Shown in pieces: positions 1-64,000 of a DNA stretch of 64,000 nt. Each line of letters starts with the position of its first letter. Position 1 is the first letter of the stretch. Source of the DNA: a virus (Duplodnaviria > Caudoviricetes); the IMG/VR virus record IMGVR_UViG_2887863138_000003, positions 9,185 through 73,184 of that record. One strand, written 5' to 3'. Position numbers and translations under genes: made by a program. Below the pieces are notes generated by a model. The model had not been told where the DNA came from. It saw nothing but the letters and a program-made list of their open reading frames with translations, and did no database searches.

Positions 1-7
1 AGTATTA

Positions 8-697
8 TTATAGCGGTTCAACTACAAAACCAAAAGTGAGATTTGTAGTAGTAATCAAAACCCCATTACCTTCATTTGCTTCTTCTATTTTATTAACAGT
101 AGTTTGGAGAAACCAGGCTATTAAAGATGAAACAAAAGTAACTGATTTTGAATCAGGATAGTCCAAATTGACATTTATCATGGCTAATAACGTAGCAAAT
201 GCGACTCCTGCTTTATGTTGGCGTATCATATCTCTAGTAGCCCTATCATCTAGCCACATTCCATAACCCCACCAATATACTTTAATGTCTACGTTGCCTT
301 TTAGAGAACGTTCTTTTGCCATTGCCATTACTTTATTACTTCTTTTTTTGTTCTCTTTTATGGTCGTGATACTTAGGTCTTTATTTACTACAATATTACC
401 CTCTTTTACTTGTATGTTCAAATCATTCATATGATTCTGAATATCATCAACAAATTCTTCAGGGATTGATAATTCAGAATGGTACGATTGATCTAAAGAG
501 ATTGTTCCATCCTCTTTTCTAATAACATATTCTGCTAACATTTCGACATATTTATTTTGATTCTCTTCAATACTTTTTTTAGCGGTAGATGATTCAGCGG
601 CAGTATTAGTTTTATCATAAGCTTCTGCTGGTACTGCTATAGATGTTAAAAGAGCTAACATCGAAAGTGAAAGTAAGACTTTTTTCATGGTTTTCAT
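8..697 (-). CDS. Secreted protein of unknown function (cargo of older remnant element)
   Basis: 229-aa ORF; Sec-type signal MKTMKKVLLSLSMLALLTSIAVPAEA; C-terminal YWWGYGMWL motif and hydrophobic helices; AT-rich. Confidence 0.75.
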   Translation of the reverse strand: MKTMKKVLLSLSMLALLTSIAVPAEAYDKTNTAAESSTAKKSIEENQNKYVEMLAEYVIRKEDGTISLDQSYHSELSIPEEFVDDIQNHMNDLNIQVKEGNIVVNKDLSITTIKENKKRSNKVMAMAKERSLKGNVDIKVYWWGYGMWLDDRATRDMIRQHKAGVAFATLLAMINVNLDYPDSKSVTFVSSLIAWFLQTTVNKIEEANEGNGVLITTTNLTFGFVVEPL

Positions 698-864
698 ATC
701 CTTTCAGACTATTTTTTACAATATAAGCATAACATTTAAAAAAAGGTAAATATATGTAAAAAATTCGACACCTTTTTCAATCAAACCAATATATTGTCGA
801 ATATTAATTTGAAAGCAATATAAAAAATAGCCACCCGCAGGTGACTAATGCACTTATTTCCCTA

Positions 865-1120
865 TTACTCAGTCTTTTCTTCTATTGATTGCTCAATAAC
901 ATAGTTAATTTTTAGCAATATACCAAGGCGCCAATAATACCAGATTAAGATTGCTAAAGCTAGTAACAAAGCAGAACCAAACATTTTAAAATAAGATAAC
1001 ATATTGTTTTCGAGAGCTTTTAATAAAACTTTGCCTACTTCGTTATTAATAAATTCATTAAATTCTTCTTTGGATTGTAGAGTTTTAGAAGCTATCAGGG
1101 AAATGATCCCTAAGAATGTA
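865..1120 (-). pseudogene. 3' fragment of a membrane-protein gene truncated at a deletion junction
   Basis: Only the C-terminal part of ORF 865..1296 looks coding (hydrophobic MFGSALLLALAILIWYYW); its 5' part is the antisense of the integrase remnant. Confidence 0.4.
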
Positions 1121-1784
1121 GCTTCCGTTGTGGACAGGCCCAAGGCAAGGAAAAAGGAAATGGAAGTCTGGGAAGTGGAAGAAGCCCACCTTTTTCTAAA
1201 ATCATCTGAAAAGGATTCGTTATTACATCGCTTTTCTTTTAGCCCTAGCTTAGGTATGCGCCAAGGTGAAATTATTGGTTTGCGATGGAAGGACATAAAT
1301 TTGGAGAATGGGGTTATATCAATAACCCAAACCTTAAGTCATGACGGAAAAGAGTTACAGATTGGAGCTAAAACTAATTCTGGAAATAGAACTATAGCTA
1401 TTGATGCAGAAACAGTAAAAGAGATGAGGAAAGTTGAAAAAAGATACAAAGCTGAAAAATTAAAAGCTGATCCAGGTATGTATGAAGATAACGGGCTAGT
1501 TATTTGCACTATTGTAAAAAATCCGGTAACACCAAGAAATTTAATGAGGTCATTTTACCGCTTGATTGAACAAGCGCAGGTAAAAAATAAGATTTCATGA
1601 TCTTCGACATTCACATGCCACCATGCTATTAAAAGCAAACGTTAATCCAAAGGCTGTTGTTGAACGTATGGGGTGGTCTGATATGAAGATGATAGACCGC
1701 TATGCTCACGTTTTGCCTAACATTCAAAAAGAGACTGCTGAAACTTTTGGTAAAGTATTCTTTGAAAATAAAGAAGCTAAATAG
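1100..1784 (+). pseudogene. Truncated, frameshifted tyrosine integrase (remnant of older element)
   Basis: LGMRQGEIIGLRW (catalytic R box); after a frameshift at about 1585-1595 the next frame reads RFHDLRHSHATMLL...MGW...IDRYAH, stop at 1782-1784; N-terminal domains missing. Confidence 0.9.
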
Positions 1785-1792
1785 AAATTTCA

Positions 1793-1832
1793 TTCGCGCC
1801 AAATTCGCACCAAAATTTCTTTTCGCACCAAA
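1793..1832 (+). repeat. Three TTCGC(G/A)CCAAA direct repeats, probable integrase arm-type sites of the older element
   Basis: TTCGCGCCAAA, TTCGCACCAAA, TTCGCACCAAA between the integrase remnant stop and the tRNA 3' end. Confidence 0.55.
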
Positions 1833-1865
1833 AAACATATGGACAATTCTATCTGTTAATAACAA

Positions 1866-1891
1866 AAACCCCTTGATTAACCAAGGGGTTT
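1866..1891. terminator. Inverted repeat just downstream of the tRNA 3' end
   Basis: AAACCCCTTG-ATTAAC-CAAGGGGTTT perfect 10-bp stem. Confidence 0.6.
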
Positions 1892-1905
1892 AACAATCTT
1901 ATGTA

Positions 1906-1950
1906 TGGTGATCCGGACTGGGTTCGAACCAGCGACCCCCACCCTGTCAA
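1906..1950 (-). mobile_element. Prophage att site: 3' half of tRNA-Val(GAC)
   Basis: Reverse complement TTGACAGGGTGGGGGTCGCTGGTTCGAACCCAGTCCGGATCACCA = anticodon loop (GAC), T-arm GGTTCGAACC and acceptor end CCA; 5' half absent, so crossover lies in the anticodon loop. Confidence 0.9.
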
Positions 1951-1982
1951 CTATCCGATTTGGGTTCGGAGCCTTTCCGTTA

Positions 1983-2031
1983 TGTCCTCCCGCCTGTCCA
2001 TCCGCTACATATCAACGTTTGTCCATCCGCT
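1983..2031 (+). repeat. Three TGTCC(A/T)(T/C)CCGC repeats, probable arm-type sites of the resident integrase
   Basis: TGTCCTCCCGCC 1983, TGTCCATCCGCT 1995, TGTCCATCCGCT 2020, on the phage side of the att core. Confidence 0.55.
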
Positions 2032-2131
2032 CTCTTTCCGTTAATGAGTATTATACCGTACAGGAGCAGTAAACAGCAAATTTCTTGACCTACAGACTGG
2101 GTTGCAAATGTGCCCTCGGGTCTCTTCTATT

Positions 2132-2494
2132 TTAATCGGTAACGGACGCAATGTTCCCGAAATCAATCCACGTCCAATCCCCGTTTTCTTCCTCGATTCT
2201 AACTTGCTTCATAATCGTATCAAACGACTTGGCAACGCCCCTCACCGTCAGGAACTCGCCTCCATTCTTGGAGACTTCCCGCCAATACTTAACGGTTATC
2301 TCGAAGTTATAACGTTTACTTTCCGTCAACCTATAGTTAATCGCCATGATTTCGTCGTGATCGAGGTCAGGCTTCGGTAGTAACGATAGCTCTCTTCGAT
2401 GCTTTAGATACCATTCGCGTTGCTCCGGCAATACCATACGCATGGAGCCGAATAGGTCGTTAATCTTTGTTCGCTTTTGCATAGTAAAACTCAT
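2132..2494 (-). CDS. yolD: YolD-like family protein
   Basis: MRMVLPEQRE..L and KP.LD.DE...IN..L motifs; W/IDF.NI C-terminus; usual prophage-end position. Confidence 0.8.
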   Translation of the reverse strand: MSFTMQKRTKINDLFGSMRMVLPEQREWYLKHRRELSLLPKPDLDHDEIMAINYRLTESKRYNFEITVKYWREVSKNGGEFLTVRGVAKSFDTIMKQVRIEEENGDWTWIDFGNIASVTD

Positions 2495-2741
2495 CCTCCG
2501 TCCATAGCCAATCTATCAAGTCTAGGTTAGGTGATACGATGATGTCAACGATTTGATTGACGCGGATCGTATGAGAGTTCCAATCCGTTACTAGCTTGAT
2601 TTGTTCACTATCATTAGCCGCGATCCAGCCCCACGACGTATGGGCTCCCGATTGATCCGACCAGATAGCCAATAGTGGCCTGTTGTTGTTGATGACATTT
2701 TGTACACCCTCTAAAAACAAATCCAGCAAAATGACCGCCAC
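2460..2741 (-). CDS. Small hypothetical protein upstream of yolD (start uncertain)
   Basis: 93-codon ORF, AGAAGGTG RBS-like sequence, directly downstream of an SOS box. Confidence 0.45.
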   Translation of the reverse strand: MAVILLDLFLEGVQNVINNNRPLLAIWSDQSGAHTSWGWIAANDSEQIKLVTDWNSHTIRVNQIVDIIVSPNLDLIDWLWTEDEFYYAKANKD

Positions 2742-2754
2742 CTTCTATTTGAAT

Positions 2755-2768
2755 AGAACATTTGTTCC
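2755..2768. promoter_or_regulatory. LexA/DinR (Cheo) SOS box
   Basis: aGAAC-ATTT-GTTCc matches Firmicute GAAC-N4-GTTC, upstream of the yolD operon. Confidence 0.75.
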
Positions 2769-2800
2769 TATTATATGCGAACAGAACGGGAACATGCAAC

Positions 2801-2845
2801 AAAAAAAGTGCCCACCTACCAGCCGTTAGGCCAATAAGTGGGCTC
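2801..2845 (-). terminator. Terminator after the lysis genes
   Basis: GCCCAC/GTGGGC stem followed by a T-run on the minus strand. Confidence 0.5.
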
Positions 2846-2851
2846 GTTTCC

Positions 2852-3106
2852 CTATTTAAGTTTTCCTTCGCTATTGTCCGGTTTAACGTAACTATACGCA
2901 CCTGCCGCAGTCAATCCGACCACGACCGTAGTCAATAGATTCGCCTTCAATGCGCCGTCCGGCAAGAACACGAACACGCCCGATAGCGCAATCGCTACCA
3001 ACGGAGCAAACTTCGTCGGCACTCCGAATCCTTTCGCGATTCCAGTCAAAGCCGCCACGATTGCGGCCAGCGTCGCGATGTCATACGTAAGTTCCACGTT
3101 ATGCAC
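2852..3106 (-). CDS. Holin
   Basis: 84 aa, three hydrophobic segments, GL.A.GAYS motif, follows the endolysin. Confidence 0.8.
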   Translation of the reverse strand: MHNVELTYDIATLAAIVAALTGIAKGFGVPTKFAPLVAIALSGVFVFLPDGALKANLLTTVVVGLTAAGAYSYVKPDNSEGKLK

Positions 3107-3854
3107 CCGCCTTTCTCGATACCCGATCCGCTAGTACGAAGACCAGCCACGGCATGTCCTCGATTACCTTCTGCGGCTCCTTTCGTAACCGCTCCTTCCA
3201 TTCGGCCGCATCCGACAGTAGTTCCTGTGCCGCGAGATTATCTATCGACTTATCCGCGAGTTCTAGCTGCCATTCTTTTAACGCCAAATCCACCGCCTCC
3301 TCGATTTTCATTATAGGTACCGGGGCCACCGGCTTATCAAAACGGGTTAACTTATTCCCGTTTACAATCGACATAATTAACGTAACGTAATTCGGATCAG
3401 TCGCGTACCCGCCCCGTTTGACCGCCTCCGCAAACTCCCGTGGTGTCTTCGCTTTCCACACGCCCGCATTTACGTAGCGCGGTTTCTTCAGCAGAGCGAA
3501 ATGGTCGTCGATGGCCTCGCCGTAATTGTTGTACGCTCGGAACCGTGCCTTTACTTGTACCTTCGTCTTGTTGCCGGAAGTGCCGAGTATCTTTACGAGG
3601 TCACCGCTGGCCCGCGCCTTCGCTACGTCCGCCGCCGAATAATACTCCGTGGTCAAGATCGTAACGCTACCGGCCGACCCCGTTCCTTTGATATTGCCGA
3701 GATTATACGACTCGCGCCCCGTCACCATATCGCGCGGTGTCCGCAAGTCCCATCCGACCTCTAGTATGAGTTGCGCGATAACACCGGACGGGCACGGGTA
3801 GCGCCCGACTACGTGCGGTGCTATCAACAAGATTAGCCGTTCTTGCTTCGTCAT
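3099..3854 (-). CDS. Endolysin, GH73 glucosaminidase/FlgJ-like
   Basis: AQLILEVGW, YNLGNIKG, FRAYNNY, GYATDPNY motifs. Confidence 0.9.
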   Translation of the reverse strand: MTKQERLILLIAPHVVGRYPCPSGVIAQLILEVGWDLRTPRDMVTGRESYNLGNIKGTGSAGSVTILTTEYYSAADVAKARASGDLVKILGTSGNKTKVQVKARFRAYNNYGEAIDDHFALLKKPRYVNAGVWKAKTPREFAEAVKRGGYATDPNYVTLIMSIVNGNKLTRFDKPVAPVPIMKIEEAVDLALKEWQLELADKSIDNLAAQELLSDAAEWKERLRKEPQKVIEDMPWLVFVLADRVSRKAGA

Positions 3855-3864
3855 TTGTTCGACC

Positions 3865-4128
3865 TCATTTCGTTAGAAAATAAATAAGGATGGACCCGAT
3901 AAAACTCGTTCCCATCCCGATGATTACGCCCCAGCTTCGGCGCGAATCCGATTTGATTTCTGCAATGTCACGCGCGTTTTCTTGGGCCAACGCTAGTGCT
4001 TCCCGTGCTTTGTCGTGTACTTGTTCGAGCTTTTCACGGTCACGCGATAAGTGGTCGACCTTTTCTTCCACGCGGACCATGCGCTCCCGTACGTCTTGTA
4101 AAATTGATACAGTGTCGTGTTCTCCCAT
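3865..4128 (-). CDS. XhlA-like coiled-coil membrane protein (lysis accessory)
   Basis: AGGAGG RBS then MGEHDTVSIL...; coiled coil plus C-terminal TM helix. Confidence 0.65.
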   Translation of the reverse strand: MGEHDTVSILQDVRERMVRVEEKVDHLSRDREKLEQVHDKAREALALAQENARDIAEIKSDSRRSWGVIIGMGTSFIGSILIYFLTK

Positions 4129-4138
4129 GCGCACCCTC

Positions 4139-4276
4139 CTAGAATTTGATTCCGGTAATTTCTTCGTAATCGGCCGGTGTGATCTCTCCATACGGGTTGG
4201 CATCTGTTTGTACAGCAAGTCGTAGCAACTCGTCCGTAATCCAATTGTATCTATAAGCTAACGACCAGAAGTTCAT
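4139..4276 (-). CDS. xkdX: XkdX-family small protein (not in ORF track)
   Basis: MNFWSLAYRYNWITDELLRLAVQTDANPYGEITPADYEEITGIKF; IT..DY.EITG motif. Confidence 0.8.
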   Translation of the reverse strand: MNFWSLAYRYNWITDELLRLAVQTDANPYGEITPADYEEITGIKF

Positions 4277-4476
4277 TACTTACTCCCCCCTTTTAACTGG
4301 ATGATTTCTAGTCTCAGATTCGCCAACTCTTCTCCCAACGACTTAATTAGTGCATTCTTTTGTGAAAGTTCAATCTTAGTCTTAGCGACTTCTTGGCCTA
4401 GTGTTACAATTGGCATTTTAGCGTTGTCCCGTTCCTGCTCCATTTCGCCCAAATCCATAGGTTTTATTAAAATCAA
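4276..4476 (-). CDS. Small tail-associated coiled-coil protein (XkdW-like position)
   Basis: 66 aa, LGQEVAK.KIE pattern, precedes xkdX. Confidence 0.6.
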   Translation of the reverse strand: MILIKPMDLGEMEQERDNAKMPIVTLGQEVAKTKIELSQKNALIKSLGEELANLRLEIIQLKGGSK

Positions 4477-6149
4477 TCGAATGCACCTCCGAATCCTCTT
4501 ACAATTACAGGCTCAGTTGCAACTCCTTTAACAAAAACAAAGCGTACACTAACGCCCCATTTTTCTGCTGTTTTTTCCTTGTTAGTGAAAATGAAGCCTC
4601 GGTTGAATTTAACGTTATTAGTGGCATCTTCCCATGTCGGCAACTCGTCAAACGCATTGTTACACACCTCTACTTTATAATCTGCACCAGGAGGAACCGT
4701 CGCATCAATCGTTATAAGAATACGTTTAGCAGCAATAGTGGTATCAAAAGGTTTCTTTAGAGAGAACGCTATCTTGTCGGCTGATCGACGGAAAGTAAAC
4801 GTCCTAGTCGATTTCAAGCCTTTACTGTCGGTTGCCTCGATCGTTAATGTGTGGGCTTCTGTTAAAGAGAGCCGTAGCCACATGTCCAGTGGGATAGTCA
4901 AAGTATTTTCCATTTTGTCAGTTCCAGCGAATGTGCGGATTGCCTTACCGTTGATTTTCTCAGTGATGGTAAACGTGTCACCCTCTGGCTCTGTTACCGT
5001 GTATTTCTTCATAGGGACAGAACTGAGTGTGCCAAGGTCTTCATTTTGACCGCTTATAACGGGTGGTCGGTTATGGACGACTCGGAATTTACGCGTAATC
5101 TCAGTTGATTTACCGCCTTGGTCATCTTCCGCCCAAACAGTTAGGGTGTAATCGACGTCTTGGGCTAGGTCAGATCCTGTTATATCGGTTGTACCGTCAT
5201 AGAGACGCTTGGCTCGGAATGTTAAGGTTTTGGCAAATGAAATAGGCGTACTACCGTTGGATACCCCCGATTGCAACGCCCTTGCCGTTCCTTTATTTAC
5301 TTGGTACTTTACTGTAACTACGTTATCCTTGTCGATGTCGGATGCGGTTCCTTGAATGCTTAACGTTGCATTTTCCGTAAGCATTTGGTTGTCGGTTGGT
5401 GATGAAAGGGTAAGTGTCGGATTAGAGTTATCAGAATACTCGATAGTTACCGCATACTGATAGTAATGGGTATAGCTTCGCGTGTCACTTCCTGGTTTTG
5501 TAACGGTACCGCGATAGTTTTGCCTATAACTATAGACCGCAGTTGAGGGTCTTGTAACCGTGCCGGAATACGTTGCTGTTGCTGTCATACTCCAATATTC
5601 GTCTGGATTTCGACCAGATCGTGTGCAAGCCCCAAAAGAAACGGAACCCGTGCGATATAGAGTTCCACTATACCCACCCTCGTTATATGAAATGGAGCTA
5701 GGCAACGATCTTTCCGCGCTTCTCTCCGCTTCTGGACAAGAGTTCATCATGCCACTTGATGCAGTATAGCTTTTCGATACAGATTTACTATCCCCAGTAG
5801 AGCCACTTACAAGTGTTTGTGTGGGGCTACCGTCTTTATTTAATGTCCCACTGAATCCCCCACTATTATAGGAAATACTGCTCGGAAAGGAATTAGATGA
5901 GCTTGTCTGCGAAGTAGTTACCTCTTTACTCTGAGAGGGTGTGTAGGAACCTCCTGTTTGAATCCACCGTGTGTAGGAACCGCCACCGAGTGTAAATGTT
6001 ACAGTGTTACCGTTCACTCTATATGAAACTGTCCCCGTATTAACTACTACAGACTTAACGCTATTCAATCCCGGTATGGTTAAAGTGTGCGTTTGTGAAC
6101 TGTATGGTAGTTCATCAAATTGTTTTTCAAGTTTTTTTATAACGGCCAC
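4473..6149 (-). CDS. Tail fibre/receptor-binding-type protein with nested beta-rich repeats and Ig-like domains
   Basis: 558 aa after the baseplate genes; two PSSISYN.GG.SGTL motifs; Ser/Thr-rich; N.PP.I Ig-like starts. Confidence 0.7.
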   Translation of the reverse strand: MAVIKKLEKQFDELPYSSQTHTLTIPGLNSVKSVVVNTGTVSYRVNGNTVTFTLGGGSYTRWIQTGGSYTPSQSKEVTTSQTSSSNSFPSSISYNSGGFSGTLNKDGSPTQTLVSGSTGDSKSVSKSYTASSGMMNSCPEAERSAERSLPSSISYNEGGYSGTLYRTGSVSFGACTRSGRNPDEYWSMTATATYSGTVTRPSTAVYSYRQNYRGTVTKPGSDTRSYTHYYQYAVTIEYSDNSNPTLTLSSPTDNQMLTENATLSIQGTASDIDKDNVVTVKYQVNKGTARALQSGVSNGSTPISFAKTLTFRAKRLYDGTTDITGSDLAQDVDYTLTVWAEDDQGGKSTEITRKFRVVHNRPPVISGQNEDLGTLSSVPMKKYTVTEPEGDTFTITEKINGKAIRTFAGTDKMENTLTIPLDMWLRLSLTEAHTLTIEATDSKGLKSTRTFTFRRSADKIAFSLKKPFDTTIAAKRILITIDATVPPGADYKVEVCNNAFDELPTWEDATNNVKFNRGFIFTNKEKTAEKWGVSVRFVFVKGVATEPVIVRGFGGAFD

Positions 6150-6424
6150 TATACCACCAGCCTTTTGTTAGTCTCGTCATACCAGCCCTCGGTTAAAATC
6201 ACATCATTTAGAGTTACAAAATTTTCGAAGAACACATTGCCTGTGAAGTTGTTAAACAATGCGTCCTTAACTGTCTGCACCTCGATCTGTAAGGCAGCAA
6301 TCGCTACCGTATGCTGTTCCAGAAGCTTGTGCGCATCAGCTATTCCTTTTTCCCATCTGTTGACGTCATTTTCAGTAATATCATCTTCGAACTTCCAGTC
6401 TAACCGAACGTCATACGACATCAA
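6149..6424 (-). CDS. Baseplate/tail fibre-associated small protein
   Basis: LDWKFED.ITE.D.NRWE.GI.DAH motif; synteny. Confidence 0.6.
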   Translation of the reverse strand: MMSYDVRLDWKFEDDITENDVNRWEKGIADAHKLLEQHTVAIAALQIEVQTVKDALFNNFTGNVFFENFVTLNDVILTEGWYDETNKRLVV

Positions 6425-6702
6425 CGCACCCCCTCTCGAATAACAAAATTGAACCGAAATTCCAAACGCTGTCCTTCGCTAACCGGAACGTCCGCCTGCC
6501 TCTCCGCAATCAGACCGCCCGCTTCATCGTACAGTCTTAATGAAGAAACTCGCGTAATCCCTTTGACTGATTCCGTACGGACGGTCACCGCCGCCCCATT
6601 CCGGCTAATGTTCCGAATAGGTACCGTTTGATTATTAAGAACGATAGATGTCGCGCGTGTAGCGATGTCCTCCGCAATGCGTTCGAGATATCTTACGTCC
6701 AT
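6421..6702 (-). CDS. Baseplate-associated small protein
   Basis: 93 aa, coupled start/stop within the baseplate operon. Confidence 0.6.
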   Translation of the reverse strand: MDVRYLERIAEDIATRATSIVLNNQTVPIRNISRNGAAVTVRTESVKGITRVSSLRLYDEAGGLIAERQADVPVSEGQRLEFRFNFVIREGVR

Positions 6703-7281
6703 CTATAACGTCACCTCCCGCTGCTCCTTACCGATCGTATCCCCGACACGCAGTTCGCCGATCGTCCGATATCGCCGTAGAATTACCGTTACCGTATCGA
6801 CTACTTCGATTACTTCCCGTGGCATGGGCGCTAGTACCACATCGACATGAGCCGGTGCCATTTCACGGAGGGCAACGTAAGCATCGCATAGATTCGGTGG
6901 GATATCGCCGCCAATTACGATAATGACCGTATACTTACGGGGTTCCTCCTCAGCCGTGGCGTCGGGGAAGAACGCATCGGCAATGGATTCGAGTACGGCT
7001 AATGTAACCGTCCCCGTACCGCGTAGCTTAGACTTGATAACGGAGCGTCGCTGCTCGATCGGTTTAGATAGATCGGTGGGCACTCCGACAACGGCTTCCC
7101 ATCGTGCTAGACCCCACGTTGCCGTATCTACGAAGAACTGGTCGGCTAAGTCCCGAATCCCCTCGTGCAATAACGCAAACTCTTCTGATTCTCGGTCAAT
7201 TATGTTCTTTATGTGCCGCGACTCTCCGTAATGGATCGTTGGCAATGAATCGAGCATTCGGCGCTTAATTACGTCATTCAC
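6703..7281 (-). CDS. Baseplate wedge protein (DUF2313/XkdU-like)
   Basis: QFFVDTATWGLARWE...G..T..S..IEQRRS.IKSKLRG.GT.T motif. Confidence 0.85.
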   Translation of the reverse strand: MNDVIKRRMLDSLPTIHYGESRHIKNIIDRESEEFALLHEGIRDLADQFFVDTATWGLARWEAVVGVPTDLSKPIEQRRSVIKSKLRGTGTVTLAVLESIADAFFPDATAEEEPRKYTVIIVIGGDIPPNLCDAYVALREMAPAHVDVVLAPMPREVIEVVDTVTVILRRYRTIGELRVGDTIGKEQREVTL

Positions 7282-8353
7282 TGAGTGTCACCGTCCCTAG
7301 TACCGCGATTGAATCGGTGCCTATCGCTATATTCTCCTCCGCACCATTAACGGTCAGATCGGCATAATCAAGTACCGAAGCCGAGCCTCCGATCACGCCG
7401 GCAACCCGTGTAAAACGTACAACTGAGTCAACTAGCGCGAGCTTACCGAGATAATCCGTCAGTGCTTTCGTCACTTCTTCGCGGGCCTCTTCGATGGTAT
7501 GGCCGTTCACTAACGTTATCTTTGCGGCTACATTGATCGGTATTTCGGCTACACCAACGACCGTCACTTCCGCACATGCAGGTCTCTCCTTTTCGATGTA
7601 AGTCGCTACCTTGTCGATAAGCTCTTGGGAGGGCGCCCGCTTCCGATCATCAAGTAAGACGACTTTTACCGTTCCCGGCCCGTCCCACACCTCGTATACT
7701 CGCGCATCAGAGATACCAACGACATCAAGCGCCCATTTCCGGTAATGATGACGATTGCCTGACGTAATAGGCTTTCGGACGCGATCAAGGTACCGTTCTA
7801 ACAGGGCGTCGTCTGATTCTTCGTCAATACCGCCCTCGAATGGCAGCTCGTTGGTGACGCCGGTTATCCCTGTGATATTACCTTGCGTTAGCTTGATTTC
7901 GCCAGCACCCACGTTGCCCGATTTACCGCCTTCAACGGCTTTCGCTGCTAACGTAATAGTCCCGTTTAAAATGACGCCAGACTCCGTGACTTCAAAGTAA
8001 ATCGGCTCTTCACCATCCGTAGAAACTTCGGTACCTACGGGGATTTCCGTATTCTCATGCCCGTAAATAGTAACGGTACCAATAGCCTTTTCCGAGGGCT
8101 TTCGGTAGACACCTAATTCAGCACATCTACGCGTCAGCCACTCGTTGTAAGACGACATGGTACCGTCAGTATTTATCGCGAATCCTTTATCGAGTACCGC
8201 GTCCAGCTCCAGCCATAACGCCTCTAACTCGGGTGCCACGGGAGCCGTCGCATCATACAAGATCGCACCAGGTCGCTTGTCTACGTCCGGCCGAGACCTT
8301 TCGAGTATCCGTTCAAGGATTTCCTCACGCGTTTGTTGTTCGTACACCGTCAC
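7274..8353 (-). CDS. Baseplate J-like protein (XkdT-like)
   Basis: GG.DEESD..L.ERY, SGN..HY..WAL.V.G...A.V...W.GPGTVKV motifs. Confidence 0.9.
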   Translation of the reverse strand: MTVYEQQTREEILERILERSRPDVDKRPGAILYDATAPVAPELEALWLELDAVLDKGFAINTDGTMSSYNEWLTRRCAELGVYRKPSEKAIGTVTIYGHENTEIPVGTEVSTDGEEPIYFEVTESGVILNGTITLAAKAVEGGKSGNVGAGEIKLTQGNITGITGVTNELPFEGGIDEESDDALLERYLDRVRKPITSGNRHHYRKWALDVVGISDARVYEVWDGPGTVKVVLLDDRKRAPSQELIDKVATYIEKERPACAEVTVVGVAEIPINVAAKITLVNGHTIEEAREEVTKALTDYLGKLALVDSVVRFTRVAGVIGGSASVLDYADLTVNGAEENIAIGTDSIAVLGTVTLSE

Positions 8354-8766
8354 ACCTCCTCTACGACATCTAACGTTAGCCCGTCCGTCGTATCAACGTA
8401 AAAAGAGACGGTCAATTTGTCCGCCTCTCGTTCTATCTCAAAGTCGTATACATCGTCTATTCGATCGTCGTAGATCAATGCCTCAGTTATGACACGGGGT
8501 ATCTCCGACCGCAAAAGCTCTATCGGTAAATCTTCCCCGATTAAGTCTATGAGTTCACAACCGTACTCGCCGTCGTAGTAAATCGGAAACCGAAACCGCG
8601 CAGTCATAATAACCTTGCTGATAAATTGACGGATGGCCGCCTCGCCGTCGATCATGCCGTCAATATCGCCGGTATTGAAGTCCAGCGAATAAGTTAGCGT
8701 TGGCTGGACTTCTGGCTCCGATTGGATCACTCGATCCTCTAGTCGTTGTAACGGACTAAGCGCCAT
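8350..8766 (-). CDS. Baseplate protein (DUF2634/XkdS-like)
   Basis: AIRQFI.K...T.RFR..IY...YG.EL..LIG, I.EAL..DDRI..V. Confidence 0.85.
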   Translation of the reverse strand: MALSPLQRLEDRVIQSEPEVQPTLTYSLDFNTGDIDGMIDGEAAIRQFISKVIMTARFRFPIYYDGEYGCELIDLIGEDLPIELLRSEIPRVITEALIYDDRIDDVYDFEIEREADKLTVSFYVDTTDGLTLDVVEEV

Positions 8767-9199
8767 TATAGATCACCACCCGATCTTGAATGATATACGT
8801 TTGGCCCTCGTCAATAGACTGGATGATGACGCGATCGCCCGCTTTCAATTCGTCGGTAAACTCGATCTCGCCCTCGATAACCAACTCCGTGATATCGTGC
8901 ACGTGGGGCGTATAGCCTGCTCTCGTCATAACCTCGCGCACTGTCTCACTGGTTAAGGTAACCTTCCGTTTATGCCGCGTCAGATGCTCCGCAACAATCA
9001 AGTCTTCCGCTAACAGCTCAAGTTTTTCATCGTTATCGACTGTAACTCGTATAGCTGGCGGAGGAGCAACGACAGTGCCAAGCTCGATATCCACGTCCTT
9101 GTTGTATCCGATCTGTTGAATGAGCTGTCGAAACTGACTCGGACCTCCGCCTTCCAGCCGACTAGGCTCTTGGAGTCTTTTTGAGGATTTCGTCGACAA
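8756..9199 (-). CDS. Baseplate spike-like protein (DUF2577/XkdR-like)
   Basis: GTVV..PP.I.V, LK.GDRV......GQ.YII.DRV. Confidence 0.8.
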   Translation of the reverse strand: MSTKSSKRLQEPSRLEGGGPSQFRQLIQQIGYNKDVDIELGTVVAPPPAIRVTVDNDEKLELLAEDLIVAEHLTRHKRKVTLTSETVREVMTRAGYTPHVHDITELVIEGEIEFTDELKAGDRVIIQSIDEGQTYIIQDRVVIYNGA

Positions 9200-10229
9200 T
9201 AGATTTCCGCCCCTTTCGTTTCTTTCTTTTCTTCTTCGGCTTGTCTTCCGGTGGTGGATCGTATTTCAACGTTGGAAGATCGTCCGTCGCGCTCAACGTA
9301 AGTGACATCGTATGTTTGCCGCTCTCAAATGTGTGACTATCGGTTGAAACGCAGTAACCTCCGATGATCTCCGTCATTGATTCTTGTACATAGACGCCTA
9401 CCCCCGCGTACACGGTGTCAATCCCTAGCGCATTGACGGTCGCCTCGTCGTGTATGGTTCCGAGGTCTTTTAGGAGCTGTTTCGCTAACTGCTCGATTTG
9501 GGATCGGGTTTTATCCGAGTCAGCACTTTCGAGGTGCTGCATGATGCCGAACCGTTTTATGAGTGCGTCGTTTTTGACTACGGCCACCAACGGCTTTTTC
9601 TTGTTATCCCCGCCGGTCACCTTGACCTGTGTTCGTAGTTCTTCGATCGACTGCGAGTATGACGCGTCCAGTATATTAACGCCGTTTTCGAGTACCCACC
9701 GAACAGGCTGTTCTTTCCGCGATAACAGATTAAACTTGCCTTCCTTCGAGCAAATAAAAAAGCGCCGTCCGGTCTGCTTCTGCGTAACCGTTAGCGCTGT
9801 TATCATCATGTCCCATATGGATTTATTCCGGAGCACAAGCTTTGGTATTACGTATCCTGTATCGTCAATTTTACCGACTGCAATTCCGAACTGTTTGCAT
9901 AGTTTCTGCGCAATGGCACTCGCCTTCATTCCACGGAATATCTGCGTATCCTGATTCTTCGCAAGATAGATATTATCATCGTATGCCGTAACGCTCATGA
10001 TCCCGCGATCATTGATATTATGCTTGAACGTCAGACCCCGGAATAGTTCACGTCCATTACTGTAGAGACGTAACTCCTTGCCGAGTTCTACGGGGACAGC
10101 TTTTTTACGGCCGTCCACCGTGTTTACGAAAGATATTTCTAGGGTACGGGCTGGCTGCGTAATATCGCCGGACCATGTAGCACTTTGAACAACCATAGGC
10201 GCGCCGTCATAATGCACTTCCCACGTCAT
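9162..10229 (-). CDS. Baseplate hub protein (XkdQ-like)
   Basis: TWSGD..Q.AR.L, AYD...YL.KN, SQSIEEL.TQVKV. Confidence 0.85.
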   Translation of the reverse strand: MTWEVHYDGAPMVVQSATWSGDITQPARTLEISFVNTVDGRKKAVPVELGKELRLYSNGRELFRGLTFKHNINDRGIMSVTAYDDNIYLAKNQDTQIFRGMKASAIAQKLCKQFGIAVGKIDDTGYVIPKLVLRNKSIWDMMITALTVTQKQTGRRFFICSKEGKFNLLSRKEQPVRWVLENGVNILDASYSQSIEELRTQVKVTGGDNKKKPLVAVVKNDALIKRFGIMQHLESADSDKTRSQIEQLAKQLLKDLGTIHDEATVNALGIDTVYAGVGVYVQESMTEIIGGYCVSTDSHTFESGKHTMSLTLSATDDLPTLKYDPPPEDKPKKKRKKRKGRKSIVDEILKKTPRA

Positions 10230-10906
10230 ACTAACACCAACTTCTGACCCGGCTTTATTTTGTTGGGATCGGAACCAACAACGGCTTTGTTCTTGGCGTA
10301 GATGTCCCGTGTTTTAAGTCCGTATCTAGCCGCGATCACAGATAGGCAATCGCCTTTCTTTACGACATATGGCTTCGGAATCTCTTTCTTACCGCCTCTT
10401 GCGGCCGCCTTTTTCACTTTTGCCGTCGTTGCTGTACCGTTGCCTTTCTTCGCGCCCATGTCAACTTGACGGATGCTTGTGAACTTGTACTCTTTGAGGT
10501 CAAGATCGTAGTAGATATCACCGGGCGCCCCGTGTTTTTCGGGCACGATATCGAACCTGCGTATGGTGACCGCATAGTTTATCGGGGTTCCCGTAATCGT
10601 CAGGCGGCACGGCTTCCGGGAGTCGCGCCACCTCTCTAGCATCTCTCTAGCTGACCACGGATCGGGAAAGCCTTCGTACTCGCAATAGGACGGGTGGTAG
10701 TCGCGAGGAAAGAACGATGAAAACGAAAAGTCTCGCAACTTAGGATCACCGATAACGGTAAATTCACCTAAGTGCGAGACCTCAACGTCCTGATAGCCGA
10801 AATCGCTCGATATTTTAATAGACTCCGGATTAACCGGAAGTTGCAGGCGTTCCGCCCCGTTATTGTAAGAGAGCCAGAATTGAATACCGTTTGTAATCGT
10901 CATCAC
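10226..10906 (-). CDS. LysM-domain tail tube initiator (XkdP-like)
   Basis: LQLPVNPESI N-terminus; C-terminal LysM YVVKKGDCLS.IA...PGQKL. Confidence 0.9.
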   Translation of the reverse strand: MMTITNGIQFWLSYNNGAERLQLPVNPESIKISSDFGYQDVEVSHLGEFTVIGDPKLRDFSFSSFFPRDYHPSYCEYEGFPDPWSAREMLERWRDSRKPCRLTITGTPINYAVTIRRFDIVPEKHGAPGDIYYDLDLKEYKFTSIRQVDMGAKKGNGTATTAKVKKAAARGGKKEIPKPYVVKKGDCLSVIAARYGLKTRDIYAKNKAVVGSDPNKIKPGQKLVLV

Positions 10907-10919
10907 CTCGTTTACATAG

Positions 10920-10950
10920 AAAAAGACCCCTTAAAAGGGGTCTTTCTTTT
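10920..10950. terminator. Bidirectional intrinsic terminator
   Basis: AAAAAGACCCC-TTAAAA-GGGGTCTTTCTTTT. Confidence 0.75.
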
Positions 10951-11051
10951 TGTCGAATTATATTTCTTTATGTCAAATACATAAATATGCTATCATCAAA
11001 TATAGCAACAAGAAATCCACCATTAATACGCCTCGACGAAAGGAGGTGATA

Positions 11052-11123
11052 ATGATGAGCGAATACGAGTCTTTAAGTATAGCTATCCAACTAGCTGTAC
11101 TTATCGTAATGATCACTAAGTAG
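11052..11123 (+). CDS. Putative type I toxin, holin-like toxin (Hol_Tox)-type peptide, 23 aa
   Basis: AGGAGGTG RBS; MMSEYESLSIAIQLAVLIVMITK; antisense to the tail operon in an AT-rich moron. Confidence 0.7.
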   Translation: MMSEYESLSIAIQLAVLIVMITK

Positions 11124-11129
11124 TATATC

Positions 11130-11255
11130 TACTGTGTCATTTAACCATTTCAGGATTTGCATTGTCACAAGCTGAACCTTCCTTAAGAAAGGTCATAAGT
11201 GGGCCAACACTTATGGCTTTTTTCTTTACTCTACTTTGTAGAATAAATGACTACT
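11130..11255 (-). ncRNA. Putative antisense antitoxin RNA (ends approximate)
   Basis: Convergent sigmaA-like promoter TTGACA (11291-11286), 18 nt, TG-n-TAAATT (11267-11262); hairpin ATAAGTG-GGCCAA-CACTTAT shared with the toxin 3' UTR. Confidence 0.5.
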
Positions 11256-11405
11256 AGCAATAATTTATCATCAGTAATGACTTCTTGTCAATTATTTTTT
11301 ACAAAAAATTACGATGAAAATGTAACTACTCCTAATTATAGCCTAAACGTAGTGTTCCAAAACCATAAGGATAACTATCCTTCCCATAAATCCCGTCACC
11401 TCTGT

Positions 11406-13385
11406 TTACACCTGTTCGCTGATTTTACGTACCATAATCGACATGATCTTGTCTGCCGCTGTCTCTAAGTTTCCGTTGTAACCCTGTATGATAATGTCTC
11501 CAAACGAGATGTTTTTCACGCCGTTAGAGTCCTTGCCGTCGATCGTAAGGTTTCGTCGTCTATCGGATGGAGTGTTAGAAGCCTCTTCCTTGCTGGCTCG
11601 GTTTTCCTCTGCGGTCATTACCCTTTCGCCTTTATGCAAACGAGCTTGGTAGCCATCGAATGGTACGTAATCAAGGCCGCTGTAGTGAGAGCCGTCGTCC
11701 CCGACACCGATGTTACGACGTTCGCGGAAATCTCTCATCTTCTCTTGTTGAAGCGAGTAATCCATTTCGACTTCGGTTATTTTCGGGATATTGAGCGCGA
11801 ACTCTTGACCACCCATCAAGTCAGGCATTTTAAAGTTGAAGGCTTGGTTCATCGCGTCAATTAACGTATTTAACTTCCCGATTACCCAGTTCACTCCGGT
11901 CGCAAACGTGTTTTTGATAGTAACCCACATGGAATGGCCTGCTTCTTTCACGGTCTCCCAATTCTTAACCAGTAGATACCCCGCCCCGACTAACGTACCT
12001 ATACCGACAACTAATAGTCCTATCGGGTTAGCATTAGCCGCGGTATTAAACGCCCATTGTGCGGCTGTTGCCGTTAACATTACGGCTTTATAGGTAGCCC
12101 ATGCCGTAGTAGCTCCGACAACCAATGGTCCCACAATTTCAAGTACGTCTTTAGTCGTTTTCCCCCATTTTTCCGCCTCTTTACTTCCGAGCCACTTGTT
12201 GAAGACGGAGGCCGCATTCGCTCCCTTTTCCGCGAGGTCCTTTAAGGTAGGGAGTAACGGAGTGAACACTTCTATCTTTAATCCTTCCAGTGCGGATTCC
12301 AATTGCACAAGCGAACCGTTAAAGTTATCGAGTTGTACTTTCGATACCCTCCCGGCTGTTCCCCCGCTGTTCTCTAATTCCTTCGTAAATTTTCGTAGCT
12401 TATCGGGGCCCGCATCCATCAACGCTAGAAATCCGCTACCAGCTTCCATACCCGCGATTATGCCAGAAAGCGCCGTTTTCTGTTCGCTGGTCATGCCTTT
12501 CATTGCGTTCTGGAGGTCTTCGAGGATCGTGGCAAGCGATTTCATCTTGCCTCCGCTATCAAACAGTTTAACGCCGAGCTTATCGAACGCTTCTGCGGCC
12601 TCTTTCGGAGGCTTCGCAAAACGGGCGAATAGTCCCCGTAACGTAGTACCCGCTTGTTCCGCTTGGATACCCGCATTACCGAGGATACCCGCCGCGGCCG
12701 CCGTTTCTTCTAACGACACACCGAGCGCTTTCGCCCAAGGAGCCGCGTACTTCATCGTGTAACCGAGCATTTGAAGGTCAACGTTAGCTGACGTAAACGC
12801 CTTCGTAAGCACGTCGGCCACACGTCCTGTATCTCCTGCCGCGATACCAAAACCGGAGAGGATATTCGAGACGATATCGGCGGTTGTTCCGAGGTCTGTT
12901 TGGCCCGCCGCGGCCGCATCGAGAAGTCCGGGCATGGCCGCTATGATTTCGTTAGTTTTATAGCCTGCCATCGCGAGGAACTGCATACCTTCGGCGGCTT
13001 GACTTGCGCTGAATACCGTAGAGGCGCCGAGCTCTTTGGCTTTCGTGGTTAGTTTCGCAAGGTCTCCGGCGCTAGCGCTGGAAAGGGCCGCAACACGGGA
13101 CATTGAGCTTTCGAAGTCTGCCGCCGTTTTGATCCCGTCAAAGGCCGTACCGACAGCGACTACTGCGCCCGCCACCATCTTAAGCTTGCCGAGAAGATTC
13201 GGAAGTCCCCCCGAGAAATTATTCACCGATTGCGTGGCGGCATTTTGGGCATTACGATAGGAGCCGGTAGATGCGGCAACCTTTTTCACCGATAAGTTCG
13301 TCCGCTCGAGTTCCGAAGACACTCGGCGGAGGGTCGGGGTCATCACGTCCACAATCCGTAATCGGCCGACTAGATCAAACGCCAT
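11406..13385 (-). CDS. Tape measure protein
   Basis: 659 aa, TP901-type core (FESSMS.V.A, T.FSA..AAEGM..LA.AG), Ala-rich helices. Confidence 0.95.
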   Translation of the reverse strand: MAFDLVGRLRIVDVMTPTLRRVSSELERTNLSVKKVAASTGSYRNAQNAATQSVNNFSGGLPNLLGKLKMVAGAVVAVGTAFDGIKTAADFESSMSRVAALSSASAGDLAKLTTKAKELGASTVFSASQAAEGMQFLAMAGYKTNEIIAAMPGLLDAAAAGQTDLGTTADIVSNILSGFGIAAGDTGRVADVLTKAFTSANVDLQMLGYTMKYAAPWAKALGVSLEETAAAAGILGNAGIQAEQAGTTLRGLFARFAKPPKEAAEAFDKLGVKLFDSGGKMKSLATILEDLQNAMKGMTSEQKTALSGIIAGMEAGSGFLALMDAGPDKLRKFTKELENSGGTAGRVSKVQLDNFNGSLVQLESALEGLKIEVFTPLLPTLKDLAEKGANAASVFNKWLGSKEAEKWGKTTKDVLEIVGPLVVGATTAWATYKAVMLTATAAQWAFNTAANANPIGLLVVGIGTLVGAGYLLVKNWETVKEAGHSMWVTIKNTFATGVNWVIGKLNTLIDAMNQAFNFKMPDLMGGQEFALNIPKITEVEMDYSLQQEKMRDFRERRNIGVGDDGSHYSGLDYVPFDGYQARLHKGERVMTAEENRASKEEASNTPSDRRRNLTIDGKDSNGVKNISFGDIIIQGYNGNLETAADKIMSIMVRKISEQV

Positions 13386-13387
13386 GA

Positions 13388-13567
13388 TTAGCCGCCCCCT
13401 TCCTTATTCAACGCCGCAATCTCGTCTTCGACGACCACCTCTGTGGAGGCGTACATAAAGATGCGCTCACCTCTTGGCGCGTTATAAATGTAGGCCGGCG
13501 GGAGGCCTTGTCGTTGGAATATCGTGTGTATAACGAAAGCCTCGCCTCCCGCGCGTATTAGTTTTTT
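13388..13567 (-). CDS. -1 frameshift extension of the tail assembly chaperone
   Basis: Slippery A-AAA-AAC at 13567-13561 before the chaperone stop; -1 frame open for KLIRAGGEAFVIH...NKEGGG, ending just before the tape measure start. Confidence 0.8.
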   Translation of the reverse strand, partial: KKLIRAGGEAFVIHTIFQRQGLPPAYIYNAPRGERIFMYASTEVVVEDEIAALNKEGGG

Positions 13568-13923
13568 ACTTGGTCAACCGCTGTTCCAATGTCATACCCA
13601 GATAAGTCTAAAATCTCAGAGACAAGCTTAATCCTTTCGCCCGGAAGTAACGTCTTTTCAACAACTTTTACAGGGTCTTGTGTCTCATATTTCGCGAGTA
13701 AATCCGGATGTGACCAGTCTGGTTCAATCGTTGCTTTTTGTATCATTATTAGTGCTTTCTTAGTCTGATCGACCGTCTTCCCAAACGTCGCTCTTTCTTG
13801 GCTATCTTCGATTTCTTGATCATCAAGAGCACGGATACGGAATGTCCCAAATCGTTTCAGTGGCACTTCTTTTTCGGGTTTTTTATCAGCATCAAGCAGG
13901 GCTTTTAATAGATCGTCTGTCAT
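13558..13923 (-). CDS. Tail assembly chaperone (XkdN-like)
   Basis: Between tube and tape measure; LLPGE..KL...IL.LSGY motif. Confidence 0.85.
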   Translation of the reverse strand: MTDDLLKALLDADKKPEKEVPLKRFGTFRIRALDDQEIEDSQERATFGKTVDQTKKALIMIQKATIEPDWSHPDLLAKYETQDPVKVVEKTLLPGERIKLVSEILDLSGYDIGTAVDQVKN

Positions 13924-13942
13924 GTAATCATCCTCCTAATTT

Positions 13943-14389
13943 TTACTCCTCCTCAATGAAATCTAGGAACTCGTAATCTTCAAAAACAAAAGGCCACTCC
14001 GTCTCGACGGGTGACCCATGCTCAAATTTCATTACATCAATTTTGGTAAACTGGACGCCCTTTGCGAGTACTCGCTCGGCACCGTATGCCTCGGGATCAT
14101 CGAGTTTCATAACGAGCTGGCAAACGAAGGCCCCGGCACGGTCGTCCATGATCTGTCCTATCTTACGAGCAAATGCGGACGATATCTTGTATCCGCGAAT
14201 AGAACCGGTACACTCGATACTCATCGGCTTGTTCCCGGCTTTGCGGCTACCGGATCGCTTAATCTTCTCATATTGAATCTCAACGGATAACTCACCCGCA
14301 TTGAAATTCGCCAGCCACACGCCGTCCATCCAGATTTCGCCGAACGAACCACTTAGGACGCGGTTGGATTCTAGTAAATTTTTCGCCAT
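13943..14389 (-). CDS. Tail tube protein (XkdM-like)
   Basis: RVLSGSFGE.W.DG, KLDDP.A.GAERV, E.E.PF.FEDYE.LD. Confidence 0.9.
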   Translation of the reverse strand: MAKNLLESNRVLSGSFGEIWMDGVWLANFNAGELSVEIQYEKIKRSGSRKAGNKPMSIECTGSIRGYKISSAFARKIGQIMDDRAGAFVCQLVMKLDDPEAYGAERVLAKGVQFTKIDVMKFEHGSPVETEWPFVFEDYEFLDFIEEE

Positions 14390-14403
14390 CTATACTTACC
14401 TCC

Positions 14404-15441
14404 CTATACGTGGATTCGTAGGAAGATGCGTTCCATACTATCGGTCTCTGTATAAGCGATGTACAAATATACCGCGTCTCCCTTCGATTCAAATTCGGGG
14501 TCTAACGTTACAACGGGGTCTTCGAGGACATTCGCTTTACCTAATCGTTCTAGGTACGCTTTGATCGCCGCAATTAAGGCTGCCTGCCCGTCTCGATTGT
14601 TATCGATTTTCCCGATGTAGTCGCTCGCGGCCGTTTTCACGATATCCGTATTAATCGCTTGTCGTCCGCGAATCTTACGTATCTTGGCACCACTCGTTAA
14701 TTGTCCTTTTTCAACGATCACGTAATCACCGTTGTGTACGAGGACAAGCGAACCCGCTTCGAGTGCTTCGTCGATCTGTGCGTTCGTAAGACGTTTGTTA
14801 ACGTCGTCTAACGGTAGCCTTGCGTACGTAATCGACTTATTGATCGGTGTACCTGCGATTAAGCCGGCAATGTACGTCGCGTACTCACAAGACGGGTACT
14901 CCTTGCCGTTGACTACGCCGCCGACAATCAGGTTAGCTACGTAGCTATCCGCTATCTTCTTACTGCGCGCGTTCCCTACTTTCGGATCAGCATCATCTGC
15001 CGCCGTACCGCCTGTGACGTATACGAAATGCTTGCCTTCCGCACGATTGCGTTTTACCCACGTTACTGTCGCGTCAATCTCAGCCGAATCCACAGCTCCG
15101 TCGTATGCAAACACGTTAAATGCTCGTGTATCAAAGGAATCGCGCATCTCAATAAATGCCTCTGCCGTTTGCTCCTTCGGCATGGTGTAAACGAGCACTT
15201 GCCTTGCTCCGCCTTGCAAAACGAAACGAATGGACTGAATATTGGTGACGCCGAACAAGTCAACCGCTTGCTTTTCGGTCTCAATCGTGTAGAACGTCTT
15301 TTCTGTCGCTTTTGCTCCGTACTTCATAAGTGGAATTGCAACAATACCACGAGCACCGCCTCGAATCTGTGATGCCGCGGCTTCCACGTACATCAAATAG
15401 AGCCCGGGACGGGTCGGCTCATTAAGTGGGTCCCATTCCAT
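14404..15441 (-). CDS. Tail sheath protein (XkdK-like, short form)
   Basis: RPG.Y..Y, GARG.VA.P, IAGLIAG...N.SITY, KIR.IR motifs; 345 aa. Confidence 0.9.
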   Translation of the reverse strand: MEWDPLNEPTRPGLYLMYVEAAASQIRGGARGIVAIPLMKYGAKATEKTFYTIETEKQAVDLFGVTNIQSIRFVLQGGARQVLVYTMPKEQTAEAFIEMRDSFDTRAFNVFAYDGAVDSAEIDATVTWVKRNRAEGKHFVYVTGGTAADDADPKVGNARSKKIADSYVANLIVGGVVNGKEYPSCEYATYIAGLIAGTPINKSITYARLPLDDVNKRLTNAQIDEALEAGSLVLVHNGDYVIVEKGQLTSGAKIRKIRGRQAINTDIVKTAASDYIGKIDNNRDGQAALIAAIKAYLERLGKANVLEDPVVTLDPEFESKGDAVYLYIAYTETDSMERIFLRIHV

Positions 15442-15455
15442 CGCGTTACCTCCTT

Positions 15456-15902
15456 TTATCGGGCTTCAAATCGCCCGTATACGTGCATAATCTTGTCGTA
15501 CTGTTCTTGCGTTCTTGCCTCGCGTACCTCCGTTGATAACACGCCTAATCGTGCGTAGAGGCCGCCCTCCGTCTTGAATGTCGTTGAAAAAGAAAAAGAC
15601 CCGATACGGATATACCGCTTCGAGTCTTTCATTGGGATTAATGTAGTTCCATCGTTTGCTTTACGTTCGATTACGTCCATTTTTGCTAGGACATCCTGCG
15701 CATCAACACCGTATACCACGATCTGATAGTCGCGATCAATCCGGTAGTGATAACGCGTCTCGGACTCAGAATCGGAGGACAGGAGCCGGACGACTACGTT
15801 ATTTTTCGCAGGCTTGTCAGGTACCTCGTATTTCAACGCGATCGAAGGTAAAACCGCCTTTATAAACTCGCCCACTGATTCCTGTTCAACAAGTGCGGAC
15901 AT
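15456..15902 (-). CDS. Tail terminator/neck protein
   Basis: Synteny between gp10-like gene and sheath. Confidence 0.6.
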   Translation of the reverse strand: MSALVEQESVGEFIKAVLPSIALKYEVPDKPAKNNVVVRLLSSDSESETRYHYRIDRDYQIVVYGVDAQDVLAKMDVIERKANDGTTLIPMKDSKRYIRIGSFSFSTTFKTEGGLYARLGVLSTEVREARTQEQYDKIMHVYGRFEAR

Positions 15903-15915
15903 CGTACCACCTCCG

Positions 15916-16332
15916 TTAGAAACCTAGTCTCTGGACTTCCGCTTTTACTCCGTCTTCAATGTCTTTTAGCCACTTCTGCTTATGTTCGTCGGCCGGAGCA
16001 TCTATAAACTTCGCAACAGTGCCGGGAGTTGTCGGATTCTTGATGTCGCCTTTTACCTCGTGAATGTAGTAAGCGTAATTAAAATTCGGCCACTTGGGTG
16101 TGTTTTCTATTGCAACGGCCGAAATCTCACCGCTTACCTCACCGTTTTTCTGCCGGACCTCCGTACTAATGCCGCGCCGTAGCGTGCCTTTGTCTAAAGG
16201 AGCAACGTCTACTGACTCCGCTTTCCATTCATCCATTGCATCGTGCATACCACGTTTGGTCGCGGCGAATACGACATCAGGCGTTCGCTGAATCGCGTCC
16301 TTAAATGCCCGCATGTCAAGTTCGAATTCCAT
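15916..16332 (-). CDS. HK97 gp10-like neck protein
   Basis: APLDKGTLRR, NYAYYIHE motifs. Confidence 0.8.
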   Translation of the reverse strand: MEFELDMRAFKDAIQRTPDVVFAATKRGMHDAMDEWKAESVDVAPLDKGTLRRGISTEVRQKNGEVSGEISAVAIENTPKWPNFNYAYYIHEVKGDIKNPTTPGTVAKFIDAPADEHKQKWLKDIEDGVKAEVQRLGF

Positions 16333-16334
16333 AG

Positions 16335-16700
16335 TTACAGTGACACCTCCGTTAAGATAGGCTTGCCGCCAATATCGCGCTTAATCTCAATAGCTAACGG
16401 GCTATACTGGCGTACTCTGCCGAGCTCGTCGGTGAACTCGATCCGGTCTTGGTCAGTGATAGGCGCAAGCTTGTCACAAAGCACCTGCGCAGAGGACACG
16501 ACTTCCTGTGACGTAACGCCGTGTACACCGCCTTGATTCGTTTGTGCCCGGACAAGCTTCGTCTTCTCTTGTATCCGGCAACGTAACGAAAAAGGATCGC
16601 CGTATACCGGTCGATCCCATTCGTCTGTCTTCGGATTGCCCTCGTCGTCTAGCAACGCAGGGTAAACCGTTATTTTGTTTCGCATTGGCACCAAAGGCAT
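16335..16700 (-). CDS. Head closure/head-tail adaptor
   Basis: DEWDRP.YG.P..LRCR..E motif; synteny. Confidence 0.65.
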   Translation of the reverse strand: MPLVPMRNKITVYPALLDDEGNPKTDEWDRPVYGDPFSLRCRIQEKTKLVRAQTNQGGVHGVTSQEVVSSAQVLCDKLAPITDQDRIEFTDELGRVRQYSPLAIEIKRDIGGKPILTEVSL

Positions 16701-17084
16701 TTATAACACGCTCCATCCTACGCCGCGATTCCCGAGCTTCACGTCATTTTCCGCCCCGATTAGTTCACGACTTATTGGCGGTATCAGATCGACTAGCTCT
16801 CTCGGTTTGTCGCGGAATGTAAAGGATGCTACACCGGATAACGAAAACGCACTGACGCCGTTATGGGCTTGCCGTAACGTGTCGTTAAACTCTCGGGCCA
16901 ATACTGCCGCGAACTCATATACAGCCGCATCCGGTACTGTATATTTCGGGTATGCAGACGCTAGTGTACGTGACGCGACGTTAATTATCCGTTGTTTTCT
17001 CGCTTCGTCACAGTCCGTCCAGTCCTCGATATCAATAACATTTACGTCAATATAATCGTCTGCGGCTTCGATTGATAACGTCAT
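16701..17084 (-). CDS. Head-tail connector protein
   Basis: A..YI......EDW...D...K..I...A, GV..FSLSG.ASFTF. Confidence 0.65.
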   Translation of the reverse strand: MTLSIEAADDYIDVNVIDIEDWTDCDEARKQRIINVASRTLASAYPKYTVPDAAVYEFAAVLAREFNDTLRQAHNGVSAFSLSGVASFTFRDKPRELVDLIPPISRELIGAENDVKLGNRGVGWSVL

Positions 17085-17102
17085 AGGGAAACACCTCCGG
17101 TT

Positions 17103-17321
17103 TTATTCGGAGGCTTTGCCACGTCCCTTTTTGGCGGGCTGTGCGGCGGGTTCCTCCGTATGAGTTACGTCATCTGTACGTTTGACCCATTCGGGGGCCA
17201 ACGCGTCTAACATAGCAATTTCGTCTTCTTTTTCGGTTGAATACGTACCGAAGAAGTTAAACTTGACGCGGACATCGCCACTATCAACTTCATAGAACGG
17301 GGATGCTTTATAATCAGCCAT
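17103..17321 (-). CDS. Hypothetical head-associated protein
   Basis: 72 aa after the capsid gene with GGAGG RBS. Confidence 0.6.
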   Translation of the reverse strand: MADYKASPFYEVDSGDVRVKFNFFGTYSTEKEDEIAMLDALAPEWVKRTDDVTHTEEPAAQPAKKGRGKASE

Positions 17322-17332
17322 TTGTTACCTCC

Positions 17333-18451
17333 TTACGATACCGATGTGGAGATATTTTCGAGAATTGCAATCTTCTCTTTTGCGTTCTTTACCTTAACGC
17401 CGTACTCACCACGAATTTGGCGAGCTACAAAGTCAGCTCCTGGTACACCCGCATCTACATCGTACAGCGCACGACCTTGCAACGGATGCATCGACAAGAT
17501 AGTTCGATCGAAAAGAGCTACCTTATTTTTCGGGAAGTTCGGATCAACGATAATAGTCGCTTCACCGCCACCTACGATGTCGGAGACGAAAGTAGAGATT
17601 CGGTGACCAGTAGTGGTATCTTGACGCTCAGTGCGAATTGTATTAGATGCTAGCTTCGAAATTTGACGTGCGCCCGCAGTGTTCGTAAGGATCGTGTTAA
17701 CGTTACCGCCGCGCAAATAAACTTCCTCCATCAAATCGTTGATGACCTTAGCGTCGATCTCCTTACCGCTTAAGTTCTTTTTAGCAGCGCCCTTCTTATC
17801 CGCGTAATACAATAGACCACCGCTCATGCTCGGTGTGCCCTTGTTACCCATAATTTTACGACCGTAGATTAGAGTATCGTTCATCTCGCGGGACATCTCT
17901 TGCAAGCGTAACTCAACTTGGTAGTTTAATTCGTCGGTGACGTTGTGGGTACGAACTGCCATTTGCGTATTGGAGACGGATGCATATCGTTCATAGATTT
18001 GCGTGTAGTTATCATCAACGTAGCGATCGTGACCCTCGTCTTGACCTACGCCAGCCCCTTGCAATTGCGGTCGAGCTACGATTCGAAGTTCTGCTCCAGC
18101 TTTTAGAGCCCCCGCCGTAGTTCCGTCAAATCCACGAATTACAGTAACCTCATCGCCGGCAACAGCAGTTACTTTCATGTATTCTTCGCCAGCTACCACG
18201 ATTGCGTTAATGCGGAATTTCTCACCGTCGCTATCGTTTACGACCAATTGGGTATCTGTAGCCGTAACATCTGCCTTTACGTTGGCGCGGTTCGAGTTGA
18301 GGTTATCTGACATCCACTCAAATTTCGTCTGCGTTAGTGGCTCGCCATTTAGACCTACCAAACCTAGTAGAGTAGGTGAGTCATTGATAATTAGATCAAT
18401 ACCTGCTGATAGTTCACGTACTTGGTCTTTAAAATCATAAGTAAATAGCAT
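17333..18451 (-). CDS. Major capsid protein (DUF5309/SU10-like)
   Basis: T.FEWM.D.L, NYTQI......VS.TQ, .GEYG..V.N motifs; follows scaffold. Confidence 0.85.
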   Translation of the reverse strand: MLFTYDFKDQVRELSAGIDLIINDSPTLLGLVGLNGEPLTQTKFEWMSDNLNSNRANVKADVTATDTQLVVNDSDGEKFRINAIVVAGEEYMKVTAVAGDEVTVIRGFDGTTAGALKAGAELRIVARPQLQGAGVGQDEGHDRYVDDNYTQIYERYASVSNTQMAVRTHNVTDELNYQVELRLQEMSREMNDTLIYGRKIMGNKGTPSMSGGLLYYADKKGAAKKNLSGKEIDAKVINDLMEEVYLRGGNVNTILTNTAGARQISKLASNTIRTERQDTTTGHRISTFVSDIVGGGEATIIVDPNFPKNKVALFDRTILSMHPLQGRALYDVDAGVPGADFVARQIRGEYGVKVKNAKEKIAILENISTSVS

Positions 18452-18514
18452 TAATGGGATTCCTCCTTGTTTTTGGGTATTAAAAAAACCACCGCTAATA
18501 GACCGGTGGTGTAG

Positions 18515-19210
18515 TTACTTACGTAATTGACTTAGCTTATTGGACAGTTCTAAGACTTTACCAAAGTCTTTTTTCTTCTTTGCTTCCTCTAGTTGTGCTT
18601 CGAGTGTTTTAGCTCCCGTTTCATGACCGTACCCAGATGGTCCGCCAATCGTACTAGGCTCCTTTTTGGTCTGCGCGATAAGAAACGGTTTAGTCTCAAC
18701 TAATGACTGTATTACGCTGTCCATCCCTACCACATTGCCAGACTCATCGAACGTTACTTTAGCTAAATCAGTTGACGCGAGAATGTAGGCATCGTCGATA
18801 TGAGCAATATTCGCGCTAGCTGCCGCAGTAATAAAAACGTTACGAATTTTCTCCTGTCGGTACTTTGCTTCCATCTCAGCAACACTCTGCTCTAGTGTCT
18901 GTTTTGCTGCGGCTTCCTTCTCGTAATCTGTTTTCCATCGCTCGATCTCGGTCATCTCAGATCGCTGTTTCTCTTCTTGTTCTCGTTCGTATTCCGCGAG
19001 CTTCGTTTTCAACTCATCATAATCGGCATACTTTTCCGATTTCTTACGTTCACGTGCGATTCGATCCGCAACAATCTTATCTAGTTCTTCCTGCGTAAAA
19101 GTTTTTGGTGTTTCTACGGGATCATCGGTTGGTGGCGTTTGATCCTCTGTGGCGTCCTCCGCAAAGGTTTGCAAATTCATCGGAAATAAAAGTTTAAGCG
19201 TGTCAGTCAT
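18515..19210 (-). CDS. Capsid scaffolding protein
   Basis: P.NLQ.FAE, KTFTQEELDKIV..R.ARE, KYADYDELK. Confidence 0.85.
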   Translation of the reverse strand: MTDTLKLLFPMNLQTFAEDATEDQTPPTDDPVETPKTFTQEELDKIVADRIARERKKSEKYADYDELKTKLAEYEREQEEKQRSEMTEIERWKTDYEKEAAAKQTLEQSVAEMEAKYRQEKIRNVFITAAASANIAHIDDAYILASTDLAKVTFDESGNVVGMDSVIQSLVETKPFLIAQTKKEPSTIGGPSGYGHETGAKTLEAQLEEAKKKKDFGKVLELSNKLSQLRK

Positions 19211-19282
19211 TCGTTACCTCCCGCTTAAAGCCCGTCGGCTATATAGTTCCGAAAGTTTTTCGCCATTTCGTAAGGCCAAACA

Positions 19283-20110
19283 CTATTCCGGTGTTCTAAC
19301 CGGAGAGACTAAGTGACGACAGCGAGGATGAAAAATATCGCGTCGTCCTCTTAAATCTTCAAGATACGGGTAATCTCCGGGAGCATCAGGCGTCAGCTTA
19401 ACGATCCGGCCTTCCCAAAGTCCGCAATCATCTTTTGCCCCATGTCTCGATATCCTGCCGTAGTATACTTCGCGCCCAACAGCTTCGTTTATCGTTCCTT
19501 CCATGTGCGCGAACATCATTTTCGTACGAGTAACCATATCGACGTAAACTTCCGGCTTCCATCGCCTTCCCGCCGCATCAATAATTCCGGTATTGAGGGA
19601 ATCCCCTAGTGTCTTACGGAGCCTCGTTAGTGTATCGCGATTGATTGTACGTCTACCGTTTACTCCCTTCGCCATGTTTGCTCGCATAGATTCTGCGGTT
19701 ACCTTGCGCACAGCGTTCCGTACTCTTCGTTTTACGTTTCTTGTCACCGCAAGTAGGTCCTCTTGCGTATCAGCTATTACAGCGTTAGTCATTGCCTTGT
19801 TTATTCGGTTGAACCTCGCTATTGAACGGGCTTCCTCAATCGTTGACGCGGCTCCTAGTACGTAGATAGCGTCTGCTATTCCATTGCTGGCCGCTAAGGG
19901 TACGTTTACTCGAACCCATTCCGCAGATTCTTTGTCCAATGCGGATAGTATGCGAGCGACTTCGCTTAGAGATGCAATCCCGTTGTCCCGTGAAATCGAC
20001 GTGATATCAAGCCGGTCAAGCTCACGGAATATGTCCTCCACGGCTTGCTTGTAAGCGCGAACTAGTTTCTCAGTTTCGTAGTCGTAGTTGGGCATCGGTG
20101 GTTGTCGCAT
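19283..20110 (-). CDS. Minor capsid/head morphogenesis protein
   Basis: DAAGRRW....Y.DMV.RT, ISRHGA.D.C..WEG, FHPRCRH. Confidence 0.85.
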   Translation of the reverse strand: MRQPPMPNYDYETEKLVRAYKQAVEDIFRELDRLDITSISRDNGIASLSEVARILSALDKESAEWVRVNVPLAASNGIADAIYVLGAASTIEEARSIARFNRINKAMTNAVIADTQEDLLAVTRNVKRRVRNAVRKVTAESMRANMAKGVNGRRTINRDTLTRLRKTLGDSLNTGIIDAAGRRWKPEVYVDMVTRTKMMFAHMEGTINEAVGREVYYGRISRHGAKDDCGLWEGRIVKLTPDAPGDYPYLEDLRGRRDIFHPRCRHLVSPVRTPE

Positions 20111-21660
20111 TACTCTTCGCCACCCTCGTCATTAAAAATGGACGAGTCCACCGTCCCGTTTGCGGCTTCTTCGTCCTCCTCAATTCGTGCTATAATCTCG
20201 TCAGCTTTTTCGTCGTCTACTTCGTCCATATACTTAATTGCTGAACGGACATCGAGGGTAGGCTTGCCCCCAGTTCTCAACGACATAGTTTCCGCGATCT
20301 CTTTCTCATCACGAGGTATGCCGTCCTTCCAACGAATAGTTGGGTATGCTGGTGTATACGACTCGAAACCCTCTACGCCGTCATTCGCAAAGTTCTCTAG
20401 TATTTGCGATGAGTACAACGCGTCACGAAAAGCATGGTCAACGTGAGCTCTTATCCGTTTAACCTTTGATATAATCGGCATAAAACGTGACTTTATCGCC
20501 GAGCCATCAGTATGTGACGTTCCGGTTCCGCCTTTGTCCTCCGCTAATGTCGTACCGAATAGCCATTGTGGCGTCTCGCTCATCTGGAATACGATGCCTA
20601 GTAAAACGTCTAGCTCTTTAAAGGCGCCGTCTAACTGCGAATCCCATGTCATATATCCGGGCGTGACTTCCGTTTTATCTACGGGGATATAGCGTCCACT
20701 GAATCGTACGTCGGGCTCACCTAAATCGGGCCCGTACGCAGTTGGATCGCTGTGTTTCCACAGGATGTAGTCAATCTGAACCAGCCTATCGTTAATCGCG
20801 GCCAGTACCGACTCTATCTTTTCAATGCCGCTACTTCCCCGCCAATCGGTATCAGTAGACTTGTACGGAATGTGATAGACGGCCATGTGAGAGAGACCCG
20901 TTGCAACAACGTCTTTCTCGTGTCCTGTACTTACCGTGTCCCCTATGGTGAATGTTTGAATAGGCGCATCATACCGCGTATCTACTGATTTAGGATGTAG
21001 CCGGAACCTCTCGTAGATTATTGCCCCTGGAACATGGCGTTCGACGTTAAGGTACGGAGTTTGCGTCATCTTCGAGCCCTCTACGATTGACTCTATTAAT
21101 CCGTTTGTCTCCGTCACCCACTCGACCCACGCTATATTAATCGCCTTGAATCGTTTTCGCGACCCTTTCGATAGCTCGGGGAATACGTTCGACGGGTCAA
21201 CCGCTTCGATAATCGGTTCAGGTTTCACTTTGATTTCAATACCATCGGGCACTTCAGATAAATCCTGCCGTGGAGCATAGTATGTCTTGATGAACGCGTC
21301 TCCCCGAATCCCAGCACCGGTAACTATCTCGTGACCCAAAACGTTCAAATCGTTTTCCTCAACAATAGAGGTCAGTCGTTGCTGCTCGATGGAGGAGTCA
21401 GGCTTGCCGGATTCATACGAAGGTGGCTCACCGAACATTAAATCGGCCGGCTTCGTTAGCAGTACGTCCATCAAGTTGACCGCGATATAGAGCTTCGATA
21501 ATTGGGGAGCGTGCGGCGTATCCTTTAGGATTTCGGTTGCACGTTCGAGTACTTCCGCTTGCTTGCCGTCGAAAATCTTACGGCCTCGATAGTATTTGGA
21601 CAGGCGTTCAATGTCGCGTGAAGGTGGGAATTGCGCACCTGTGACGAATAGTTTAGCGAT
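20110..21660 (-). CDS. Portal protein (SPP1 gp6-like); probable ATC start
   Basis: Frame open upstream of the track start (21474) to AGAAAGGAGG-8nt-ATC giving MAKLFVTGAQFPP; Y...N......K.AD.MFGEPP motif. Confidence 0.9.
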   Translation of the reverse strand: MAKLFVTGAQFPPSRDIERLSKYYRGRKIFDGKQAEVLERATEILKDTPHAPQLSKLYIAVNLMDVLLTKPADLMFGEPPSYESGKPDSSIEQQRLTSIVEENDLNVLGHEIVTGAGIRGDAFIKTYYAPRQDLSEVPDGIEIKVKPEPIIEAVDPSNVFPELSKGSRKRFKAINIAWVEWVTETNGLIESIVEGSKMTQTPYLNVERHVPGAIIYERFRLHPKSVDTRYDAPIQTFTIGDTVSTGHEKDVVATGLSHMAVYHIPYKSTDTDWRGSSGIEKIESVLAAINDRLVQIDYILWKHSDPTAYGPDLGEPDVRFSGRYIPVDKTEVTPGYMTWDSQLDGAFKELDVLLGIVFQMSETPQWLFGTTLAEDKGGTGTSHTDGSAIKSRFMPIISKVKRIRAHVDHAFRDALYSSQILENFANDGVEGFESYTPAYPTIRWKDGIPRDEKEIAETMSLRTGGKPTLDVRSAIKYMDEVDDEKADEIIARIEEDEEAANGTVDSSIFNDEGGEE

Positions 21661-21676
21661 AAGTCTCGCCTCCTTT

Positions 21677-23377
21677 CTATAGATATGCGGGCTTGTCTGT
21701 CACTCGTTTTCTACGCAGCTTTGCCGCGCCATACGCCATATGCAAGGCATCTGGACCATCATCGTGATTATGATTCGGGTACATTTCGAACATCTCGATA
21801 AGCAAACGTTGGTCCCGCTTAAATCGAATCTTCCCACTCTGAATATCCGGCAACAATGATTCTATTCGGAGTGCTTTACGCATGCGTTGCTTGATCTCCT
21901 TCAGCCGTCGATGTGTGGGGTACCCTTTCCTCCGTAACTCTTCAGCCAGTTTATGTGCAAACCATTCCTGTGCTTGCTGTGCCTCGACCGCGATTCCCTC
22001 ATACTGAAACTGAAGTGAACGATTAACAACTTCTTGTAGCAGAATGTCGGGATGTACTCGTTTAAGAAACACATCTAGCACGTAACAAACACCCGTGTCA
22101 CGATTACGGCCTATTGTAATAATTGCGGAGTAGTCCCCCTTCTCCTTACCCATCGCGAAGTCAATTCCGCAGTAATAATCTAACGTCAGGCCTTGCATGT
22201 CTTCTTCCGTATAGTACGTGAATGTTTCGGGATTAAAAATCTGCGACTCCTCATCGACCGGATTGCCGAGGTACTCTTGGTTAAACGCCCGTGCGCCCAT
22301 TGCCTCCCGCTTCTCCATGAAAAACTTATAGGTGTATCGCGGCCATAACGTTTTAGTTCCCTTCAGTAGCTCCGTTTCGTTCTCTTCATAAAAAGAGTCC
22401 GCATTCTGTTTTGCATTCGGAACATCCTCGTTGTAAAGCTTTCGCCATAATTCCCATAAGTCTTCACGTTCTGACCACGACAAAATTGCAGGAAACTTGC
22501 GCGATACGAAGTCTTTACGCTTTGTGAGGACGTGGTTAAGCAAACTGTCATAATGTACGATTGTTCCCATGTAAACGCAAAGCCCACCAAAACCAAGTGC
22601 TTCTAACATCTCAGATCGGAACCAGTGAAGGTTTTTCGCACGCAATTCAGGTGTATTTGTGTTTTCCCCTGATTCCAAGTCGTCGAGCAAGAACAGATCC
22701 GGTCGTGTTGCCCCATGTCGGAGGCCCCGCATCTGTGTACCCATACCCTTTGCCTCGACCTTTGTTCCCGTTGTCGTCACGAACTCATACTTGTTGTCCG
22801 TATCATTCATGGACTTCTTTTCGTAGAGCAAAATACCGAAGTCCTCACGTAATTTCTGATTAAAGACAAGTTGATTACGCGTCCACTGTATGAAGTCCCC
22901 GGCTACGTCAGTCGTTTCTGAAACCTCAACAATATAGCGTTTGTGCCGGTATGCTACGTTTCTACATAGGAACCCATTTGACAAGTAAGCAGTCTTCGCA
23001 TGATTTCGTCCAACAGACCATGCCACATTTTCCGATACATTACCTCGCGTTATTTCATCGAGTAATTGACATAGCTCACGGTGAAAATCGGCTGCATCCT
23101 CATAATCAACTCCTGCCGGTATGAGGTTATCTTGGTTGCCGGGGTTCCTCGCCTCAGAAAAGTATTCGTACATGAACAGGAGGCTATCGTACTCGCAATC
23201 GTGGACACGTTGGAGCCTAGATAATTCTGAGTCAAGTAGCTCCCATTGATCAACGTCATAATCCGTTAAGTCGCCTACATCAGCCAGCCGCTTATATTGA
23301 GCAATGAGTTCGATACGACGGTCGATTTCGAGCTGTCGCGCCGGACGATCATGCCATTCACCATTGAGGAACGCCAA
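21677..23377 (-). CDS. Terminase large subunit
   Basis: GRNHAKT (Walker A-like), RGLRHG..RPDL.LLDDLE, nuclease GIDFA.G and HDDGPDA. Confidence 0.95.
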   Translation of the reverse strand: MAFLNGEWHDRPARQLEIDRRIELIAQYKRLADVGDLTDYDVDQWELLDSELSRLQRVHDCEYDSLLFMYEYFSEARNPGNQDNLIPAGVDYEDAADFHRELCQLLDEITRGNVSENVAWSVGRNHAKTAYLSNGFLCRNVAYRHKRYIVEVSETTDVAGDFIQWTRNQLVFNQKLREDFGILLYEKKSMNDTDNKYEFVTTTGTKVEAKGMGTQMRGLRHGATRPDLFLLDDLESGENTNTPELRAKNLHWFRSEMLEALGFGGLCVYMGTIVHYDSLLNHVLTKRKDFVSRKFPAILSWSEREDLWELWRKLYNEDVPNAKQNADSFYEENETELLKGTKTLWPRYTYKFFMEKREAMGARAFNQEYLGNPVDEESQIFNPETFTYYTEEDMQGLTLDYYCGIDFAMGKEKGDYSAIITIGRNRDTGVCYVLDVFLKRVHPDILLQEVVNRSLQFQYEGIAVEAQQAQEWFAHKLAEELRRKGYPTHRRLKEIKQRMRKALRIESLLPDIQSGKIRFKRDQRLLIEMFEMYPNHNHDDGPDALHMAYGAAKLRRKRVTDKPAYL

Positions 23378-23833
23378 TCACTCGTCACCTTCCCTCTTCA
23401 ACGAGTCCGCACGTTCCTTCAAACGGGCTAGACGGTCTTCAAGCGACTGAACAGTAGAGCCTTCTTCCGTTTTGACCTCCTGACGATCAATAAGGAGTCC
23501 ACCAAATTTATAAAACAGCTCAATCCCTTTCATTGAACCTTGCCCTTTAAGCGTCATGTCCAGATGTTTCTCCATGATGTGCGGAAGGTGTGACATAAAC
23601 GCGTCTGCCGATAACTCATTCGTGTACGCAATAAAGTCACGATTATGATGCCGCCATTTATAAAGAGCACTAATTGAACATTTCGCCTGCTCTGCAATCT
23701 CGTCGAGAGTTAAACGTCCTTGTTCGCCATCATCGGGATTACGCGGTAGGAAGTTGTTAATTGCGAGTAATTGAGCTGCCGTTATTTGCTCACGCGTTAA
23801 TTTCGCTTCTAATTTACGCAAGTCTTTCGCCAT
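23378..23833 (-). CDS. Terminase small subunit-like HTH protein
   Basis: LT.EQI.AAQLL, TLDEIAEQ....S.LY.W HTH; directly upstream of terL. Confidence 0.75.
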   Translation of the reverse strand: MAKDLRKLEAKLTREQITAAQLLAINNFLPRNPDDGEQGRLTLDEIAEQAKCSISALYKWRHHNRDFIAYTNELSADAFMSHLPHIMEKHLDMTLKGQGSMKGIELFYKFGGLLIDRQEVKTEEGSTVQSLEDRLARLKERADSLKREGDE

Positions 23834-23967
23834 TTTACCGTTCTCCTTCGTTAAGATACGTTATTATATTCGAAACGTTCACGCTTTCTCGGCCGTTACC
23901 GGGGAGTCGCGGCATAACTGGCGAAGCTAATCGCCAGCACGGTCGTTCTAACGTCATCAAATGTAAA

Positions 23968-23998
23968 AAGAAGCCACCGATAGGCATCCGGTAGCTTC
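23968..23998 (-). terminator. Intrinsic terminator upstream of terS
   Basis: Minus strand GAAGCTACCG-GATGCCTAT-CGGTGGCTTC followed by TTTTT. Confidence 0.6.
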
Positions 23999-24493
23999 CG
24001 TTTAAATTCGAGGGGTATTCGATTAGACCCGAAGGTTTAAAACTTGTAAGAAAACGCTCGGAACCTGACGGTGAAGGATCGTACACCCGCCTTGGGGGTA
24101 TCCGTGAAATGCATAAACGTTGCATACGGTTGTAACCAAACGTACGTTTGAGTCCGATAATATATGATCCGTAAACACTTGTTCGCATACGTAAACCCCG
24201 TCACTATGCGATTTAATATGTTAACCATACGTTATAAGATTGACATAATCGGGTGTATATCAATATCTAGTACGAACACGGGTTGAATACGAATACATTT
24301 CGAAGAATAACCGTGAATACCGTATGCATCCGGGTTGAAGTTTTCGGAAGGGTCACGCGTGGAACGCTCGTGCGGATATTTTCGGGTTAGCATCACGGTT
24401 CAATCGGTACGCTTCGTTTCCGGTAGTCCCCGAGTTCCTTCTATATTATGACGCGGGTTAATGACGGGTAGGAACGTGTACCGATTTGTCCAT

Positions 24494-24685
24494 CTATCCG
24501 TCTCCCTTCCGTAGCCATAAAGCTATTGTGATAAGTAAGATTAGTCCGCCCAAACACGCCCAATAAGGTAGTGCGAATAGCACACTGATACCCCACGCTA
24601 GAAGTACGATTCCTACGAGTATTGCCATAAGAACTCCGAGTAACATTAACGCGATCTTAGCGTAGAAATTAGGTCCGAAGAGCAT
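24494..24685 (-). CDS. Small membrane protein
   Basis: 63 aa, two TM helices, GGAGG RBS. Confidence 0.65.
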   Translation of the reverse strand: MLFGPNFYAKIALMLLGVLMAILVGIVLLAWGISVLFALPYWACLGGLILLITIALWLRKGDG

Positions 24686-24712
24686 CGTGTATTACCGCCT
24701 CCTTTCCGTTAT

Positions 24713-24838
24713 TTATCTATATGGCCCGTTACGGAAGCTCCACAAGAACAGGCCGCCTACAAACGCTAAAGCTAACGCGCCTAATCCGACAGGTACTCCG
24801 ATAATCCACACGGCCCACATCGGTAAAGTAAACGTCAT
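24713..24838 (-). CDS. Small membrane peptide, 41 aa (not in ORF track)
   Basis: GAGGAGG RBS; MTFTLPMWAVWIIGVPVGLGALALAFVGGLFLWSFRNGPYR. Confidence 0.65.
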   Translation of the reverse strand: MTFTLPMWAVWIIGVPVGLGALALAFVGGLFLWSFRNGPYR

Positions 24839-25094
24839 ACACACGGCCTCCTCTCGTTAATAATTCGTACGTAAAGAGTACTGCTACGGCTCATTCGAGC
24901 CTCCGCCCTCAGCGGACAAGCCGCCTCGGTATCAATATCTTCTACCGCGTTGTAATTACTTCTATACTTTGTTCGCGATGAGAGATGATAGCGAGGCAAC
25001 TTGTTTGCCGAAGCTCGGCGTTAGCCGATTATATTTACGGGATAAGAAAGGGAAATCACGACAAACCGCGCCACTATGCGATTTTCGCTCTCGG

Positions 25095-25138
25095 ATATGT
25101 TACGCTGGCATAACATATATGTTACGGTAGCATAACAT
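25095..25138. repeat. Two tandem 22-bp palindromic repeats (iteron/operator-like)
   Basis: ATATGTTACGCTGGCATAACAT + ATATGTTACGGTAGCATAACAT, 22 bp downstream of the RepL-like stop. Confidence 0.8.
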
Positions 25139-25160
25139 ATTGTTTACGTAATCTAGGCGT

Positions 25161-25706
25161 CTAGGCGCTTTCCTCCTCGTCATTATCCACCGCCGCCTGT
25201 TCAAACAACTTCACCGCCGTAGCCAAAACACTCGTATCCCCACGGTAAATAAAATGCGGATTAAGCATGTAATACTTCTCGCGGCCGATCTTCGTACAGC
25301 CCAGCAATCGTTTGTCCCGCGAACACAGTCCGTCCAGTACGCGTGCAGCTCTTTGACGACTCCACCCCATTAGGTCAGCGACTCTATTAACGTTGAAATA
25401 AAACGATTGTTCGTCCTTTACGTATTGATCGTAGTCAAGAAATATCAGTATCGAAAATAGTAACGACTTCTCATCGTCAGTTAACCGTTTGTTGCGTACT
25501 AAGTCACGGTTGTTCGCGTGAAATACCATCGTGAAGTCGTGTGTTCTATCGAACTTCTTCGGCCTATATGATCGAACGCGCTGGCCGGGCGATACGTCCA
25601 CGAGCACCTTTTGTGGCTCGGTTGTTCCGTTGTGAAAGTGGCCCGATTCCACCACGTCAAGAATTTCGCCAGTTGTTACGTCCATAAACCTACCATTACT
25701 ACTCAT
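25161..25706 (-). CDS. RepL-like (Firmicute plasmid replication/maintenance) winged-helix protein
   Basis: D.TTGEI N-terminus, LT.DEK.LL..I...LDY, Y.LNP....RG; GGGGAG RBS before MSSNGR. Confidence 0.65.
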   Translation of the reverse strand: MSSNGRFMDVTTGEILDVVESGHFHNGTTEPQKVLVDVSPGQRVRSYRPKKFDRTHDFTMVFHANNRDLVRNKRLTDDEKSLLFSILIFLDYDQYVKDEQSFYFNVNRVADLMGWSRQRAARVLDGLCSRDKRLLGCTKIGREKYYMLNPHFIYRGDTSVLATAVKLFEQAAVDNDEEESA

Positions 25707-26276
25707 CCAATCGCTCCCCATTCTCTTTGTAGTTACGCTCCCGTAATGTAAACTTGCGGCCGATAGCGTGGAGCGTTACGCATTAAGAACGGTTCATGAC
25801 GCCGTTCCTCGACCGCATGTAGCGTACGTAAACTAAATAAAGCTCCCGACGGAAAGTACTCGTCAGAAGCTCTCGTTTAATTTACGTTTGAAATCATCAC
25901 TCTCGAAAACAATATGTACCTTGCGTCTTATTTCCCGTCTTTAACAATCGCGAATACCTTAACCCTCATCGTCTGTTTCCGATATCTTAATACGAAGGTC
26001 CTTTCCGTCTAATTCTCGCCACTGCGACTCCCGTAATTCTCGAATGTGGTCGGCGTATTTTTACCCAGAAAAGCGAACCCGAATTTATGACGGACTAAGC
26101 TACAAAACCCCATCAAGAAGGGAAGATTTGAGGTAAAAATATTCTAGTACTTATCTTTTCCATTTCCAATAATTGACTCAACCCCAATTAGCTGTTTAAA
26201 TAAAGGTACTACCCAATTGAACTTTTGGTGGGTAATTTTAGATTAAATCTTTTATAAATAAGAAAGGGTGTTTTTT

Positions 26277-27365
26277 TTGAAAAGATATTTTTTAATTTCA
26301 CTAACCTTGTCAAGTGTTATATGTAGTTCTTTCTTTTCTCCTAACGCAGTCGTCCATGCAAAGAACAGCGAATATGAGTTACATACTACAAAAAAAGATT
26401 TTGAAAGAGCTTTAAAAAAGAATGGTGTTGCCTTTATAGATACTGAACTAGTTCCACTGGAAACTATAGACAGTTATTATGATAGTGAAGATGAGGGAAC
26501 GAAGAAGTTACAATCTTTTAAATCAAATGAAAACCCTTCTTTACACGTTGATGAAAAGCCTACTTCTAAGATTGATTCGTACGGGTTAATTCAAGATGGA
26601 GATAAAGAAATACCTGTTTATATCATAAGTCCAATTGATACGGTAATGCCGAAAAATATGAATAAACAAGATATCATTGAAAAAGTAATTAAAGCTGCTT
26701 TAGATAATTATTATGCTAAAGAGAAGGAAGAGAAGACAGATAATCCCCCTAATAGTCTAGTTCCGTTTGCTATGGGAACCTATGAACCAAAAGCTTCCGC
26801 ACTTAAAGTAAATCATGCTTGGTCTACTAATGATTCTTATTGGTTAACTATGTATAGAGTATATGAAGCTCCACGTTCAGGTTCAAATGTTTATACATTT
26901 ATGCAAGCTGATCATGAGTATCTGGGCCCGACTAAAGGGAATAACAGAATTATACCATGGACATTTAAAACTCAATGGATAGCTAGATATGATGGATTGA
27001 TGCATAAACCACAGCCTCAGAGCATAAAAGGAGACAGTGACATGTCTATAGCTATTAATAAATATATTACTTTGTCAGCTGATTTCATTTCAGCTTTGAC
27101 ACTGAAACATGAGTTTTCCATGTCAACTAATCACGCTGTATGGACAATGTACCCCTATAATTTTGCTGCCTTCCGAAAAGGTTTTCAATTCTCACAAGGA
27201 GCATACATTGATAAAGGGGCTGATTGGAATTCTGTTAACCTCCAAGTATGGGATGAATTTTGGCTGACTCATAGTACTGGTTCAAATTCTGCTGACTTAC
27301 AACATAAATATAATGTGAAATATTTCTATAAAGACGACAGATTAAGACTTACGACTAAAGAATAA
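26277..27365 (+). CDS. Secreted moron protein of unknown function
   Basis: AT-rich, opposite to phage orientation; signal MKRYFLISLTLSSVICSSFFSPNAVVHA; aromatic-rich beta C-terminal domain. Confidence 0.8.
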   Translation: MKRYFLISLTLSSVICSSFFSPNAVVHAKNSEYELHTTKKDFERALKKNGVAFIDTELVPLETIDSYYDSEDEGTKKLQSFKSNENPSLHVDEKPTSKIDSYGLIQDGDKEIPVYIISPIDTVMPKNMNKQDIIEKVIKAALDNYYAKEKEEKTDNPPNSLVPFAMGTYEPKASALKVNHAWSTNDSYWLTMYRVYEAPRSGSNVYTFMQADHEYLGPTKGNNRIIPWTFKTQWIARYDGLMHKPQPQSIKGDSDMSIAINKYITLSADFISALTLKHEFSMSTNHAVWTMYPYNFAAFRKGFQFSQGAYIDKGADWNSVNLQVWDEFWLTHSTGSNSADLQHKYNVKYFYKDDRLRLTTKE

Positions 27366-27392
27366 ACCTTTATATTTTTCTGGAGGTAAATT

Positions 27393-27569
27393 TTGAAAAT
27401 ACTTATATTTGTACTATGTTTGATGATTTTTACTATTAATTCTTATCTTTATATTTTTGTGAGTAGTTTAGAAAGAAATCATCACTCCACAGAAACCCAA
27501 AGCATATTTTATTTAATTAATATCGTGCTTCTTTTCTTGGTTGTTCAGACAAATAAAAAATATAAGTAA
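27393..27569 (+). CDS. Small two-TM membrane protein, 58 aa (possible immunity partner; not in ORF track)
   Basis: GGAGG RBS, TTG start; MKILIFVLCLMIFTINSYLYIFVSS...FYLINIVLLFLVVQTNKKYK. Confidence 0.65.
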   Translation: MKILIFVLCLMIFTINSYLYIFVSSLERNHHSTETQSIFYLINIVLLFLVVQTNKKYK

Positions 27570-27620
27570 TAGTAAAGTTATATTTTGTGATCGTAAATTC
27601 TAGAATATCGAAATGACCTT

Positions 27621-27657
27621 AACTGACGACTAATGAATTTAGGCGTCAGTTTTTTAT
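27621..27657 (+). terminator. Moron terminator
   Basis: AACTGACG...CGTCAGTT stem followed by a T-run. Confidence 0.6.
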
Positions 27658-27790
27658 TCCATCATCCTACCACTTTCTGCATAGAGGCGGCCTGTTCCTC
27701 GTCAATTCCGAATATTCTAGCGCTCGTAGCCCAAAAGGTCGGATTACCAGCGCCAGCCACGTCCTCAGACGCGGTTGGTCTTTGATACGA

Positions 27791-27829
27791 TTAGTAACCG
27801 GGATTGTCCGTCCAATCTGGTTCCGTCAT
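27791..27829 (-). CDS. Micro-peptide 3, MTEPDWTDNPGY
   Basis: AAAGGAG RBS 10 nt upstream; 12 codons + TAA; third unit of a 58-bp-period array. Confidence 0.8.
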   Translation of the reverse strand: MTEPDWTDNPGY

Positions 27830-27848
27830 AAATAATACACTCCTTTGT

Positions 27849-27887
27849 TTAATAGCCGGGATCATCGGGCCATTCTGGATCAGTCAT
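27849..27887 (-). CDS. Micro-peptide 2, MTDPEWPDDPGY
   Basis: AAGGAGG RBS 9 nt upstream; 12 codons + TAA. Confidence 0.85.
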   Translation of the reverse strand: MTDPEWPDDPGY

Positions 27888-27906
27888 GTCGCGTAGCCTC
27901 CTTGTA

Positions 27907-27987
27907 CTAATGGCCGGGATTATCAACCCAGTTAGGGTCTGTGCAGCATTTCCACTCCGGAAAGCTCTCGAAAACTATCTTCATCAT
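27907..27987 (-). CDS. Micro-peptide 1, MMKIVFESFPEWKCCTDPNWVDNPGH
   Basis: AAGGAGGT RBS; C-terminal 11 aa match the same motif; stop 58 bp from the next unit's stop. Confidence 0.75.
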   Translation of the reverse strand: MMKIVFESFPEWKCCTDPNWVDNPGH

Positions 27988-28007
27988 ATCCACCTCCTTG
28001 CCTACAC

Positions 28008-28036
28008 TTTTCGACAAGAAGATTTCCGATTCCTTC
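28008..28036 (-). promoter_or_regulatory. sigmaH-like promoter upstream of the micro-peptide array
   Basis: Minus strand gAAGGAatc...gtcGAAA; AGGA to GAA spacing 18 nt fits the sigmaH consensus AGGA-N17/18-GAAT with one mismatch. Confidence 0.45.
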
Positions 28037-28069
28037 CAAATATACAAAAAGCCGCCGGTTTTCCGACGA

Positions 28070-28156
28070 CTAATTGCGATTTTTCACGGCTTGTACTAAC
28101 GCGGCGATCGAGATGACCAACGCTACCACCGCGATTACCAATGTAATAGTTTCCAC
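28070..28156 (-). CDS. Single-TM peptide, 28 aa (type I toxin-like)
   Basis: GGAGG RBS, GTG start; METITLVIAVVALVISIAALVQAVKNRN; followed by terminator GTCGTCGG-AAAA-CCGGCGGC-TTTTT. Confidence 0.7.
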   Translation of the reverse strand: METITLVIAVVALVISIAALVQAVKNRN

Positions 28157-28207
28157 GGTTCCAACGCCTCCGTTGACTATCGTACATAATCGAGGGTATG
28201 ATTGGAA

Positions 28208-28298
28208 TAAGATAATGGGGAGGGCAGGGACCCGTTAGGCTCCCATACCCGTCTGTTGACCGACCTCTTACGCCGCTAACGTAAGGGGTCTTTACTTT
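28208..28298 (+). ncRNA. Putative antisense antitoxin RNA (ends approximate)
   Basis: sigmaA promoter TTGACT (28173-78), 18 nt, TATGAT (28197-202); ends at hairpin GACCTCTTACG-CCGCTAA-CGTAAGGGGTC plus T-rich tail, convergent with the 34-aa peptide gene. Confidence 0.55.
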
Positions 28299-28396
28299 AG
28301 GTTCCGACCGTTGCTGTTTCGCCTGCCAATGCGGTAGTTGACTATCGCAGTTGCCAAGTTTACCAGCGCGGTCACCAGAAGCACGACCTCCACCAT
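28292..28396 (-). CDS. Single-TM peptide, 34 aa (type I toxin-like)
   Basis: AGAAGGAGG RBS; MVEVVLLVTALVNLATAIVNYRIGRRNSNGRNLK (TM plus basic tail). Confidence 0.75.
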   Translation of the reverse strand: MVEVVLLVTALVNLATAIVNYRIGRRNSNGRNLK

Positions 28397-28501
28397 TACC
28401 CGTCCTCCTTCTCATTTACTGGAAGGTATGGAAATCACACCCTCTACAAGAAGGATAACACGTTCCGTTAAACGTGACAATAACAAATGGAGTTGTTCGC
28501 G

Positions 28502-28714
28502 ATGAAAATACATATTAAACTAGCCGATCTACTCAAAGAACGTGGAATCTCGCAACGAGAACTCGCACGCCTGACGGGTATACGTGTCTCGTCAATCAAC
28601 GAAATGTGCAACAATGATACAGTACGACTACCACTCGATAACCTTGCGAAGATATGCCAAGTGCTTGGCGTTGAGATTACGGATGTGCTCGAACTTATAG
28701 ATGAACGTCTCTAG
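28502..28714 (+). CDS. XRE/Cro-C1-type HTH regulator
   Basis: L.DLLKERGISQRELARLTGIR.SSIN.MC.N...R..LD.L.KIC..L. Confidence 0.9.
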   Translation: MKIHIKLADLLKERGISQRELARLTGIRVSSINEMCNNDTVRLPLDNLAKICQVLGVEITDVLELIDERL

Positions 28715-28750
28715 CATGCATAGATACGAAATCCTCCGAAAGTAAACCCC

Positions 28751-29206
28751 TTACGCAATAAAATAGCTCTTGACTTCGCTCGCCTTTATGTCTTTCGCGT
28801 ACTGTTCTTGTCTCGCCTTATTGCGTATCTTAGCGTTGTTATCTACGAATTGCATTTCGTAAGGGCTGCGTCTTCTGCGCGAAGGTTTCCGGTAAGAGAT
28901 TCCGTCCGTCCCTGTATCCTCTACTATTTTAAGCGAGGTCTCACCGCCCATACCGGAACCTCGTCGCTTGTGTTTTCCGAGTGTTCGGCGGGCGTATTGT
29001 GTCGCAGATAGGATCGGATATTCGTGGTGGGTCATTTTATGCTCGTCGTTGTCCGTAAGCTCCTCGTGTAGGATCGCGTCTGTCAAGCGTTCAAGTTCGG
29101 CGGGCTTAGGTCGGTCACCAGTTTGTGAAATAAAATCGTCAATCCATGCGCTGATTGTTGCGATACGATCCATTCGTTCCATTCGGGTTAAAACTAACGT
29201 GTCCAT
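28751..29206 (-). CDS. Conserved phage hypothetical protein
   Basis: LERLTD.IL.EEL.D...HKM...EYPILS..Q..RR motif. Confidence 0.7.
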   Translation of the reverse strand: MDTLVLTRMERMDRIATISAWIDDFISQTGDRPKPAELERLTDAILHEELTDNDEHKMTHHEYPILSATQYARRTLGKHKRRGSGMGGETSLKIVEDTGTDGISYRKPSRRRRSPYEMQFVDNNAKIRNKARQEQYAKDIKASEVKSYFIA

Positions 29207-29448
29207 TCGGATTCCTCCCCAGAAAGTAGATGCTTGATTGCGGTTTCAGCACTAGAAGAATCGTCGATCCCTCGGTAATTTGCAAACGTAAAAGTGCCGG
29301 TTAATGACGATCCATCCCTAAACCAAACGGAGGCACCCACTTCTTCACACGGGTACGTACGCTCAGAAATATAGAAAGGCTCCCTTCTCTTAGAGAAGTC
29401 AGTTTCTACCGTACGTTTAATGCTATGAATCAATATTTTATCTAACAT
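29194..29448 (-). CDS. Hypothetical protein
   Basis: 84-aa ORF coupled to neighbours. Confidence 0.5.
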   Translation of the reverse strand: MLDKILIHSIKRTVETDFSKRREPFYISERTYPCEEVGASVWFRDGSSLTGTFTFANYRGIDDSSSAETAIKHLLSGEESEWTR

Positions 29449-29816
29449 TAAGCCGCCTCCTCACCGTAATTCCACGCCTCATAGATTGTCGCAACTTGAT
29501 CTAATCCATTTCCTACTAGTTGTCCTACGCGCTGTTTACTTACACCCATCGCCTGTCCAGTCTCAACCGTATATAACTCCCGTTCATACACGTAATACAA
29601 CGCTTCACGCTCCCGATCCGTCAGCCCCGCCCGTTCGATCGCCTCCGCCAAATCAATCAGCACGTCACACGCCGCGTAGTCGCCCCGTTCGAACCGGCTT
29701 GACCGTAAATGGTGGATATCGCGTAGGATTGCGTGTACGCCGTCACGGTCATTTAACGCGTACCTTACGGAAAGATTTCGGTGCCCTTTTTCGATATCTA
29801 CAGCACATGCGCCCAT
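29448..29816 (-). CDS. Sigma-70 region 4-like HTH regulator (candidate late activator)
   Basis: LT.REREAL..VY......VE.G..MGVSKQRV.Q. Confidence 0.7.
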   Translation of the reverse strand: MGACAVDIEKGHRNLSVRYALNDRDGVHAILRDIHHLRSSRFERGDYAACDVLIDLAEAIERAGLTDREREALYYVYERELYTVETGQAMGVSKQRVGQLVGNGLDQVATIYEAWNYGEEAA

Positions 29817-30573
29817 TAAGCCGCCTCCCTTAGTTGTGCAATCCGTTGGTTCGCGATATCAGCGTACTTTGACTCCGTTTCAAATCCGATAAATTTACGC
29901 CCGGCGCTTATTGCTGCTACCGCGGTTGTACCGGAGCCCATGCAGTTGTCGAGGACGATTTCGCCAGGATTCGTGTACGTTCGGATAAGGTATTCGAAAA
30001 GGGCAACGGGCTTCTGTGTTGGGTGGACTGATTCGTTACTGCTATTAGCATTGCTGAATGTCAATAGATTTTTTGGGTACCATTTGTCATAGACCTTTTC
30101 TTCGAGATTTGATTTCTCACCGCCCATGATTTCGGTCCGTTTATATTCTCTAGTTTTTCTTTTCTCAATCTTGTCGGGTGGACGTTCAACCATGATCGGG
30201 TAGTAATTAACCTTACCCTTGCCAAAAACACATATATCCTCGGTTTGCTGCATAGGGCGGTGTTTGGCTACCAAATGCCCCCTAGCTGTCACTTTGTCCC
30301 ATACCCATGAATACTGCTCATCACCAACGCGCTTGTAAACGGCTGGGTTGCCGTCAATATGATCGCCCCATTGTCCTTTATGATACGCTTGTATTGCTCC
30401 CACAACGTTTCAAACGGAATGACCGTGTCCCACTTGCACCGGGTCGTCCCATACGGTAGATCGCACAAGATCATATCTACGCTCCCATCCGGAATCATCC
30501 GCATCCCCTCGATACAATCGCGCTGATATATCCGATTTAACTCGATCTCTCCGAGTAGTTTCTTTTCCGCCAT
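29816..30573 (-). pseudogene. N4/N6 DNA methyltransferase, frameshifted
   Basis: 5' part DCIEGM..IPDGSVDMILCDLPYG...QPFTSALVMS; 3' part YSWVWDK...HPTQKPV..VLD..MGSGTT in another frame; break near 30315. Confidence 0.85.
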
Positions 30574-30714
30574 CAAACCGCCTCCTTCATTTCGCGTATG
30601 ATACACGGTAATAAACGCCTGCCTAACGCGCTTATTAACGGTATTATCTTCCAATCTACCGTTGAATGACGTATACTTGCGTTAAATAAACGGTTAACGA
30701 TCGGAGTGAACACT

Positions 30715-31116
30715 ATGTCTTTCGTTGCTCACAATTTTTCTTACTCTGAATCCTTCGACTCTTATATCTCTTTAGATAAATTCAACCGTCTGTATTTATC
30801 GTACGGACTCCGCAACAAACTTGGAATTGTTCCCGGCACGCCGTTCAAATGTCACGTGGGTTATGACCCAAAGACCGGCAATATCGGCCTTGCACGTCCG
30901 GGCGAAATCTCCGTAGATGACTCGGTACAGCCGGCTATCTTCGACAGCAAACGTTACTACGCGGCCGTGACATCCTTTGTACGTAAGCATAACGTTCCCG
31001 TCGGCAAGTACCTGTATATCGAACGTTCTAACAACTGGTACGCGTTCCGTCACAAAGAGCAGGAAGAACCTTCGTCCGCACCCTCTTCACCCAGACGCGG
31101 CCGTAAGAAATCGTAA
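30715..31116 (+). CDS. Hypothetical protein (reverse-oriented moron)
   Basis: GGAG RBS, 133 aa, opposite strand in the replication operon. Confidence 0.65.
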   Translation: MSFVAHNFSYSESFDSYISLDKFNRLYLSYGLRNKLGIVPGTPFKCHVGYDPKTGNIGLARPGEISVDDSVQPAIFDSKRYYAAVTSFVRKHNVPVGKYLYIERSNNWYAFRHKEQEEPSSAPSSPRRGRKKS

Positions 31117-31343
31117 GTAATCTCCGTTGAGGTAGCGTGGCGGCCATCCGTGTAACCAGCACGGTAGCCGTCCGCATATGCCTCGCGAACATAAGCAGGC
31201 CAGTCGGGTACGAACGGGTCTACTTGACGATCACCTTCACTATATCGAATATCCAGCCCATCACTACAAACACAAGAATTAAGAATACTATCGGGTTCTC
31301 GTTTGCAAACTTCCACATCAAACCGCCTCCTTATGCTTAACAT
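31050..31343 (-). CDS. Hypothetical protein
   Basis: AY.DGYRAGY.DG motif common in phage small proteins; start uncertain. Confidence 0.45.
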   Translation of the reverse strand: MLSIRRRFDVEVCKREPDSILNSCVCSDGLDIRYSEGDRQVDPFVPDWPAYVREAYADGYRAGYTDGRHATSTEITYDFLRPRLGEEGADEGSSCSL

Positions 31344-31863
31344 CCCGCATCACGCAATCAATCTGCTGCCATAGGTCAAGGACTGATCCGTCATTGTACA
31401 AATCGTAGTCGACCTCGAACCAGTCGATATACTGTTCGGTCTCGTGGTGGAGATCAGCTTCCGTAAAGGTATCGCCAGCGTCCTCCATTCGTTTTAGTCG
31501 CGTCCCATCTTCGGCGTTAATACGGATAATAACGAATCCTTCATCGCGTAGACGGTCGTACTCGTTCATCTGGCGGAGGTCTGTAATTACTACGTCGAAA
31601 AGATGTGCTCGATTCACTTCGCGCATGGTTCGCTTAATCCACACGTCAGGATCAATCGACCTCATCGCCTGCCCCACGCCTTGTAATAGCGCACGGGGCT
31701 TCTTGCTGTTAGCGACTTGTTCGGGGAACAGCTCGTGACACACACTTTTTATGCCGTCACCGAATGCGAACGGTACGAAATCGTAATGTTCGACTAGGTA
31801 GGTCGCGACCGTATCCTTGCCCGATCTCATCTTTCCGGTAAGAGCGATTTTCACGTTAGGCAA
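31318..31863 (-). CDS. Deoxynucleoside monophosphate kinase-like P-loop protein
   Basis: IALTGKMRSGKDT, R.LLQ..G...R..DPDVW, VITDLRQ.NE. Confidence 0.85.
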   Translation of the reverse strand: MPNVKIALTGKMRSGKDTVATYLVEHYDFVPFAFGDGIKSVCHELFPEQVANSKKPRALLQGVGQAMRSIDPDVWIKRTMREVNRAHLFDVVITDLRQMNEYDRLRDEGFVIIRINAEDGTRLKRMEDAGDTFTEADLHHETEQYIDWFEVDYDLYNDGSVLDLWQQIDCVMRDVKHKEAV

Positions 31864-33055
31864 CGGCAGTCACCTCCGTTTCTTGGTCGCGGGAGTCATC
31901 GATGATACGAAATTGTTTATCACCAATCCAACCGGAACTTTCTTTTGTTAAAAAGCAATTTTTACCGTAACGCTCATGATTGTAGCCCGTCACACGTTCT
32001 TTAAGCGTTAGCGCTCTACCTCCCAGCCGATGGGCCGTTGGATAAACAACGTCACCTACACGCGGCTCCGTAGGCTGTGGAGTGTTCAAGTAATCCGTGG
32101 GCACATCGAGGTCCAACGCACGACGTAACGCAATAGCCTTGCCGATATGGGCGTTGAAGCAGTCGTCCGGCGAACACTTGGCGATACCACGAGCGTATAT
32201 CCTTTCCGGGGTTACCGCGCCGCGAAGTAAGCAGACTATGGTTCTCTTTTCCTTGTTGACGATAAAATCAGCAGTCATCCCAAGATGTCCCTCAAGAAGG
32301 TAAATATCATCGCGTCCACGTAGATGCGGATTCCTTACATCGGTCATATCAGACCTTAGTTCTACCACGTCCACCTTGGCACGTTCCACGATCCCATCAC
32401 GAGACTTATTCGTCAGAACTTCCATCATCTTATCCCGGGTCTCCTCGTTGTTAGGCGCACCCACGAATTTCGCCAGCTCCGCCTGTACGCTGTCCACGAT
32501 CGCTTTAAGGATTTCGGAAGGAGACGATGAGGCTACGTTGACGGTTAGGTTTACGGTGATGTTATTCGTGGCCGGTTCGTCTAAAGGCGTTATAACTACG
32601 TATTCGCGGTGATAGATAATCTGAGCATGTCCGGTTACAAGTACGCAGCCAAACACCTCCGGTACTTCCCTGATGGTCTGGACGCTCCCGTTTGCGTACA
32701 GTCCCTCAGCGTCTTCTGCCGCGACGATTAGAATACGTTCGCCGGCCTTAGCCTTTCGTTTCTCTTCGCGGTAACGTAAGCCGTCAACGTGGATAATATC
32801 AGTAGGTTCGAGGACTACGTAATCGTCATGAGCTAGATTAAGCTCAGTGCCGTCACCCCACTTTCCGTCCACGTCTATAAAGAAAGACCCATATAACTTC
32901 GTAACTGTATAAACCTCGCCCTTTCGATATTCACCTAACATCACTCCCGCGTCCGCGATGATCTTTACTCGTTCACCAACGTTTGCCTCACGTTTAACCT
33001 CGCGATACTCACGCTTAACTCCGTTATCATCCGTCAAAATAGTTACATTCGTCAT
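31856..33055 (-). CDS. Phage protein with repeated YREV.REA..GE..I...Y.VLEP modules
   Basis: Two N-terminal repeats plus C-terminal GIAKC.PDD.FN.HIGKAIALRRAL domain. Confidence 0.75.
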   Translation of the reverse strand: MTNVTILTDDNGVKREYREVKREANVGERVKIIADAGVMLGEYRKGEVYTVTKLYGSFFIDVDGKWGDGTELNLAHDDYVVLEPTDIIHVDGLRYREEKRKAKAGERILIVAAEDAEGLYANGSVQTIREVPEVFGCVLVTGHAQIIYHREYVVITPLDEPATNNITVNLTVNVASSSPSEILKAIVDSVQAELAKFVGAPNNEETRDKMMEVLTNKSRDGIVERAKVDVVELRSDMTDVRNPHLRGRDDIYLLEGHLGMTADFIVNKEKRTIVCLLRGAVTPERIYARGIAKCSPDDCFNAHIGKAIALRRALDLDVPTDYLNTPQPTEPRVGDVVYPTAHRLGGRALTLKERVTGYNHERYGKNCFLTKESSGWIGDKQFRIIDDSRDQETEVTAVA

Positions 33056-33082
33056 ATACCGATCGCCCTCCGAAATTTTTAT

Positions 33083-33919
33083 TTAGGCTACGTCAAAGTA
33101 CGGCGCTGTCCACGGCTCTGCTTTCGTGACCTCTTTACGTAATTGCTCGGCTAGTTCCGCAATCTCCCATTGAGCGCCGCGCCCCTCTCGTCGTTTGCTG
33201 TAGAAGTCGAGAAGGGCCCGAAGGTTCGCGGTCATAACTAGATTGGTTGCGGCCGCGTTCGGGAGTACCATTCGGGCATCTTCCGGCGGGACTCCTGCGC
33301 GACGTAAACGGTCGTATACCGATTGCAGGGTGCTCATCGCATCTTCGAACTCTTCTACCGCCGTAATGTTTCGCCAGATGGCGTCACCAGTCTCTTCGTT
33401 AAATCCGATCAATCGAGTAGAATCCGTGTCCTTTCCGTTGAGTGTAGGCGGCACCACGTAATCAAATCCGCCAGTCTTATCGGAACTGCCCATCCGCACA
33501 TAGCGTTGTGATTGGACGGAGTAGCTAAAGCCGACCCGATGCCGTGTCAATTGCGCTAGGAGTGCGCGGGATACGCCCTCGATCGCGAATGTAAACGTTA
33601 AATGTTCCATAGTAGACGTATGGCCTGAACGTGTGATGTGGCGGAACAGGCGGTCGGCTTCCGTACCACCTTCGCCGTCGGATGCGGTCTGGCCGAAATA
33701 TTTGTCGCCTTCGAGAACAACGATTTCGGACGGCTTGTTGGCGGAATAACACGTTCTGATTGCGGTGAGGGCTACGGCTTGGCCGTCAGTTGCGCCCCAT
33801 CGGTCGTGTTGATTACCTTCATATCCTAGGAATTCGTCAAGTATATCGAAGCTATTGTAAAACTCTTCGCTCAGTTGCGTATGCGAGATCAGCTTCACGG
33901 ACATTTGCGTTTCTACCAT
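33083..33919 (-). CDS. thyX: FAD-dependent thymidylate synthase
   Basis: SGH.S..EH, GVSRA..AQLTRHR....SVQSQRYV, EDAR.VLP, R....AQWEI. Confidence 0.95.
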   Translation of the reverse strand: MVETQMSVKLISHTQLSEEFYNSFDILDEFLGYEGNQHDRWGATDGQAVALTAIRTCYSANKPSEIVVLEGDKYFGQTASDGEGGTEADRLFRHITRSGHTSTMEHLTFTFAIEGVSRALLAQLTRHRVGFSYSVQSQRYVRMGSSDKTGGFDYVVPPTLNGKDTDSTRLIGFNEETGDAIWRNITAVEEFEDAMSTLQSVYDRLRRAGVPPEDARMVLPNAAATNLVMTANLRALLDFYSKRREGRGAQWEIAELAEQLRKEVTKAEPWTAPYFDVA

Positions 33920-34509
33920 TACGCTGACACCCCCGTACTCCCAAAACCACCGGCTCCGCGTTCTGTCTCGCTTAATTCGTCCGCAACGATAAACTGCGCC
34001 TGCATTACCGGCAATATCAATCCTTGGGCAACACGATCGCCATTACGTATTAGGTACGTTCCTACTGGATAATTGTGCCACCGTTCGCCTCGGACTAGCT
34101 CGCCGGATATCGTCCGTAAACACACAGTGATCGGATATTCGATTCGATAGTCTGTTGCAATCGTTTTGCCCTCTTTGAAGTCGTAATCGGAGTCATGGGC
34201 AATAAGTGGCTCTTTTTCCGTAATATTATCGAACATCATCGCGACTTCGCCCCGGTAGTCACTGTCGATAATACCGATACCGTTCGATTGCCGAAGCCCC
34301 GTATTAAGAGCGATGCCCGATCGCATGCACACTAACATCATGAAGCCCTCCGGTATTTCAAACGCGAGTCCTAACGGAACCTTTTTCGTCTCACCGGGCG
34401 AAATGGCTACGTCCTCAACCGCGACAAGATCGAAGCCGGCCGAGCCAGTCGTAGCGTACTGCGGAATTACTGCGTCCGGGTGCAGACGTTTGATTTTTAC
34501 GGGGATCAT
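33919..34509 (-). CDS. dut: dUTPase (trimeric) with internal insertion
   Basis: SAGFDL, RSG.A, GIIDSDYRGEV, GDRVAQ, RG.GGFGSTG. Confidence 0.95.
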   Translation of the reverse strand: MIPVKIKRLHPDAVIPQYATTGSAGFDLVAVEDVAISPGETKKVPLGLAFEIPEGFMMLVCMRSGIALNTGLRQSNGIGIIDSDYRGEVAMMFDNITEKEPLIAHDSDYDFKEGKTIATDYRIEYPITVCLRTISGELVRGERWHNYPVGTYLIRNGDRVAQGLILPVMQAQFIVADELSETERGAGGFGSTGVSA

Positions 34510-34614
34510 TCGGTACCCTCCCTAAATTGAGCAATTTTTTAGAATATACAAATTTATCAATAATTGGTAACATAAATATCGACAAAAAATTTTACATAAA
34601 AGGAGTCGTTTCTG

Positions 34615-34890
34615 TTGAAAAACAAATTCTCAAAAATTCTTTCCGTCGTGGCACTTTCGACCCTTGTCTTTTCTCCAAGCGTTCTTGCCGCAGACAAAGT
34701 ATGGAAAACAGTAACATATGAAAAAGTATTACGTCATTGGTCGGGCAAGTTTGATCCTGAGATTAATTACGACAACGGGAAAGGATACTCAGGTAAACTT
34801 AAGCTTGTAAGCACATCTTGCGATGTCAGAGACGCTGAAATCGAAGAATGTGATATCACCTATGAGGGATGGCTTTACTACCAATATTAA
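34615..34890 (+). CDS. Secreted 91-aa beta-rich moron protein
   Basis: Signal MKNKFSKILSVVALSTLVFSPSVLA; AAAGGAG RBS; own terminator at 34908-34945; two Cys. Confidence 0.85.
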   Translation: MKNKFSKILSVVALSTLVFSPSVLAADKVWKTVTYEKVLRHWSGKFDPEINYDNGKGYSGKLKLVSTSCDVRDAEIEECDITYEGWLYYQY

Positions 34891-34993
34891 TAAGCTATAA
34901 AGCGCGAACCTCAGCTTATCATTAAAGGGATAGCTGAGGTCTTTTAATTTTACTTAGCTACGTCCCAGAATTTTATCTGAAATTCGGTCATCA

Positions 34994-35233
34994 TTACTTC
35001 GCCTCCTTAATAGATTCGTAGACTTCAAGAAGCTTTCGTTCAGCAAAATGCAAGCCAGCTCTATAGGCTTTCGTTTCCAAGTCGTCTGGTTCTCGTAGGA
35101 TCACTCGATGGTGCTCCTCGTGTAGCTTATAAAGTGTATGAAATACGATATCGACTAACTGTTCACCAACCGTGGGTTTTCCTCGTAACATTTCGATTAA
35201 CTCGCGTTGTTCATTCGTTGGGCCGTAGCTCAT
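34994..35233 (-). CDS. Hypothetical protein
   Basis: 79-aa ORF in operon orientation. Confidence 0.6.
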   Translation of the reverse strand: MSYGPTNEQRELIEMLRGKPTVGEQLVDIVFHTLYKLHEEHHRVILREPDDLETKAYRAGLHFAERKLLEVYESIKEAK

Positions 35234-35495
35234 AGATTCATGACACCTCGAAATATGGTATGATGGAAAAAGTTAGTTTGTTTTACGGGACTAAAAAGTC
35301 TTACGCGACTGCAAAAACCTTAGCGAATCTTACGGTACTTGGGGGTGTGTCTATGACGATTCTCAGTTTTTTTGTACCGGGAATTCAACTAGCTGTAGGT
35401 CTTTCCATGCTTCAGCTTGTAGCACAAGGCATTGCCATTAATATGACTCCAACCGCTAAGGGGTCGCGTAAAGCAAACTACTATCATCGTCTTTA

Positions 35496-37760
35496 CTACC
35501 GAACAGGACACGCCCCACCCTCGCATGAATCCGCGCCCTCTAAATCGCTAGTTCCGTCCGTCTCGTACTTCGCTAGAATTGCCGGATCGAACGGCTTCAT
35601 CTTGGTGCGTAGCTCCTCGTATTCCTCTTTCGTAATAGCCTCGTATGGCGCGAGTTGATACGTGCCGCCATCAAGTGCCAAGAACGATACGCCTACGAAA
35701 TCGTCCCATCCGTCCCACACCGTCTGCTCAACCGTTGCCCATTCGTCCGGCCTCACAGTAATCGTATTGGACGAATTGTGGTCGGTGTACGAACGTTGGA
35801 ATCGGAAGTAAGTCTCGAATTGACGCGTTGCACTTACGTCATCTTTCGTTTCTAACGCGCCAGAAGCAACAGGAAAGTCGATGACCAACGTACGAGCGTT
35901 TGCGAGGCGTTCCGCTTCGGTGTCGCCCGGCGTTCCTACTTCGGGATTCACCGTCCAGCCGAGCTCCTGCGCTACCTTAACGAGTGGATCGGACGCGTTG
36001 ATACGGATACGTCGAATGTAGTACGGGCTGTGCGACCAGTGTAGACCGGAAGATACGCCGCCAGCTAATTGCGAGATGGTGCCCTCCGGCTTGACCGTTG
36101 TCACGAGTAAGGGCGCGTTCACCCGGAGTTCCTTCGCATAGGACTCCGCCTCGTTATTCGCTACGGTGCCGAGGAGTTCGAGTAAATCACGTTCTTGTCG
36201 TTCGCTATAGTTAACGGCTGCCATCGCGTCTTTCCATCCGGTTAGTGACGCGCCGAGAAGCCTGTCACGCTGTTGTATCGCGTCCCAATGTGGCAATTCG
36301 AGTGTTACGAGAGTCATTCGTAAGCCTGCGCGGGCGGAGCGTCGTTGAGCTTGTAGGAGTGTAGAGATGTCGAGTTTACCGTCGCGAACGAACTGCATAA
36401 CGTTGACCGTCGTTAAGTTGCAGACCCCATATGAATCGAGCAGTATTTCCGCGCAGGGATTAAGCCCTTCGGCGTTCGGCCGTCTTCTTCGCGCCTCTTC
36501 CAGATTGATAAACCCGGGTTCGCCTTCCGATTGCATGATCGTAAACACTAGATTCAAAAACTCGCGACTAGGTTTCGTTTCGAACGCGATAGAGTTATTC
36601 GATAGTCTCCGATGATCAAGTCCGAACCGTCCGTCTCCCACCTTCGCAATAGAGTCGAACCACCCCGGCTTTTGTCCGATAGCCTCTAGCATTTCACCTA
36701 CCTTACGATGATGCGCGAGTTGATCCTCCGTCCACACGCCGTTGATGCCGTACTTTGCAAGCAGGCACTCGTAGTCGTCCGCGTCAAAGAGAAATATTTC
36801 GGCTGTTCTGCGCACGCCCCCGACCACTACGTTAGCTCCGATAAGATTGCCGATATCGAGAATGTGGATCGGACGTACGCGGTTGTAGACTGGAATATGG
36901 CCCGAGCCCACTGGTATCTTGATTAGTCGTTGGTCTTTCTTCAACGGAGCCAGCGAAGGATCAATCTGATTCTTTAACACGCGGTCAATCCCCGCAAACA
37001 TCTCCGCAAGGGGTTCGTGGCCCGATGCCGTCCCTCCGAATCGTCTCAGACGTTCACCTTTCGGACGAACCGAGTTGTACGAAATTTTAACGGTGTGGAC
37101 CGATTCGTATTGCGGCTCCGTTAAGACTTCGAAATAGGCTCGGAGGGCTTCGACCCATCCTTCTTTACTGTCGCCCACGTAGACTTTCACGTAGCCGTTA
37201 TCGAGTTCGGTTACCTTTGTTCGTTCCAATCGTCGGTTTACGGGAACAGGTTCGTAGGGTGCGTTGATTAGCGTTGTATTTGTACGGATTGGCGCTAACC
37301 CTGCCGCAAACTTCTTCGTACACTTGAATCCGACGCCTGTACCGATCATTAACAAGTAGAACAGGTCGCCTAAATCCGACCACGATCGAATGTTAATGAA
37401 GGAGCAATTAAAATTCGCGAGAGGGTACTTATCCGCGATTCCACTTTCGGCGCCCCCGACCCACAACGTCCGCCCACTCAGGAATTGACGTAGATTGAAC
37501 ATTCCGTCGAAGAACGACTCGGCTTCGGCCTGTAAACTCGCGTAAGGTACCGTATAGCCGATCTTTTCATAATGCTTTACCGCGAGACCGAAATTGTACT
37601 CCGTAGCACGGCGGCATGTTTCTTTCCACGTCTCACGGCGACCAATTTCGGGCAGCCACCGTGAATATGTCCGGTAATATGCGAACTTGCCGAGCTCGTT
37701 CATGTGTTTGGGAAAGTCCGGGTACGTCTCTATAAATTCATCCGTTAGCAATTGAGTCAA
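35496..37760 (-). CDS. nrdJ: Class II (adenosylcobalamin) ribonucleotide reductase, monomeric RTPR type
   Basis: FNCSF, GGVRRTA, NPCAEI.L...G.CNL, T.VKPEGT.SQL, C-terminal CEGGACPVR. Confidence 0.95.
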
Positions 37761-37923
37761 TCCGCGTCATCTCCCTTTCGATATCGTTTATCGCGTTAAT
37801 TATCGTTTGCCTGCGTAATTTTAGCGCTAGACATCTTCGTTCACTGACGATTAGGCTCTCGTTTACGTCCTCTAGCTCATCATGTAGGTAACGGAGTGAT
37901 CGTTCAATGTGGGTTTCTTTCAT
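37738..37923 (-). CDS. Small coiled-coil hypothetical protein
   Basis: 61 aa, overlaps the nrdJ start. Confidence 0.55.
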
Positions 37924-38114
37924 TTATTCTCAGGCATTTTCGAAAAGAATACTTTACTCACAATGCCAACTAAGAGGAGTAAAGCTAACCCTTGCGAGAA
38001 TGCGAATTCGATGCCGAAGATACCACCAACAAATACGGACGTTACCCATCCCATGACTAAATACCATAACACCTCACTCAAAATAAACACAGCGATTGAC
38101 AGATGCTGTTTCAT
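37920..38114 (-). CDS. Small membrane protein
   Basis: 64 aa, two TM helices. Confidence 0.6.
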   Translation of the reverse strand: MKQHLSIAVFILSEVLWYLVMGWVTSVFVGGIFGIEFAFSQGLALLLLVGIVSKVFFSKMPENK

Positions 38115-38300
38115 TTAGGTTCCCTCCTTTAGGCATTCGTGGCCTATTAGATAGCACATTACCAGAATAAATATAGTTATTGCGGTGATAGGGTACTCCC
38201 CCGCTGAGTACACTACAATCAAACTTGCTGTGAGGCAAGCAGTCGCCCCTATAAGTAACGCTACGAGGACAAGAAAACCCATGACAATCTTTTTGAGCAT
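38115..38300 (-). CDS. Small membrane protein
   Basis: 61 aa, two TM helices, GGAGG RBS. Confidence 0.6.
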   Translation of the reverse strand: MLKKIVMGFLVLVALLIGATACLTASLIVVYSAGEYPITAITIFILVMCYLIGHECLKEGT

Positions 38301-38312
38301 CGAGAAGCCTCC

Positions 38313-38534
38313 CTACTCTGTGCCGTTTTCAATTACCTCTAGTACCTTTCTAGCCCATACCCTGTCTTGTTCTTTGATCTCCTCCGACAAGGCACTATAA
38401 GGAATCCAATATGCCTGCCATCTCTCCCTACGTTCTAGTGACACTTCATGCGCGACTGATTTGGACCACTTAACCCATTGTTCGTGTTCTAGGTCTGCCA
38501 GTTTTTCTATAATCTCTTTTGTCAAAACACTCAC
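38313..38534 (-). CDS. Hypothetical protein (RyR-repeat-like)
   Basis: LA..EHEQW..W, W.PY..LSEE.KE.DR pattern. Confidence 0.65.
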   Translation of the reverse strand: MSVLTKEIIEKLADLEHEQWVKWSKSVAHEVSLERRERWQAYWIPYSALSEEIKEQDRVWARKVLEVIENGTE

Positions 38535-38710
38535 CTCTCCTCATCTAATCCAAAGATAAATCGACCCACAAAATAACCAGCTATTAGCACGACGATACTC
38601 ACGGGAATGCCTATTAGAAGCGACCCAAATACCCAAGAGGCTAGGCTAACCATCAGGAAGACCACGAACCCAACAGCGATTAAGAACACTAGGCCTGCCA
38701 AAGTAACTAT
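38531..38710 (-). CDS. Small two-TM membrane protein, start uncertain (not in ORF track)
   Basis: GGGAGG followed by open frame IVTLAGLVFLIAVGFVVFLMVSLASWVFGSLLIGIPVSIVVLIAGYFVGRF; no ATG/GTG/TTG at RBS distance. Confidence 0.45.
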   Translation of the reverse strand: MVTLAGLVFLIAVGFVVFLMVSLASWVFGSLLIGIPVSIVVLIAGYFVGRFIFGLDEER

Positions 38711-38728
38711 GAGATGGTTTGCCTCCCA

Positions 38729-39019
38729 TCAAACCGCCTCCCACACTTTGACCATTTTTTCTACTTGATGTACTTCAACGCATTCGACTTCATTCTCGTA
38801 TTCCCATGGTGCCTCGTCCTGACACTCTGTTGCTCCGACACTATAGCCCGTGGAATAATATTTTCCATCGGTCCATTTGAAGATAATGTCGTGGTATATA
38901 GACCATCTTGATTGGTCGACAATTTGATCTAGAATTACTTCCACTCCGTCGTAACCTTCCCATGGAAGCCCATATTCTTTTAACTCTTCCGTTCTGAAAT
39001 TAACTTTTGCCATAATCAA
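38729..39019 (-). CDS. Acidic hypothetical protein
   Basis: SRWSI.H..IF...DGKYY...YS.GATECQDE.PWEY motif. Confidence 0.7.
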   Translation of the reverse strand: MIMAKVNFRTEELKEYGLPWEGYDGVEVILDQIVDQSRWSIYHDIIFKWTDGKYYSTGYSVGATECQDEAPWEYENEVECVEVHQVEKMVKVWEAV

Positions 39020-39540
39020 ATCGCCTCCTCAACGTCTATCAATTTATTCGCGATAAGATACGCCAGCACCACCGCACACGCATCGCTGTCATCGTAGCCA
39101 GCCGCAAACTCGTAGTCTTCCGGCAATCCGAGTATCTTACGTACACTTGCCGCGACCTCGCCCTTCTCCGCCTTGCCATTACCGGTGACCAACCGTTTTA
39201 CAGCCGTCGGACTAATCTCGTCTGTCACCGTATAGCCATACCGAGCCAGCCCTTGGTCAACGGCCGCCCATGCTCCAAATACGCCTTGTCTCGCCCTTTT
39301 CGATCGGCCATCCGTAAAGTCTTCACGTATGATTGCGGTAAGTGGTCCGGCATCGTGAGCAACCGCTACCGTCTTGGCCTCAATGTATGCAAACCGCTGA
39401 CCGTCCGTATGTGCAGTAGATGTAACGAGCGATGAAGCGTATATTAGCGTAGGCACCCGGTTCACTACGTCTATCACCGCAAATCCGGGGTTCATCGAAA
39501 TGTCCAAACCGAGATATCGTTCCTTTTTACGAGTAGCCAT
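39016..39540 (-). CDS. RuvC-like Holliday junction resolvase
   Basis: YLGLDIS..PGFA, IRED, P..VK..VTG.G.A.K, DDSDA. Confidence 0.85.
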   Translation of the reverse strand: MATRKKERYLGLDISMNPGFAVIDVVNRVPTLIYASSLVTSTAHTDGQRFAYIEAKTVAVAHDAGPLTAIIREDFTDGRSKRARQGVFGAWAAVDQGLARYGYTVTDEISPTAVKRLVTGNGKAEKGEVAASVRKILGLPEDYEFAAGYDDSDACAVVLAYLIANKLIDVEEAI

Positions 39541-39543
39541 CGG

Positions 39544-39747
39544 TCACCTCCGTAAGCCCGCTGCGCTCTCTAAATGACGCGCATAGTCGAGCAGATTGTC
39601 GTACACTACGTCTCTGTCCTCCGTATGTAGCTCGGAGGCTAAACGGCGGAGGTCGCCGGACACGACCGCCATCACCGTTTTAAGCGAGTCTACTTCGCGT
39701 TCTAATTCGTCATAATTTTCGATCATCTCATAGGGAACTATTGGCAT
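39544..39747 (-). CDS. Hypothetical protein
   Basis: 67-aa coiled-coil ORF. Confidence 0.55.
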   Translation of the reverse strand: MPIVPYEMIENYDELEREVDSLKTVMAVVSGDLRRLASELHTEDRDVVYDNLLDYARHLESAAGLRR

Positions 39748-39992
39748 TAGGCGGCCACCTCATCGAGCAACGACTCGTGGACCACTACTGATCCTTGAAC
39801 TTTATCCGAGTAGATTATATACAACAGTCCATCCTCATCCCTAGAAGCTTCTGGTTGATACGCAGAACCGAGTACGAAAACCATATCGCCTTCCGCAAAT
39901 ATAGTCTTACTACCAATCTCGTAGTCGCCCCATTGAGCAATTAGTATCTCAGTGTTTAATATTTTCTTAGGACACTCTTTAAAATCAATCAT
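39747..39992 (-). CDS. Hypothetical protein
   Basis: 81-aa ORF, coupled start/stop. Confidence 0.55.
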   Translation of the reverse strand: MIDFKECPKKILNTEILIAQWGDYEIGSKTIFAEGDMVFVLGSAYQPEASRDEDGLLYIIYSDKVQGSVVVHESLLDEVAA

Positions 39993-40587
39993 CAGGCCGC
40001 CACCTCCACGATTTTCGCCCCGTAAGGTACGTACTTCAACGGCCGATCCGGTGCATTTACGACTACATTCCGATAGTCAATACCGCGATAGTCTGCAATC
40101 GGCTTTAGCTTACGGAAGACCTCGATTGTGGCGAGCACATCGTTCATCGCGCGATGGTGTCCGTTTAGCTCGATGCCGTATCGGGCACATACATCTTTTA
40201 ACGAAGCTGACTCCGTAGGTGCTACGAGCTTGGCGAGTGATCGGGTGCAGACGAACTTTTCAAGGAACATAACGCGTCCAGTAACAAACGATAGGTCGAA
40301 TGGGGCATTGTGAGCAACGACCGTAGTATCAGCGAAAAATTTACCTAACGCACTGGTAGCGAAGAAACTGTGAGTGCCTCCGTGCAACTCTCTCTCTCTG
40401 TGATACCCGTCAGTTCCGCGATAAAGTTTGGTAATTCGCGTCCCTCATCGAGCTGCACAAACGTCTGGAACCGACCATACTCACGTTCCAAATCCGTTCT
40501 GATCGCGGCAACTTCGATAATTTGATCGTTCTCGTGGTCGAGCCCCGTCGTTTCCAAATCAATGAACGTGTAGATTTCGCCCATCAA
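39992..40587 (-). pseudogene. DEDDh 3'-5' exonuclease (Pol III epsilon-like), frameshifted in an (AG)6 tract
   Basis: FIDLETTGL..IIEVAA...LTGIT in one frame; VAHNAPFDL...CT..L...HHRAMNDV in the next; removing one AG at 40388-40399 joins them. Confidence 0.9.
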
Positions 40588-41582
40588 GCCACCTCCTTAT
40601 CGAGTATCGAAGTAATTTGTTCGAACGCGACGATATACGATCGTTTCTTCCACTCAGGCATTCGCGACCTACGTACCATCGCCACTTGTCGTTCCAGTTC
40701 ATCGTATTCTTCGGCACTCAACGAAAGGGCGCACGCTGTCTTAAAGTTGTTAAACGTCCACTTTTCAAGGTCAAGCTTCGGCGGTCGGCCCTCTTTCGAT
40801 CGGACAACTATGTCCAACAATTCGTCCCGAAGTCCGATTCGGTCTTGATCCGTGATAGTCACGTGAAACACACGTAAATCAGGCTTGGCCGCGTATTCCT
40901 CATCCGTCAGTACCCAATTGGCTTTAGACGCGTTCACATACACGATGAGGTAGTCGTCTAACGGTGCGTCAGAAGTCCCGTACATTTCCGTATAGCCGAC
41001 GCATTGAGCAACGTGCTTGGCTTCCGGCTCGGTCATCGAATGGGGACTCGTCTTGGCTGCGGTCGTCTGCTTCGACTTGATTTCGAGTCCTACGCGACGT
41101 CCGTCTTTGTATCGGAGGATGCCGTCGGGCTTTCCGTAGAGGGCGAAGCGTTGGCCGTCGTGATCCATAACGTGTAGTTTCTGCGCGAAGTCCTCCCACA
41201 TCGGAAGGCCGTCCGGTGTACGTTCGACGGTGAAGGGCGGTGCCTCCCCGAAAGCACGCTCGTAATGCTTCTCGATGAATAGTAGATCGCGTTGTATTAC
41301 GTCACCGATTGCGGTACCGAGTCGTGTCCAGCGTCCTTGGTGCGGAGGTCGCGGTTGGATATCCTTTTTGGCTCCACGTAGCTTTTCGTATAGTTCGCGT
41401 TTATCTGCGTTGGCGCTAGACGGCGAAAAGTACGGTTGGGCCCGAAAGTTGAAGAACGGGCGGGTACGAAGGGCATTCGCTTTCTGCTCGGAAATTATAG
41501 CGTCAAGCTCGCTGTCCCAAACCTCGGGCGCAGAATGCCATCGGTCAAGCATCATTTTGAAATCATCGGCTAGTTGTGAGAT
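40584..41582 (-). CDS. PD-(D/E)XK (Cas4/RecB-like) nuclease; probable ATC start
   Basis: GKPDGIL....G...GLEIKSKQ, H..QC..Y; AAAGGGG-10nt-ATC. Confidence 0.8.
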   Translation of the reverse strand: MSQLADDFKMMLDRWHSAPEVWDSELDAIISEQKANALRTRPFFNFRAQPYFSPSSANADKRELYEKLRGAKKDIQPRPPHQGRWTRLGTAIGDVIQRDLLFIEKHYERAFGEAPPFTVERTPDGLPMWEDFAQKLHVMDHDGQRFALYGKPDGILRYKDGRRVGLEIKSKQTTAAKTSPHSMTEPEAKHVAQCVGYTEMYGTSDAPLDDYLIVYVNASKANWVLTDEEYAAKPDLRVFHVTITDQDRIGLRDELLDIVVRSKEGRPPKLDLEKWTFNNFKTACALSLSAEEYDELERQVAMVRRSRMPEWKKRSYIVAFEQITSILDKEVA

Positions 41583-41872
41583 AGAGCATCGTCCCCTTTC
41601 GTAACTGTTTCCCATTGGGTGATTTCTACAGTCCTTGTTACTTCTTCTACCTCAACCACATCGCCCCAACAACCATATTCATAGTGCCCAAAATAACTAC
41701 CGGCACGCTCAACATCAAGCATAAAATGCTTCCCGTCAGGTGTTTTAAAAATACACTCGCACACACTATATTTCCCTTGATCTACCCACGAAGTCACTTC
41801 GACCTTTTCGTAATCAAAACCACACTCATCTCCAAAGAATATTGCCAAACGTTGTTCCTCCGTCGTCTTCAT
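41570..41872 (-). CDS. Acidic hypothetical protein
   Basis: WVDQGKYS...IFK..DGK.F.L...R.GSYF..YEY motif. Confidence 0.7.
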   Translation of the reverse strand: MKTTEEQRLAIFFGDECGFDYEKVEVTSWVDQGKYSVCECIFKTPDGKHFMLDVERAGSYFGHYEYGCWGDVVEVEEVTRTVEITQWETVTKGDDALSHN

Positions 41873-41874
41873 AT

Positions 41875-44685
41875 CTACCCGTCCCCCTCTTCACTATCGA
41901 ACCATTCACTCGGTTTAATCTCGCGCATCCAACACGGCTCGATTACTGTGTCACACGCTAAAGGCGTTAACAGTTCGACCGCACCAGTCATCAATCCGTC
42001 TAGGAGCGAGACTGCTTCTGGCGTCATCTGTTCGTTCGGTACGCTGAATTTAAGCTCGTCGTGCAACGTTAGGTTAAATTCCCAACCGCGTGCCAATACA
42101 CACACGTAGTAAGCGAGAATCATTATGATTTGTAGTACGTTCGCGCCCGAACCTTGAATCGTATGGTTGAACGCTTGACGCTCGGCACGCCCTGTCGCTC
42201 GGATTAATTGCCAGAACTCCGTGCGCTCCTCGAATTTTAGGCGGCGCGACTTCCGACCAAGCTCAGGGTCGTTCTTATCCTTGATTCCGGCCTTACTCAT
42301 GAGTGTGCATAACCGTTTCCACTGCGCTACATATTCGGGGAATCTTCGTTTCTGACCCCATAGTGTCGCGACCCATCCGTATTTTCGAAGATGCTCGAAC
42401 GTGGACTCAACCATCCCTTTGAATCCCGGCAATACCTCGTCAAACTTAGCGTAAGCAACTTTCGCCGCCTCTTCTGACACGCCTCGTTTAACCGCAGTCT
42501 TAGCAAACTGTTCAACTGCCTGCCCGTAGCCCTCCGCAAGAAACATGTCCTTCATCAACTTACGGTAAGGAACCGTTGCTAGACCACCTTTGTAGGCGGA
42601 TTCCTCACATAGCTCACGATCAACCCCAAATAGAATTGCGGCAAACTCAACGTAAGGATCGAGGCCTTTTCGGTACATCTCCGCGAACGAATGATCATTA
42701 AACTCGGATGCCATTCGGTGAGCTTGAATGCGTGGCTCAATCGAGGACAAGTCGCTACCGAGGTACGTGTAACCCGGTGCAGGCTCGAATGTCATACGGA
42801 CGCGTGTCCCCTCTTCACTGCGCGACGGTATGTTTTGAAGGTTTGTTCCCTTCTTGACCCCAACATCGCAAGCTACGAGGGCTTCCATAGTAGCTAAGTA
42901 ATTATCGTCACCAATATGTGCTGGTTTTAAGTGGTTCGGCTTGCCTTTGTACCCACTCGATCCGTAGCGTCCAGTGGAAACTGTTCGGAGCTGAGTATGT
43001 AGGCGGCCGTCCACGTCTAAAGATTCCGGTATCTTATCAATGTATGTGCCGAGTAACTTGCTGTAGGTCGCGTATTCCGCCAGTGGCGCAAGGGCCGGCT
43101 CCTCTTCGAAGTACTTCTGCAATACATCCGAGGACACAGCGCGCTCCTTCTTCTTATCCTTAACGATTTCTTTCGTCCTGTCTCGGATACCCAACCGGTC
43201 ATAGATGAGATACGCGAGGTGATCGTTCGATGATAGGTTGAACTCGCGGATGAAGTCGGGTGCGTTCTGTGGGATGGCTTCGGGCAGTTTTTCGGACTCA
43301 TATCGTTTGCTCCGCATTTTTAGATCGGCATATTTTTTCGTAGATGGATTGGAGGTCGCGAGTTCGGATCGGCACCGTTGGAGCATCTCGTGACGCTTTT
43401 GAATACGTTCTTGTTGCGCCTTACACCACGAACTAATCTTATCGCCTCGTAACGCCATCGACATGTCGTATAGGAACGCGTCGTCGATCTTGTAAGTATC
43501 GAATATGGCTTTCTCGGCGGCTTCGAACTTCGGCCGGAACTCATCGCCAAGCCCCGACAGCTTTACGAGATTGACCTGAAAGCCTGTTCGTTCGATTGTT
43601 ACGTTGACCTCGGGCAAGAACTGGCGAATCTGGAAATATGGGACGTGAAGGTTGTCGCTCGCAAGCATCATTTCGATTTGCCAACGTGTCAAATACCACC
43701 CCTTGTGTACGTCCTTGATAGCGTAGATGCCCACGACCTCGATCGGGTACTTCATCGGGGAGGTACTGCCGAATAGATCCTCAAAGGTATAGTCGTCGAA
43801 TACAACGTGATATCGCGAAGTAATATACTTCTTGTATTTCGTGAGTAATGGTTTCAACGCGTAGGATTCTTCGTGGTCATTTAGGATGAATTGTGCGTCC
43901 TTCGAATCATATCGGATGCCTCGTGGTCTGAATCCGTCATTTAGCAGCATTGCCAAGTCAAACTCTGCATTATGAAACGACTTGACGTGACCCGCGTCTT
44001 CCATGAAAGCTCGGACAGCATCGAGAGCCTTCGAACGTGTACACTGGTCTTCCCCGGTCAGATGCCCATACGCAACGTAATAACCTTCATCCAGTAACGG
44101 AAGCCAAAACGAGTAGCCGCCGGTCAGGTCGATCATTTTGTCCAAACCGGAGGTCTCGGTGTCCCACGCGGTAAAAGACTGTACGAGAGGCAGTTCGATG
44201 CCATACGAGAGCAACTTACGTCTGATGTGGGTATCGTTGAACAGCCCGAATGCCTTTCGGAACCATTCGTCTGCCTGTTGAAGCCGAACTTCTTCGCGTA
44301 GCCGATCCATCATACGAGCGAGTTGCCCGTCGTTTGTGATCACGTGGTAGTTGGTCGGCTTGTTCCGAAGAGTCTCCGCAATTCTCTCTTCGCGGGCCTC
44401 CGTGGCTTGCGCCGCCATGATACGGCGCCCCATTTCGAGGACTTCGGCTTTCGAGAGCTTCTTCTCCGAGAGCCTGCCTATCGCCCCGGAGAAGAATGCG
44501 GTCTTGGCTGTTTCGTAGATGACACGTTCCTTGTCGGTTAGTTTCTGAGCGCCGACCCGCGCCCACGCCTGCTCGATCGTTTCTTTTGCGGCAGACTTAC
44601 GTTTAGTCGCGTCTGCCACTCGTTGCTTAACCTCAGCGTCGGCTACGGTCGGTGAACGGAGTTTTAACGATAACTTTACGGTCAG
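41875..44685 (-). CDS. polA: Family A DNA polymerase with 3'-5' exonuclease; probable CTG start
   Basis: Exo WDTETSG, FHNAEFDL; motif A SDLSSIEPR, motif B RKLMKDMFLAEGYG, motif C LHDEL; GAAAGGAGG-8nt-CTG 66 nt upstream of the track start. Confidence 0.95.
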   Translation of the reverse strand: MTVKLSLKLRSPTVADAEVKQRVADATKRKSAAKETIEQAWARVGAQKLTDKERVIYETAKTAFFSGAIGRLSEKKLSKAEVLEMGRRIMAAQATEAREERIAETLRNKPTNYHVITNDGQLARMMDRLREEVRLQQADEWFRKAFGLFNDTHIRRKLLSYGIELPLVQSFTAWDTETSGLDKMIDLTGGYSFWLPLLDEGYYVAYGHLTGEDQCTRSKALDAVRAFMEDAGHVKSFHNAEFDLAMLLNDGFRPRGIRYDSKDAQFILNDHEESYALKPLLTKYKKYITSRYHVVFDDYTFEDLFGSTSPMKYPIEVVGIYAIKDVHKGWYLTRWQIEMMLASDNLHVPYFQIRQFLPEVNVTIERTGFQVNLVKLSGLGDEFRPKFEAAEKAIFDTYKIDDAFLYDMSMALRGDKISSWCKAQQERIQKRHEMLQRCRSELATSNPSTKKYADLKMRSKRYESEKLPEAIPQNAPDFIREFNLSSNDHLAYLIYDRLGIRDRTKEIVKDKKKERAVSSDVLQKYFEEEPALAPLAEYATYSKLLGTYIDKIPESLDVDGRLHTQLRTVSTGRYGSSGYKGKPNHLKPAHIGDDNYLATMEALVACDVGVKKGTNLQNIPSRSEEGTRVRMTFEPAPGYTYLGSDLSSIEPRIQAHRMASEFNDHSFAEMYRKGLDPYVEFAAILFGVDRELCEESAYKGGLATVPYRKLMKDMFLAEGYGQAVEQFAKTAVKRGVSEEAAKVAYAKFDEVLPGFKGMVESTFEHLRKYGWVATLWGQKRRFPEYVAQWKRLCTLMSKAGIKDKNDPELGRKSRRLKFEERTEFWQLIRATGRAERQAFNHTIQGSGANVLQIIMILAYYVCVLARGWEFNLTLHDELKFSVPNEQMTPEAVSLLDGLMTGAVELLTPLACDTVIEPCWMREIKPSEWFDSEEGDG

Positions 44686-44703
44686 AGCGACCGCCTCCTT
44701 TCG

Positions 44704-45903
44704 TTACGCTACTCGTAAGTTAACGGAGGATTCTACTGGCGCGATGAGCTCTAGCTGATCCGCCTTAGTCCATGTTCCGTCGGTACTCTCCACAAACGCG
44801 GGCTTACTTAGCCGGTAAGGCATAGAAGTTCCATCATCATCTACGACAGTGGTGATAATTCCTACATGCTCATTTAGACCGTGACAAACCGATGCTCCAA
44901 GGAATCTTACCGTGTCGCCTACCTTAAACTTGCCAACCTTACGGCCGAGTGCGGCCCATTTCACCTCCTCGTCGGTTGCCTTCTCTAGTTGATCAGGCTT
45001 CGCGTAGCCCCTACTTCCATTTTGTCTTTCAATAGTCACTCCATCATCGTCCTCGCGTAAGCCAACAGTATAGATACCTCCATCATCAAAACCTAACAGT
45101 GGAAACTCTCTTCCGCCGCTAACCAAACGCACCTTATCGCCCGGCTCAAACTGATCAAGTGCGACTTTACGCAATGCTTCTGCAACCTCTTCGTCAGTGG
45201 CGCGGACTAGTCCATCCTCTAGGAACCAGCCTGTGATCCTCTCGTCTAAGTCCTCGGCACGGTATGGCGTGCGGGACTCATCATCGCAGACAACCTTCAC
45301 GATTTGCCCAACTGAGGCGTGTGTCATATCGGCCTTTACCACTTTCGCATACTCCCCGACTTTCAAACGTTTAGCTTTCTTCTTCATCGCTTCCAGCTCG
45401 GCAACTCTCGCTTGTGCCGCGGCTAGTTCCTCGTCGATGGAAATCGGCTCTAGTACGACGTATTCACGGTGATAAAGGCCTACCCCTGACCCACACACCG
45501 ACACACCGGTACTACGCTTTGACGTAACATACAGAACATCCCCATTCTTATAGGCACTTCCTGCGTACTGTGCATTCACAACGATGATCTTCTCTCCCGG
45601 TTCTGCCTCTCGCGCGACCTTACGATAAGTCACGCCCTCATGCGTTACTAGTTCGTTCGGAACAGTGCCGATTTTTTCGAGTAACTCGTAATCATCTTCA
45701 TCGCCCACAGTGTCGTATGTCTCGCCGTACTCGTTGATAATCTGCGGGTCATCGAAATAGTCGATTTCTACTACCTCATACGGTTTTTCTGCTACGATAT
45801 AGTCTCCGTGCGACTCACCATACATTAGGTAATCGCCTACCTGCGCATCACGATCCGTTACCACACGATATTGAACGCCATTTACCGTTTTGAAGTTTGC
45901 CAT
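44704..45903 (-). CDS. Phage protein with tandem SH3/KOW-like repeats
   Basis: YRKVAREAEPGE.II...EYVVLEP module plus repeated ..VG..V......PYR...L..ATDEEV modules. Confidence 0.75.
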   Translation of the reverse strand: MANFKTVNGVQYRVVTDRDAQVGDYLMYGESHGDYIVAEKPYEVVEIDYFDDPQIINEYGETYDTVGDEDDYELLEKIGTVPNELVTHEGVTYRKVAREAEPGEKIIVVNAQYAGSAYKNGDVLYVTSKRSTGVSVCGSGVGLYHREYVVLEPISIDEELAAAQARVAELEAMKKKAKRLKVGEYAKVVKADMTHASVGQIVKVVCDDESRTPYRAEDLDERITGWFLEDGLVRATDEEVAEALRKVALDQFEPGDKVRLVSGGREFPLLGFDDGGIYTVGLREDDDGVTIERQNGSRGYAKPDQLEKATDEEVKWAALGRKVGKFKVGDTVRFLGASVCHGLNEHVGIITTVVDDDGTSMPYRLSKPAFVESTDGTWTKADQLELIAPVESSVNLRVA

Positions 45904-45905
45904 TA

Positions 45906-46301
45906 TTAAACCGCCTCCGATAATTGTTTTTTAATAACAGTCGATAACTTGCGCCATTTCTCGTTGATATTGTCCGGCGTCGCCCAATATTCGGACAGCT
46001 CCCGATTTTCAATCAAGTACACTTCGCCGTCGAGCACCCCGATGAGATAATCCGCGTCGTCCCGCGTGTAAACTTCGCCACTATTACGCGATCCACATAC
46101 AACGAGCGCACCGCCCCGGTCCTCCCGTCTACGTACGGTCTTTACTTGAAACGTCTGCCAGTCGCGTGACAACGGGTGCCGCGCTACAATGTCGTACACT
46201 TCGGGGGCTTCGGGATTGGCGATCTCATAGCCGTTAGCAAGGAGCGCTGTTTTCGCCACTAGCTGCGAATGGGCTCCGATATTATTCGAGTAGTTCGCCA
46301 T
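45906..46301 (-). CDS. PD-(D/E)XK endonuclease-like protein
   Basis: YDIV.R...FQVKT, Y..DDADY.IG. Confidence 0.65.
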   Translation of the reverse strand: MANYSNNIGAHSQLVAKTALLANGYEIANPEAPEVYDIVARHPLSRDWQTFQVKTVRRREDRGGALVVCGSRNSGEVYTRDDADYLIGVLDGEVYLIENRELSEYWATPDNINEKWRKLSTVIKKQLSEAV

Positions 46302-46319
46302 CTGGTCGCCTCCTCTCGG

Positions 46320-47075
46320 TTAAAATGGCAAGTACTCGTCGGAAACGGTAATCGGCCCGTCCTCTAATACTGATTGATCTACGTTCTTCGTCGCGTTTTT
46401 GAGAATTTCGCGGATATCGTCCTCGGTGCGGAAGTTCGCGAGTTCTTCGTACTTGATTTCGGTCGAGCCGATAAAGGCACGTGCAGCATCGAGTACCCCT
46501 TCGTCAAGGTCAGCCGATTCCAGCGAGTACGATTTATCCGCCTTGCTGATCGTGACCGCATCGCCTGTCAACGTGTAGTCCGGCTTAAACTTTTTCGCGG
46601 CTTTTTCAAGCTTATCGAAATCAATCATGAGATTGTTAGCGTGGAACTCCTTAAGGTCAAGAACACGCCACGTCTTATATTCGGGATCGTATACCGGCAC
46701 CATGAAGTAAAGTTTGCGTTTGGCTTTCGCCTTGCACGATAAGCAATTAGTTCCGTTTGGCTTCGCGTACTGGTCGAATAGAGTAACGCCTTCGTCTTCG
46801 TTAGCTGGCGCCTTCTTCGGACTGTGCGAGCACGTATGCTTACGGTAGTAGGTTTCGCGTGACGGGTACTTCTCGCCATCCTCATGCGTGTAGTAAAAGT
46901 ACCATTCGGTATACGGCGCGAGGAGGACAAACGTCTTGCCGCCGGTCAGTTCTTGACTGAGCTTAACGTAGCGTGTAACACCTTCCGGCAAGCCTGCGTT
47001 AATGCCTCCGCCGGCTCCTTGTGCTGCCTTGTCGCGAGCCTCTTCACGTTCTTTTAACTTTTCACGGATTCCCAT
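46320..47075 (-). CDS. Single-stranded DNA-binding/recombination protein (gp32-like)
   Basis: KHTC.H...C.SC Zn-type motif, YF.VPVYD, acidic tail ending LPF; AAAGGAG RBS before MGIREK. Confidence 0.65.
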   Translation of the reverse strand: MGIREKLKEREEARDKAAQGAGGGINAGLPEGVTRYVKLSQELTGGKTFVLLAPYTEWYFYYTHEDGEKYPSRETYYRKHTCSHSPKKAPANEDEGVTLFDQYAKPNGTNCLSCKAKAKRKLYFMVPVYDPEYKTWRVLDLKEFHANNLMIDFDKLEKAAKKFKPDYTLTGDAVTISKADKSYSLESADLDEGVLDAARAFIGSTEIKYEELANFRTEDDIREILKNATKNVDQSVLEDGPITVSDEYLPF

Positions 47076-47094
47076 GCACATCGCTCCTTTAACG

Positions 47095-47510
47095 TTATGA
47101 TCGGTGGATTGCTTCGAATTGGTCTCGTAGTTCCTCGCCACTTGAAACATCGGAGGCGTAGTAACGTAGCGCGTTGATCAACTTACCCATCGTGTGTTCC
47201 GTTAGCTGAATCGTGTATGTCTTCTCAACGGCTGGTGTCGTGGAGATTAGCGTGATTGGTGTGTTGTGTGCGGGGTCTGTCAAAGGCTCTAGCACGACGT
47301 AATTCTGAAGAGAAGTATACCGACGTCACCTATGTCATCGTAAAACGTCGCATCACCGTCTAAGTCAAAGCCCACTAGCGCGTAAACCTTATCCTTAGTT
47401 AAATCAACCGTTGGTTCTGTAATCTGGATGAGCCTATCGCCCATTAACGCCTCACGTTCAACCTTACGATACAACTTACTTTCGTGAGTAATCGTCTCCA
47501 TTATCAACAC
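47095..47510 (-). pseudogene. Frameshifted gene with the YRKVEREA...YVVLEP module
   Basis: ORF 47289..47510 joins ORF 47095..47295 if one base is restored near 47325 (DDIGD-RRYTSLQNYVVLEPL). Confidence 0.55.
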
Positions 47511-47679
47511 TCCTCGTCATCATTTCGGACACCGGTAGTCCCGCGTCCGCGAGACGGCATGAACGGTCGTCTACTAGAGTAGCTTGCGCTTTGCCCCCAC
47601 AGGTTTACGACAGGCATACGGGGCGCCTCGCCTTCTTCGTCCACACCGCCTTGCCGACGCGGGAGGTCGGCTGCTTCTC

Positions 47680-48204
47680 TTACGCGCTATACACCGCAAG
47701 GGACTTCGCTACGTTTTTCTTTTCTAGCCGCAAAGCCCGCAATTCCGCGTTTAATTGCGTGATGTGCAAATCAATACCGTTGATAAGCGCTTGGCACGCG
47801 TTTATGGTCGCCACACTCCGGGCTCGTTCACGTTTTAAGACAATGCGCGACCTCTCAACCGTCATTTCCGCAATTGTGATGCGGGTCTTTCTGCTCAACG
47901 ATGACTCCTTTCGTTCGAGCTTCCGTAACTCTTTGGTAAGATAAATACATACTTTATCACGGACATCTGGCGTCGGTTTAGTGTATTGCATGACCGTGAC
48001 TACGAGGTCAGATGACTCGTGAAGGATGATTCCGATTTGACCACGGGCGTACAATCGGCCCGGCTTGCCGTACTTATCTATCGTTGTGCTTATGAACATT
48101 GCTCGCGACAGTTGATTCCGAATCCATTCGGCAGCTTTCGTTTGACTTACGTTGAATCGTTCGACTGCGCGTTTGATCGCGTGAGATGAAACGGTGAGAT
48201 TCAT
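47680..48204 (-). CDS. Hypothetical protein
   Basis: 174 aa; VS.HA.KRA.ERF N-terminus, coiled-coil C-terminus. Confidence 0.7.
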   Translation of the reverse strand: MNLTVSSHAIKRAVERFNVSQTKAAEWIRNQLSRAMFISTTIDKYGKPGRLYARGQIGIILHESSDLVVTVMQYTKPTPDVRDKVCIYLTKELRKLERKESSLSRKTRITIAEMTVERSRIVLKRERARSVATINACQALINGIDLHITQLNAELRALRLEKKNVAKSLAVYSA

Positions 48205-48341
48205 CCGAGCCGCACCGCCTTTCCGAGCAAGGTGGATGAGGCGGGTAAGGTAATCGGAATATAGTCCGCAGGATCATCATAGGGCGGGAAACCTCCGTTG
48301 TAGATATATTCGATATTTTCGGATTGCTTACGTTTAGGCAT
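48201..48341 (-). CDS. Small hypothetical protein
   Basis: GGAG RBS before MPKRKQ; stop overlaps the next start. Confidence 0.45.
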   Translation of the reverse strand: MPKRKQSENIEYIYNGGFPPYDDPADYIPITLPASSTLLGKAVRLG

Positions 48342-48536
48342 CGGGATCATCTCCGTTTCAAGAGTAATTATTTCGCTATGTTTAACAGAACGTTCTGTAT
48401 AATGACAATTAAAGATGGTTAAGATTTTGTAAGGACCACTTGTTATAATTGAGAACAACTTAGAAGTACTCTATAATGACAATAAGAAAGAGATACGACG
48501 CGCATATGCTCGTTCGTAATAATTTCTTAGGTTTTG

Positions 48537-49130
48537 TTAGACAATCCGTGGTAGGGTAGTTTGACAAAAAGACCTAAATCGTGTGATGGAACGTCTATGT
48601 GAATCGGGCTTACCTCCAAAGAGTTGCGCCAACAACTCCGAAAGAGCCGAATCATTATAGAAACCATCAGACCAAGCGAGTAGGATCGCTTTCTTTCTCG
48701 AATCGCCCTTCGCCAAAAGGGCGATTTTTTCATTTATTGATTCTCTAATAATCATTTCTTGCTCTGTCTCTCTAAAGGTATCTGCTAACGTACCGATTAT
48801 CGTATTACCTTCGTCGTCAATTTCTATTTCTAGTGGGATGTTATCGGTTCTGCTGTATTTCCTTCTCTTTATAAATTTTCTAAAACATCTTTCTAAATTA
48901 AATCTTGCTAACCTGCTAAAGGACCCTTTTTCTACATTGAAGTCTTTTATTGTCTCATCTAAGGCGTCTATCAACTCCTTTGTTAAGGAAGCCTCATTCT
49001 GTACCTTATACCAGTTCCTATTAACGTAGTCGTTTATTATAGGAATGAAATCCTTATAAACTAACTCTTTGGATTTCTCGCAGCCTCTTTGGGCGGCTAT
49101 TGCGATTATTTCTATTTGGTTGTGGTTCAA
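48537..49130 (-). CDS. Sigma-70-like (ECF-type) phage transcription factor
   Basis: Region-2-like AQRG...KELVY.DF.P.I, F..EKGSF; C-terminal helix bundle. Confidence 0.6.
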   Translation of the reverse strand: MNHNQIEIIAIAAQRGCEKSKELVYKDFIPIINDYVNRNWYKVQNEASLTKELIDALDETIKDFNVEKGSFSRLARFNLERCFRKFIKRRKYSRTDNIPLEIEIDDEGNTIIGTLADTFRETEQEMIIRESINEKIALLAKGDSRKKAILLAWSDGFYNDSALSELLAQLFGGKPDSHRRSITRFRSFCQTTLPRIV

Positions 49131-49162
49131 ATTCTACGCCTCCGTTTTAATTAATTTTCCCT

Positions 49163-49204
49163 TATACTACTAATAGGGGAACGCTTGGTTTAAAATTGGG
49201 ACAT
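49163..49204 (-). promoter_or_regulatory. Phage-specific bipartite promoter/operator motif, copy 1
   Basis: Plus strand TACT..TAATAGGG...AAATTGGGAC; same motif and 22-bp offset at 61985 and 62142. Confidence 0.65.
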
Positions 49205-49246
49205 CTTTCTAAGAAAAATTTAAAAAGTCGTAATCAGAGGTGCCAT

Positions 49247-49504
49247 ATGACCTTTAAAGTCGGAAGGTGCCGCTTGTTTGAACGGTTGAAAATCGCTGAT
49301 ATGACGCAGGCTGATCTCGCAGAAAAAATCCAGATGAAGCGCCAGCAGCTATCTGACTACGCGAATAACCGAAATGTCATGTCGCTGTCTAATGCGAGGT
49401 CTATTGCGCACGCCCTAGGCTGTCATATCGACGATCTGTACGAGTGGATCGAGATACCTCCCTCGGAGCGAAACCGTAACAACAATCGGAGCCGAGAAGA
49501 GTAG
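49247..49504 (+). CDS. XRE-family HTH repressor
   Basis: MTQADLAEKIQMKRQQLSDYANNR.VMSL.NA.SIA.ALGC.IDDLYEW. Confidence 0.9.
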   Translation: MTFKVGRCRLFERLKIADMTQADLAEKIQMKRQQLSDYANNRNVMSLSNARSIAHALGCHIDDLYEWIEIPPSERNRNNNRSREE

Positions 49505-49531
49505 CGGAAGTCTCCGCTCTCTCACCGACTT

Positions 49532-49553
49532 TTGTACCGAAACTTCGGTACAA
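49532..49553. promoter_or_regulatory. Perfect 10-bp palindrome (candidate operator)
   Basis: TTGTACCGAA-AC-TTCGGTACAA between the XRE gene and the propeptide terminator. Confidence 0.55.
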
Positions 49554-49700
49554 TCTTTTTTAGTGGTTGCCCAACTAGCTGGCTCCTATTGTTTTCTTGT
49601 TTTTATTGTATACCCGGTAAAGGCTAATTCTGCTACTAGGTTTATAATTTTGATTTTTCTCGCTTTTTGTCGAATTTAGGCGAAACAAAGGGAAAAACAC

Positions 49701-49733
49701 AAAAAAAAAAAGACACCCTCTACAGGTGTCTTA
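49701..49733 (-). terminator. Terminator after the propeptide gene
   Basis: Minus strand AAGACACC-TGTAGAG-GGTGTCTT followed by a long T-run. Confidence 0.8.
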
Positions 49734-49748
49734 AATAGGTTAGTAATA

Positions 49749-49892
49749 CTACCAACCTCCTCCAACTATTCTGGAAGTTACATATGCGACGCTCTCTTCT
49801 GATCCATTATCATAAGTAAACTGTTCTGCCTGTGTTGGCTGAGTAAATAAAACGGAGACAATTGCTACTAAAGTAACCATAAATGCTTTCAT
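49749..49892 (-). CDS. Secreted signalling propeptide (AimP/Phr-like), 47 aa (not in ORF track)
   Basis: MKAFMVTLVAIVSVLFTQPTQA-EQFTYDNGSEESVAYVTSRIVGGGW; ATG 1 nt after the receptor stop. Confidence 0.85.
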   Translation of the reverse strand: MKAFMVTLVAIVSVLFTQPTQAEQFTYDNGSEESVAYVTSRIVGGGW

Positions 49893-49893
49893 T

Positions 49894-51219
49894 CTAATTC
49901 GCCCCTTTTAAAATATTCAAATATCTATGTTCAACGTCCTCTCCTAAAATAGCCTTATGTTCGAAGAGGATCGCGGACATTTTTTGATATACGGAAATAT
50001 CTCTGAACTCTAGTGCTGTCTTAATGACCTCAAGAACATCGTTGAATGCTTCTTTATACTGCTCCATAGCTAGATAATACTGTAATCTAACAACTTGAAA
50101 ATTATAAAACTGACTCTTATTGTACTTATCCTTCTTTAATGCGACTGACTCAAAGATTGTGTTATATTTCTCTAAAAAAACACCAATTCTCTCTAGCTGT
50201 CCGTTTGAAAGTAATATCTTCAGCGCGTATGGAGCTACCGTAATAATTTCATGTTCGCGATTCTTATCTACAACCAGTCGGATAAACTCACTTACCGCTT
50301 CTAGCTTACCTTCCATTACTTCGATTAACTTTTCATTCGACAACGCCGCCCAACGGTAATAATCACCTAGGTTGTGGCATTCCCGGAGAAGTTCTGCCGC
50401 CTTTCTGAGTTCACCCATTCCTATTAAACTTGCTGCTTGGTAAAGAAGCGACTCCCCTAGATGTTTAATATCTTTGGCGTCCTTTGCCTCTTTGTAGTAC
50501 GCATCTGCTACAACAGAAAGTTCCTCCCACTCTTTGGTAACATTATACCAAGTAACGACACGATAGTATCCATCTAACTGTAGATTTACTGTTTCTGCAA
50601 CACCATTTTTTTGAATGGGATATTCTGTCGGCAGATCGTTCAATACTGCTCGTAATTTATGTAATGCTTCTACACCCTTCTTACGCATATCTCGATCGCG
50701 TTCAATCAAGAAAATTCGATGGCAGCAAATCGCATACCTTTCTGATATTTTCTTTTCGATGTTTGTAATTGCGTAATACACAGACGCGGCCTCTGCTAGA
50801 AAGCCGTAACCGAAAAGTGCCTCTGCCAAAGTTAAGGCGGTGGACATATCCTTTATATCTATTGTTTCCAAGAATAACTCGACTACTTTACTGCAATGAC
50901 TGACACCTTGCTTACAGTGAGAGCATGCCTTAATAAAGTCTGTTACTTTGGGAAGAGAAACTTTGGACGAGTCCTTGAAAAGCTCTCCATAAATCATTCC
51001 ATAAAAAAAATCGTCGTCTAGTCTGAACACGTGTGTCAATAAATCTACCTGGTCCATCGTAATCGCTTGCTTGTTCTTCATAATATAAGAAAGCGATTGG
51101 GGAGAGATATACAACAATTTAGCTAGGTCTCTTTGACTAAGATTATGTGAATGCATTTGGATTAGTATTTCTTCCCTTAATTTAAGACGATAATAAGTCA
51201 AGTCACTGGTGTCGATCAT
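49894..51219 (-). CDS. RRNPP-family HTH-TPR receptor (AimR-like)
   Basis: N-terminal XRE HTH (LSQRDLAKLLYISPQSLSYI) plus about 370 aa of helical repeats; followed by a propeptide gene. Confidence 0.8.
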   Translation of the reverse strand: MIDTSDLTYYRLKLREEILIQMHSHNLSQRDLAKLLYISPQSLSYIMKNKQAITMDQVDLLTHVFRLDDDFFYGMIYGELFKDSSKVSLPKVTDFIKACSHCKQGVSHCSKVVELFLETIDIKDMSTALTLAEALFGYGFLAEAASVYYAITNIEKKISERYAICCHRIFLIERDRDMRKKGVEALHKLRAVLNDLPTEYPIQKNGVAETVNLQLDGYYRVVTWYNVTKEWEELSVVADAYYKEAKDAKDIKHLGESLLYQAASLIGMGELRKAAELLRECHNLGDYYRWAALSNEKLIEVMEGKLEAVSEFIRLVVDKNREHEIITVAPYALKILLSNGQLERIGVFLEKYNTIFESVALKKDKYNKSQFYNFQVVRLQYYLAMEQYKEAFNDVLEVIKTALEFRDISVYQKMSAILFEHKAILGEDVEHRYLNILKGAN

Positions 51220-51270
51220 TGGTTATCACCTGCCATCAATTATTCGAAATAGTATAATCAAAGTATAATT

Positions 51271-51321
51271 CACATTATGTGTATTGTCAACACATTATGT
51301 GAATTGAAAATACATTATGTG
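51271..51321. promoter_or_regulatory. Three palindromic operators CACAT-T-ATGTG, 20-bp period
   Basis: 51271, 51291, 51311 (third TACATTATGTG) between divergent receptor and XRE genes. Confidence 0.8.
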
Positions 51322-51383
51322 ATGTATTATATTTAAATATGTGTTATGATGAATATAAATTTAGTAAAGGAGAGATATTCCAG

Positions 51384-51602
51384 ATGAAGAAGGAAATTGA
51401 ACTACAAGGAAATACATTTAAAGAGTGCTTAGATATTATGAAAGCAGAGAAGAAAATAAAAACTTATAAGGAACTAGCCGAGTTGTCAGGCGTGAAGGAA
51501 ACCACTCTCAGCATGCGCCTTACACGAGGAAATATGAACCTAAGTGACGTTGTTACCCTACTTGAAGCTCTTGATTATGAAATCATATTTCGTAAAAAAT
51601 AA
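51384..51602 (+). CDS. XRE/Cro-like HTH regulator
   Basis: TYKELAELSGVKETTLSMRL.RG....SDV..LL.ALDYEI; AAAGGAG RBS. Confidence 0.85.
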   Translation: MKKEIELQGNTFKECLDIMKAEKKIKTYKELAELSGVKETTLSMRLTRGNMNLSDVVTLLEALDYEIIFRKK

Positions 51603-52588
51603 TTACTACCTTTACAAAAATTTATCTTAATAAAACTTTTTTTATCTGTAAACACATTTTTTAACACATATTTTAGTTCCGCACTATTTTTTATTTCGTT
51701 TGGGTCCTTGTAACGGAACGGATACCCTACGACGTTAACCGTCATGTATCCCGACAGCCCTCCGACGACCGCCCGTTTCATCTTCTGACCAGCCTCGTCG
51801 TGATCCGCCATAACCCCGATAATCTCTATCGGGCTCTTCCGCAAAGCCTCCGCCTTCTCTTCCCTGATCACCGAACCACCTAATGCTACCGCCGGCACTC
51901 CCGCACTCCACAAATACATTGCGTCAATCTCGGATTCCACAAGCACCGCTTTTGTAATCCTCTGCTTATAAACGATGTCCAGCCCGTACACCATTTCGCG
52001 TATAGGCCGTCTTCCCTTTGCGTACCAAAACGTTTTTTCGTTAACTTTCCGATATTTAACGTTTCCCAGCGTTCCATCCGCGTTAAACCAAGGAATGGTA
52101 ATCGCGTTAGTCCTCGGATCATAGCCCGTTCGGAACAGTTGTTGTATTTCTTCGGTTATACCTCGCGAAGCTAAATACGGGTGATCCCTGCCTAGGTACT
52201 GTTCGTAAAAACCGGCGCCTGATGTATGGACTCGCGGCTGGTCTATACGTAATCGCCCCGACAAGTCCAGCGTAAGCGCCTCGGGATCAACCGTTCCCTC
52301 CCCGTACTTCCATCGCAAGTAATCCTGCGTCTCCTCTTCCGTTTCCTCCCGTAGAAACGCGGGCAACTTTACGATCCCGCCGCGCTGGTAATCCGGGTCC
52401 TTGGCGCCCATATCCGACCAATAGCCGGCTTTTGCTATGTTACGTGGGTCGTTGTTGTCACGTAGCCATACGTAGAATGACGGAGACCGATCCCAACGGA
52501 AGGGGCTGGCCGCAAGTAGCTTGTCATCCGTCCACGTTGCGTCCGTCCACGAAAACTGCTCGAGCTCAGCCTGAATATCTATCTCCAT
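51575..52588 (-). CDS. DnaG-like primase (TOPRIM)
   Basis: YLASRGI, P.TNAITIPW, KYRK, VLVESEID, DHDEAG, YKDPNE; AAGGAGG RBS before MEIDIQ. Confidence 0.9.
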   Translation of the reverse strand: MEIDIQAELEQFSWTDATWTDDKLLAASPFRWDRSPSFYVWLRDNNDPRNIAKAGYWSDMGAKDPDYQRGGIVKLPAFLREETEEETQDYLRWKYGEGTVDPEALTLDLSGRLRIDQPRVHTSGAGFYEQYLGRDHPYLASRGITEEIQQLFRTGYDPRTNAITIPWFNADGTLGNVKYRKVNEKTFWYAKGRRPIREMVYGLDIVYKQRITKAVLVESEIDAMYLWSAGVPAVALGGSVIREEKAEALRKSPIEIIGVMADHDEAGQKMKRAVVGGLSGYMTVNVVGYPFRYKDPNEIKNSAELKYVLKNVFTDKKSFIKINFCKGSNYFLRNMIS

Positions 52589-52601
52589 TTGTACGTCCTC
52601 C

Positions 52602-53948
52602 TTAAAACGGCATCTTAAATTGATCTGCGGCCGCCTCTCCGCTTGGTAACTCACGTACAAGCCCATAGTTCGGCATGTAAACGACTTCTAACGTGACACC
52701 TTCGCCTCCATTACGCCCTTTGTTTAGCTGTATAATCCCGATTCCATCCAACGTATCTATCCCGATAGTTAGTGCCGAATCTTGGAGGAACGACTTACTC
52801 TTCATTAGTTCAGCGCGTGTGGGCGGTCTAAGCTCTCGATTGCCCTCATCGTCTCTGTCGTCACGGACCTCTTCCGCCTGTGTAATGCCATGAATAACAC
52901 ACTGATACCGACCTGCCAACGCCCTGATTTTGTTCGAAGTCTCGGTCGCGTCTCCTCCGGTTGTCTTAGATCGGTTCGCCTCGTAGGTCATATAATAGTA
53001 CGGGTCAATAACAACCACGTCCGCCTTTGTTGCCACGATGTCAGCTTCTAGGTCGCGAACTCTACGGGATGAGAAGTCGATATCGTCTACCGCACGAACA
53101 ACGATGGTGCCCGGTATAATTTCGTTGATCTCCGTTAAAAATTGTTCGAACCCCTGTTCAAACTCTTCCGTTAATTTCCCATTAAGCAGCGCTCTGTTTT
53201 CGAATCCTACCTCGTAATCCACACCGCCAATGTTTGCGTTGACAGCTCCTTGGCGCGCTGAGATAGACGAATAGGCGCGGGCCATCCATTCAAATCGAGA
53301 CATTTCCATCGCCCATACGAGTACGTTTGCGCCCTGAGCCGCAGCTTCTATCGCTTCTTCCATCGTAAATATTGACTTGCCTCGGCCACTCCGCCCGTAC
53401 CACGTATAAACATTGCCGGAAAGGTAGCCGCCTATCTCTTTATTAATCGTAGGGAATTTCGACTTCCATATCTTAAACGACGTTCCTTCCTTACGTTTTC
53501 GATATTCGTCTAAGAACGTTACCGTATCACGTTTAATATCCGTTCCTACCTTTGATCGCGTAGCCGTTTCCGACCTGATCTGCTCTGTTTGCTCGATGAG
53601 CCACGTGGCAAACTCTTCCGTCGATAGTTCCGTAAACTTATCGCCGACGTCCCGTCCGGTTAAGAACGAATGTAGCCGTAATTTGCCCGCATCGTTCCTC
53701 ATTTTACGGGCCATGTATTCGAAGGAGTCGCCCACTTCCGGCATGTACGTAAAGCCCGCACACTCAGCGACTACAGTTCGATAATCTGGCGCCTGTCCTC
53801 CGTTGCTGTCCGCGTAGTCCTTAATGAATCGGTAGGCCTTCCGTTCAGCTTCCGTGGGGAAATGCTCGGCCCGAATATCGTATCGAAGAAATGCTCCCGT
53901 ATCGTTTGTGTCAATCACTTTCGATAGAAATGATTCACCGTATGCCAA
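52602..53948 (-). CDS. DnaB-like replicative helicase
   Basis: Walker A GRSGRGKS, WAMEM, VVIDPYY, ITQA, IQLNKGRNG. Confidence 0.9.
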   Translation of the reverse strand: MAYGESFLSKVIDTNDTGAFLRYDIRAEHFPTEAERKAYRFIKDYADSNGGQAPDYRTVVAECAGFTYMPEVGDSFEYMARKMRNDAGKLRLHSFLTGRDVGDKFTELSTEEFATWLIEQTEQIRSETATRSKVGTDIKRDTVTFLDEYRKRKEGTSFKIWKSKFPTINKEIGGYLSGNVYTWYGRSGRGKSIFTMEEAIEAAAQGANVLVWAMEMSRFEWMARAYSSISARQGAVNANIGGVDYEVGFENRALLNGKLTEEFEQGFEQFLTEINEIIPGTIVVRAVDDIDFSSRRVRDLEADIVATKADVVVIDPYYYMTYEANRSKTTGGDATETSNKIRALAGRYQCVIHGITQAEEVRDDRDDEGNRELRPPTRAELMKSKSFLQDSALTIGIDTLDGIGIIQLNKGRNGGEGVTLEVVYMPNYGLVRELPSGEAAADQFKMPF

Positions 53949-53967
53949 AACCGCTCACCTCCGCTAG

Positions 53968-54768
53968 TCACGAAATGTCTACCGATTTATTACCAAAATA
54001 ATGACTTATTTGAGCTACGGTCATGCCGTTGATATGGCGGGCACCGCCATTCCTTTCTAGCAGTTTGTCAATGTAATCTAGCCCCTTAGCCGTAACATAA
54101 GTAATGGGAACGTTAAATAGGCTACTGTTTCCGAACGTCCGTTGCTTTACCACGAAGTAGCCCTCGTTAACATACATCTGGTAGGGCTCGTTTTTGTGAT
54201 TTAGAAGTCTAAGGGCACGCAAAAATGCATATAGTTTCTTTTCACCAATGCCCAGTGATTTACCTGATTCCCGCATGAGTTGGTAGTTTTTCGCGTCGAT
54301 AAATCTGTCATGAGCCTGTACTTTTGGTTGCTGTAAAAGTAGTTGTTCTTCTGCGTAGGCTCTAGCTTCTTGTTCTTCTTTTAATCTAGTTGCCAACCCT
54401 ATGATGAAATCTGGATTACTCAACGTTTTTTCAATCGTCTCCGAAGTCATATAAGCACCGTGTTTACGGATTGAAGGGATAACCTCATGAGTAATCCATC
54501 GTTTGAACGACTTTGCTTCGGACTTACGACTTCCTAGAATTAAAGCATAAAGACCAGCTTCATTTACAATAGTCATATTGGGGTTTCTGCTTAAACTATC
54601 CGTTAAACGGATAGTTTGTTTTTCATCCTCATCCAATCTCCCGACAGCATTACCTTGATTTGTTATTCCCAACACTTCACATACATCCTTGGCTACAAAC
54701 CACGGTTCCCCGTCTTGTATAACTAAGCGAACCTGATGATTTTGGTAATTAAAAATATTTTTATACAT
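53968..54768 (-). CDS. BRO-N/ANT-C phage antirepressor
   Basis: EPWFVAKDVC.VL, IVNE.GLY.LILGSRK.EAK.FKRWIT.EV.PSIRK, QQPKV. Confidence 0.9.
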   Translation of the reverse strand: MYKNIFNYQNHQVRLVIQDGEPWFVAKDVCEVLGITNQGNAVGRLDEDEKQTIRLTDSLSRNPNMTIVNEAGLYALILGSRKSEAKSFKRWITHEVIPSIRKHGAYMTSETIEKTLSNPDFIIGLATRLKEEQEARAYAEEQLLLQQPKVQAHDRFIDAKNYQLMRESGKSLGIGEKKLYAFLRALRLLNHKNEPYQMYVNEGYFVVKQRTFGNSSLFNVPITYVTAKGLDYIDKLLERNGGARHINGMTVAQISHYFGNKSVDIS

Positions 54769-54880
54769 ACGTCTTCCTCCTACCTTTACACTATTTGTTC
54801 AACTCTCCTTTTCTTTATACCACGATATTTTTGTACACTCGTTTTTTCAGTGATAGCAGATGTAAATAAAAGTAATTTCC

Positions 54881-54928
54881 TTTGTGATCTATTACTAACT
54901 TTTGTGATATAGTGTGATTATTTGTGAT
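54881..54928 (+). repeat. TTTGTGAT direct repeats with 10/20-bp phasing upstream of the antirepressor
   Basis: TTTGTGAT at 54881, 54901, 54921 and AGTGTGAT at 54911. Confidence 0.6.
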
Positions 54929-54993
54929 TAATTTCAGATTATTTTTTCAAACAAAATGCTTGACAGATTTTTATTTAGGTATATTAAACATAT

Positions 54994-55176
54994 TTATAAG
55001 AGACGCCTTCCCCACTCTGACAATTTCTCCGACAACCGATCCGCCTTCTCATCCGACAGCTCCCCGAACTCATTCCGAAACTCTATTAACAGCGCGTAGT
55101 CAATAAATGCCTCTGCGCAGTAATCCCGTTCCTCATCGGTCATACGCGGTTTCATACGGAATAATCTCGCAATCAT
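54994..55176 (-). CDS. Small hypothetical protein
   Basis: 60 aa, coupled to the loader stop. Confidence 0.5.
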   Translation of the reverse strand: MIARLFRMKPRMTDEERDYCAEAFIDYALLIEFRNEFGELSDEKADRLSEKLSEWGRRLL

Positions 55177-55955
55177 TTTCGCATCCCCCTCTTAGACTCG
55201 CCTTTAAACGTGAGTTGTGCGCATTGTTCCCGTACGCGATCCGCTAACCTCTTGTCAAAAACTTCCGCCAACTCTTCCATCGGTATATTCGAGGTGTAAA
55301 CGGTAGGCATCCGACTCGTCACCCGATGATTGATAATCGTATGCAGGTCGCCTCGGAAAGCCTCGGTCGCGTCCCGTACTCCGATATCGTCCAGCACCAC
55401 GAACGGAGCATTAGTCGCGTGCTTCATCCATTCGTAGTATTTACCGGATGCGGGCTCGGCAATGTGGTCGGGTACTTTCGGTCTATTAAACTGATTAAAT
55501 AGCGTCTGCCACTCGTTCACGTCAAGGAAGAAGACCGGCCGTTGTAACGGTTGGAGCCCTCGTTGGATCGAGCCGATATAGTGTGCTATCAGGTACGCGT
55601 TCGCAATTGCGGCGGCTGTCGTTGTCTTGCCGGTGCCGGGCTCATACGAAAATAGGTACAGCGATTTAATGCGTTCAGAAGGTTCTGAAACCTCGTTAAA
55701 TTGGCGCATAAACGTCGTTATATAACGTTCAATATTCGAATAGATACTGCGCTGTTCGACGCGTGGCGGTGCCGTCTCGACGGTTACATGGGCGTAGTCA
55801 CTCGGGATGCAGGCGGCAGCTACTCGGCCCCCTTTTCCACTGGCTCCGTGCATCGCGATGAAGGACGGACACAGGCGGGTGTAGACAGGCGGGTCGGTGG
55901 CATGGCGGCAGGCTTCGCGTAGAATGCAGTGTGACGCATTTGTCCCTATACTCAA
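55173..55955 (-). CDS. DnaC/IstB-like helicase loader ATPase
   Basis: SLYLFS..PGTGKTT, VVLDDIGVR, T.YTSN, R..DR. Confidence 0.9.
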   Translation of the reverse strand: MSIGTNASHCILREACRHATDPPVYTRLCPSFIAMHGASGKGGRVAAACIPSDYAHVTVETAPPRVEQRSIYSNIERYITTFMRQFNEVSEPSERIKSLYLFSYEPGTGKTTTAAAIANAYLIAHYIGSIQRGLQPLQRPVFFLDVNEWQTLFNQFNRPKVPDHIAEPASGKYYEWMKHATNAPFVVLDDIGVRDATEAFRGDLHTIINHRVTSRMPTVYTSNIPMEELAEVFDKRLADRVREQCAQLTFKGESKRGMRK

Positions 55956-56059
55956 TCACATAACCCCCTTAATCGTTCACAAATTTGCAACTTTTTATTG
56001 ATTACCTCATTTTGGAAGTAAATATAATATCTACATCACTCTTGAATGGAGGTTATATC

Positions 56060-56362
56060 ATGAAGATTTCTAGTTTTATAGTAACTTCTATGGTGGCAAT
56101 CCCTCTTCTCTTTGGAGCATCGGTCGTACACGCAGATTCCACTAGTAGTAAAAGTACGATCATGGCAAAATGTCCTGATGAGGTGCAAGTGTATTGGCCC
56201 GTGTGGAAGTTCCCTAAATCTTCCGACGTCCCATCAACAACCGCCGACTATAAAGGCCAAAACTACACAATTACAGACTTAAAGCTAGATAGAGTCACTA
56301 CAGACTACTACAAACCGGGTTACTGGGTAGGAATTTATAAAGGTACATGCACATGGAATTAA
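56060..56362 (+). CDS. Secreted LCI-like antimicrobial peptide precursor
   Basis: Signal MKISSFIVTSMVAIPLLFGASVVHA; C-terminal DYYKPGYWVGIYKG resembles B. subtilis LCI YYDSSKGYWVGIYE; terminator 56368-56404. Confidence 0.7.
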   Translation: MKISSFIVTSMVAIPLLFGASVVHADSTSSKSTIMAKCPDEVQVYWPVWKFPKSSDVPSTTADYKGQNYTITDLKLDRVTTDYYKPGYWVGIYKGTCTWN

Positions 56363-56566
56363 TATTTACAGGGATTGCTGGACTTGTTCTAGCAATCCTT
56401 TCTTTACTTTATAACCACTCCGCCATCTTCCTCACTCTCGATAATATCTTCACCATTAATAGCAAAAGATGTACCGCGGTGCATTAAGCATTTAAGTCCG
56501 TCCCTTATTTTAATGTTCTTTAAAATTCCAAAATATATTAATATATCAATAAAGGAGATGGTTTTT

Positions 56567-57001
56567 TTGAAGAACGTAGATAGGGACGCACTATTAGACC
56601 ATCGTTTAGGTCAATTCTCTATGCTATCTATTGGCTTGGTAATTATATTGCTAGGTTTTTCACGATGGTTTTGGGGATTCCCAATCAATCCTTCTACGAT
56701 GGTTTTGTTGTCCTTGGCATCCGCATCATATGCAGTAGGTGATTTTGGAAAGTACCTTAATAAACCCGGACTGCATATTACTTGCTATGCACTAGCCTTT
56801 GTTTGGGGTATTTGTGGTTTAGCCTCTCCCCAATTTGCATTTGTTGGGTCGTTGCCTTTTGATATTTCCGGGTTCACAGACTTCGCAACCCTCTTTGCCT
56901 TCTCAATCCCGTTTATTTCGAGAGGAATTTGGTCTGTATTGCCCGTGAGAAAAGATGATTTGCCTCACCACCAATCAGCCAACACCTCTTCGAATACATA
57001 A
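56567..57001 (+). CDS. Four-TM membrane moron protein
   Basis: AAGGAG RBS, TTG start; hydrophobic helices; reverse-oriented. Confidence 0.7.
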   Translation: MKNVDRDALLDHRLGQFSMLSIGLVIILLGFSRWFWGFPINPSTMVLLSLASASYAVGDFGKYLNKPGLHITCYALAFVWGICGLASPQFAFVGSLPFDISGFTDFATLFAFSIPFISRGIWSVLPVRKDDLPHHQSANTSSNT

Positions 57002-57339
57002 GTAACTTTCCGGTTATCCTCGCGTAGCACTACCGCCAGTACCCGCGCCCGCATATACGTATACATAAACGTAAAGGTCAACGTTGGGTACTGTCGCGTT
57101 GGCTTATAATCGCGGAAGCATCCGTCAATAAACCGTTTGACCACTTCCGATCCGTGTTCGTCGATCATCCGTTTAATCATGCCTTGTTCGGATCGCCAGC
57201 CACGGGCGGGAACGTAAGGGAGTCCGTAGAGTTCTGCGTGTCGATCGCGTAGAAATTCGGTAAATGTAGTCGTATTCCAATCGGCAATTTCCCGTTCGCG
57301 CCAAGCCTTCGCAGGCGGGAGTTTACACTTTGTCATCAA
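56965..57339 (-). CDS. Hypothetical replication-module protein
   Basis: DWN.TTF..FL..RH.E.YG..Y, G...EQGMIKR.I.EHG motif. Confidence 0.7.
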   Translation of the reverse strand: MMTKCKLPPAKAWREREIADWNTTTFTEFLRDRHAELYGLPYVPARGWRSEQGMIKRMIDEHGSEVVKRFIDGCFRDYKPTRQYPTLTFTFMYTYMRARVLAVVLREDNRKVTYVFEEVLADWW

Positions 57340-57604
57340 GGCCCACCTCCTCTGATTCGTACTCCATCACGAAATCCCAAAAGTCCTGACAACCGTAGGA
57401 ATCGAGCATACGCTCCACGGTAGATTCAACCGCGCGAAGTCTTCGTTCCATCTGCGCTACTTTCATTTCCGCATCCAGCGCCCTTTCAATTGCGTGAGGC
57501 CATCCGGTGCGGGCTTCAGCGATAAACGTCCACCCGCACTCCGTACAACTATTCTCCATAGCCTCGTTGCATATCGCTAGGTCTTCACGTAGGTTACGTC
57601 CCAT
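57323..57604 (-). CDS. Hypothetical protein
   Basis: R.L.EDLAIC..A, FIAEAR.GWP.AI.R motifs. Confidence 0.65.
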   Translation of the reverse strand: MGRNLREDLAICNEAMENSCTECGWTFIAEARTGWPHAIERALDAEMKVAQMERRLRAVESTVERMLDSYGCQDFWDFVMEYESEEVGLDDKV

Positions 57605-57618
57605 TTATACATCGCCTC

Positions 57619-57894
57619 CTAAAATAAAGTCATCGCATGGGGCAAGTAATGGTAATACATATAATCTGAAAGACCGTCCATATCAGACTCATCAGAATCA
57701 GCTTGTTTTGTTTGTATATGCTTGGGCCCGTATATCTCTATCTTTTTCGGAGGCTCACCGCTTACGCACCATAAAATAACCGCGAGCAAGACGGCACATC
57801 TAATTCCTCGCCATATAATTTTCCGCGCAAACCGCTCTACCTCAGGCACTAACCATCGCTCCCTTTCCGTAATCGTAGCGCGTGCCATTCGCAA
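57619..57894 (-). CDS. Hypothetical single-TM protein (start uncertain)
   Basis: TM segment IRCAVLLAVILWCV. Confidence 0.45.
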   Translation of the reverse strand: MRMARATITERERWLVPEVERFARKIIWRGIRCAVLLAVILWCVSGEPPKKIEIYGPKHIQTKQADSDESDMDGLSDYMYYHYLPHAMTLF

Positions 57895-58084
57895 AAGTGT
57901 CGTGTGTACGCCTTATCTGCGGCGATCTGCCGTTTGACCGCGCGTTTTAATTGAAAAGCGTGGTAGGCGAGTTTGAGTCGGGTTAACATTCGGAGACACC
58001 TGCCCTTTCCCGTATTCCTAAAAGCACTGTTAGTTGATTACAGATTCCAAATATTGTATATTCAATATGAAAGGTGGGGAATCA

Positions 58085-58279
58085 ATGAATAAGTTTGAAT
58101 GTTTCTTACTTTATTTTTTCAGCTTATTATTCTTTCCATTAGGCATTATTTTGGGATTAGCTTTTTTGTTAGGAAAAGATTCTTCAATAAGAAGAGTTGG
58201 ACGAAACTGCCTGTTTTCAGCTCTTTATTCATTCGCAGTACTCGTAACGGTAGGAGTGATTAACTTTGTTGTTTCATAA
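58085..58279 (+). CDS. Small two-TM membrane moron protein
   Basis: GAAAGGTGG RBS; FFPLGIILG..FL motif; AT-rich. Confidence 0.7.
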   Translation: MNKFECFLLYFFSLLFFPLGIILGLAFLLGKDSSIRRVGRNCLFSALYSFAVLVTVGVINFVVS

Positions 58280-58542
58280 TTTATTTCGCCCGTTTCACAT
58301 CTTAATCGTTCGATCTCCGCTAGTAACTTCGGAATGTCTTCGCGGGCATGGGCGATGAACTCTGCGTCTTCATCACTGCCGTACATTAGCACAGCGATCT
58401 CTCCGCCATTGTTTCTAAATCCACGTATCTCAGGCGAGTACACTATTAGATCACCGAATTTATCACCGCAAAATCTCCATGACCCAACGGTCGCATCCTC
58501 CGCACGCTTGCGTATCGCTCCGATTTCTTCACGCGTCATCAT
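58225..58542 (-). CDS. Hypothetical protein
   Basis: I..IRKRAE.AT.G.W, DAEFIAHAREDIP.LLAEIERL motif. Confidence 0.75.
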   Translation of the reverse strand: MMTREEIGAIRKRAEDATVGSWRFCGDKFGDLIVYSPEIRGFRNNGGEIAVLMYGSDEDAEFIAHAREDIPKLLAEIERLRCETGEINYETTKLITPTVTSTANE

Positions 58543-58841
58543 ATTAGACCACGATCCCCTTTCCATTCGATCATTGAATAGTCATCATCTGGTGAATAGA
58601 GCGCCCCATTGTCGTATATAACACCTGCCCAATACTCCAGATCACATAGCGCGTTATTGAGAGCTAAGTACAGTTCTCCGTCAGGCCCAACGCCTTCTAC
58701 GTAATCCTCGATGCCTTTAAGTGCCTCGTTCAATCCGTTTACGATGCGATCAATAGCGTCGTCTTTTCGTTCAGCTCGTTTAATTGCCGCTGTCTGCTCG
58801 GAGTCAAATAAAACGTAGGGTCTTCCGCATACCATGATCAT
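58539..58841 (-). CDS. Hypothetical protein
   Basis: GGGAGG RBS before MIMVCG. Confidence 0.55.
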   Translation of the reverse strand: MIMVCGRPYVLFDSEQTAAIKRAERKDDAIDRIVNGLNEALKGIEDYVEGVGPDGELYLALNNALCDLEYWAGVIYDNGALYSPDDDYSMIEWKGDRGLI

Positions 58842-58887
58842 CGCGATACCTCCCATTTACAAAGCGTGTGTTAGGTTAATTGCTTCC

Positions 58888-59226
58888 TTAGTGCGCTCGA
58901 ATGTATACGACAATAGTCTTTTTCCAATCTAGTTGATCAAATCGCGCTTCAGCTTGCTTTATTACTTCTTCTTCCTGCAATTCTGTAAGAGGAAACTGAG
59001 TGTATAGATCGTCGGCTATACTGTCAGCAATCTCTTCGAACAGGTCGTCGCTGTCTTCATCTTTAAACCATACTTTCTCGTCAATAGTTATATACTCATC
59101 AATTAGTATTTTCGATGGAGAACCAAGGGTGTAACTGTGCTCCTCGCAGTCGTCTGGATACATGAAGATCAACTCTCTATCAGGATGCTCTTTTAACTTT
59201 TCAATCAATTCATTTGTCTTGTTCAA
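58888..59226 (-). CDS. Acidic hypothetical protein
   Basis: 112-aa ORF in operon orientation. Confidence 0.65.
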   Translation of the reverse strand: MNKTNELIEKLKEHPDRELIFMYPDDCEEHSYTLGSPSKILIDEYITIDEKVWFKDEDSDDLFEEIADSIADDLYTQFPLTELQEEEVIKQAEARFDQLDWKKTIVVYIRAH

Positions 59227-59471
59227 ATCAATCTATCCCCTTTCCCGTCCAAACTACCGTACAAAGCTAAGTTCGCGATTTCTTCCGCAGTAAGAATACG
59301 AACTCTCCACGCATCTATCTCGAAAGTCGGCGTCACGTACATTTCGCAATCCAACTCCACCTTATCCGCGTCTAGTTCGAAGTAAAGTTTCCCTAGGTAA
59401 AAGTCTTGTCCGACGCACTTTTTAACGATCTTGTCGTCGATTATGCAAACCTCATTTCGGAAATCGTCCAT
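59223..59471 (-). CDS. Hypothetical protein
   Basis: GGAGG RBS, 82 aa. Confidence 0.55.
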   Translation of the reverse strand: MDDFRNEVCIIDDKIVKKCVGQDFYLGKLYFELDADKVELDCEMYVTPTFEIDAWRVRILTAEEIANLALYGSLDGKGDRLI

Positions 59472-59498
59472 TAACGCGCGCCTCCATATTCGTTTTAT

Positions 59499-59684
59499 TT
59501 ACGTGACATTTACGCGGATACAATGGAAGCTGTCACAAGTGCTGGTTGCGTACGTCACACCGCCAGTTCGGGAGCAAATGCCGTCGCACTCTTCCGAAAG
59601 CATGTGACTATCTTGAAAGTACACGCAGAAGTCGCATATAGTCGTACAATCGTCATTACAAGTTATCACGAGGAAACGCCTCAC
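59499..59684 (-). CDS. Small Cys-rich (Zn-finger-like) protein
   Basis: C.DDC.TICDFC.YF...C...C...C..FHC. Confidence 0.5.
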   Translation of the reverse strand: MRRFLVITCNDDCTTICDFCVYFQDSHMLSEECDGICSRTGGVTYATSTCDSFHCIRVNVT

Positions 59685-59776
59685 TTTCGTTTTATTTACG
59701 TGACCACGCGTTAAGTAATCGTAACTTTGTGGCGGGAGATAACCGGCGCCACGTTCCGGCGAGTATACGCATTGGA

Positions 59777-60421
59777 CTAGGCTCCTTTTATGTTTAGACG
59801 TAAGGTTACTTCTTTTGAGGAAGACGGTCTTTTAGCGATATCACTACGTAGGAATTGAATAAGTCTTTCGCCCTCACCGTCAAAAATGGCTGTCATTAAG
59901 CGAGTTGCCTGCCGGCTTCCGAATGCTGGATGCTTATCTTTTTTAGCAGGCCAGTAACCGGAAACGTCTCGGTAATCGTGATGCATCGTATTCCACGAAT
60001 GAGCCATTGAATTTTGATTGTCCACATCGTAACCTTTATTTTTCGCCCACTGCCTATGTAGTACAATAATATCGTCGTATTGACGTTCCCATAATTCGAG
60101 TTGTTTCCTAGAAGGGCGTCCAGCTTTCCGTTTAGCTACTACGGCGGGTTTTTGTTCCGTAAGACTCTCGACCAACTTCACCAACTCGTTAATCGTGCGT
60201 TCTTGCTCTAGGGCTCTGCGTTCTTGCCACTCGAATTTATCCGAGCAATATGCTAGATGCGTCGTAAGTAATTCGCTGATCTTATTTAACGTGGTAATCT
60301 GCGTCAACTCGCCTGAGAAGATGGCGTTTGTAATCAGTAACATTTGCTCGCGATACTCAGGAGTATTGTCCATATAGAACGCTATTTTCTTTCCGTCTTT
60401 TACTTGTTTTAAACTGAACAT
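59777..60421 (-). CDS. Hypothetical protein
   Basis: AAGGGGG RBS before MFSLKQ; 214 aa. Confidence 0.6.
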   Translation of the reverse strand: MFSLKQVKDGKKIAFYMDNTPEYREQMLLITNAIFSGELTQITTLNKISELLTTHLAYCSDKFEWQERRALEQERTINELVKLVESLTEQKPAVVAKRKAGRPSRKQLELWERQYDDIIVLHRQWAKNKGYDVDNQNSMAHSWNTMHHDYRDVSGYWPAKKDKHPAFGSRQATRLMTAIFDGEGERLIQFLRSDIAKRPSSSKEVTLRLNIKGA

Positions 60422-60437
60422 GTTAAATTCCCCCTTG

Positions 60438-61196
60438 TTAATCAGCCTCAATTATTATGGATTCGCGGCTACGTCTCGATGGGAGCATCTTAGATATTCC
60501 GTCTAAGAAATCGTACATGCCGTCAATTGCTGTCTGATACTCCTTCGCAGAGCATTCGTTTAAAGTCGAGAACTCTACGTCAAAGTGTGTCAGAAACGAA
60601 TATTTTTTTAGAAAATCGCGGACAGAAGCCGAGAACTCTAACGAACGGCCGCTGATCTCTGAGCCCGTTCTTATCTCGATGACTTCCCCGTCTGAACTTG
60701 CGCTAATGGACTCGATGGTATCCCGTAGAGCTTGCACCGACTCTACCGCTTCGTCTCGTTGACGTTCCGCTAGTTCACGCGATTCTCTTTCGGCTTTGAG
60801 AGCCCGCTTGACTTCGCGGAGCTCACGGACAGTCATTTCGTCAACGGATTTGATCGCGCCTGTGGACGGGATTGTGTGTGTCGTCTCAATTTCACGATCG
60901 GAAAACCCGGTCAATAAATCTAGGTGAGCGATGGTTAGTCCGAACATCGATGTTCGATCCCCGAACCTCTCAGCCACTCGAATGAACCGATTGGCATGTT
61001 GCGGAGTCATGTCGACTTCTCCTCGACACCACTTTTCCCATTGACCGTAGGCTAGATCATTCTCTTTTACGTGCTTCAGCCTCCGCCCTATTTCGAATAT
61101 TGCCTCGCCCGCAACTCTCTTGTAGGCATTAATCTCCGCGGTGATTACGTTTAAATTGTGGGAGAGCGCGGTTTCCTGCATGGTCTGTGCCTTCAT
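60438..61196 (-). CDS. DUF3102-domain protein
   Basis: IT.EIN.YK..AGE.IFEIG.RLK.VKE..L.YGQW..W motif; MTVRELRE..R. Confidence 0.8.
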   Translation of the reverse strand: MKAQTMQETALSHNLNVITAEINAYKRVAGEAIFEIGRRLKHVKENDLAYGQWEKWCRGEVDMTPQHANRFIRVAERFGDRTSMFGLTIAHLDLLTGFSDREIETTHTIPSTGAIKSVDEMTVRELREVKRALKAERESRELAERQRDEAVESVQALRDTIESISASSDGEVIEIRTGSEISGRSLEFSASVRDFLKKYSFLTHFDVEFSTLNECSAKEYQTAIDGMYDFLDGISKMLPSRRSRESIIIEAD

Positions 61197-61349
61197 TATC
61201 CTCATCCTTTCTTCTTCGAATAGACTACTTCGCGCTCTCATGTCTACTCTTATAAATCCTCTGCCGCGTCATAATCTTTTATCTAATACCGTTCTATTTA
61301 CACTGTTGACCGCGCGATAGAAGGCACGTAGTGACTGATTGATGCGCTA

Positions 61350-61449
61350 TCTTTTATTCTTTAAAAACATTCTTTTTAATAATTCTTTTTCATCTACGCG
61401 TGAGTAGTATGTCTCTACGCTAGCGTAGTATGTTTCTACTGGTGTGTAG
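61350..61449. repeat. Probable replication origin: three CTAC-N6-GTAG iterons (21-bp period) plus AT-rich tract
   Basis: CTAC at 61394, 61415, 61436; A/T-rich run at 61352-61390; at the 3' end of the initiator-like gene. Confidence 0.7.
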
Positions 61450-61894
61450 ATACCTCCCTCCCTTTCTCCTTGCCGAGTAGTTTCTTTACCTCGGGCTTCG
61501 CCGCTACCATCTCTCGGAGCCTCTCGATGAATCCCGGTAGCCTTCCCGCAAACTCAGCCTCAGTCAACGGGTCATGAACGGTGTAGTATATCTTGTCTGC
61601 TCCGTTCGGACTCGGACGTGTCTCGATGTCCACCAGTCCGATCGCGCTGAGTATCCCGTCCAATAACGGGAGCGTCGAGTAGCTCATCTGGAACTTTTCA
61701 ACGATGCCCTTGCGCCCTCTCCATGACTTGCCGTGGTTAAACGATGACTCGTCGTTATTGCGGAAACGTAAGAGGAACAGATAGTAAAGCGTTGCCTTGT
61801 CGCCAATGTACGGATGGTATACGTCCCATATGTCGTGGTAAACGAGACTAAAGCCGGATCGTAGCGTGCCCTCTCGGATGTATACGTTTGCCAC
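61436..61894 (-). CDS. Replication initiator-like winged-helix protein (3' end possibly frameshifted)
   Basis: GGAGGTG RBS with GTG; GFSLVYH..W..Y.PYIG..A..YYLFL.R pattern; iterons at the 3' end. Confidence 0.6.
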   Translation of the reverse strand: MANVYIREGTLRSGFSLVYHDIWDVYHPYIGDKATLYYLFLLRFRNNDESSFNHGKSWRGRKGIVEKFQMSYSTLPLLDGILSAIGLVDIETRPSPNGADKIYYTVHDPLTEAEFAGRLPGFIERLREMVAAKPEVKKLLGKEKGREVSTHQ

Positions 61895-61984
61895 TCGGAT
61901 ATTCACCTCCAACCGATGTTTACACTTGTTTATTCGTACGCGATGATGAGTTCGCACACTTTTAGAAGAAAAAATTTTGTTCCT

Positions 61985-62024
61985 TTACTCTTAATAGGGC
62001 AATGGAGTTATTAAAATTGGGACA
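61985..62024 (-). promoter_or_regulatory. Phage-specific bipartite motif, copy 2
   Basis: TACTCTTAATAGGGC...AAATTGGGAC. Confidence 0.65.
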
Positions 62025-62141
62025 TAAACCTTAAAAAATTTTTTCTTTAACAAATGTCTATAATTACGAGACTACAAAAACTCAAAAATTTGGTACACGT
62101 TTAATAAGTTAATTTCACTCATCTAGCATTTATTACACCCT

Positions 62142-62181
62142 TTACTATTAATAGGGGTATGAGGTAGTCGAAATTGGTACG
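62142..62181 (-). promoter_or_regulatory. Phage-specific bipartite motif, copy 3
   Basis: TTACTATTAATAGGGG...AAATTGGTAC. Confidence 0.6.
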
Positions 62182-62271
62182 TTTCATAACAAGATTTTAT
62201 TGATGAACCCCCCAGACTGATATCCGTAGTACCCTTTTCAAAAAAAATAGCCAAGGAGTTAGAAAACCTCC

Positions 62272-62856
62272 TTAGCTATCCCATTTAATACCGGGTGCAT
62301 TCGTAACTTTTGCCCCTGTCGATATTATTGTCTCGTCAGGTGTTGCGACTGTAATTATCAAATCATAATAATCGTAGACCTCTCCATAGTAGTCCTTTTC
62401 TGGGGATTTCCCGCCTGCTGCCGATCCAAGAGTGCGCACAAAGTTATTCCCGATACGTTTTGCAGTCTCCTTATTGACAGCGTAACCAACGATTACCGCA
62501 AGACTAACTCGATCCTTATCTACGATAATCGCCGCGTCCTTAACGAAGTCTCTTTTCTTCACGTCGTCGGTCACTCTTTTTATAATCGCGTCCTCAATTT
62601 GTATCTTAGGCTGTTCTTCTTCTGTTTTCGTCTGCTCCTCATTTTGTACTTTGCTAGTTGTCGCCTGCTGTGACGAAAGGCCTGTTGGTTTGTCTAAAGT
62701 AAAAGCACTTATGAAACCTATGAATGATAATAACAGAATCAAGGTACCCCTCTTCCTAGTCAAAACAAAATTCCCTTTTGATAGCCATTTGGGGTTAATA
62801 ATTATTATCAAGGAAACAAAAAATAATAGCACAGAAGCTAGTCCTAAGAAAGCCAT
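62272..62856 (-). CDS. Membrane-anchored extracytoplasmic protein next to the integrase
   Basis: Two N-terminal TM helices, low-complexity linker, globular C-terminal domain; GAGGAGGG RBS. Confidence 0.75.
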   Translation of the reverse strand: MAFLGLASVLLFFVSLIIIINPKWLSKGNFVLTRKRGTLILLLSFIGFISAFTLDKPTGLSSQQATTSKVQNEEQTKTEEEQPKIQIEDAIIKRVTDDVKKRDFVKDAAIIVDKDRVSLAVIVGYAVNKETAKRIGNNFVRTLGSAAGGKSPEKDYYGEVYDYYDLIITVATPDETIISTGAKVTNAPGIKWDS

Positions 62857-62940
62857 GCAGTCCCTCCTCTCATAGTCAATCCTCTCTCTCTTTAGTTTAC
62901 AGTGACAACGTGTTAAGTACAATTCTAAAATTTCTGAACA

Positions 62941-62970
62941 AAAAAACGCCAGCCCCGAAGGACTAGCGTA
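62941..62970 (-). terminator. Integrase terminator
   Basis: ACGCTAG.CC-TTCG-GG.CTGGCGT stem followed by a T-run on the minus strand. Confidence 0.6.
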
Positions 62971-64000
62971 ATATTTTCCTTTCTTTATTGAGTTTTCCTA
63001 TGACGTCATTTAAAGGTGAATACTTCTCGTGTTGATTTTTAATTGAGGTCTTGGATAGATGTGTATACCTCATCACCATTCGCAGGTCTGAGTGTCCCAG
63101 TATCATTTGTAGATGACGTAAGTCTCCACCGTTTTCCAAAAACATTGTCGCGGCCGTATGCCGAAACAGGTGCGGGTGAATACGTATCGGAATATTGGCT
63201 TGCTTTGCATATTCCTTTAATCGATGCCGAAATTGTCCATCTCTCAAAGGTTCGCCGTAGTTAGCAAGAAAAACATAATCCGTGTCAAAGTCTTCGTTTT
63301 CTTTTATTACGTCCTGTATTAATCGAAGAGTATGTCTATTTATAGGTACAGAGCGTGACTTTCGATTCTTTGACTCTTCGGCACGTACCGTGATCATTCC
63401 TATTACAAAATCAATGTCCATCTTTCTTAACGACAGTACCTCGTTAATACGAAAGAACCCGTCAATCAAGACATTCATAATCACATAGTCGCGGAACCCA
63501 CTATATCTACGTTGATTCGGCATGGCTAGTAGGGTCTGTAGTTGTTCAACGCTCATTATTTTTATCTCGTTCTCATCTTCCTCGACCTTTTTAATAGATT
63601 CAAAAGGGTTGGAAGAAATGTAGCTCTCTGTTGTAAGGTGCTTAAAAAAGGTTCGCATCGTTTTCAGTCGCGTATTCACAGTCGTAGGAGTAAGCCCTAC
63701 CGTCTGCTCTGCTTCTGTTTTAAACTTATGCCCTTCGAATCGTATTTTCTCTTTGAGCATCCAAACGATGTAACCCCGTATCATTTCTGTATCCACATTT
63801 CTAACATCTCTACCTAACCCGCGTAAATCCATGTATTCTACAAAAAATCCGTAGTTCTCTTTATAGCTTGCGAGTGTTCGATCCTTTCTTCCCTCCGCAA
63901 CCTTAGCGTGATAAAATCTCTCGAACAACGCGTCTAACGCGTATTCAGAAGTTACCGAAAATCTTTCCGTTCGTTGACGCTTTCCTTTTCGTCTATCCAA
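62963..64000 (-). CDS. Tyrosine integrase of the prophage
   Basis: Catalytic R (GFFRINE), K (SKNRKSR), HPHLFRH, ILGH, MRYTH; start at or beyond the window edge. Confidence 0.95.
   Translation of the reverse strand: MDRRKGKRQRTERFSVTSEYALDALFERFYHAKVAEGRKDRTLASYKENYGFFVEYMDLRGLGRDVRNVDTEMIRGYIVWMLKEKIRFEGHKFKTEAEQTVGLTPTTVNTRLKTMRTFFKHLTTESYISSNPFESIKKVEEDENEIKIMSVEQLQTLLAMPNQRRYSGFRDYVIMNVLIDGFFRINEVLSLRKMDIDFVIGMITVRAEESKNRKSRSVPINRHTLRLIQDVIKENEDFDTDYVFLANYGEPLRDGQFRHRLKEYAKQANIPIRIHPHLFRHTAATMFLENGGDLRHLQMILGHSDLRMVMRYTHLSKTSIKNQHEKYSPLNDVIGKLNKERKILR

Follow-up and report, generated by a model that had tools for sequence, protein, structure and literature searches.

What can a temperate phage gain from a row of three micro-genes, each behind its own ribosome-binding site (RBS), whose products carry no secretion signal and adjoin no receptor? 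The question is posed by positions 27791 to 28036 of the window, the 64,000-nucleotide stretch of DNA analysed here, which belongs to a 73-kb virus record with integrase, antirepressor, helicase and terminase genes (the terminase is 60% identical to that of phBC6A51). A preliminary description had proposed that the peptides mimic non-cognate RRNPP ligands of the host or of rival phages, and this proposal has gained direct sequence support: their motifs include the exact C-terminal tails of signal-peptide-bearing propeptides encoded beside HTH-TPR receptors. In the absence of any expression, translation or binding data, we consider it probable that the cassette is a receptor-less signal-spoofing operon of a Brevibacillus laterosporus temperate phage, which holds rivals lysogenic and shifts host quorum sensing. 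The anatomy of the cassette, the coding selection acting on it, the tail-specific exact match to foreign pheromones, and the lack of a leader and of an adjacent receptor can be read from the DNA itself.

All parts of the cassette lie on the minus strand. ORF1 (27907..27987) encodes 26 amino acids, or 25 from a second ATG with better RBS spacing than the first, and carries SFPEW, TDPNW and a C-terminal VDNPGH. ORF2 (27849..27887) and ORF3 (27791..27829) encode 12 residues each, the former with TDPEW and a C-terminal PDDPGY, the latter with TEPDW and a C-terminal TDNPGY. Their Shine-Dalgarno sequences occupy 27992..27999 (conserved among related arrays), 27896..27903 and 27840..27846, respectively, and a sigmaH-like promoter, GAAGGA-N15-GTCGAAA (AGGA-N18-GAAA), precedes ORF1 at 28009..28036. 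An intrinsic terminator (28050..28071) insulates the cassette from an upstream small hydrophobic ORF; every array but that of phage Emery keeps this terminator ahead of its promoter. The last ORF is followed by a hairpin-forming 3′ element (27700..27790; fold z = -2.17 for the spanning segment 27660-27800), which is common to several arrays including Emery's, is possibly a transcript end or stabiliser, and, like the rest of 24000-29000, has no match in Rfam. Rechecking of translations and coordinates found the three ORFs, their Shine-Dalgarno motifs, the stops 58 bp apart and the promoter-like site exactly as first described. The 58 bp holds as a stop spacing, made up of a 39-nt ORF and a 19-nt RBS spacer, but not as a DNA repeat period under selection, given that in relatives the spacers measure 16-22 nt and the ORFs 11-55 amino acids.

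A sequence-agnostic detector of at least three chained, RBS-led micro-ORFs returned this chain as the only one in the 73-kb record and, in 1.73 Mb of redundant DNA, no chain lacking a [DN]PG motif, so the chain is not a product of chance. Overlapping ORFs of 76 (+) and 137 (-) amino acids were rejected as shadows, having no RBS and variable length. Searches of Pfam, PHROGs and NCBIfam yielded no informative match for ORF1 or for the small flanking ORFs.

The cassette sits between a late regulator region and the terminase, in an accessory neighbourhood of toxin-antitoxin-like ORFs, an XRE gene and a secreted-type protein. Two small hydrophobic ORFs of 28 and 34 amino acids (28070-28156 and 28292-28396, both minus) have no family match; between them lies a convergent sigmaA-like promoter with a terminator hairpin (28173-28290, plus; hairpin 28262-28290), and beside them the XRE gene (28487-28714, plus). 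This type I toxin-antitoxin-like cluster lies upstream of most arrays and is absent in Emery. Convergent with the array is a 365-aa secreted-type protein (26268-27365, plus), likewise without a family match, homologues of which flank remnant arrays in two genomes (G006 and G001). The phage's own HTH-TPR receptor (49894-51219, minus) lies about 22 kb away, next to its own secreted propeptide (49749-49892, minus), which ends in IVGGGW as originally noted.

How widespread is this arrangement? The pattern search for homologous arrays that the preliminary description had proposed was run together with DNA searches, and yielded 11 further intact arrays: six in IMG/VR records, one in phage Emery, one in a prophage of each of the genomes G001 and G006, and two in partial remnants in G006. 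All 12, the window included, belong to temperate phages of the B. laterosporus group or their remnants. They comprise 3-9 ORFs of 11-55 amino acids, each with its own RBS at 16-22-nt Shine-Dalgarno spacers, behind one sigmaH-like promoter; the window array is the shortest of the family. B. laterosporus is inferred as the host of the window phage from the homologous arrays and flanking regions of strain MSSRFCCT15 and phage Emery. In Emery the 7-ORF array is unannotated, and only antisense ORFs are annotated there; these hypothetical genes, gp37 and gp38 (L011 6077-6546), are probably annotation artefacts. The Emery promoter-array unit sits elsewhere, after the lysis genes, and the unit therefore moves as a module. 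Across 61 family-level genomes, DNA and pattern searches found arrays in only four, all of the B. laterosporus group, with the proviso that arrays of other motifs in other hosts would escape such searches. No micro-ORF chains were seen in the parts searched of the related B. cereus phages phBC6A51 and PHBA67-T, one metagenome match was a decayed copy, and pattern matches in Proteobacteria and Actinomycete MAGs lacked RBS-led ORFs and were discarded as chance. In G006, a close relative of the window phage has its integration site immediately downstream of the putative spo0A (L248 4048-5100).

Homologues with broken frames had been named beforehand as grounds for refuting a coding role. Decayed copies do exist, with stops and motif-breaking changes, but only stranded in chromosomal remnants (the folE-mtrB locus and another next to a receptor pseudogene), a pattern that selection operating in active phages would produce. 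The remnant between folE and mtrB holds an array in four strains, with 9 intact ORFs in G006 and decay in the others; its array is possibly a case of host domestication. In a second type of chromosomal remnant, found at four loci, array ORFs are fused to about 50 amino acids, and in genomes G005 and G004 this remnant lies directly upstream of a DPG-class receptor pseudogene, an arrangement that could bear on the origin of the arrays. Two array ORFs are frameshift fusions.

When would the operon be expressed? Of 14 arrays, 13 keep the AGGA and TCGAA boxes, with a variable spacer in between; the exception, L170, has lost its -10 box. The layout is that found upstream of the host's putative spo0A, a gene identified by synteny, and the cassette promoter is the best such match in the 73-kb record. 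The boxes are thus present and conserved as first reported; the assignment to sigmaH rests on this conservation and on a consensus that we take to be RnAGGA/RnnGAAT, and the function of the site is inferred. The proposed analogy with phr genes does not extend to the host propeptide genes, upstream of which sigmaH-like sites showed no enrichment (5/56 vs 10/153).

Whose signals, then, are being copied? A DPG pattern search of the host genome revealed propeptides with a signal peptide directly downstream of HTH proteins of about 430 amino acids, in pairs ending VVDPGH, DYDPGY, VVDPGY and AYDPGY; pairs of this class occur on chromosomes and plasmids. Homology searches with the host receptors, blind to the peptide, assembled about 55 propeptides from six genomes, among them a second class with the tails SFPEW, TEPDW, TAPDW, AEPDW and TEPEW. 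Searches for propeptides ending in PxW outside the known receptors gave chance matches only. Two of the host pairs, DYDPGY and VVDPGY, are listed under RRNPP_detector subfamily 08 (Paenibacillaceae) in the supplement of PMC10075063, the match being made by cleavage site and coordinates; one listed pair lies within an NRPS/T1PKS region. The pairs with SFPEW, TEPDW, TEPEW or TAPDW tails are carried by prophages, in two cases next to an integrase, or by a 60-kb contig; there the receptor gene is followed by the propeptide, a 42-74-aa ORF, an opposed HTH repressor gene and a divergent cro-like gene. This order matches the extended form of arbitrium, where lysis requires an antirepressor that AimR activates (10.1101/2025.11.23.689978), and from it we infer that the prophage receptors act like AimR. 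The full layout is present at five loci (L117, L118, L126, L164, L165) and in Emery gp60-gp65, whose propeptide ends in HGGIGW; at L125 the receptor, propeptide, small ORF and opposed HTH gene were seen. AEPDW is represented by a single pair, chromosomal and broken (L156).

Structural models show HTH-TPR receptors and do not establish AimR homology. An AlphaFold model of a host DPG receptor (pLDDT 90.7) shows an HTH domain and a TPR superhelix, with NprR-NprX (Z 19.1, rmsd 6.6, 276 aligned) and Rap-CSF (Z 18.6) among the top VIA-align matches, tied with generic TPR proteins. A model of the TEPDW receptor has the same two parts and matches RapI (Z 18.9) and NprR (Z 17.7), generic TPRs scoring higher and AimR not being among the matches shown; a sequence search with this receptor gave no match beyond the HTH. 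The presumed targets are HTH-TPR transcription factors, of subfamily 08 and of the arbitrium-like modules, rather than Rap phosphatases, and the target pheromones themselves are only predicted. Several propeptides contain internal duplications or double motifs (HGGIGW, VGEHG or DAGERP twice; PDWDDPGW), the last, from genome G003 (L094), showing the same PxW-then-DPG overlap as the phage array peptides. AgrB-family genes lie beside arbitrium-like modules in several elements (L118, L125 and L250, the last being Emery gp53-56), which suggests that these phages have another communication system, based on cyclic peptides.

Comparison of the array peptides with the C-termini of host propeptides, as had been advised at the outset, produced exact matches. 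In ORF1, SFPEW is the exact tail of a prophage pheromone (L057/L118), TDPNW resembles TEPDW, and VDNPGH is DPG-class-like. In ORF2, TDPEW resembles TEPEW (L165), and DDPGY is the exact tail of the plasmid pheromone HDDPGY (L151). In ORF3, TEPDW is the exact tail of another prophage pheromone (L056/L117/L164), and TDNPGY is again DPG-class-like. The peptides are not three variants of one motif, as initially read; each is polyvalent, with 2-3 different tails per ORF. The window alone thus has three exact tails, a number reached in none of 100,000 shuffles, its DNPG[HY] tails and TDP[NE]W being near rather than exact matches. Across the arrays, exact copies were found of 18 of the 28 five-residue tails (mean 0.2 and max 3 in shuffles) and of 10 of the 36 six-residue ones (mean 0.01, max 1; 5,000 shuffles each), and an exact tail is present in 54 of 60 distinct array peptides; not one of 1,380 internal propeptide 5-mers occurs in the arrays. 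Both the arbitrium-like tails of other prophages (SFPEW, TEPDW, TEPEW, TAPDW, GGIGW) and host chromosomal or plasmid RRNPP tails (xxDPG[HYF], DNPQG, DDAGH) are copied, with 1-4 motifs per ORF. The tails resemble one another, so these counts are not independent, and the DPG-class match is partly circular in that the first host loci were found by the DPG pattern. This circularity does not touch the PxW and GGIGW classes, the PxW tails having been found by receptor homology blind to the motif.

Does a phage leave its own signal out? None of the nine arrays whose phage signal is known contains that phage's tail: IVGGGW is absent from every array, and GGIGW, which closes 8 other arrays, is missing from Emery's. 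This avoidance is suggestive only: no array at all has VGGGW or VGEHG, and three arrays besides Emery's likewise lack GGIGW. Some recurrent motifs have no known owner (NGSGW, AGPRW, QRNCNT, TESDW, YDINW) and may point to pheromones yet to be discovered; of these, NGSGW occurs in Emery, L001 and L004 but in none of the six arrays of IVGGGW phages.

A mechanism can be proposed in which expression from the sigmaH-like promoter in the lysogen, cytoplasmic action and agonism are all inferred. As the lysogen enters stationary phase or sporulation, sigmaH would turn the operon on, and the peptides would build up in the cytoplasm, needing no Sec export, extracellular maturation or Opp re-import. RRNPP pockets usually take peptides of 5-10 residues. 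Tails of the DPG type, C-terminal in 57 of 65 cases, and GGIGW, C-terminal in 8 of 8, could then bind foreign TPR receptors directly; for these free C-termini the idea of ready-made ligands stands. It does not stand for the PxW and PQG motifs, which are C-terminal in none of 42 cases, and since PxW is always internal, it would need processing. A single cut after a shared Trp might free both a PxW pheromone and the following hexapeptide, because 50 of 68 array ORFs end in Trp plus exactly six residues, with Trp where host propeptides mostly have Tyr (Trp at position -7 in 48 of 58 array peptides; Tyr in 25 and Asn in 10 of 45 host propeptides). The protease is unknown, and no protease gene was found nearby in the cassette region. 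Internal pheromones of phage Phr propeptides are known to be released and active, by way of extracellular enzymes (PMC11343458). If AimP-AimR is a guide, the receptors of co-resident or incoming phages would, once occupied by ligand, stop activating their antirepressors, so that rivals stay or become lysogenic and the carrier cell is not lysed; in Bacillus, non-cognate peptides do force rivals into lysogeny, cut induction and benefit the emitter or resident prophage (PMC13220667; 10.1101/2025.10.13.681967). Host DPG-class regulons would be pushed to a high-density state, to unknown benefit, and shuffling of modules and ORFs would let each phage track the local signal repertoire with its own signal left out. 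We lean, with less assurance than for spoofing as such, toward regarding the arrays as a dedicated and evolvable library of counterfeit signals, leaderless polyvalent peptides deployed at sporulation entry that freeze competitors and steer the host.

Alternatively, the peptides might leave the cell, by LCP-like non-Sec export or by lysis, to be trimmed outside and imported by neighbours, jamming rivals and host across the population. Leaderless RRNPP peptides can indeed be exported and re-imported (PMC10518010), and extracellular proteases of the kind that free internal pheromones from tandem propeptides (PMC11343458) would solve the problem of the internal PxW. However, neither an exporter nor a cognate receptor is adjacent, and the cheap route out, a Sec leader, is absent in 68 of 68 array ORFs, whose acidic peptides are unlike a leader. 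The absence of a signal peptide, asserted from the start, is borne out by hydropathy (8-residue window), which peaks at 1.0, -1.7 and -1.6 in the window peptides vs at least 2.3 in all real propeptides. We regard such a broadcast as unlikely.

It is also conceivable that the peptides are antagonists or decoys, extended or altered tails that fill receptors without switching them or titrate a processing peptidase, leaving the sensors of host and rivals blinded instead of activated. Many near-misses (DNPGH, TDPNW, DPRG), C-terminal extensions and the Trp in place of Tyr or Asn at -7 speak for this, and the near-match tails DNPG[HY] and TDP[NE]W could act as antagonists. Yet many tails are copied exactly over five and six residues with free C-termini, and blocking an arbitrium-like receptor would favour lysis by the rival, harming the resident prophage; antagonism appears improbable.

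A role outside RRNPP signalling, as anti-defence inhibitors or as RiPP precursors modified in trans, would make the likeness to pheromones a matter of descent or composition. Small phage proteins often inhibit defence, and the cassette does lie in an accessory region beside toxin-antitoxin-like genes. Against this, several unrelated tail classes are matched exactly and only as tails; no leader-core layout was found in the cassette, and no modifying enzyme near the window or any relative inspected, which does not exclude modification in trans. We find this reading very hard to sustain.

The initial suggestion that selection acts on the peptides and not on the DNA repeat is upheld by the additional evidence. 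Pooled pN/pS comes to 0.26 among the window units and 0.42 among all 12-aa units, with 0.23-0.27 over the last five codons; these values come from non-independent and partly saturated pairs. Between orthologues of ORF1, modules of 18-39 nt, multiples of 3, are inserted or deleted in frame, and the spacers diverge freely. The matched motifs use codons unlike those of their targets (e.g., Ser AGC vs TCT in SFPEW), and the resemblance is therefore held at the peptide level; recent DNA capture from propeptide genes was rejected on the same codon differences and on flanks without identity. The micro-ORFs are very probably translated. Repeated AGGAGG motifs and the decayed copies notwithstanding, a non-coding repeat, whether a GGA-rich sponge for protein or ribosomes or a neutral tandem duplication, is scarcely tenable in the face of synonymous divergence far above non-synonymous, frame-preserving indels, free spacer divergence and the lack of any Rfam match.

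Taking spoofing, broadcast and antagonism together, we are highly confident of mimicry in some form. That phages manipulate the arbitrium of others is a recent finding, limited to cross-talk between cognate signals; the cassette would be the first device devoted to dishonest signalling, and its targets would be several rival phages and the host at the same time. If this holds, signal spoofing is a class of its own in warfare between phages, and from the arrays one could read the mature pheromone code of an entire species, with signals that have yet to be discovered (motifs such as NGSGW, AGPRW and QRNCNT). The arrays would also predict, for about 30 uncharacterised pheromones of Brevibacillus, what the mature form is; some of these lie in NRPS/PKS regions of a biocontrol species. 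Whether cheating in viral and bacterial peptide communication is selected for becomes directly testable with synthetic peptides, the isolated phage Emery and named receptors. The array genes themselves are a class wholly missed by annotation.

How does the cassette compare with known systems? Close to it is the LCP class, SIP-RopB of Streptococcus pyogenes and relatives (PMC10518010), which shares the ultra-small RBS-led ORF without a secretion signal, the predicted cytosolic RRNPP ligand and the escape from annotation; an LCP, however, is one peptide beside its cognate RopB-clan receptor, whereas the cassette family has 3-9 ORFs and foreign signals, and none of its intact arrays adjoins a receptor gene. 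In arbitrium cross-talk a non-cognate peptide likewise acts on another phage's lysis-lysogeny receptor to the gain of the resident prophage (PMC13220667; 10.1101/2025.10.13.681967), but there it is the phage's own secreted AimP, its similarity a by-product, and here separate leaderless copies of several foreign and host signals. The tandem Phr propeptides of phi3T and phi105 (PMC11343458) also carry several pheromone motifs per chain, freed by proteolysis; unlike the cassette, they have a Sec signal, lie beside and serve a cognate Rap, and repeat variants of one signal. Measured against RRNPP propeptides (Phr/AimP/PapR/AloP), the cassette has the pheromone-like tail of 5-7 residues and lacks both the Sec signal and the adjacent cognate receptor. 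RRNPP_detector subfamily 08 and the Alo systems (PMC10075063; PMC7425212), with receptor and secreted propeptide, are the presumed targets and not the cassette. Aqs1 of DMS3 (reviewed in PMC13389391) is also a phage product aimed at a host quorum-sensing receptor, but it is a small protein that binds LasR, copies no signal and has no role against the signalling of rival phages. Targeted term searches of PMC10075063 did not find leaderless mimic arrays, and no description of such arrays was found in the literature searched, most subscription journals lying outside its scope. With its function untested, the cassette stands as new as a system, outside the LCP and arbitrium cross-talk classes and distinct from tandem Phr.
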